Positions 1 through 29,562 of a DNA stretch of 29,562 nucleotides are shown piece after piece. Where the stretch lies: the IMG/VR virus record IMGVR_UViG_3300002835_000092; one strand, written 5' to 3'. Position 1 is the first letter of the stretch. Each line of letters starts with the position of its first letter. The translations under genes were made by a program, and so were the position numbers. The notes below the pieces were generated by a model that did no database searches, was not told where the DNA came from, and was given only the letters and a program-made list of their open reading frames with translations. Origin of the DNA: an uncultured virus (IMG/VR IMGVR_UViG_3300002835_000092) (taxonomy: Duplodnaviria; Heunggongvirae; Uroviricota; Caudoviricetes).

Positions 1-107
1 TGTAAAGGGTCATTATTTCTAATATACTCTTTACCTTTAATTAATAATGTTTCTTTGATTTTTTGTAATCTGTTTTCAATTACTTTGTCAAATTCCTCTT
101 GTGTCAT
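1..107 (-). CDS. 5' part of a gene running off the window; possible DUF1599/MazG-like nucleotide-metabolism protein
   Basis: ATG at 107..105 overlaps the stop of the upstream ORF (ATGA). Reads MTQEEFDKVIENRLQKIKETLLIKGKEYIRNNDPL..., a helical K-x2-EY-x4-D pattern seen in such phage proteins. Confidence 0.5.
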   Translation of the reverse strand, partial: MTQEEFDKVIENRLQKIKETLLIKGKEYIRNNDPL

Positions 108-346
108 AATTCTACAAATTCTATAGATTCTTTATGTAATTCAGTCATTACCATTAAATCTTGATTATCAAATTTTTCATTAGATTCATCCATAGATTCT
201 TGTATTAAACCTACTTCATATTGACCAGATTTCCCAGAAATATTATCATCATTTTGCATTGCTGGTGTAACTTGTTCTCTTATGAATCTTTTAAATCCTG
301 GAGTAAATTCTGGATTTAATGCTACTTTAAATAGTGATTGCCACAT
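104..346 (-). CDS. hypothetical protein (80 aa)
   Basis: ATG with TAAATTATG context, translationally coupled to the next gene. Confidence 0.7.
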   Translation of the reverse strand: MWQSLFKVALNPEFTPGFKRFIREQVTPAMQNDDNISGKSGQYEVGLIQESMDESNEKFDNQDLMVMTELHKESIEFVEL

Positions 347-359
347 AATTTATAATTTT

Positions 360-398
360 AAAAAAATCAAAGTGAAGCATTTCTACTTCACTTTGATT
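360..398 (-). terminator. intrinsic terminator after HU gene
   Basis: 13-bp inverted repeat AATCAAAGTGAAG/CTTCACTTTGATT (365-377/386-398) followed by a T-run on the minus strand. Confidence 0.75.
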
Positions 399-411
399 AT
401 AATTTATAAAA

Positions 412-666
412 CTATTTAGCTCCTTTGAAACTAAATACTTCTCTTGCAGCAATAGTAAGAGTTTCTCCTGTTTTAGGATTTCTACCTTGTCTTGCAGCTT
501 TCTTAACATTTGAGAAAGTACCATAACCTTGAATGGTTAATTTACCATCTTCAATAGCAAGATTTTTACAAGAAGTTAATACAGCTTGAATGTTTTTTTC
601 AGCTTCATCTTTTGTCAAACCTGTAACTTCTTGTACAGCTTTTGTTAGTTTTGCATTATTATTCAT
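412..666 (-). CDS. HU/IHF-family histone-like DNA-binding protein
   Basis: Signature GYGTF...ARQGRNPKTGETLTIAA...FK, 84 aa. Confidence 0.95.
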   Translation of the reverse strand: MNNNAKLTKAVQEVTGLTKDEAEKNIQAVLTSCKNLAIEDGKLTIQGYGTFSNVKKAARQGRNPKTGETLTIAAREVFSFKGAK

Positions 667-687
667 AATAAAGATTAGAGGTTTCCT

Positions 688-1278
688 TTACTCCTCAAGG
701 TTCTTATAATTAAAAAATTCTTTTTGTTTTTCAGGAGGGAAGTCATATTCTATTCCTTCTCCTTTCAAGTCATTATGTGTCAAAAGTGTACCAAATGAAT
801 CATTTACTTTTTTGATAAATATGTCTCTCATACTTAAAGATTTAGTTAAAACTTTTTTAGCTTCCGAATCTTTTGGAAAAAATTGTTCTAATTCATCTTT
901 ACAATACATTTTACTGTATTTACCTTCATTGAATTTATCATAAACATCACTATGACTTTCTGGAAATTTAATAACAACCATGTGTTTTCTACCTCTTTCA
1001 ATATCATCATAAGCATAATCAGTAACATAATATTCCTGATGTTTAAGATAATTTAGAAAGTTTTGAAATTTTGCAGGTTGATACAACTTGTCTGATAAAA
1101 TATAAATCAATCTTTGTTGTTCAAAATCAGTACCATCTAATAGACAGTCATGTATTCCAAATGCTAAATTAAAGACAGAATTTAATTTTACTACAAATGT
1201 TGGACCATGCAGTTTTAAACAAGGTAATAAATATTTATAAGTTTTATTTACATATATTTTTCCTAATTCTATTTGCAT
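688..1278 (-). CDS. hypothetical phage protein (196 aa)
   Basis: Long ORF tightly packed in the operon; no motif recognised. Confidence 0.8.
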   Translation of the reverse strand: MQIELGKIYVNKTYKYLLPCLKLHGPTFVVKLNSVFNLAFGIHDCLLDGTDFEQQRLIYILSDKLYQPAKFQNFLNYLKHQEYYVTDYAYDDIERGRKHMVVIKFPESHSDVYDKFNEGKYSKMYCKDELEQFFPKDSEAKKVLTKSLSMRDIFIKKVNDSFGTLLTHNDLKGEGIEYDFPPEKQKEFFNYKNLEE

Positions 1279-1281
1279 AAT

Positions 1282-2520
1282 TTATACATTTATAATACCA
1301 TTCCAATCAACAATTAAATGTTCATTTTTTTCATCAGCTTCTATAATATCTTTATCCATTTCCCATCCTTTTTCTGTATGGTATATAAATAAATCAATTA
1401 ATTGGTCAAAACCATCAATTTTAGACAATATAACATATTGTTCTGGAATACTTGTTGAAAATGAAGTATCAACAACAGTATAAGATGGTCTTCCCTCTTT
1501 ACCTATTTTCAATAATGTTTCTGACATTTGATAAATAAGTGGTTTTCCAGGATTTATAGTAGATTCTACTATGAATTTGAAAGGTTTTAGTACATCAAGA
1601 TTATTTTGTAAAGCATAATAATCAATTAATGCAGCAGAATACCAAGCACCTTGAATATCATATCTATAAGATTTGATACTACTCAAGAAATCAACAGTAT
1701 TTCCAGACATTGTTTTTAAATCAATACCTTCAACACTAATAATTTTACCTTGTTCATCTCTAACTACAACAACTAAATCTAATAGAGCTTTACATTCTAC
1801 ACCTTTATAATTAAAATATATAGGCATTTGATAAATAAATGTTACATTCTCAAATTCTGATTGTGATTCTCTATCAAAATATTTAGCTGTTCTCCAATGT
1901 GTTTTCAAAGAAGAAGTTATATTCAATATTTTATTATGAGTAGTAGAATCAATAATAGTTTTACCAAAAGATTTTGATAAATCTTGAAAATACTCTGTTC
2001 CTGGTTCACAAATAGCTTTTATTTTTGCTTCTGCTCCCCATCTTGATTGATAGTTTACTTCTGCACAAGCATCAAGAATATATGCTTCCCAATCATGTAA
2101 ATAACCAGCAAATTCAGGAAAAGATTTTTGTAATTCAGGAAATTCCAAAGTATCATTTTCAATACTAATATGGTCTCCATTATCTTTAACTTCAACAGCA
2201 TCTTTTACAGGATAACTATTTATCAAATTATCATAATCCTCTTTTACTCTATTAAATACTGACAAGATTATTCCAGCAACAGCATCAGAAGGAGCTTTTT
2301 CTAATGAAGAAACATAGAATGCTTTTTCAAATTCTCCTTCTTCTCCTGTTAGTATGGTATCTACAGCTTTACCTAAAATAATATGAGGTTTATCACTAAT
2401 GTTTTCATCATAAGTAAATAAATCTACTCCTTTTGCAATTTTTTTTAATTTAGATTGCCCTAAACTTTCTGATACATAATAAGCATCAATTTCATTCTGT
2501 GGTGTTATTATTACTCCCAT
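1282..2520 (-). CDS. PD-(D/E)xK exonuclease (RecE/exonuclease VIII, DUF3799-like)
   Basis: Motifs LGQSKLK, LGKAVD, CKALLD, IDLKT and YDIQGAWY. Confidence 0.8.
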   Translation of the reverse strand: MGVIITPQNEIDAYYVSESLGQSKLKKIAKGVDLFTYDENISDKPHIILGKAVDTILTGEEGEFEKAFYVSSLEKAPSDAVAGIILSVFNRVKEDYDNLINSYPVKDAVEVKDNGDHISIENDTLEFPELQKSFPEFAGYLHDWEAYILDACAEVNYQSRWGAEAKIKAICEPGTEYFQDLSKSFGKTIIDSTTHNKILNITSSLKTHWRTAKYFDRESQSEFENVTFIYQMPIYFNYKGVECKALLDLVVVVRDEQGKIISVEGIDLKTMSGNTVDFLSSIKSYRYDIQGAWYSAALIDYYALQNNLDVLKPFKFIVESTINPGKPLIYQMSETLLKIGKEGRPSYTVVDTSFSTSIPEQYVILSKIDGFDQLIDLFIYHTEKGWEMDKDIIEADEKNEHLIVDWNGIINV

Positions 2521-3025
2521 TTTCGATGTAGTGTTTTAATATTATTTCATTTTTAAAAACTTCAAATGTCATACTCACAATAGTTTTAAATTCAGAGTTC
2601 ATATCAAATTTAAAATCTTTCAAAGTATCATACTTTAAAAAAGGACTTTTTGTCTGAAATATATCGAATTGTTGTAATGACATGTAAACCTTTTCATGTT
2701 CAGGAAGTCTTTTATGACCTCTTCCTACTTCTTCGTAGTGAACTAACAATAAAGGTTTCTTAAAAACTTCATCTTCTTTTGGGAACATTGCTTGAATACA
2801 GCTATACATAGCAAACAACTCTTTACCTACATTCATGTTTTTTTGTTTACCAGCTTTGATTTGCAAATTAAATGGAATATACATTAAATCTATCTTTGCA
2901 TTATCATGTTTTTTGCTGACAAAACGAGAAGTTTCACAAAAATTAAAACCTAAATCTCTAAATTTTATGGCATATAATCTTTCTGCATTACTTCCTTTTC
3001 TTTTATTTGTCTTTCCTATTCCCAT
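2492..3025 (-). CDS. Hjc-like Holliday junction resolvase / PD-(D/E)xK nuclease
   Basis: N-terminal KRKGSNAER, then TSR, IDL and LQIK motifs. Confidence 0.65.
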   Translation of the reverse strand: MGIGKTNKRKGSNAERLYAIKFRDLGFNFCETSRFVSKKHDNAKIDLMYIPFNLQIKAGKQKNMNVGKELFAMYSCIQAMFPKEDEVFKKPLLLVHYEEVGRGHKRLPEHEKVYMSLQQFDIFQTKSPFLKYDTLKDFKFDMNSEFKTIVSMTFEVFKNEIILKHYIENGSNNNTTE

Positions 3026-3071
3026 TAAGGTTTTTAATTTAATTAAACAATTAAAAACTTTATGTTACAAA

Positions 3072-4148
3072 TTAGAAGGGTAAATCTTCAACTTGTGGCT
3101 CTTCTGTATCATCAATTAAATTGATTACAGTTCTTCTTCTTGTAGTTGGTTCATCTAAAGGTTCATTTCCTAAAACACTATTAACAAATGCTTCTGCTGG
3201 AGTTACTGGATATTCATTATAAGAATCAGTAAAACTATTCAGAAGAGTAGAAGGATTAATTAAATTCTCATTTATCAATCTTCTTGATTCTTCTATATTA
3301 ATAGAATTAAGATAATCAGCACTAATAGGATTAATAGGGTCAATAGCACCTCTTCTTCTCATTTGAGCTACAATACCTTCCATTTTAGGAATTTCTTCTT
3401 CCCATATAACCTCATCAGTTTTAATAGGAACAAATTTTCTTTGTCTATCCTCAATTTTACTACCTATTCCAGGATTAAAAGTTTTGAATTGTTCATTACT
3501 TTTAAACATAATATTACCTACATTATCTCTTAAATGATTTTGTAATTCATCTACAGTATTGAATTTCAATTCAAACTCATTAGAATAAGTTAATTTTTCA
3601 ATTTTAGAAGTTGTGGTAAATACTACTGGAATTTCAGCTTTGTAAGCATCTAAAATATATTCTTTTTCTAATTTTTTATAGAAATTTGAATATACAGGAT
3701 TAGTTAGTAATTCAGTAGAAATTAATAAAGTTAAATGTTTAGCATTTTCTTTAGGAATTGAAACATTTGAATACCTTGATTGATAATGTAAACTTAATCT
3801 ATCAGGTTTAGTAGTCAATACCATAAGAAGTTCATCTTTTTCATTAACTATATAACCTTTTGCTACATGAATTATTATCTTTTCTTCTCCTACACCTAAA
3901 TTAAAAGGATATAAACCAACAGATTCATTTATCATTCCAAGAAAATCTCTTAAATTAAATTTTTTTGGTGAATTTTTATTTAATGCTGGTCTATTATAAA
4001 TTATAAAGTCTCCTTCATAAATTCTTTGATGTCGAGAACCTTCTCTATGACAATTAATTATAGGTATAAAATAAGAAGTAGCTGATGAACCAATTTTAAA
4101 CTCATTACCAGAGAACTCACTACTATAAGTTTCAGTTAATTGTAACAT
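3072..4148 (-). CDS. hypothetical protein with acidic SSB-like C-terminal tip (VEDLPF)
   Basis: 358 aa ORF starting 2 nt after the E1 stop; low-complexity acidic tail ending DLPF. Confidence 0.8.
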   Translation of the reverse strand: MLQLTETYSSEFSGNEFKIGSSATSYFIPIINCHREGSRHQRIYEGDFIIYNRPALNKNSPKKFNLRDFLGMINESVGLYPFNLGVGEEKIIIHVAKGYIVNEKDELLMVLTTKPDRLSLHYQSRYSNVSIPKENAKHLTLLISTELLTNPVYSNFYKKLEKEYILDAYKAEIPVVFTTTSKIEKLTYSNEFELKFNTVDELQNHLRDNVGNIMFKSNEQFKTFNPGIGSKIEDRQRKFVPIKTDEVIWEEEIPKMEGIVAQMRRRGAIDPINPISADYLNSINIEESRRLINENLINPSTLLNSFTDSYNEYPVTPAEAFVNSVLGNEPLDEPTTRRRTVINLIDDTEEPQVEDLPF

Positions 4149-4150
4149 AT

Positions 4151-4828
4151 TTAAAACTTATTAGTGGTTAAAGCTAAAGGAATAAAGAACTCGTGATAAA
4201 AGGGAACATCTCTCACAACTTCTCTTTCATATATGTTTGTCATGTGATTAGTGAAAAAAGCAGTCATTAAAGTAGCTATCATAGCTGCTGCATGTGAAGT
4301 TTGTTTCATTGTGCAAGGTGCATCTTCAACTTCTTCATCAGTAAATAATGTTTTTTCATAATCTGCAATTCTGTCTGGAGTTACACAGAAAATTTGCAAT
4401 TGTTCCATTTCTAATCTACCATCAATTAAAATAGGTGTTACTGCACAATTTTCAATACTTCTTTTCCAGTTTTCAAACATATTTTTTCTTGCTAACATAT
4501 TGTCAAAACCAGAAAACATAAAATAGTGAGTTGGAGAGTTTTCATCTATTCTATTGTTAAATCCTGACATTGAATCATTAGCAAATTCCTTAATAATTTC
4601 AGATAAGGCAGAAACTTTATGTTTCCCTACATCTGAAAGTCTAAATAATTGACCTCCTGTATTATGTTCTTCAATAATATCAAAGTCATATACAATTGGT
4701 TTAAATCCTGCTCTTGCAAGAAATAATGTGAGCCAAGAGGAAATTCCTCCTGCTCCACCTACCATTACAGTTTCATTTTCTTTTGGAAACCAAGGGGCAT
4801 CTTTAAATCTATTATACTGTTGTGTCAT
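4151..4828 (-). CDS. E1-like / ThiF-MoeB family adenylyltransferase
   Basis: VGGAGGIS nucleotide-binding loop, DFDIIEEHNTGGQ, DNMLARK, IDGR and candidate catalytic Cys in DAPCTMK. ATG at 4828 preferred over TTG at 4837. Confidence 0.9.
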   Translation of the reverse strand: MTQQYNRFKDAPWFPKENETVMVGGAGGISSWLTLFLARAGFKPIVYDFDIIEEHNTGGQLFRLSDVGKHKVSALSEIIKEFANDSMSGFNNRIDENSPTHYFMFSGFDNMLARKNMFENWKRSIENCAVTPILIDGRLEMEQLQIFCVTPDRIADYEKTLFTDEEVEDAPCTMKQTSHAAAMIATLMTAFFTNHMTNIYEREVVRDVPFYHEFFIPLALTTNKF

Positions 4829-6068
4829 TTTTCTCAAATTCTACAATCATAGCTTTAATAGCTTCAATTGTTACATTAATAAATGGAAATTGCATAACTT
4901 CGTCTTCTAATAAATCAATTACAGTATATGTATCTTCAATAAATTCTTCATCAGTAGAATCAGGAAAATGTTTGTCATACAAAAATGTGTAATTTTCAAT
5001 AACAGAGGAAGCAATTTGATAAGCATGTACTTCTAAATCTTCTAATAAAACTAAAGCATCTTCAAGATTTTCATCAGGTTCAATAGGAGTAGTAAATTTC
5101 ATTAACTCTACCAAGAATGTATCAATTGGACTTAATTCATCAATTTCTGATAAATCATCAAAAGTTCTAAAATCAATCATAGAAGCAATATCTTTTATTT
5201 TTTTACCTCTTTTTGATAATTTACTTTCATCTATTTTATAATGCTTGATTTTGTTAGCTAATTTAGCATTTTCTAAATTATTTACTACTGGAATAGCAGT
5301 AGGAGTATTAGGAACAAATTTACCATTAATCCATTTACCATTACTAAATGCTGTATTAACAGCAGGATATGTGTGAGGAGTAAATTGTTTAATAGGTTTA
5401 GGTTTCATAATTTCCTTAACTCTATTATCAAATCCCTCTTCCACAATTACTTGTTCAAATGGAGAAATAATTTCACAATCATAGACAAACATTTTATCTT
5501 TTTTCAAAGTAATATTTGGTCTATCAATTATGTATTTAGTTCCATCTTCATCATTTGCTAAATATGGAATTTCTTTAATTTCTTGTTCTAAACTTGCTAC
5601 AAAAGCAACTTTAGCCATAAAATCCATATAATTATTAACAATTAATGATAAATAAAAGTTGTGTGATGGAGAATTATCATTTAATTCAGCCATATCAGTA
5701 CCAGAGAAAAACACAGCCATAGTATTATGACTATGAATATGACCTACATACCAATCCATTCTTTTTTCATCTTCCATTAGATAATCAAGGTATCTATCAT
5801 CAAGCTCATATTCTGTATAAGCTGATGTTCCTTTATCTAATGGTAAAATATCTTCCAGTTTTATTTTGAATGTTAGTGGGTCTTTAATACTACCTTCAAT
5901 AGAGTAGAATAAAGCACCAGACCATTCATCTTTGTTTATATTTTTACAAAGGTACTTGATTTTGTTCAGAATCTCTTCTGACATAATTACTGGAAGTTTC
6001 AATGTAGTTAATTCCGCTACCTCTAACACAGGCTTTGTAAATTTCGGATTCGAGTTGTTTACAGACAT
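4812..6068 (-). CDS. JAB/MPN+ (JAMM) metalloprotease, deubiquitinase-like, with acidic C-terminal domain
   Basis: EWSG catalytic Glu plus GHIHSHNTMAVFFSGTD, matching HxHx7Sx2D. Confidence 0.9.
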   Translation of the reverse strand: MSVNNSNPKFTKPVLEVAELTTLKLPVIMSEEILNKIKYLCKNINKDEWSGALFYSIEGSIKDPLTFKIKLEDILPLDKGTSAYTEYELDDRYLDYLMEDEKRMDWYVGHIHSHNTMAVFFSGTDMAELNDNSPSHNFYLSLIVNNYMDFMAKVAFVASLEQEIKEIPYLANDEDGTKYIIDRPNITLKKDKMFVYDCEIISPFEQVIVEEGFDNRVKEIMKPKPIKQFTPHTYPAVNTAFSNGKWINGKFVPNTPTAIPVVNNLENAKLANKIKHYKIDESKLSKRGKKIKDIASMIDFRTFDDLSEIDELSPIDTFLVELMKFTTPIEPDENLEDALVLLEDLEVHAYQIASSVIENYTFLYDKHFPDSTDEEFIEDTYTVIDLLEDEVMQFPFINVTIEAIKAMIVEFEKNDTTV

Positions 6069-7200
6069 AATCTAAAAAATTAGGATAAATTCCATATTCG
6101 GAAATATCAATTGTTGTTATTTGTTCAATAGGTAATATATTGAAAGATAATTTCTTACCTTGAATATATAGGAAAGGCATTTCACCAGAACCTTGTTCTT
6201 TTATTCTATTTGTGATTAATTGTGGACCAGAAATCATTTGTCCTATTTCAGGATATGTGTAAAATTCACCATCACTTCCTTTTTTGCAAACAACTTTTAC
6301 AATATAATCTTTAAGATTTTCATTAGATAAAAATGCTTCTCTTAAATATTCTGTAAAAACAGAATCTTTTTTAATTTTATATATATTATCCATATATACA
6401 AAATTAAAAGGTAGTTTTTGTGAAACAGATAATTCATAATTTTGAAATTCTCTATAAATACCTATAATATCAGATGTTTGAGTAGTAACTCTTATAGCTG
6501 CATATTCTACTGTTATTTCTCCTATTCTAAAATGAGGACCTCCTTCTAAACTTTCCCAAGCAACAAGAGAATCAATAGTATAAAGCATTAATTCAAATTT
6601 ATCTGAATCAAATTCAGCAGATAATTCAATATCTAATTCTGATAAATCTTCTGAACCAATACAAAAGTTATTTGTAGTTAAACATTCACTAAAACCAGTA
6701 ATTTTTGATATACCAGGTAGATGACTATGCATATATCCTCTATTCCATTCATCCTGTACTAATGTTAATCTTGTACCTTGTACTCTTTTAGTATAAATAC
6801 AATTATTATCAACACTAAAAGTAACAGGTAATACAACTACTAAATCTAATAGATTTCTTGATTGTTCACTACTATTTGTAATTTCTAATTTAGGATAATG
6901 AAAAATAAAACTTATTTCATAGTAATTTTTATCACTTATTCTTCTATTATTTAGATGAATATCCCACTTATCTACAAACTTTCTTTCAAAAACAGTAATT
7001 AATTCAAAAAGTTGTTCTGTAAAAATAGCATAGTTTCTTTTATGCAGAATTTCAGGTCTATCATTTGAACTAATATAGCATATTTTACCTTTATCAATCA
7101 TCTTTTTTAACCAATTTCTATTTCTGGTTAATCCTGATATTCTTGCTGAACTAATATAGTTTTGAAACTTATTAGATGATTTATTAATTTTTAAATCCAT
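5944..7200 (-). CDS. putative prokaryotic E2-like (UBC-fold) conjugating enzyme
   Basis: YMHSHLP...NFCIG resembles the E2 HPN(I/V)...(I/V)CLG active-site region; lies between the Ubl and JAB/E1 genes. Confidence 0.6.
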   Translation of the reverse strand: MDLKINKSSNKFQNYISSARISGLTRNRNWLKKMIDKGKICYISSNDRPEILHKRNYAIFTEQLFELITVFERKFVDKWDIHLNNRRISDKNYYEISFIFHYPKLEITNSSEQSRNLLDLVVVLPVTFSVDNNCIYTKRVQGTRLTLVQDEWNRGYMHSHLPGISKITGFSECLTTNNFCIGSEDLSELDIELSAEFDSDKFELMLYTIDSLVAWESLEGGPHFRIGEITVEYAAIRVTTQTSDIIGIYREFQNYELSVSQKLPFNFVYMDNIYKIKKDSVFTEYLREAFLSNENLKDYIVKVVCKKGSDGEFYTYPEIGQMISGPQLITNRIKEQGSGEMPFLYIQGKKLSFNILPIEQITTIDISEYGIYPNFLDYVCKQLESEIYKACVRGSGINYIETSSNYVRRDSEQNQVPL

Positions 7201-7214
7201 TTTTTGAAGTAATT

Positions 7215-7247
7215 AAAAAAGCTCTTTACTTATGTAAAGAGCTTTTT
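7215..7247 (-). terminator. intrinsic terminator between Ubl and E2-like genes
   Basis: Perfect hairpin AAAAAGCTCTTTAC-TTAT-GTAAAGAGCTTTTT with flanking A/T runs. Confidence 0.8.
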
Positions 7248-7265
7248 GTTATAGAAATGAAAAGA

Positions 7266-8138
7266 TTATCCAAACATTTTAGCTTCAGCAGCTAATCTGT
7301 CATCTTCTTCTTTTTCAAGTCTTTTTTGTTCTTCTTTTTCAGCTTTTTCAGTAGCAATTTTTTCTTGCTCTTCTTTTTCAGCTTTTTCTCTTGCAATTCT
7401 TCTACCTTCATCTTCAGGAGATTCATTATCTTTTGAAGCAGCAACAGAAGCTACTACATCTGCAACAGTTGTTACAGTAGCAGTATCATCATTTTCAACT
7501 TCTTCTTTTAAACCAGGTAAATAATCATCAAGAATTTCATTTGCTCTATCAGAAACATCTTCATTTTCTGTATTATCACAAATTTCTTTTAATAAAGTTT
7601 CAACTTGTTCAACTCTATCAGCATTTGTAATAGTTCTTACAGGAGTAGAAGGAGTTTCTGTTACTGTAGTAGTTTCAGTAGCTACAGGAGCAACTTCTTC
7701 TTTAACATCTGCTTTTGCAGCACCAGAAGGAGCAACAAAAGTGTTTAATAACTCTCTCAAGATTTCAGTACCTTTTGTAGTATAGTTTTTTTCTTGATTA
7801 TAGTGAGCATCTGCTGCTTCTTTAAAAGAAGTAAAATCATCTTTGATAACAGCTTTAATATCTTTATAAGATAAACCATCTCCTCTACCACCAGATTTAA
7901 CTTGTTTAGGTCTCATAAAAACAGTAAAATCACCTGCTGGTAATACTGCTGCATCATTAACAAGGTCTGTTTTGTTAATGTTTTCTGTAGCATGTAATTT
8001 GTCAAGGTCATAACCTTCACTTTTAATCAGAGATTTTAATTCACCCCAAGTTGAAACTTCTGTTTCCAATTTTGCTTTTTTTGCTCCTTTTGTAGCATAA
8101 AGTGTAATAACTCTTGCTGTACTTGTTTGTGTACTCAT
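7266..8138 (-). CDS. ubiquitin-like (beta-grasp) precursor: N-terminal Ubl ending KSGG (residues 81-84) plus ~200 aa acidic/coiled-coil extension
   Basis: Beta-beta-alpha-beta pattern (RVITLY / KLETEVSTWGELKSLI / LPAGDFTVFM) ending in GG at nt 7892-7887; adjacent to E2-like, JAB and E1 genes. Confidence 0.7.
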   Translation of the reverse strand: MSTQTSTARVITLYATKGAKKAKLETEVSTWGELKSLIKSEGYDLDKLHATENINKTDLVNDAAVLPAGDFTVFMRPKQVKSGGRGDGLSYKDIKAVIKDDFTSFKEAADAHYNQEKNYTTKGTEILRELLNTFVAPSGAAKADVKEEVAPVATETTTVTETPSTPVRTITNADRVEQVETLLKEICDNTENEDVSDRANEILDDYLPGLKEEVENDDTATVTTVADVVASVAASKDNESPEDEGRRIAREKAEKEEQEKIATEKAEKEEQKRLEKEEDDRLAAEAKMFG

Positions 8139-8158
8139 TTTTTTAATTTTTTAAAAAT

Positions 8159-8908
8159 TTACCAATTGATTTTGTTTAGAGATTTTTTCTCTAATATTGT
8201 ATTAACATAACTGAAATGATTACAACCAAAAAAACCAGCATTTGAAGAATATGCTTCTGCTGCTGGATGTGCTGCTCTTAAAATATAGTTCATATATGGA
8301 CTATTAGGAACATCTTTTATAGTTTCTTTACTATAATTTTTTACATCAAAGAGTGTTTTTTTTGGCATATTTGAAATAAACATTTGTGCTTTCTTTCCCC
8401 ACAATAACCATATACATGGATTAGTGGAAGCAATATACCAAATAACTTTCTTTGTAAAATCTTCCCAATATTTAAGATGACTTCCAGGTTTTCCTGATTC
8501 AACTGTCAAAGCTGTATTTAGTAAAAATACACCTTGTTGTTCCCAATGTTCTAAAGTTTTCCATTCAGTATTATATTCATTTAAAGTATGAGATAATGTT
8601 TGATTTAACAATTTTTCATTTTCTAACTCTTTATAAATATTTTTTAAACTTACAGGAACTTTTACATCAGAATTTACAGCAAATGCTAATCCATTTGCAT
8701 TTCCTTTTGTAGGATATGGGTCTTGACCCAAGATAACAACTTTGATTTCTGAAACAGGTTTTTGAAACACTCTAAAAATATTCTGTTTTTCTGGGTAATA
8801 TATAGAAGTAGGTAATACTTCTTGATTTAATCTTAACATTTCTTCTTGATTTAACAACCCTGTTAATAAGGGAAGCCAAGAAAAATGAATTTTGTCTGTG
8901 GGTTTCAT
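8159..8908 (-). CDS. ung: uracil-DNA glycosylase, family 1
   Basis: Motifs VVILGQDPY, GLAF, LLNTALTV, LWG and HPA. Confidence 0.95.
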   Translation of the reverse strand: MKPTDKIHFSWLPLLTGLLNQEEMLRLNQEVLPTSIYYPEKQNIFRVFQKPVSEIKVVILGQDPYPTKGNANGLAFAVNSDVKVPVSLKNIYKELENEKLLNQTLSHTLNEYNTEWKTLEHWEQQGVFLLNTALTVESGKPGSHLKYWEDFTKKVIWYIASTNPCIWLLWGKKAQMFISNMPKKTLFDVKNYSKETIKDVPNSPYMNYILRAAHPAAEAYSSNAGFFGCNHFSYVNTILEKKSLNKINW

Positions 8909-9939
8909 GTGAATTTGATTAAAAACTCTTCTAAAGATTCTTTTCCTTTTCTGTGTAATAAATCAGAAGGGTCTGATATACCAATAACATTTAGTTTTTC
9001 TGGTAGCCACAAAGAATTACATTTATTAGGAAAATAAGAATTGATTAAATTACTGATTTTTTGAGAACTCTCAATCCCTTGAGTATCATTATCAAACCAT
9101 ACAATAACTTTATTAAATCTTTTAATTATAGGAATTAAAATTGTAGAATCTGGTATCATACCTTCATTCTGAAACCATATTGCATATTTACCATTATTTA
9201 TAAGAACTCTCCAGTCCTTATATGATTTAGTAATAATTAATTGATTTCCAAAAGGAGGTAATTTATTTAAACCACCAATATCATCTTTTGTACAAGTAGA
9301 AACAAATCTACCTTTACCTTCTCTATAAGGAAAATAAAGTTTTTTTCTACCATTATTAAAATCTGTATATCCATAGCAAATATCATAACATCTACTACTG
9401 AAATCTCCTTTTTTTGAATTTGATATATGATATTTGTTAATCGCAAAAACTTTATCTTCTATCAAATTCTCTTTAGTTATTCCATATCTATTTTCCCAAA
9501 ATACACCATCTTTTTTTAAAAATGGTCTTGAATCAAAATTAATTATTACTTCTTTTCTTTGTATGATATGTTGGATTCTTTTTTCTGCAATTACATTCTT
9601 ATTCTTTATTAGTCTGTTATACACATATTCAAGTGTAAGGTAGAAATTAGAAATTTTAAAGTATTGCTGTACAGCATCAAAACAATCCATAGGTTTATTA
9701 ACTCTGCTATTAGCATAATCAATAAATCTTAATTTTCCAGTATGAGATGTAGTTCTTTCAAACCAACAACCTGGATTTCTATCATTTCTAAAAGGAGAAG
9801 TAACATAACTATATTCTTCTGGTTGAAAACCAAAAACTAATTCAAAAATCTCTTCTTCTGTAACATATTCAAGAATAACATTTTGATTAATAAAACCTCT
9901 TCTATCAGTATTGTCAGATGTAAAAACATTCTTATTCAT
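8905..9939 (-). CDS. DNA primase (DnaG/TOPRIM type, crAss-like)
   Basis: N-terminal SPFRNDRNPGC (ZBD remnant); TOPRIM motifs IITKSYKD and WFDNDTQG; C-terminal SDPSD. Confidence 0.85.
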   Translation of the reverse strand: MNKNVFTSDNTDRRGFINQNVILEYVTEEEIFELVFGFQPEEYSYVTSPFRNDRNPGCWFERTTSHTGKLRFIDYANSRVNKPMDCFDAVQQYFKISNFYLTLEYVYNRLIKNKNVIAEKRIQHIIQRKEVIINFDSRPFLKKDGVFWENRYGITKENLIEDKVFAINKYHISNSKKGDFSSRCYDICYGYTDFNNGRKKLYFPYREGKGRFVSTCTKDDIGGLNKLPPFGNQLIITKSYKDWRVLINNGKYAIWFQNEGMIPDSTILIPIIKRFNKVIVWFDNDTQGIESSQKISNLINSYFPNKCNSLWLPEKLNVIGISDPSDLLHRKGKESLEEFLIKFT

Positions 9940-9958
9940 ATAATATTTTTAAAGATGG

Positions 9959-9966
9959 CAAATATA
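9959..9966 (-). promoter_or_regulatory. possible Bacteroidetes housekeeping-sigma -7 element (TAnnTTTG) upstream of primase
   Basis: Minus strand TATATTTG about 20 nt upstream of the ATG in a short intergenic gap; no clear -33 element. Confidence 0.35.
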
Positions 9967-9994
9967 ATAAAAGAGGTTTATTGTTTAATGATTT

Positions 9995-10753
9995 CTACCA
10001 AGTAGATTTTTGAGCAGCACCATTTCCAGGTTGCATATTAGCTGCTTGAGCTAAAGTATTATTTGCTGTCTCTTGACCTTCAATTTGTTGATTAGCTTTA
10101 AATCCTTCCATAAAGTTTTTATCTTTATCAATAGGATGTACTTGACCATTTTGATTTACATAAGTAAGAGAACCATCTTCTCCTCTTTTTTCTAACCAAA
10201 CACCAACTTGTGCAGGACAAGTGAAATAACCACCAGTCATATTTTTAGGTACTTGAAGATAAGTTCTATCCTGACCTTCTGAAATTTGCCATTGATATTC
10301 CAAGAATACATCTACAGGTTTTGTAGCAAAATCAGCAGGAACAAGACCTACTAAAGATTTAATACCAGCAACAATATCAGCAGGATTGATAGTTGCAACT
10401 ACAGCATCAATTTGAGTTTGTACTACACCTACTGCTTTTAAACAATGTTTGATAACAGCAACTTTTTGACCCATAGAATCAAAATACAAATCTTCATATC
10501 CAGCCTCACCAGGATTTACTTTAGTATTATTTTTACCAAATAAAGCTCCTGTATCTTCATACAATCTTCTTCTGTATTCTTTTTCATCTACTTTGAACCA
10601 AATATCTACTGCATTTGCTGGACCATTATTTGCTCCACCATCAGTAATAAATTCAAACTTTGAGATAAAACCTTGATTTAAACCAAATTTACCTGATGCT
10701 TTACTTTTTAATGATTCATCTGTATCATTAACTGCGAAAATGTTTTTAGTCAT
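9995..10753 (-). CDS. hypothetical replication protein, possibly ssDNA-binding
   Basis: 252 aa with beta-rich N-terminus and flexible tail; lies between the ATPase and primase. Function inferred from position only. Confidence 0.6.
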   Translation of the reverse strand: MTKNIFAVNDTDESLKSKASGKFGLNQGFISKFEFITDGGANNGPANAVDIWFKVDEKEYRRRLYEDTGALFGKNNTKVNPGEAGYEDLYFDSMGQKVAVIKHCLKAVGVVQTQIDAVVATINPADIVAGIKSLVGLVPADFATKPVDVFLEYQWQISEGQDRTYLQVPKNMTGGYFTCPAQVGVWLEKRGEDGSLTYVNQNGQVHPIDKDKNFMEGFKANQQIEGQETANNTLAQAANMQPGNGAAQKSTW

Positions 10754-10784
10754 AACTATTTTAAAATTTTAAATGATTAATTAA

Positions 10785-11141
10785 TTACCAAGTACCATTA
10801 GCACTTGTAGGAGCAGTAACAGCTTCTTCTGCTGTTTCACCTACAATTACATCATCTTGATTCTCTTCAACTGTATCAATTACTTCTTGTACAGCTTCTT
10901 CTTCAAAAGCTACTTCTTGAGTAGTATTTGCTTCACCATCTGTATCATCAATTAAGTTGATAGCAAATTGTTTTTTTGCTTTACGATTTTTCAATTTTGG
11001 ATGTTGCCATACAGTTGCTTTCATAGCACTTACAGTTTCTCCGAAATGAGCAGCAATTTCTTCTCTGCTTTTACCTTCATCTAATAAAGCTAATACTGCT
11101 GATACAGTAATATCTTTTTTAACTTCTTGTTCTACTGACAT
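10785..11141 (-). CDS. small HTH-like protein with acidic tail (118 aa)
   Basis: ATG at 11141 (MSVEQ...) preferred over TTG at 11177; LLDEGKSREEIAAHFG is HTH-like. Confidence 0.7.
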   Translation of the reverse strand: MSVEQEVKKDITVSAVLALLDEGKSREEIAAHFGETVSAMKATVWQHPKLKNRKAKKQFAINLIDDTDGEANTTQEVAFEEEAVQEVIDTVEENQDDVIVGETAEEAVTAPTSANGTW

Positions 11142-11154
11142 AATATAAACTAAT

Positions 11155-11322
11155 TTAATTTTTAAATGTTTTTTCAAGCTCTTTTGCTTCTTGAGCTAAT
11201 CTTTTGTTTTCTTCCTCTTCATAAGAAGTTTCTTTTGCTGTTTTAGATAAAAACAACATTAAAATGAGACCTATATTTAAGAGAATACTAACTACAAGAA
11301 AGAATATTAGTAATTTTTGCAT
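11155..11322 (-). CDS. small membrane-anchored protein (55 aa), absent from ORF track
   Basis: MQKLLIFFLVVSILLNIGLILMLFLSKTAKETSYEEEENKRLAQEAKELEKTFKN fills the intergenic gap. Confidence 0.7.
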   Translation of the reverse strand: MQKLLIFFLVVSILLNIGLILMLFLSKTAKETSYEEEENKRLAQEAKELEKTFKN

Positions 11323-11329
11323 AATATTC

Positions 11330-12010
11330 TTAATTATAATTCATCAATGCTTCTAATATGAATTGATAATCATTACTGATTTTTGGTTCAAATAGATTCT
11401 GTGGACTTCTTGCTGTATTAAAACCATTATTTTGAGTTTCTAAAATGTAACTCAAACCTTCTGTTGATTTTTCAACCATACTATAAAATACAGATTCAAG
11501 TTTACCTTCTAACTGCATTTTAGTAGCCATGTTACCAAGAACTTTTAACCTTTGCATTGTTTCATTTCCAGATTTGAAAGTTTCAATATGTCCTGTAATA
11601 AAAGCATATCTTTCTTGTTCAAATCCATTGTTAGCTAAACCAGCATCAATATGGTTAATGATTTCTTTGTAACTACTCGGAATAACATGAAATCTATCTC
11701 TTGGGTTAGCTTTCTTACCATATTCTTTGTTACCACCTTCCCATACAGGATTCTTGTTATCAGCATTATACCAAATATTAGTATCAGGTAATAAAGTTCT
11801 CATACCAGAAGATTTTCCTGTACCAGGTTCACCAAGAATTAAGATTAATTCAAATCCTCTTCTTTGTAGGTCTCCAATGAAAGTATAGATGTCCATTCCA
11901 TAATCTTTCCACTTGTCATGCCCAGCTTTTTTTTTATCTCTCATGTATTCTTCATTCTGAATACCAGTAAGAGTATCAACACAAATTGTTCTTATTTTTG
12001 TATCTGACAT
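11330..12010 (-). CDS. phage P-loop ATPase (AAA_24/Sak4-like) with permuted motif order
   Basis: Walker A GEPGTGKS at about residue 60; Walker B-like TICVDT at residues 8-13; later ITGHIE and LEG motifs. Confidence 0.75.
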   Translation of the reverse strand: MSDTKIRTICVDTLTGIQNEEYMRDKKKAGHDKWKDYGMDIYTFIGDLQRRGFELILILGEPGTGKSSGMRTLLPDTNIWYNADNKNPVWEGGNKEYGKKANPRDRFHVIPSSYKEIINHIDAGLANNGFEQERYAFITGHIETFKSGNETMQRLKVLGNMATKMQLEGKLESVFYSMVEKSTEGLSYILETQNNGFNTARSPQNLFEPKISNDYQFILEALMNYN

Positions 12011-12012
12011 AT

Positions 12013-13224
12013 TTATTTAATTATTAATTGTTTAAATTTCTTAATTCCTCCTAACATATCTACTCTAAAATGTTTAGGATAGATAGTATGCCTACTTTCT
12101 ACAAGATGAATACTTCTCATATAAGGATATAGTAAATTGTTTGCTCTGTCCTTAATCATTTTTCCAAAATGTTTTGTTAGATTATATCTATCATCATTTG
12201 GATTAAAAATTGTAAGCATAACATCACAATCTTCTGCTAAATTACCTGTTTCTTTGACATCATCTGAATTTGGATATAACATATCATCCTGCTGTTTAAT
12301 TCTATTAGTGTCTGTCATAGACCTATTTAGATGTATAATATGAACAAAACTATACTTAAAAGAAATTTTCATTTCTACAGCATATTCTGAAAATTTATCA
12401 ACAGTTTGTTTTGCAGTAAATCCTCTTTCAGGAATAAGTTTTCTTAAATGGTCAGTAATAATAAAAGTATATTTTTCAGGATTATTTGGTTCATATTTCA
12501 TAATTCTTTTATGAATTTTACCATCAGCTCCTGTAAACTTACTATATGTAATTTTACCATTTAATTCAGCATGTTTTATTAGATAGTTTCTGATACCTGT
12601 AGGATTGTCTTTATTTTCAAAAAAACTAATTATACCTTTTTTTATAAGGTCTCCTTTGACATCATATTCTCCAAATAAAGGAATTATTCTATTTTCATAA
12701 ACAGTTTTAATTGCTTCAAAAATAGCAGGTTTGACTTTAATCATCTTACCATTATCATCAGATAAAATACCTCTTAAATAATTAGAAGATAATTCAATGA
12801 TATTTTTTCCTTCATACAAAACACCTTCATCCAAACTAATATTCTGAATACCAAAATCATAGTTTAAGAAATGAGCAACAAAATCAAACTCTTTACTAAT
12901 CCTGTCTATTTCATAAGAATAATAGATTATTTCTAAATCTATATGAGAAATATTATGAATAGATTTTATTTGTTCTTTTGTAAAACCATCACTCAAGAGT
13001 TTCAAATATTTGAAATTATTATTAATAACAAATAAACAAGGACCTATAACAAAACCAGCATCAACAAGTGTTGATTTTCCACCTTTAGCTGCACCAGCAA
13101 CAACATAAATCATTGCTCTTTGTAAATCATTAATAGCAGCAGAAATGTTTTCTAAACCTTCTCCCATAGGAAGACCTTTATTTGCTCCTTCTTGTCCTTT
13201 TTTATATGCTTCAATAAGATTCAT
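12013..13224 (-). CDS. replicative SF4 (DnaB-like) helicase
   Basis: Walker A AGAAKGGKST, YSYE, Walker B IITDH, HLNR and ETGNLAEDCD. Confidence 0.8.
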   Translation of the reverse strand: MNLIEAYKKGQEGANKGLPMGEGLENISAAINDLQRAMIYVVAGAAKGGKSTLVDAGFVIGPCLFVINNNFKYLKLLSDGFTKEQIKSIHNISHIDLEIIYYSYEIDRISKEFDFVAHFLNYDFGIQNISLDEGVLYEGKNIIELSSNYLRGILSDDNGKMIKVKPAIFEAIKTVYENRIIPLFGEYDVKGDLIKKGIISFFENKDNPTGIRNYLIKHAELNGKITYSKFTGADGKIHKRIMKYEPNNPEKYTFIITDHLRKLIPERGFTAKQTVDKFSEYAVEMKISFKYSFVHIIHLNRSMTDTNRIKQQDDMLYPNSDDVKETGNLAEDCDVMLTIFNPNDDRYNLTKHFGKMIKDRANNLLYPYMRSIHLVESRHTIYPKHFRVDMLGGIKKFKQLIIK

Positions 13225-13760
13225 TACATCATTGTATTATTTGAACCACTTCTACCATTTTCAGAAACAGTCATCTCTTTGTATCTATTTACCCATTCTA
13301 ATAAATGTGATACTTTTTCAGCACCTTGACCTTCATAAATAAATTTATGAGAAGTCTTTAAATACATAGGTTGTGTAACTGTTCTTAAATACATTTTAGT
13401 AGCTTCCATTACTTCATCTTGTCTAATTGCTGGATTATTGATAAAGAAGGTTTTCATTCTTGCAGCAACATTTCGATAAGTTCCTTTTCTGTCCTTATTA
13501 ATATTACTAAATTCTTCCATCCAATCTTTAACCCATTCAAAACCAGTAACTTGTTCTTCAAACAAAGGAACATTCCAATCAAGAGTTTTAGATTTTTCAT
13601 CTAATACTAATATTCTTGTTCTATTCATTTTTTCTACTAAAGCTAAAGGAGTATAAGAAGGTTTTACATCATAATAAATAGATAACAAATAAGCTATCCC
13701 ATCATTTACAGGAATACCAAAGGTTTTCAGTACAACATTTATTTCTGGATTTATTAGCAT
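13224..13760 (-). CDS. hypothetical protein, possibly helicase loader/initiator
   Basis: 178 aa, stop overlaps the helicase start; function inferred from position only. Confidence 0.7.
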   Translation of the reverse strand: MLINPEINVVLKTFGIPVNDGIAYLLSIYYDVKPSYTPLALVEKMNRTRILVLDEKSKTLDWNVPLFEEQVTGFEWVKDWMEEFSNINKDRKGTYRNVAARMKTFFINNPAIRQDEVMEATKMYLRTVTQPMYLKTSHKFIYEGQGAEKVSHLLEWVNRYKEMTVSENGRSGSNNTMM

Positions 13761-13957
13761 AATTGTTTTTCTTTTTGGATTAATAATTCTATCTCAACAG
13801 TTTCTTCATAAGAAAAAGTCCTATTTTCATCATTAATTACAGTAATCTGTTCTCTGGTAAACATAGCACCAGGATTATCTGTTTTAGATAAAATAGCATT
13901 TCTTTTTAATGTAGTAATCTTATTGAGTTTCCCATCTTTATACAATCTTACATTCAT
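13754..13957 (-). CDS. hypothetical protein (67 aa)
   Basis: Overlaps both neighbours in operon style. Confidence 0.6.
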   Translation of the reverse strand: MNVRLYKDGKLNKITTLKRNAILSKTDNPGAMFTREQITVINDENRTFSYEETVEIELLIQKEKQLC

Positions 13958-15197
13958 TACTTTTTTGTTTTAAAGATTCATAACTAATATGCTCTATTTT
14001 AGATTGGTCAAAATTAGCTAATGCTGTATTAGACCATACCTCATCTTGTGTTTCATCACAGACAATTATCCAAATATGAGCTTCATGTCCAGGTCTAAAT
14101 CTAATCAATCTTCCTATTCTTTGAATCAAATCTTTTTCTTTTGAATTAAGTTGAAGAATTAATCCTCCATCTAATCCAATAAAATTATGACCTTCATTGA
14201 TAGCTTTCACACAAGATAATTTTTTAATTTCATCTTTTTTAAAAGCATTATAAAAAGTATCTCCTGATTTAGAGTGGAAAGTTTCTTTACAAATTTTCTC
14301 TGCTTTTTCTATACTACCACAAAATATCAGAGTTCTGTCCTCTTTATTAATATGATTATTTAGAATATATTGAGCAGCAATGAATTTACTTTCAAGATTA
14401 TAAATAAATCTCATTCTGTTAAAAGTAGAAATTTGTCCAGGTCTTGTAAGACATAAAGTAGATAAATAGTTATATTTAGCTAACTCTGTCTGAAAGAATG
14501 GTTTATCTTTACTACCAGATTGAACATTTTTAATAACATTGTCTAATTTTGTATGAACAACAGTAATCTTGTATGGAGCAACAAATCCTAACTTAACAGC
14601 ATTATCTAATGTTAGACTATAAACAACATGAATACCCAATCTTTGAAAAATAAGTAATTTTTCTTCATCATTTGGTACAGTAGCTGTTAAAGCTATAACA
14701 TTTTCAATATGATTGTTACTAAACAATTCAGATGCTAATTCAGTCATATTATGACACTCATCAAGAACACAAGTATTAAAATCAAAATCTTCAATTTTAG
14801 AACCAGAAGCATAACAAAGTTTTTCAGTTTTATCATATAGAGATAATCCTTTCCATTTACTAAATTCTTCTTTCCAATTTTCATCTCTTAATTTCTCTGT
14901 TGGTACAACTAAAACATTGTCATATTTAGAACCTTGAGGATTGTAATGCTTTAACAAATCAATAGCAACTTTACTTTTTCCACTACCAGTAGCCATAGCC
15001 ACAAGACCTCTCCCTCCTGCATTTATAACTGCTTGAGTAGCTTCTTTTTGTACAATAGCTCTGACTTTATTAACAAAGATTGTTACATCTTCTTCTGTTG
15101 TTAATGCTTCTCTTAATGCTAAAACATCATCTACACAATCTAAAATAGAATTGTGTTTTTTAAGTAGCAAATTTAACTTTTTTAAAACTTCTTTCAT
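13938..15197 (-). CDS. superfamily 2 (DExH) helicase
   Basis: Motifs MATGSGKS, LDECH, LTAT and QRIGR. Confidence 0.92.
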   Translation of the reverse strand: MKEVLKKLNLLLKKHNSILDCVDDVLALREALTTEEDVTIFVNKVRAIVQKEATQAVINAGGRGLVAMATGSGKSKVAIDLLKHYNPQGSKYDNVLVVPTEKLRDENWKEEFSKWKGLSLYDKTEKLCYASGSKIEDFDFNTCVLDECHNMTELASELFSNNHIENVIALTATVPNDEEKLLIFQRLGIHVVYSLTLDNAVKLGFVAPYKITVVHTKLDNVIKNVQSGSKDKPFFQTELAKYNYLSTLCLTRPGQISTFNRMRFIYNLESKFIAAQYILNNHINKEDRTLIFCGSIEKAEKICKETFHSKSGDTFYNAFKKDEIKKLSCVKAINEGHNFIGLDGGLILQLNSKEKDLIQRIGRLIRFRPGHEAHIWIIVCDETQDEVWSNTALANFDQSKIEHISYESLKQKSNECKIV

Positions 15198-15409
15198 GTT
15201 AAAAACTTTTTTTTATACCTAAAAGGTAAGATTATAATTTCTGCTTTAAGATTATCAGGTAAATTCATATTTTGAAATATTGAATGTGTTTTATCAGAAA
15301 TGATTTGTAAAGGATATACTTCTATATCATACAATTCACTAATTATCATACTCAATGATTTAGCATCAAATACAACAATTGGACCAAGTAATTCAAAATT
15401 AAATCCCAT
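15194..15409 (-). CDS. hypothetical protein (~71 aa)
   Basis: Fills the gap between polymerase and SF2 helicase with an ATGA overlap; ATG at 15409 preferred. Confidence 0.55.
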   Translation of the reverse strand: MGFNFELLGPIVVFDAKSLSMIISELYDIEVYPLQIISDKTHSIFQNMNLPDNLKAEIIILPFRYKKKFLT

Positions 15410-17510
15410 TATTTTTCTCAATAACATTAATGATTTTATAAACTTCTGCTATGTAATAAGGATAATAAATAATTTTCTTTATTTCTTCATCTGTAATCAT
15501 TTGATTGATAACAGTACAAAGAAAACCAGCTTCATAATTATTATGTCTTACTTTTTTCACCAGTTGTTTAAAATCTTCAAAACTCCCCTCATAACCTTGT
15601 TCAACAGTAGCAAAAGAATAAGCATCTCTCAATTTCTTACTATCTTTAGGTTCTATAGGGGGCATTTGTTTTATTAGTGATATACCTTGACCTACATTAT
15701 GATATTTTTTAGTTTCTTTAGTATATACTACTTCCCCTGTTATTAAATATCTTGTAATTCTCTGAATCTCGTTATCAGATATTGAATTACCATCTTCATC
15801 ATATACTACACTCAAAAGTCTATCAGTTTTATTAACTTTAGTTCTTTTAAAAAAGTCATATAAATCTGTATGATTGTAAATAAAAGTTTGAACATCTATT
15901 CCATGAACAAAATAGGCTTCAAGAGCTTTTGGAATCACTAACATAGAAAAGTTCTTATGTAATTCAAGTTCATATTCATAAGTACCTTTCCTTTTGACAC
16001 CACCATAGTCATAAATTGCAAGATAATTATTTACATTACTTATTACCATTTTAGAATAAAATGCTTCTTCTAAAATTAAACCTGTTAAAGATTCCCATCT
16101 CTTACAGATTAATCTGAACAATTCTAAATCTTTTTTCTTAATCTTCATAGTCAAACCATCAGTATTAATCTGTAACATTTCATAGAAAGATAATTCTATT
16201 GTCAATGTTTCAGCTAACATACATAAAAGTAATTGACCATTTACACAAGTTTGTACTACATATTGCTTATCACATAAAGGACTAAATTCACTACCTCCCT
16301 TACCATAAGAACCATTCCCTGCTAATTTCATTGATGTGTTTTCAGGAGTTTTCTTTGGATATAGTTTTCGTTCTTCTTTAATTTCTTTATGTACTTCGGC
16401 ATAAACACCTTTAAGATGTTCAGGTTCAAAATTGAATTTTTCAGACATACTTGGATAATATCCAGCTACATCTATATCAACAATCAATTCATCTTCTGCT
16501 GGTGTATAACAACCTGCATCAATTGAACCATGAATACCTCCAACTCCAAAATCATATTGAAAACCTTTATATACAATATTCAAATTTTTCTGCTTCCCAA
16601 CAGTTTTATGAACAAAATAATAGGGTTCTAATGATTTCAAATCATCAAAAGGAATTTTACTAAATACTCCATTTAATTCTTTGATAGTTTTACTTTTAAA
16701 CCAATTAAGAATTTTTTGAAATGGTTCTTCTCTGAACACAATAAAAGGGAGAATAGTATCTCCAATATTTATTGTTTCTCGAATAGTATTTCTTGGTAGT
16801 TTTCTGATTCCTCCTGATTGAGTTTCAAACTCTGTATAAACAAGATGTTCCCCTGCTTTCTGGATAATCTTACTAATAAAAATATGTTCTCCTATTTTAA
16901 CATCATTGAAGTTTGTAAAATCAATGTTATATTTAGGTGAAAGTACCTCTCTTAATTCAATTCCAGGTAGAGTTTTGAAAAAGGTTAATTCTGTAGCATC
17001 AACATCATTATCACAATACTCAATAACTTTGTAAATTTCTTCTCTTGTTAAATATGTTCCTACAGGATATGGTAACTCTTGTATATTATTCAATCTCAAG
17101 TTAAATTGTAAAAGTTTTAAAGAAGTCATTTTTGCCTTATTATCAAAATGATTAATTTTGAATAAGTCAATTTGCTTTCTTAATGGAGTAGTTGCTTTAC
17201 TGAATCCACTACCTTGTGTTTTAATTTTTTTATCACCAAACTTAAATATAGAAAGACAAGCATCTTGTGCTGACATATTCATACATTTAGTAATAAGATG
17301 ATGTAAAACAGGATAATCATAGAATAAATTATTAAATCCAATCATATTTTCTACATCATTCAATAACCATTTTGCTAAATCACCTCTTTCATCTGCTAAA
17401 CAACTGATTTGAAATTTCTTTCTTTCCTTTGTAAAAGGATTTTTAGCAGATAGTAGAAATAAATTAGGATATGATTCTTCATCATATATCCATGTAGATT
17501 GTTGATTCAT
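15399..17510 (-). CDS. family B DNA polymerase
   Basis: Exonuclease motifs YDEES, GFNNLFYD and YCDND; polymerase motifs DIDVAGYYP, KLAGNGSYG and INTDG. Confidence 0.93.
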   Translation of the reverse strand: MNQQSTWIYDEESYPNLFLLSAKNPFTKERKKFQISCLADERGDLAKWLLNDVENMIGFNNLFYDYPVLHHLITKCMNMSAQDACLSIFKFGDKKIKTQGSGFSKATTPLRKQIDLFKINHFDNKAKMTSLKLLQFNLRLNNIQELPYPVGTYLTREEIYKVIEYCDNDVDATELTFFKTLPGIELREVLSPKYNIDFTNFNDVKIGEHIFISKIIQKAGEHLVYTEFETQSGGIRKLPRNTIRETINIGDTILPFIVFREEPFQKILNWFKSKTIKELNGVFSKIPFDDLKSLEPYYFVHKTVGKQKNLNIVYKGFQYDFGVGGIHGSIDAGCYTPAEDELIVDIDVAGYYPSMSEKFNFEPEHLKGVYAEVHKEIKEERKLYPKKTPENTSMKLAGNGSYGKGGSEFSPLCDKQYVVQTCVNGQLLLCMLAETLTIELSFYEMLQINTDGLTMKIKKKDLELFRLICKRWESLTGLILEEAFYSKMVISNVNNYLAIYDYGGVKRKGTYEYELELHKNFSMLVIPKALEAYFVHGIDVQTFIYNHTDLYDFFKRTKVNKTDRLLSVVYDEDGNSISDNEIQRITRYLITGEVVYTKETKKYHNVGQGISLIKQMPPIEPKDSKKLRDAYSFATVEQGYEGSFEDFKQLVKKVRHNNYEAGFLCTVINQMITDEEIKKIIYYPYYIAEVYKIINVIEKNNGI

Positions 17511-17512
17511 AA

Positions 17513-17746
17513 TTATTTATAATTTTTACCAGTACCTTTATATGATTTGTCTTGTTTAGAAGGTTTATGAATTTTAAAAAATCTTCTTCTATTAGACAAC
17601 ATTAGATTTTGTTGAGGTAATGGTTGTTTGTGTTTAGGATGTATTTTTTCTTTTTCAAATCTATAAAACTCTGGAGTATATATAGTATGATATTGAGGTA
17701 TCAATCCAAGATAACCAATAAGATAGGTGAATTGTTTTACAGCCAT
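17513..17746 (-). CDS. hypothetical basic protein (77 aa)
   Basis: Tightly packed ORF with ATTATG start context. Confidence 0.65.
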   Translation of the reverse strand: MAVKQFTYLIGYLGLIPQYHTIYTPEFYRFEKEKIHPKHKQPLPQQNLMLSNRRRFFKIHKPSKQDKSYKGTGKNYK

Positions 17747-17750
17747 AATT

Positions 17751-18149
17751 TTAATATTCTATAATTCCTGAATCTCTAATTTTCTCATATAAATCCTTTT
17801 TTTGAGCAGGAAATAAAGCTGTATCATTTATAAACTCTTGTAGGTAGGTTTTTCTATCTGAAATGGTTGTTAAATTAGTAGTTTTTAGACTTCTATCAAC
17901 TCTATTTATTATTTCCATTACATAAGTAGCTCCCTTTTTCATGTGTTCAGCATCTTCTGATTTTACAGCAAATACTTTATTTACATAATTTTCTAAATGA
18001 GGAATAGAACCTTTTACACTTTGTTTTGCTTTCAATGCTAAAAGTTTATTCTCTTCCATAATTTGAAATCTTTCAATTAACATAGTTGCTAACACAAGAC
18101 TTTCAATCATTATATCACTTAATTCTTCGGAACTCAATTTATTACTCAT
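17751..18149 (-). CDS. hypothetical helical protein (132 aa)
   Basis: ATG at 18149 (MSNKLSS) overlaps the upstream stop by 8 nt. Confidence 0.7.
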   Translation of the reverse strand: MSNKLSSEELSDIMIESLVLATMLIERFQIMEENKLLALKAKQSVKGSIPHLENYVNKVFAVKSEDAEHMKKGATYVMEIINRVDRSLKTTNLTTISDRKTYLQEFINDTALFPAQKKDLYEKIRDSGIIEY

Positions 18150-18420
18150 TAGGAATAATTTTAGAAGCAATAATATTATTATATACTTTTTCTCCTTTGA
18201 TTGAACCAGCAAAGTAATATTGAACAGAAACCTTTTCTCCTATTTTCCATTGAGTATCTAAATCAATTCGTGATTCAAAAAATACTATTTGTTTTTCATT
18301 AGTTTCTACACCAATTGTCCTTTTGTTAAATGGATTACCATCTCTTCTCTCTATCTGAATTGCATTTGTTACTGCAATTATCTTACCTTCTAAACTATAA
18401 GTTTTTCGATTACTACTCAT
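18142..18420 (-). CDS. DUF3127-like OB-fold protein
   Basis: LEGKIIAV...FNKRTIGVET...IGEKVSVQY...YNNIIASKI pattern typical of Bacteroidetes DUF3127. Confidence 0.65.
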   Translation of the reverse strand: MSSNRKTYSLEGKIIAVTNAIQIERRDGNPFNKRTIGVETNEKQIVFFESRIDLDTQWKIGEKVSVQYYFAGSIKGEKVYNNIIASKIIPNE

Positions 18421-18422
18421 TT

Positions 18423-19727
18423 TTAAACATTGTATAAAATTAATAAATCACTTGCTCTTGTGATACCTGTATAAAATAATCTTGTTTTCTCTTTTTGACT
18501 TGGATTGCGATTAATATTTCCAACATTAAGAATTGCTTGTTTATATGTACTTCCTTGTGATTTATGTACTGTAATAGCATGATTATATTTTACTTTGGCA
18601 AATCTGTCTTCAAAAGCATTTTTGTATGTCCATTTTATTTTCTTATTAAGACAACTATATTTTAACAGAGTTAATACAGCATTTAATTGTTTTTCTGCAT
18701 CTTCGTGTATAATAAAAACACCTTTCCATTGTAATTTTCCATCACCCCATTCATCAACCTGTTTACCATTAACAATATAAGTTTTTAATACAACTACATT
18801 AATTTTCATAGGATTTTCTTCCATCATTACATTGAAAGAAATATCAGCAATATCAAGTGTATTGACTTTGATTTCTTGATTTGTAAAATATGTTTGATAA
18901 GGTTCATCAAAGATAAGACTTTCTCCTAATTCAATCTTTGCAGGATTAGTATAAATTTTTTCTCTTACTAATGTATTAATTTTATCTACTTCTTTGTTTT
19001 CCCAAGCTAAATATTTTAACTCATCAGAACCATTTATAGTAGCTAATTCATTAATAATTCTATCCTCATCTGTAGTATAAACAAAACCTTTATTATCAAC
19101 TGTTCTTCCTTGTAAATCCCACATAGCACTCATATTTCTACTCAATGTTATAATAGGATTACCTTCTCCTTGTCTGATAATTTCAGTTAATTCTACTTCT
19201 GGATAACCTTGTAAAAATACAGGACTTTCTTCTTCTTTTACTGGATTTATTTGTTTATCATCTCCAATAAAAATAACAGTTGTTTTGTTTATTGTAGCAT
19301 GTTCTTCAATCCAACCTAACATTTCCTCTCCTATCATAGATGATTCATCTATAATTAGTAATGCTACACCAACTAAAGGCATATATTTAGGATTATTAGA
19401 AATTAAAGGTTTAAAACTTTTTATACCTGTATTTTTATCAGTAACCATACCAATTTTCAATGCAGAATGAATAGTAATTAAACTTAAATTTTTAGCATCT
19501 TCTTTTTCTGTAATTTTCCCAGCTAATACTGAAACAGCTTTGTTTGTTGGAGCAGAACAATAAATAGATTTGTATTTAGGAATAGCTTTAGATAAAACTT
19601 TTAATAATTCATCTACCATAAATGTCTTTCCTACTCCAGCAGAACCTTTAATCAATAACCTTTTAGAAGTTTCAAGTATTTCTAAAGATTCATTTAAAAT
19701 GTCTGTTTGGTGGCTTGTTAATCCCAT
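18423..19727 (-). CDS. SF1B (Dda/RecD-like) DNA helicase
   Basis: Motifs GSAGVGKT, APTNKA, IIDESSM, GDDKQI, IIRQ, AITVHKSQGST and YTGITRA. Confidence 0.93.
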   Translation of the reverse strand: MGLTSHQTDILNESLEILETSKRLLIKGSAGVGKTFMVDELLKVLSKAIPKYKSIYCSAPTNKAVSVLAGKITEKEDAKNLSLITIHSALKIGMVTDKNTGIKSFKPLISNNPKYMPLVGVALLIIDESSMIGEEMLGWIEEHATINKTTVIFIGDDKQINPVKEEESPVFLQGYPEVELTEIIRQGEGNPIITLSRNMSAMWDLQGRTVDNKGFVYTTDEDRIINELATINGSDELKYLAWENKEVDKINTLVREKIYTNPAKIELGESLIFDEPYQTYFTNQEIKVNTLDIADISFNVMMEENPMKINVVVLKTYIVNGKQVDEWGDGKLQWKGVFIIHEDAEKQLNAVLTLLKYSCLNKKIKWTYKNAFEDRFAKVKYNHAITVHKSQGSTYKQAILNVGNINRNPSQKEKTRLFYTGITRASDLLILYNV

Positions 19728-19770
19728 TTGAATAATTTTTCATATTAATAATTTATTTTTTAACATTAGT

Positions 19771-19809
19771 AAAAAAACAGAAAGTGAAGAAAAAATCTTC
19801 ACTTTCTGT
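19771..19809 (-). terminator. intrinsic terminator
   Basis: 14-bp inverted repeat ACAGAAAGTGAAGA/TCTTCACTTTCTGT followed by a T-run on the minus strand. Confidence 0.8.
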
Positions 19810-19828
19810 AAATAATTGATAAATTAGT

Positions 19829-20479
19829 TTAAAGAACTTTTTGACCAGCTTCTTCTAATTCATTTTTAATTTCTGCTGTTAGATATACATCTAATGGTTC
19901 AGCAGTTCTTGTGTCCATATCTCCAATAGAGCTTACTTTGAAGCAAACTTGACGATATTGACATTTTCCATTTTCATCCAATACCAAACTTCCTGCATCA
20001 GGATGATTGTCTGGGTATCTAACAACTTGTCTGTTACCAATAACATCCATAGTAGTCAATCCAGCAGTAATAGCATATTTTTGACTATCATTTAAGATTG
20101 GTTTGTTAGACAAAACTCTGTAAAGAGTAGCATTAGGAAAACTTTTCAATATTTCTGTTACAGATTCAATAGTAGAATCTACAGGAACATCAATCCAAGC
20201 AACTCTTGTTTCAACATTTTCATAAGGTTCATTTTCTTTAAAACCAAAATCTTTGATATCAAAAATGTTGTCTTGCATGTCATTGCTTACAGACTTACTT
20301 GGGTAAAAACTCAAGGTTTTTACAGTCTGTTTAATTTCAGCAGATAATGTGCCTTCTTTTTGCCAAGCACTTTTATATACTCTTGTAACTTCTAAACCTG
20401 CTTTTGAGATTTCTTTTCTGATTCTTTCTTGTGCTTCTGCAACTGTAGAATCAACTGGTGTTTGAACTGTTGTGTTCAT
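19829..20479 (-). CDS. hypothetical protein (216 aa)
   Basis: Long ORF flanked by terminator-like hairpins. Confidence 0.8.
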   Translation of the reverse strand: MNTTVQTPVDSTVAEAQERIRKEISKAGLEVTRVYKSAWQKEGTLSAEIKQTVKTLSFYPSKSVSNDMQDNIFDIKDFGFKENEPYENVETRVAWIDVPVDSTIESVTEILKSFPNATLYRVLSNKPILNDSQKYAITAGLTTMDVIGNRQVVRYPDNHPDAGSLVLDENGKCQYRQVCFKVSSIGDMDTRTAEPLDVYLTAEIKNELEEAGQKVL

Positions 20480-20905
20480 AATGTAAAAAATTAAATGTTA
20501 AAAAATAAATGAATAAAATTAATGATAAAAAAAATGAGAAATCCCCAAAACTCATTTTACCGAATAATAGAAATAATAGTTTACAACAAATTTAAAACTT
20601 AATTTTAAAATGCTCTACTATCAGTCTATCAAAGAACTTATGGATTTTTTAATACCAACAAGAATATTTAACATAATATGTTTTGTGCTATGCATCTACA
20701 TATTTAATAGGTTAGCTTTAACCTCGAACTTTATTTTAATTTACTGTTCTAATTTTGTGTAAAACTAAATGATTCTCAAACGGAGAATAAATATTGACTG
20801 AACTTACTGGCATATTGTCTTCATCATATATCTTGGTACAAGAAATTCAGATTACTAACTCACACAGGCTTGGCAGGATTGATTTATTCATTTGTTATAT
20901 TATAA

Positions 20906-21001
20906 AAAAGTTTAGATAGAAATTATTTGTAGCCACATTATACTACCAACTATGTATGTAGGGTTGCTCCCACTATGTCTAATTTCGCACTCTAAACTTT
21001 T
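20906..21001. ncRNA. putative structured RNA (~95 nt interrupted hairpin)
   Basis: Nested stems AAAAGTTTAGA/TCTAAACTTTT and GAAATTA/TAATTTC enclose a GC-richer core. Confidence 0.3.
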
Positions 21002-21010
21002 AAGTTTTAA

Positions 21011-21120
21011 AAAGAATGTAATTACAAAGAGATTTGAACTCTTATTCCTATTTTTCAAGGTCTTAACCAATGATTATGAGAACTTCCCTCATAATTCTAA
21101 AATGATATAATTACATCTTT
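21011..21120 (-). ncRNA. tRNA-like element / degenerate tRNA
   Basis: T-arm AAGAG-TTCAAAT-CTCTT, D-loop-like TGGTTAAG and closing stem ATGTAATTATA/TGTAATTACAT; has an extra hairpin and no canonical anticodon arm. Confidence 0.4.
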
Positions 21121-21144
21121 AAACTGCTGATATACAGCTTGTTG

Positions 21145-21561
21145 TGGAGTGGCTGGGAATCGAACCCAGGTCTTACTTATTTCGATATTATAATTTTATA
21201 CAGCTTTAGTAGCAGAACTTTACTTAAACCCTCATCTGGACTACCATTCAGGGTTACATCTCTTTCAATTCTTCATGTTAGAACAGGGTCAAACTGATTT
21301 CTCAATATGACGAATCCACCAGAGCATTTATTTATAAGGGTAACACACAAAACCCTACTGATGTTTAGGCAGCAACTGCAACATCTTCTCTAATTAAAGA
21401 GAAAACCATATTCATATTTGCTTCAACTTGTGCGTTATCTTCTAAAGACACTACACTATTATTTGTGTTTCCAATTACTTGATTTCACCTTAGTTTTAAA
21501 CAGTTATCTCTCTGTGCTGAATTATAATACTTAACACAAGCAATCAATACCAGACCACCCC
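21145..21561 (-). ncRNA. ssrA: tmRNA (one-piece, 417 nt)
   Basis: 5' GGGGTGGTCTGGTATTGA and 3' GACCTGGGTTCGATTCCCAGCCACTCCA. Acceptor stem GGGGUGG/CCACUCC has the G3-U wobble and an A discriminator. Helix 2 TATTATAATT/AATTATAATA plus CAGC/GCTG. Tag ORF starts at nt 90 and ends VAVAA-stop. Confidence 0.93.
21365..21472 (-). other. tmRNA tag reading frame (35 codons): GNTNNSVVSLEDNAQVEANMNMVFSLIREDVAVAA*
   Basis: Resume codon GGA preceded by AGUAAUU (U at -5, A at -4), at tmRNA position 90. Confidence 0.8.
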
Positions 21562-21575
21562 TTTTTTTAAAAAAT

Positions 21576-21715
21576 GCTTGTCTTTCCAAGCTGTCAAGTT
21601 ATCTTAACTATTGATTTTCCCCTATTTTGGAAATTTATTTTTCCGCCATAAACCATTAGGGTTTGGTGTGTGTCCTATCTGCTTACTCCACACATTCACA
21701 TACACAGATGAATAT
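21576..21715 (-). ncRNA. putative small structured RNA ending in a C4-antisense-like hairpin
   Basis: TGACAGCTTGGAAAGACAAGC at 21596-21576, preceded by several GC-richer stems. The C4 resemblance is from memory and unverified. Confidence 0.35.
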
Positions 21716-21739
21716 ATTATGAAAATTATTAATGTAATA

Positions 21740-21785
21740 AAAAATACTTATATAATAGAACCAAACTTATTATATAAGTATTTTT
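21740..21785. terminator. 18-bp perfect inverted repeat, terminator-like in both directions
   Basis: AAAAATACTTATATAATA / TATTATATAAGTATTTTT. Confidence 0.65.
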
Positions 21786-22491
21786 GTTAGTAAGAAATAT
21801 GCATCTTTCTTTACCCTGTAATATTTCAATGTTAATCCTGACACATTTCTCTGATTTCCTTGAATAATTACTAACTGGAGATTGCTGAACTGATGATTCT
21901 GTATTTAATGTCTATTAATATCATCTGAAATGAAGACATGGTATTTTAAAATCTTTTGACCTGCCTTGTGTACAGGTAGTTTCTCTATAAGATTCTCACT
22001 AATTCTGAATGAAGAAAGCAAAAGATTTATAAGATAAATTAGTAATATAATAAAAGCTGTAACATATTTAATAAACTGATACACTATTCCTAAAATAGAG
22101 GTTCTCAATTAACTCCTTACCGAAATTCAAGGTATTTATTATCATTTACAATTTAAACATGAAGGACATCTGCTATATTTCATACAGTTGTAAGTTTTTC
22201 CTGTGGTAATTTTCCTCATGTACTTTTATTGCCCCACAGACCTGGACATTTTTCATTACTAATTTAAAGGATAAATTTCAAGTTTTTATTATACATTAAT
22301 TAAGCTGTCCTGCCAATTTAGAAGATTGGTGCTATGTCAATGACCTGGAATATTATTGAGAGTTTCCAGAACTTTTTTCTCTCTACTTGAAATTTAATTT
22401 TTAGAAAAATGAATGAATCAAAACTTTAATTAAAGGATTACATGATTCATTCATCTTCTGTTAATAAACCCAACTCTATCAACAATGTTTC

Positions 22492-22701
22492 TTACATAGA
22501 TTCTAATTTAGCTAAATCATTAGTTAAAATATCTATTTGTTTTTTTCTGTCAGCTATAAGTATATTTCTCATTTCTATTAGAATATTTGATTGTTCATCA
22601 ACATCAAATTCTTGTTGCATAAGAAATATAACTTTTTCTGCTTGACTATATGTTTTTTGTGCTTTGGTTGGAGCAAAGAAGTTTTTAATTTTTTCAATCA
22701 T
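22492..22701 (-). CDS. hypothetical protein (69 aa)
   Basis: ATG with A-rich leader; followed by a hairpin at 22409-22454. Confidence 0.7.
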   Translation of the reverse strand: MIEKIKNFFAPTKAQKTYSQAEKVIFLMQQEFDVDEQSNILIEMRNILIADRKKQIDILTNDLAKLESM

Positions 22702-22726
22702 AAGATTAATTTTTAAAAAGTTATGA

Positions 22727-22754
22727 AAATAAAGTCCAAAATTAATTGGACTTT
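22727..22754 (-). terminator. terminator-like hairpin
   Basis: AAAGTCCAA/TTGGACTTT with a T-rich tail on the minus strand. Confidence 0.5.
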
Positions 22755-22769
22755 AAATCATTTGATGTT

Positions 22770-22940
22770 TTAGTAGTGGAGACTTGCTCTTACACCAATT
22801 ACATTTTGAGAGATTATTCTATTAGTTAAACCATTTTGAATGTATTTAACTTCTACTTCTAATCTTTTTCCCATAATGTTTCTTATCTTATTAGAAGAAG
22901 CTACTAATCTTCCTACTAATATTCTGTTTCTCTTTGTCAT
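22770..22940 (-). CDS. small basic protein (56 aa), absent from ORF track
   Basis: MTKRNRILVGRLVASSNKIRNIMGKRLEVEVKYIQNGLTNRIISQNVIGVRASLHY; preceded by the ACCCAACA motif and the repeated promoter-like motif. Confidence 0.6.
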   Translation of the reverse strand: MTKRNRILVGRLVASSNKIRNIMGKRLEVEVKYIQNGLTNRIISQNVIGVRASLHY

Positions 22941-23025
22941 TGTTAATAATTTTATGTTGGGTTAATATTCACACTCTAATGTCCTTGAACTACAATACTC
23001 TTAAAAGAGAAACTTTATTGTAATG

Positions 23026-23050
23026 CTACAAATAAGTGAGGGTTTTGAAA
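23026..23050 (-). promoter_or_regulatory. repeated phage promoter-like motif, copy 1
   Basis: TTTCAAAACCCTCACTTATTTGTAG on the minus strand; 16-nt core identical in 4 intergenic copies. Confidence 0.7.
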
Positions 23051-23062
23051 TAGGGTTATATA

Positions 23063-23100
23063 ATAAAAAAACATAAAGTAATATACCTTATGTTTTTTAT
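23063..23100 (-). terminator. terminator-like hairpin after lipoprotein gene
   Basis: AAAAAACATAA/TTATGTTTTTT inverted repeat. Confidence 0.55.
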
Positions 23101-23104
23101 ATTT

Positions 23105-23671
23105 TTAATTTATTTTGTCCATTAAGACTTTTAAACTTGCTTGGTCCTTAACAGATATAATAGTTAATCTATTAACAGGATTTCTAAATGATAATGGAAC
23201 AGTAGATACAACATATTTCATATTATGTTCTATATAAATATCTTCTGGTGTAAAACCAAATACTGCATCACCATTTGTACCATAACTACCATCTTCAGCA
23301 GGACTTGGTAAGACTGAATATGACCCAGCTTCATAAGAAGAATTTTTTATAATTTGTTCAGTATTAGTTAATTGTGAATTAACAGAACTAATTTTATTAA
23401 CTTGGTAATATCCAATTGGGTCTTGAACTCCTTCAATAAAAATATACATATAAAACATTACTGTTCTATCATTCTGAAGTTTGAATCTCTTAATAAGATT
23501 ATCTCTTTCTAATGACCATGTAATTCTTGGAGCTGGTTGAACTTGATTCAATTGTTGTTGATTTACTTCAGTTTGAGCTTGTTCATGTAAAGCTGATTTA
23601 TTATTTCTTCCTTGTTGTTCACAAGAAAATAATAAAAATGTTAATGCTAATATTAAAAATATCTTTTTCAT
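23105..23671 (-). CDS. lipoprotein (188 aa)
   Basis: Signal peptide with lipobox MKKIFLILALTFLLFS-C. Confidence 0.8.
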   Translation of the reverse strand: MKKIFLILALTFLLFSCEQQGRNNKSALHEQAQTEVNQQQLNQVQPAPRITWSLERDNLIKRFKLQNDRTVMFYMYIFIEGVQDPIGYYQVNKISSVNSQLTNTEQIIKNSSYEAGSYSVLPSPAEDGSYGTNGDAVFGFTPEDIYIEHNMKYVVSTVPLSFRNPVNRLTIISVKDQASLKVLMDKIN

Positions 23672-23676
23672 AATTT

Positions 23677-24063
23677 TTATTTGTTATAGTTAGAAAATTG
23701 ATTTACATCTAATTGATATGGTAGTTCATTGGATTTCCATAAACTTCTTCCCCACATTTTAGATTTACCATTATAAACCTCTACCCAATGATTTAATTGA
23801 GTTTTTATAGTATTAACTCTTTGAGTTTTACTAAATTGTTCAAACATTTTATCAGTTTCAGGTAAACTTTGCATATTACCTAAATCAGTATTCAATTTTG
23901 AACAAGTATTGAATATCTCTTGATATTCTTCATAAACAATGGTTGCATCATCTATGTGTGTAGCTTTTACACCTTGATTACAGCTTCTTACTGATAATCC
24001 AATTAAAAAGGATAATGATAATATAACTACCAATACTCCAAAAACTTTTAAGACTTCTTTCAT
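23677..24063 (-). CDS. membrane-anchored helical protein (128 aa)
   Basis: N-terminal TM helix followed by VRSC; paired with the downstream lipoprotein gene. Confidence 0.8.
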   Translation of the reverse strand: MKEVLKVFGVLVVILSLSFLIGLSVRSCNQGVKATHIDDATIVYEEYQEIFNTCSKLNTDLGNMQSLPETDKMFEQFSKTQRVNTIKTQLNHWVEVYNGKSKMWGRSLWKSNELPYQLDVNQFSNYNK

Positions 24064-24090
24064 AATTATTTATTTAATTTTAATATTTTT

Positions 24091-24597
24091 TTAAAATTGC
24101 CACTCACTTTTTGTTATAGTATAAGTGTTTGTTTGAGTATTATATAACAATGTACCATCATAAATAGTATCAATACAAATAAACAATTGGAAAGTTTGAG
24201 TATGTGTTTTATTTAAAACTACTTCTCCAGTTTGAACATTTATTATTTTAATTGTTACATATTGAACAGCTATACCTTTACCTGAATTTGCATTAGCATT
24301 ATTGAATGCTGGTAATTTAAGTTTAACTCCAATAACATTACCACTTAATACTTTTTCATAATCAATTTGAGAAGGATTACTTCCTGTATTAGTAAATGTT
24401 TCTATATTGTTGTCAGATATAAATTGAGTATCAACAATATAAGGACTTGTAATTGTATTACAGTTATTGGTTGTAATACTTGCTGAAACAATTACTTTGA
24501 ATTGATTTTCAGAAGAGGTTCTTGCAACTTCATCTGTTGAACAAGAGAATATTACTAAACTTACTAAAGTTAGTAATAAAAATTTAAGATTTTTCAT
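24091..24597 (-). CDS. lipoprotein, beta-rich (168 aa)
   Basis: MKNLKFLLLTLVSLVIFS-CSTDE lipobox with acidic residues after the Cys. Confidence 0.8.
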   Translation of the reverse strand: MKNLKFLLLTLVSLVIFSCSTDEVARTSSENQFKVIVSASITTNNCNTITSPYIVDTQFISDNNIETFTNTGSNPSQIDYEKVLSGNVIGVKLKLPAFNNANANSGKGIAVQYVTIKIINVQTGEVVLNKTHTQTFQLFICIDTIYDGTLLYNTQTNTYTITKSEWQF

Positions 24598-24608
24598 CTG
24601 TGTTATTT

Positions 24609-24857
24609 TTAAGGTTTATAATTTTGATTTTTAAATAATTTTATTCTGATAGAATAAGGATTATTTATTAATGAAGATTCATGCTCTAACAAAAGTTCAT
24701 TAATATTTTTTGGTTCTTTATTATGTTCATCAAGCTCTTCCATCATGGTTTCCCAAGTTTCATGTTTTTTAAGAGTTCTTAATAATTCAGAATTTTTACC
24801 ATGTATGACATCTATAATGTCATCATCACTATATATTACTACAGTTTCAAAGTTCAT
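24609..24857 (-). CDS. hypothetical protein (82 aa)
   Basis: Packed ORF with ATTATG start. Confidence 0.7.
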   Translation of the reverse strand: MNFETVVIYSDDDIIDVIHGKNSELLRTLKKHETWETMMEELDEHNKEPKNINELLLEHESSLINNPYSIRIKLFKNQNYKP

Positions 24858-24875
24858 AATGTTTGTAAGGATTTG

Positions 24876-25289
24876 TTAATTACCAGCATCTAAAGAAGGT
24901 AATGGAATTATAACTAATTTAAGTGCTTCTTGAAGTCCAATTTCTAATACTTCTTCATATTTTCCTTGAATAGGAGAATTATGTGAAGCTATATTGTTCA
25001 ACCATATATTTTCATCAACAATAAAACACCAGACATTAATATTATGAACTTCTCTTAACCACTTTTGCAATTGGCTTTGGGTAGGTGCTGATACATATTG
25101 TCTATATTTATCTTGAAAACAAGAATGATTCCAATTAGATATTCCACCAAATCTTCTTTCTCCCTGATTTAATATTGTACCCATTTCAGGATGTTCCCAA
25201 TTAATAAATTGGTATTTATCTTGAGTTGATATATCAAATCCTTTATCTTTAGCTAATTTAGCTGTTAGATATGATACTAATTCTTCCAT
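24876..25289 (-). CDS. hypothetical phage protein (137 aa)
   Basis: VSYLTAKLAKDKGF...SAPTQSQLQKWLRE resembles a recurrent Bacteroidetes-phage family of unknown function. Confidence 0.75.
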   Translation of the reverse strand: MEELVSYLTAKLAKDKGFDISTQDKYQFINWEHPEMGTILNQGERRFGGISNWNHSCFQDKYRQYVSAPTQSQLQKWLREVHNINVWCFIVDENIWLNNIASHNSPIQGKYEEVLEIGLQEALKLVIIPLPSLDAGN

Positions 25290-25448
25290 TTTAAAAAGTT
25301 GTTAATAAGTATTTTTATATTGATATGAAAATACTTGATTGTTAATTTTATTTCTTATAACTTTGCTCACGAAGTTCTTCTTCGCTGCCATGCAGACAAG
25401 AAACAAAACTTCATCACTCTGTGAAAGACCTATAACTATGAAGTTTCT

Positions 25449-26048
25449 TTAAATATTTGGTTCTTTGTTCTTCAAAAAGTAAATTTCTTCAATTTCTTTT
25501 ACATCAAATTCTGTTAGATTAAACCATTCTCCTCTTATTCTTTTATGTTTATATTTTTTATGTAAATAATTTTCTATATCTACATCACAAGTATAAATTA
25601 AAGTAATATTTGGTTGTTCAGCTTTTAAAGTTTTTTCTCTATTTAGAGGATTTATACTTCTTCCTATTTTATAATAACCTGTTTGGTTATCTAAAATCAA
25701 ATATGTTTTTTTACTATCAAAAGATTTTTCAAATTCTTTATGATGTGGTAATGGTTTTAATAATTTCTTATTTCTTACAGCTTTGAATTTAAAACTAATA
25801 AATGTGGCTAATGTAAAAGCAACAGTTTTACCTGTTTTAGTATAAATATCATTTGGTGTTTTATCAATTAGTTCTTCAAGTTCTTTTATTACACTATTGA
25901 TTTCATTAATATGAAAAAAATGAATGCAAATTCTCTCTCCAACAGAATTAATACATAATACTTTATGATAATCTAAACTTTTTAAATATCTTCTTTCATC
26001 AAGAGAAAGTAATTTTCTTCTTCTTAATTCTGCTAATGTTATAGTCAT
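25449..26048 (-). CDS. GIY-YIG superfamily (T5orf172/MUG113-like) nuclease domain protein
   Basis: YLILDNQTGYYKIGRS...RE...IENYLHKKY...RIRGEWF; ATG at 26048 preferred. Confidence 0.8.
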   Translation of the reverse strand: MTITLAELRRRKLLSLDERRYLKSLDYHKVLCINSVGERICIHFFHINEINSVIKELEELIDKTPNDIYTKTGKTVAFTLATFISFKFKAVRNKKLLKPLPHHKEFEKSFDSKKTYLILDNQTGYYKIGRSINPLNREKTLKAEQPNITLIYTCDVDIENYLHKKYKHKRIRGEWFNLTEFDVKEIEEIYFLKNKEPNI

Positions 26049-26065
26049 ATTTATTTGTTTTAAAT

Positions 26066-26416
26066 TTAAGAACTCAATCTTTCTACTAACCAATTTCCTA
26101 AATTTTCTTGAATTTCAGAAGCTCTATTAGTATTAAATTGATAATTTGAAGTTAAATTACTCCATCCTCTAATCATAATGAATCTTTCTCCATGATTTCT
26201 TGTAATAATAGAAGTTGATGGATAATAATTTATAGGATTATAATCAGGTATTTCTTCTGTATCTTTATTTATAGCATTTAATCTATATAATATCTTACCT
26301 TGTTCTTCTCTTGACACATTAATAAATTCAAAAGCAATATTTCCTTTCATATCATATACTTTTGAATCATAATCAAGTGTATGGAATGGTCTAACATAAA
26401 AATCTGGTTCTTTCAT
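26066..26416 (-). CDS. hypothetical phage protein (116 aa)
   Basis: Packed ORF containing an IRGWSNLT motif. Confidence 0.75.
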   Translation of the reverse strand: MKEPDFYVRPFHTLDYDSKVYDMKGNIAFEFINVSREEQGKILYRLNAINKDTEEIPDYNPINYYPSTSIITRNHGERFIMIRGWSNLTSNYQFNTNRASEIQENLGNWLVERLSS

Positions 26417-26755
26417 AATTAAATGATTAAATTAAAAATTCAATAGTAGTTTGAAGAGTAATTCTAATAGGAATTGTACATTCTATTTATTACTCTTCAT
26501 TTTCTACTATCATTACAAGAGTTAATTAAGCCACTCTATAAAGCTATGATAAAAAAATATAATAGGAAAGTGATTTCAACTTTCTTCGTAGTGTATTCCT
26601 TCATTTATGCCTGTACAAACAATAAATTGAGTAATGCTCACAACTATTCACTACTACAGCATTTCTACATCTTATGATGAATCTATTATATTAAAAATAT
26701 TAGGCTTACCAACAGCAAGAATTACAAATATCTTGTGATACCAACTAACATTTTA

Positions 26756-27073
26756 TTATTTTACAATTATATTATAATCTCTTGCCATTATTTTGATAAC
26801 ATTTTTAATGTTTAATGCAGAGATATAAATACAATGTGGTTTTTTAGTAATTTTCTTTTGAGCAACAATATTACCTTTCATGGCATCTTCAAATTTTACT
26901 GCTGGTAATTCATCAAAGATAGCTTTTTCAATAGTTTGCTTCTCTAAATTTACTTCAAATAGAGTATGATTCTTTTGAGGTCTCATTCTTCCCTCTAATA
27001 CAGTTTGAATTTCCTGAACTTGTTGTTTAGTAATTTCAATCTTATCTGGCTTTTTTTCTTCTAATTCTTTCAT
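26756..27073 (-). CDS. hypothetical protein (105 aa)
   Basis: ORF preceded by the ACCCAACA motif. Confidence 0.75.
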   Translation of the reverse strand: MKELEEKKPDKIEITKQQVQEIQTVLEGRMRPQKNHTLFEVNLEKQTIEKAIFDELPAVKFEDAMKGNIVAQKKITKKPHCIYISALNIKNVIKIMARDYNIIVK

Positions 27074-27356
27074 GTTAAATGATTTTGTTGGGTTAATAAA
27101 AAATACATTATAAGATTTACTTTAAATATAAGACTTCTATCTATTATACTTGTTTCAAAGGTTCATAATATTACATAAAGCAGGAATGTAATACTAACTC
27201 ATAATGTATTTAATAATGAATACAGGCATAGCTACATCATAAATTATAAATAATTTACAGTCTGAAAGTCATCATATTCATATAAGATAGAACAATCTAT
27301 TCTTTATGGTTTGAATAGTTAGAGATACCACAATATTACTCTGTTGTTCTATTATT

Positions 27357-27599
27357 TTATTCTGTTTTAGTATATTTATCATAAGGACCAATATATATTG
27401 TATCTCCTTTAGTCATTTCTAAAGTAATCAATGAATTATCTGTTGGTATAGATTCTTCATCATCATTCCAAATGAAAGTTGTTTGTTGTCTTTCATTTAA
27501 TTTATTTTCAAGTTTAGTATAACCTCTATATAATTGAACATTAAGGATTATAGATACTATAAATATAAATGCTATTGTAAATTGAATTGTTGATTTCAT
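27357..27599 (-). CDS. small membrane protein (80 aa)
   Basis: N-terminal TM segment; ACCCAACA immediately upstream. Confidence 0.75.
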   Translation of the reverse strand: MKSTIQFTIAFIFIVSIILNVQLYRGYTKLENKLNERQQTTFIWNDDEESIPTDNSLITLEMTKGDTIYIGPYDKYTKTE

Positions 27600-27610
27600 T
27601 TTGTTGGGTT

Positions 27611-27913
27611 TTAGAACAAATTATTAATTATCCATTTTAATCCTGGTTTAATCCATTTATTTTCTTTTCTAATAAGTAATTTATTAGCTTTAGGAAAATA
27701 ATCTAATATACCAAAATCTTGTGTTGTAATGGTATATTTGTGGTCTTGTGATATTACATCATATTTGATTGATAATGGTTCTAACCATCCATCAATAAAT
27801 TTTTCACTTCTTGTTTCTCTTAATGCTTTACACAATAGAGAAAAAGATTTAAAGTCATTGTCTTCTAATTGTGATAATGACTTTAGTTTTTCCGATTCTT
27901 TTACAGATTCCAT
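27611..27913 (-). CDS. hypothetical protein (100 aa)
   Basis: Packed ORF. Confidence 0.7.
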   Translation of the reverse strand: MESVKESEKLKSLSQLEDNDFKSFSLLCKALRETRSEKFIDGWLEPLSIKYDVISQDHKYTITTQDFGILDYFPKANKLLIRKENKWIKPGLKWIINNLF

Positions 27914-27987
27914 ACAATATAATATAATGTAGTGAATATTAAAAATGTATATAAATAATACATTCCTACTGATGCTTGTCTTTTCAT
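27901..27987 (-). CDS. 28-aa hydrophobic peptide, absent from ORF track
   Basis: MKRQASVGMYYLYTFLIFTTLYYIVWNL; preceded by ACCCAACATT-ATG, identical to the leader of the gene at 29320. Confidence 0.5.
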   Translation of the reverse strand: MKRQASVGMYYLYTFLIFTTLYYIVWNL

Positions 27988-28006
27988 AATGTTGGGTATT
28001 AATGAA

Positions 28007-28291
28007 TTAATTTTTTAATGATTTCTTATATCTGATTTTAGCTGCTTGTTCAGCATCTTTATTAATCAGTCTTAAATTGTTTATATGAGTATATACAATT
28101 CTTTTAGTTTTTGGTGTTTGTAATATAGCTTGATTGTTATTACTAATACCAATTAATATCCATACCATAGCAGAACTTGATGCCCAAGTACAATGATATT
28201 TTTGACCTATTTTAAGTTCTTTTGGAACTTTATCTGATTCTTGTAATGGAAGATAAGGTATATCTTTTAGCCAATTTTCTGGATATGACAT
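28007..28291 (-). CDS. hypothetical protein (94 aa), possibly a small beta-barrel
   Basis: ORF with A-rich leader; LKIGQKY...LQTPKT beta-strand pattern. Confidence 0.7.
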   Translation of the reverse strand: MSYPENWLKDIPYLPLQESDKVPKELKIGQKYHCTWASSSAMVWILIGISNNNQAILQTPKTKRIVYTHINNLRLINKDAEQAAKIRYKKSLKN

Positions 28292-28856
28292 AGTGATAGA
28301 ATTTAAAGTTAAAAAAAAGAGTATCTCACAACTATTATAGGCTTTTATTTAGGTTGTGAATCTTATGTGTTCCAGCTTCAAGGATAATACTCTTTTATGT
28401 TTTTATATAAACTACCTATTCTATCATAATACTGTTCTCAAGCAATATTATGATAGAAAATAACAATGTTCAGTTATTATTTGTCAGTAGTGAGATTATT
28501 AAATAATTAAGTTTTAGCTATTAAGATAATTGTTGTGAAATAGAGTGAAATTAAAAAGAGTTCAAAAGAGGTTGTAAGGTGCTATGCCACGCTATCATTG
28601 AGTTCTATGCAATACCAAATACTATTTTCAAACTAATTTACAATCTTCTATTTAAGTTTCTATTCATTTTACTATGAAAGTTATATGGAACACAATTAAA
28701 ACACATTTTAAATGTTAATTTACTCTGCGTATTAGTCTCTTAAATAGAAAACAAACTCTTAATTATGATTTCAATATCATATTATGTTCATAAGAGTTTG
28801 TTTATTGTGCCTTCTTATAGTGCCATACAACACCTATTACACTATCCTGTGCAACT

Positions 28857-28881
28857 CTAATGATAAGTGAGGGTTTTGAAA
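28857..28881 (-). promoter_or_regulatory. repeated phage promoter-like motif, copy 2
   Basis: TTTCAAAACCCTCACTTATCATTAG. Confidence 0.7.
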
Positions 28882-29000
28882 CAGTATAAGAGATAAAAAA
28901 AAGAAAGTATCAAACATAATCAATTTAAGTTTAATCATATTTGTAATATATAAATGTTCAAATAAAATTGAACTTGAAAACGGAACACAGTTTAAAGGAG

Positions 29001-29048
29001 AAAAAAAATAACTGCATACCTACTCCTTAATGGAAGCAAGTATGCAGT
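29001..29048 (-). terminator. terminator-like hairpin
   Basis: ACTGCATAC/GTATGCAGT stem followed by T8 on the minus strand, just after the stop at 29057. Confidence 0.6.
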
Positions 29049-29056
29049 ATCTTTAT

Positions 29057-29320
29057 CTACAATGTGAATAACACATTATCAGCAGATGGTTTGATGTTAG
29101 TAAGACAACCATTTTCATAGTCATCTCCATCTACAAGAACTTTCATTTCTTTAGAGCCATCAATGTCTTGCTGACATTTGAAATTGGTAGAACCAATGCT
29201 CAAGAATAGTTTTCCTGTATTAGGATTTTTTACAACTTGTGCTTTTTCAGATGATAAAGCAACTCTTTCTTTAAATTCAGCAATTGTGTAGAATTTGATG
29301 TTGTTAGCTGTTGTACTCAT
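29057..29320 (-). CDS. hypothetical early protein (87 aa)
   Basis: Flanked by promoter-like motifs upstream and a terminator downstream. Confidence 0.8.
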   Translation of the reverse strand: MSTTANNIKFYTIAEFKERVALSSEKAQVVKNPNTGKLFLSIGSTNFKCQQDIDGSKEMKVLVDGDDYENGCLTNIKPSADNVLFTL

Positions 29321-29374
29321 AATGTTGGGTAAGTATTATAATCCACTCCTGGCTTTAAAATGTTAGCATTATTG

Positions 29375-29396
29375 CTATTAATAAGTGAGGGTTTTG
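29375..29396 (-). promoter_or_regulatory. repeated phage promoter-like motif, copy 3
   Basis: CAAAACCCTCACTTATTAATAG. Confidence 0.7.
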
Positions 29397-29516
29397 CCCT
29401 ATTGGTATTAGTACATTATATTATATTAACACATTAATATTAACTTTGGCTTCGCTCACAATCAAGTAGGAAGTTACAGATGAATATTTAATATAGTTAA
29501 TATGAATATGTACATA

Positions 29517-29541
29517 CTAATAATAAGTGAGGGTTTTGAAA
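29517..29541 (-). promoter_or_regulatory. repeated phage promoter-like motif, copy 4
   Basis: TTTCAAAACCCTCACTTATTATTAG. Confidence 0.7.
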
Positions 29542-29562
29542 TGTGCATCTGTTCTCAAGAGA

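What the first reader, a model, noticed from the sequence alone, without database searches (positions are those of the whole stretch)
7266..7892. Ubl made as a precursor: internal GG followed by a ~206 aa acidic/coiled-coil extension
Seen: G83-G84 (nt 7892-7887) lies inside a 290 aa ORF and is followed by a small helical region, a T/E/A-rich linker and an E/K-rich coiled coil. Established: E1 needs a free C-terminal Gly, and JAB proteases mature Ubl precursors. Inference: the cognate JAB cleaves at KSG/G or KSGG, which gates conjugation and releases a second polypeptide with its own role, as in ubiquitin-fusion proteins.
Basis: partly seen in the sequence, partly recalled or inferred. Interest (0 to 1): 0.7.

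Follow-up and report, generated by a model that had tools for sequence, protein, structure and literature searches.

The report
Phage ubiquitin-like precursor carrying second protein
This phage makes its own ubiquitin-like tag as the front end of a longer protein that its own protease most likely cuts after one unchanging glycine; in some relatives a mobile gene has split the two halves at exactly that point and both are kept, so the tail is probably a second working protein.

Summary
The 290-aa ORF and G83-G84 (nt 7892-7887) are real. Residues 4-81 model as a ubiquitin fold (Z 9.5). The gene leads a conserved Ubl, E2-like, JAB, E1 cluster with intact catalytic residues, in the replication module of a Flavobacterium FpV4-like phage; crAss001 has it too (gp79-gp76).

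Two corrections: the signal is one glycine, not GG (Gly in 148 of 150 relatives, second Gly in 10), and the 'coiled coil' is a lineage-specific charged helix.

Two natural experiments support cleavage after G83. In gut crAss-like phages an HNH endonuclease has split the gene at that glycine, and the tail survives as its own gene (4 loci; 24 of 120 listed proteins). None of 120 short relatives ends at the glycine; 41 keep a 1-5 residue cap.

Cleavage, conjugation and the tail's job are inferred, not shown. Some lineages lack the tail, and its small domain matches no family. Precedents: BilA and BubAB. Ten literature searches showed no description for these phages. This scan noted the same design on four other genomes, one with the split.

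The parts
7266..8138 (-). Ubl precursor gene, 290 aa (orthologue of crAss001 gp79; 92% identical to the FpV4/Fpv3 protein)
7890..8138 (-). Ubiquitin-like beta-grasp domain, residues 1-83 (predicted mature Ubl, 9.06 kDa, pI 9.0)
   Evidence: AlphaFold2 model; VIA-align Z 9.5, rmsd 3.4, 75 aligned to Ddi2 UBL; Z 9.2, rmsd 2.3, 73 aligned to UBXD7 UBX; mass
7887..7898 (-). K81-S82-G83|G84 junction; predicted cut after G83 (between nt 7890 and 7889)
   Evidence: G at P1 in 148 of 150, S/A at P2 in 147, K/R at P3 in 144, G at P1' in 10; HNH insertions split relatives at this point
7734..7877 (-). Small three-helix domain of the extension (about 88-135), motif N-[YWF]-T-x3-T-xx-L; no family assigned, weak likeness to Rho_N
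   Evidence: pLDDT about 90; directly after the Gly in 122 of 150; hhalign to Rho_N probability 10%, pairwise P 0.003
7629..7733 (-). Disordered T/E/A-rich linker (136-170), variable between homologues
   Evidence: pLDDT < 50 at 140-168
7491..7628 (-). Acidic two-helix hairpin (171-216)
   Evidence: helices 172-189 and 193-215; similar paired helices visible in alignments A1 and A6
7269..7418 (-). Charged C-terminal helix (241-290) ending in the acidic motif L-A-x-E-A-K-M-F; the long E/K part is lineage-specific, the tip is conserved in kind
   Evidence: last 20 residues net negative in 129 of 141; a hydrophobic residue among the last 4 in 136 of 141
7216..7247 (-). 14-bp hairpin with a U-rich 3' arm between the Ubl stop and the E2 start (intrinsic-terminator-like)
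   Evidence: -17 kcal/mol, z -5.2, 0 of 200 shuffles; terminator-like in 57 of 118 distinct post-stop windows against 0.13% of shuffles; missed by the consensus scan
5944..7200 (-). E2-like protein, 418 aa; UBC-like fold in residues about 25-232, invariant S159-H160 and C180
   Evidence: (best Z 6.0, rmsd 4.6, 136 aligned to Tsg101 UEV; list dominated by E2/UEV/RWD chains, BubB Z 5.6; middling scores)
4812..6068 (-). JAB/JAMM metalloprotease, 418 aa; invariant E48, H112, H114, S122, D125
   Evidence: PADLOC JAB E 4.5e-6; Pfam Prok-JAB E 0.007, under the cut-off
4151..4837 (-). E1/ThiF-family adenylating enzyme, 228 aa; glycine-rich loop, invariant C175
   Evidence: Pfam ThiF E 4e-12
3072..4148 (-). 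Conserved uncharacterised 358-aa protein at the end of the cluster (same position as crAss001 gp75)
   Evidence: follows E1 in nearly all loci long enough to show it; no named family
8159..9939 (-). Upstream context: primase and uracil-DNA glycosylase of the replication module

Best explanation
The gene is a two-protein precursor of a phage-encoded ubiquitin-like conjugation system. (1) It is translated as Ubl (1-83) fused to a 207-residue passenger (shown: sequence and fold model). (2) The phage JAB zinc protease cuts after the invariant G83, giving a 9.06-kDa Ubl and a 22.9-kDa acidic protein that starts at G84 (inferred, about 0.85). (3) E1 adenylates the new C-terminus and passes it through C175 to C180 of the E2-like protein, which joins it to target lysines; JAB can reverse this (inferred from conserved residues and from Bil, about 0.7). 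(4) The passenger is a protein in its own right, made 1:1 with the tag and probably in excess over the enzymes because of the hairpin after the stop codon. It has a small helical binding domain, a probable self-association hairpin and an acidic tail with a hydrophobic tip (own role inferred, about 0.75). My best guess for its job is an adaptor or scaffold at the phage replication machinery, among whose genes the cluster sits (about 0.35). The long tail is not what gates the tag: a single extra residue does that in other lineages.
For: Ubiquitin fold ending at the K-S-G motif. Gly at P1 in 148 of the best 150 hits of a Ubl-only profile, which does not select for a tail; 141 of 150 have 100 or more residues after it; no Pro at P1'. 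E2, JAB and E1 all follow in 131 of 131 loci with 4.3 kb or more downstream (loci partly redundant). Catalytic residues invariant in 18 of 18 diverse loci for each enzyme. None of the 120 listed short homologues ends at the Gly; 41 end 1-5 residues after an intact motif. Natural fission at the junction: cr106_1 and 3 of 80 gut-clade loci. The inserted gene is a NUMOD4-HNH-NUMOD1 endonuclease that leaves no room for an intron; no Rfam intron match. The tail gene has a new A-rich start region and leader, survives decay of the HNH in L121, and 24 of 120 listed hits are such stand-alone tails. Split forms nest among fused ones in a JAB+E1 tree. Biochemical precedents: BilC cuts BilA at Gly97|Ala98 (PMC10557695); BubCD cuts BubAB after G229 (PMC11601596).
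Against: No cleavage, thioester or conjugate has been observed; all of it is comparative. The E2 assignment rests on a middling fold match (best Z 6.0) plus a His/Cys motif, with no sequence-level hit. Eight loci carry a capped Ubl with E2 directly next and no tail gene found within about 5 kb, so the passenger is dispensable in some lineages; that search was insensitive, as it also missed the short tails of L137, L141, L144 and L161-L166. Halves split by a homing endonuclease can reassemble (NrdA, PMC3045599), so fission does not prove independent function. The small domain is not basic (median net charge 0; 47 positive, 60 negative of 137) and matches no family, which weakens a DNA-binding reading.
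Confidence: 0.72

Rival explanations
1. Cleavage after G83 happens, but the tail is only a pro-domain (cap, chaperone or inhibitor of the Ubl) with no role once released; split forms keep it because it still binds the Ubl or the enzymes in trans.
For: Tail absent in 8 capped loci. Shorter tails without the small domain in others. Reassembly of endonuclease-split halves is known.
Against: One to five residues suffice as a cap in 41 homologues. The tail keeps three conserved modules in both the aquatic and the gut clade, persists as a separate intact gene and can carry an extra folded domain (ribosomal L7/L12 C-terminal domain in cr126_1, E 5e-12).
Confidence: 0.13
2. The matured Ubl is not a protein tag but a ThiS/MoaD-type carrier (thiocarboxylate or acyl donor) for a nucleotide, DNA or RNA modification during phage replication.
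For: E1 is a single ThiF-like domain whose best NCBIfam scores are ThiF models, all under their cut-offs. The cluster sits among DNA-metabolism genes.
Against: An E2-fold protein with invariant His and Cys is always next to it, and E1 has an invariant Cys. None of the 20 window ORFs scanned matched a sulfur-relay family (the other ORFs were not scanned).
Confidence: 0.08
3. The protein is not cut and works full length as a UBL-domain scaffold (Rad23-like); or it is cut after G84 (KSGG), as the first reader also allowed.
For: The fused form is by far the commonest (141 of 150; 77 of 80). Several top fold matches are integral UBL/UBX domains. This protein does have GG.
Against: The Gly is invariant while the next residue is variable (Gly in 10 of 150). 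Fission at that point is tolerated. Capped stand-alone Ubls sit in the same cluster.
Confidence: 0.07

Closest known systems
Type I Bub operon: BubAB (Ubl-E2 fusion) cut by the JAB domain of BubCD (PMC11601596; passages read)
   Same: Ubl made as the front of a longer protein; a JAB/JAMM peptidase cuts right after a single conserved Gly and frees a second functional polypeptide.
   Different: Here the passenger is not the E2 but an unassigned three-module acidic protein. E2, JAB and E1 are separate genes; E1 and E2 keep invariant Cys, whereas Bub E1 lacks the catalytic Cys and its E2 uses Ser. The system is phage-encoded.
BilABCD, types I and II (PMC10557695; passages read)
   Same: Four separate genes for Ubl, E2, JAB and E1; Ubl pre-processed after one Gly (Gly97|Ala98); Cys-based relay. 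The capped forms here resemble BilA, which has up to nine residues past the Gly.
   Different: BilD is an IAD-AAD-CYS multidomain E1, against a 228-aa single ThiF-like domain here. Bil is a host defence against phage; this cluster is carried by the phage in its replication module.
Lambdoid/T1 tail-assembly TAPI-TAPK (Iyer, Burroughs and Aravind 2006, PMC1779556; passages read)
   Same: Phage-encoded Ubl with a C-terminal domain behind a glycine junction, predicted to be cut by the neighbouring JAB.
   Different: That description names no E1 or E2 and places it in the tail module; here there is a full E1/E2 set in the replication module.
Operon type 6d of Iyer et al. 2006; equating it with the PRTRC system is recalled
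   Same: [quoted passage not shown]
   Different: The 6d E2 lacks the classical His before the Cys; here H160 precedes C180. PRTRC models score far below their cut-offs.
Eukaryotic ubiquitin-ribosomal protein fusions (recalled, no call)
   Same: One gene gives a tag and an unrelated working protein 1:1 after protease cleavage.
   Different: Analogy only: a single-Gly site, a prokaryotic virus and an unrelated passenger.
Phage Aeh1 nrdA split by the mobE endonuclease (Crona et al. 2010, PMC3045599; abstract and outline read; phage name recalled)
   Same: A free-standing homing endonuclease splits a phage gene in two and supplies new terminal sequences.
   Different: NrdA halves must reassemble; here the split falls on a predicted protease site.

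Membership tests
Ubiquitin-like (beta-grasp) modifier | Ubiquitin-type beta-grasp fold | tested here: met
   Predicted model; 22 chains at Z >= 8 among 48,161, top rows ubiquitin-like; best Z 9.5, rmsd 3.4, 75 aligned
Ubiquitin-like (beta-grasp) modifier | Conserved Gly at the end of the fold | tested here: met
   148 of 150; invariant in alignments A1, A6, A7, A8
Ubiquitin-like (beta-grasp) modifier | Di-glycine motif | tested here: not met
   Second Gly after it in 10 of 150; Gly before it in 2 of 150
Ubiquitin-like (beta-grasp) modifier | Covalent conjugation to target lysines through E1 and E2 | not testable with these tools
   Only conserved catalytic residues seen
JAB-processed Ubl precursor | Cognate JAB with intact E-x(n)-H-x-H-x7-S-x2-D motif (motif recalled) in the cluster | tested here: met
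   E48, H112, H114, S122, D125 invariant in 18 of 18 and 16 of 16
JAB-processed Ubl precursor | Cleavage after the conserved Gly | not testable with these tools
   Indirect only
Type I Bub | Ubl-E2 fusion and JAB-E1 fusion | tested here: not met
   Four separate ORFs; features
Type I Bub | E1 without catalytic Cys; E2 with catalytic Ser | tested here: not met
   E1 C175 and E2 C180 invariant; that they are catalytic is inferred
Type I Bub | BubE (DUF6527) gene | tested here: inconclusive
   No Pfam match for the 358-aa fifth protein; its fold was not predicted
Bil type I/II | Separate Ubl, E2, JAB and E1 genes | tested here: met
Bil type I/II | [quoted passage not shown] | tested here: not met
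   E1 is 228 aa with one ThiF match; feature
Bil type I/II | Host-encoded anti-phage function | tested here: not met
   Locus is in phage genomes; the gut-clade pattern found only 3 MAG contigs and 1 weak hit in the genome collection; function itself not testable
6d / PRTRC | E2 lacking the classical His before the Cys | tested here: not met
   H160 invariant, 20 residues before C180; feature
6d / PRTRC | PRTRC family models over their cut-offs | tested here: not met
   PRTRC_ThiF 29.5 against 144.75 bits; PRTRC_A 13.1 against 101.8
Rho_N / HeH / SAP-like domain (small domain of the tail) | Sequence or profile match to the family | tested here: inconclusive
   hhalign 138 against 28 Rho_N sequences: probability 10%, P 0.003, 30 columns; controls P 0.07-0.32. 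No such family listed in Pfam scans of 19 and 145 members (25 of 94 families shown). Rho_N in 0 of 6 phage records. SAP and LEM not tested by profile.
Rho_N / HeH / SAP-like domain (small domain of the tail) | Helix-extended-helix fold | not tested

The most novel reading that the evidence does not exclude
A large group of crAss-like and Flavobacterium phages runs its own SUMO-like control of DNA replication from one precursor: the JAB cut yields both the tag and its dedicated adaptor or first substrate. The released acidic protein docks on the phage replisome (or a host machine) through its hydrophobic-tipped tail and steers the E2 to targets, standing in for an E3. Homing endonucleases exploit the cut site as a cost-free landing place.
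Probability: 0.2. Interest if true: 0.9.

Novelty: new variant of a known kind. Interest (0 to 1): 0.63.

Why it matters
The characterised bacterial ubiquitin-like systems I read about are host-encoded and mostly anti-phage. Here a full set (Ubl, E2-like, JAB, E1) is a fixed part of the replication module of a large phage group: 1,913 clusters at 50% identity match the Ubl. It is present in cultured phages whose records call the Ubl gene 'hypothetical' (crAss001, DAC15, DAC17, FpV4), so it can be tested at once. The precursor predicts a second, unannotated protein hidden in the same ORF. The natural splits mark the cut site to the residue and offer ready-made strains for separating the two functions. 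JAB-cut Ubl precursors are not new in themselves, which caps the score.

Tried and rejected
Complex prediction, JAB (15-205) + Zn with Ubl precursor (5-136): no verdict (median 0.61, one unrelated control 0.46); not used as evidence either way.

KSGG as the site: rejected. Coiled coil: not supported.

Family for the small tail domain: Pfam scans, PHROGs, PDB sequences, ESM Atlas (best TM 0.65 to an unnamed 97-aa viral protein) and Rho_N searches gave nothing firm; the targeted Rho_N comparison is weak. The cr106_1 tail gene is divergent: profile match to the small domain only probability 9%, P 0.0036. I assign it as the tail from position, leader and C-terminal motif; the L114, L121 and L128 tails match clearly.

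E2 by sequence: nothing in Pfam, NCBIfam, PADLOC, PDB sequences or the Atlas. Foldseek against the PDB for the Ubl model: no match at E <= 0.001.

Intron as the explanation of the splits: no Rfam intron match and no room for one. Ribosomal bypassing was not tested beyond noting the new start and leader.

RNA runs: only scattered contigs in two RNA libraries, not shown transcribed. The promoter scan was at chance level (32 against 38.5 expected).

Label slips in my scripts: one search printed 7 'split' rows, of which L073, L127 and L131 are pattern misses and are fused; 'L167_cap0' is an offset error (it ends S-G-L).

Literature: ten searches (listings only) showed no paper on this system. The main texts of PMC7886860, PMC6235969 and PMC8375218 contain no 'ubiquitin'. 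Their supplementary annotation tables were not read and could hold such labels; most subscription journals are outside the library.

Full report
OBSERVATION. The ORF at 7266-8138 (minus strand) encodes 290 aa. G83 is at nt 7892-7890 and G84 at 7889-7887; it is the only GG in the protein. Two public DNA runs carry 4100-8300 in one contig with no differing letter, so the junction is not an assembly slip, though these runs may be the source of the window. An AlphaFold2 model from a 41-sequence alignment shows a beta-grasp domain, a three-helix domain (91-133), a disordered linker (140-168), a helical hairpin (172-215) and a long C-terminal helix (241-289). Against 48,161 solved chains, residues 4-81 match ubiquitin-like domains (best Z 9.5, rmsd 3.4, 75 aligned; 22 chains at Z 8 or more). 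The last helix lacks a hydrophobic heptad (at most 3 of 13-15 a/d positions in any register) and has 16 opposite-charge i,i+4 pairs, so it reads as a charged single helix. A comparably charged stretch is found in 17 of 141 homologues.

CONTEXT. The protein is 92% identical to a hypothetical protein of Flavobacterium phages FpV4 and Fpv3. Through cr128_1 it links to crAss-like phages of the Steigviridae, including crAss001 (gp79), DAC15 and DAC17. I did not place the window's own phage taxonomically beyond this. Downstream lie a 418-aa protein, a JAB protease, a ThiF-family E1 and a 358-aa unknown; upstream lie primase and uracil-DNA glycosylase. All three enzymes follow the Ubl in 131 of 131 loci with at least 4.3 kb downstream (some contigs were fetched twice). 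In 18 diverse loci per enzyme, the JAB residues E48, H112, H114, S122 and D125, the E1 glycine loop and C175, and S159-H160 and C180 of the 418-aa protein are invariant. That protein models with pLDDT 87, and its fold list is dominated by E2, UEV and RWD chains, BubB among them, but at middling scores (best Z 6.0, rmsd 4.6, 136 aligned). No sequence library recognised it. I call it E2-like on fold, motif and position. A 14-bp hairpin at 7247-7216 follows the Ubl stop (z -5.2). The crAss001 middle genes, largely replication functions, start at 10-30 min (PMC8375218, passages); gp79 is not named there.

THE SIGNAL IS ONE GLYCINE. A profile of the Ubl domain alone found 1,913 clusters at 50% identity (E <= 0.001), of which the best 150 were listed. 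Among these, the last position is Gly in 148 (the other two look truncated or frameshifted), preceded by Ser or Ala in 147 and Lys or Arg in 144. The next residue is Ala 58, Ser 18, Leu 15, Val 11, Ile 11, Gly 10, and never Pro. That Pro blocks deubiquitinase cleavage is recalled. An earlier set of 89 unique homologues gave Gly at the next position in 10. 141 of the 150 have at least 100 residues after the Gly.

THE TAIL HAS THREE CONSERVED MODULES. The small helical domain follows the Gly directly in 122 of 150. A helical hairpin and an acidic end with a hydrophobic tip recur in both the aquatic and gut clades. The last 20 residues are net negative in 129 of 141, and a hydrophobic residue lies among the last four in 136 of 141. 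cr126_1 has a ribosomal L7/L12 C-terminal domain inserted in the linker (E 5e-12). The small domain has no family. A targeted comparison of 138 copies with 28 Rho_N domains aligned both helices, but at probability 10% (pairwise P 0.003; HTH and reversed controls P 0.07-0.32), and its median net charge is 0.

NATURAL EXPERIMENT 1: FISSION AT THE GLYCINE. In cr106_1 the gene is in pieces: a 92-aa Ubl ending K-S-G-K-F, a 171-aa NUMOD4-HNH-NUMOD1 endonuclease starting one base after the stop, and a 130-aa gene in the place of the tail. Of 80 gut-clade loci (the best 80 of 291), 3 are split the same way and 77 are fused (after correcting three pattern misses). L114 and L128 carry the endonuclease; in L121 it has decayed by deletion while both halves stay open. 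The tail genes start with a new A-rich region and leader. There is no Rfam intron match and no room for one. A search with the L121 tail gave 1,206 hits; of the 120 listed, 96 are fused and 24 are stand-alone tails carrying the same kind of leader, and one fused relative is 95% identical. In a JAB+E1 tree of 41 rows the four split forms nest among fused ones and need three changes, two forced by strong branches (midpoint root, near-identical rows dropped from 131). So fusion is ancestral in that clade, the covalent link is dispensable, and the tail is kept once free. The caveat is that endonuclease-split halves can reassemble (PMC3045599, abstract).

NATURAL EXPERIMENT 2: NEVER A BARE GLYCINE. 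A search limited to 41-156 residues listed 120 of 130 hits. None ends at the conserved Gly. 44 end 1-5 residues later, 41 of them after an intact motif (22 are 91-aa gut forms; one ends in a second Gly three residues on); 18 stop before the Gly and look like fragments; 58 run longer. Among 32 loci fetched for the divergent short forms, 8 have a 1-2 residue cap with the E2 next and no tail gene, and about ten have shorter tails without the small domain. A tail profile found nothing near the capped genes, but it also missed the short tails, so it is insensitive. Trimming by JAB thus looks obligatory across the family, while the long passenger is optional.

MECHANISM. Shown: sequence, conservation, gene order, predicted folds, natural splits. 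Inferred: the JAB cuts G83|G84; E1 adenylates G83 and relays through C175 to E2 C180; target lysines are modified; the 22.9-kDa acidic passenger works separately, most likely as an adaptor or scaffold in phage DNA replication. Rivals are a tail that is only a pro-domain (0.13), a ThiS/MoaD-type carrier role (0.08), and no cut or a cut after G84 (0.07). A counter-defence role for the conjugation, against host Bil or CBASS, is possible and untested.

COMPARISON. It works like type I Bub, where BubCD cuts BubAB after G229 (PMC11601596, passages), and like Bil, where BilC cuts BilA at Gly97|Ala98 (PMC10557695, passages). It is a member of neither: the fusions, the E1 architecture and the catalytic residues differ. 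It also fails the 6d/PRTRC tests. Lambdoid TAPI is a predicted phage precedent for a JAB-cut Ubl fusion, described without E1 or E2 (PMC1779556, passages). Ten searches (listings only) showed no paper on this system, and three crAss papers lack the word 'ubiquitin' in their main text; supplements and most subscription journals were not seen. This scan has noted the same design on four other genomes.

VERDICT. A real feature. It is a new variant of a known kind; interest 0.63.

Noticed in passing
L056:5501-6427 (cr126_1): The Ubl precursor carries a ribosomal L7/L12 C-terminal domain (Pfam E 5e-12) inserted between the small domain and the hairpin of the tail.
   Followed up: partly
window 5944-6068: The E2-like and JAB ORFs overlap by 125 nt; overlaps of about 60-250 nt by longest start recur in most related loci. 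True start codons were not checked.
   Followed up: no
window 3072-4148: Conserved 358-aa unknown after E1, with a better-conserved N-terminal 200 residues and an acidic tail ending D-L-P-F; a candidate E3-like factor or target. No family hit.
   Followed up: partly
L061, L068, L104 (after the Ubl gene); L089, L094, L097, L105, L108-L112 (before it); L020, L137, L138 (E1 interrupted); L119, L122 (JAB interrupted): HNH-like genes and other insertions cluster around and inside this gene set, as expected for conserved, important genes.
   Followed up: no
L139:4591, L140:5448, L145:1733, L137:5347: In several lineages with a capped or short-tailed Ubl, the E2-like protein begins with a long acidic N-terminal stretch; it may take over from the missing acidic tail. 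No homology to the tail was detected.
   Followed up: partly
L054:10260-11411 (crAss001 gp76) and other gut-clade loci: Gut-clade E1 proteins have variable acidic N-terminal extensions (about 280-385 aa in all, against 228 here).
   Followed up: no
L038:6980-7417: At a contig end the Ubl reading frame switches shortly after the K-S-G motif into primase-like sequence; probably a chimeric assembly.
   Followed up: no
window 10785-11177: A conserved 130-aa acidic protein three genes upstream of primase-UDG-Ubl (position of crAss001 gp82), present in nearly all loci; unassigned.
   Followed up: no
window 20480-23104: About 2.6 kb without an ORF of 70 aa or more, between the replication genes and a run of small genes.
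   Followed up: no
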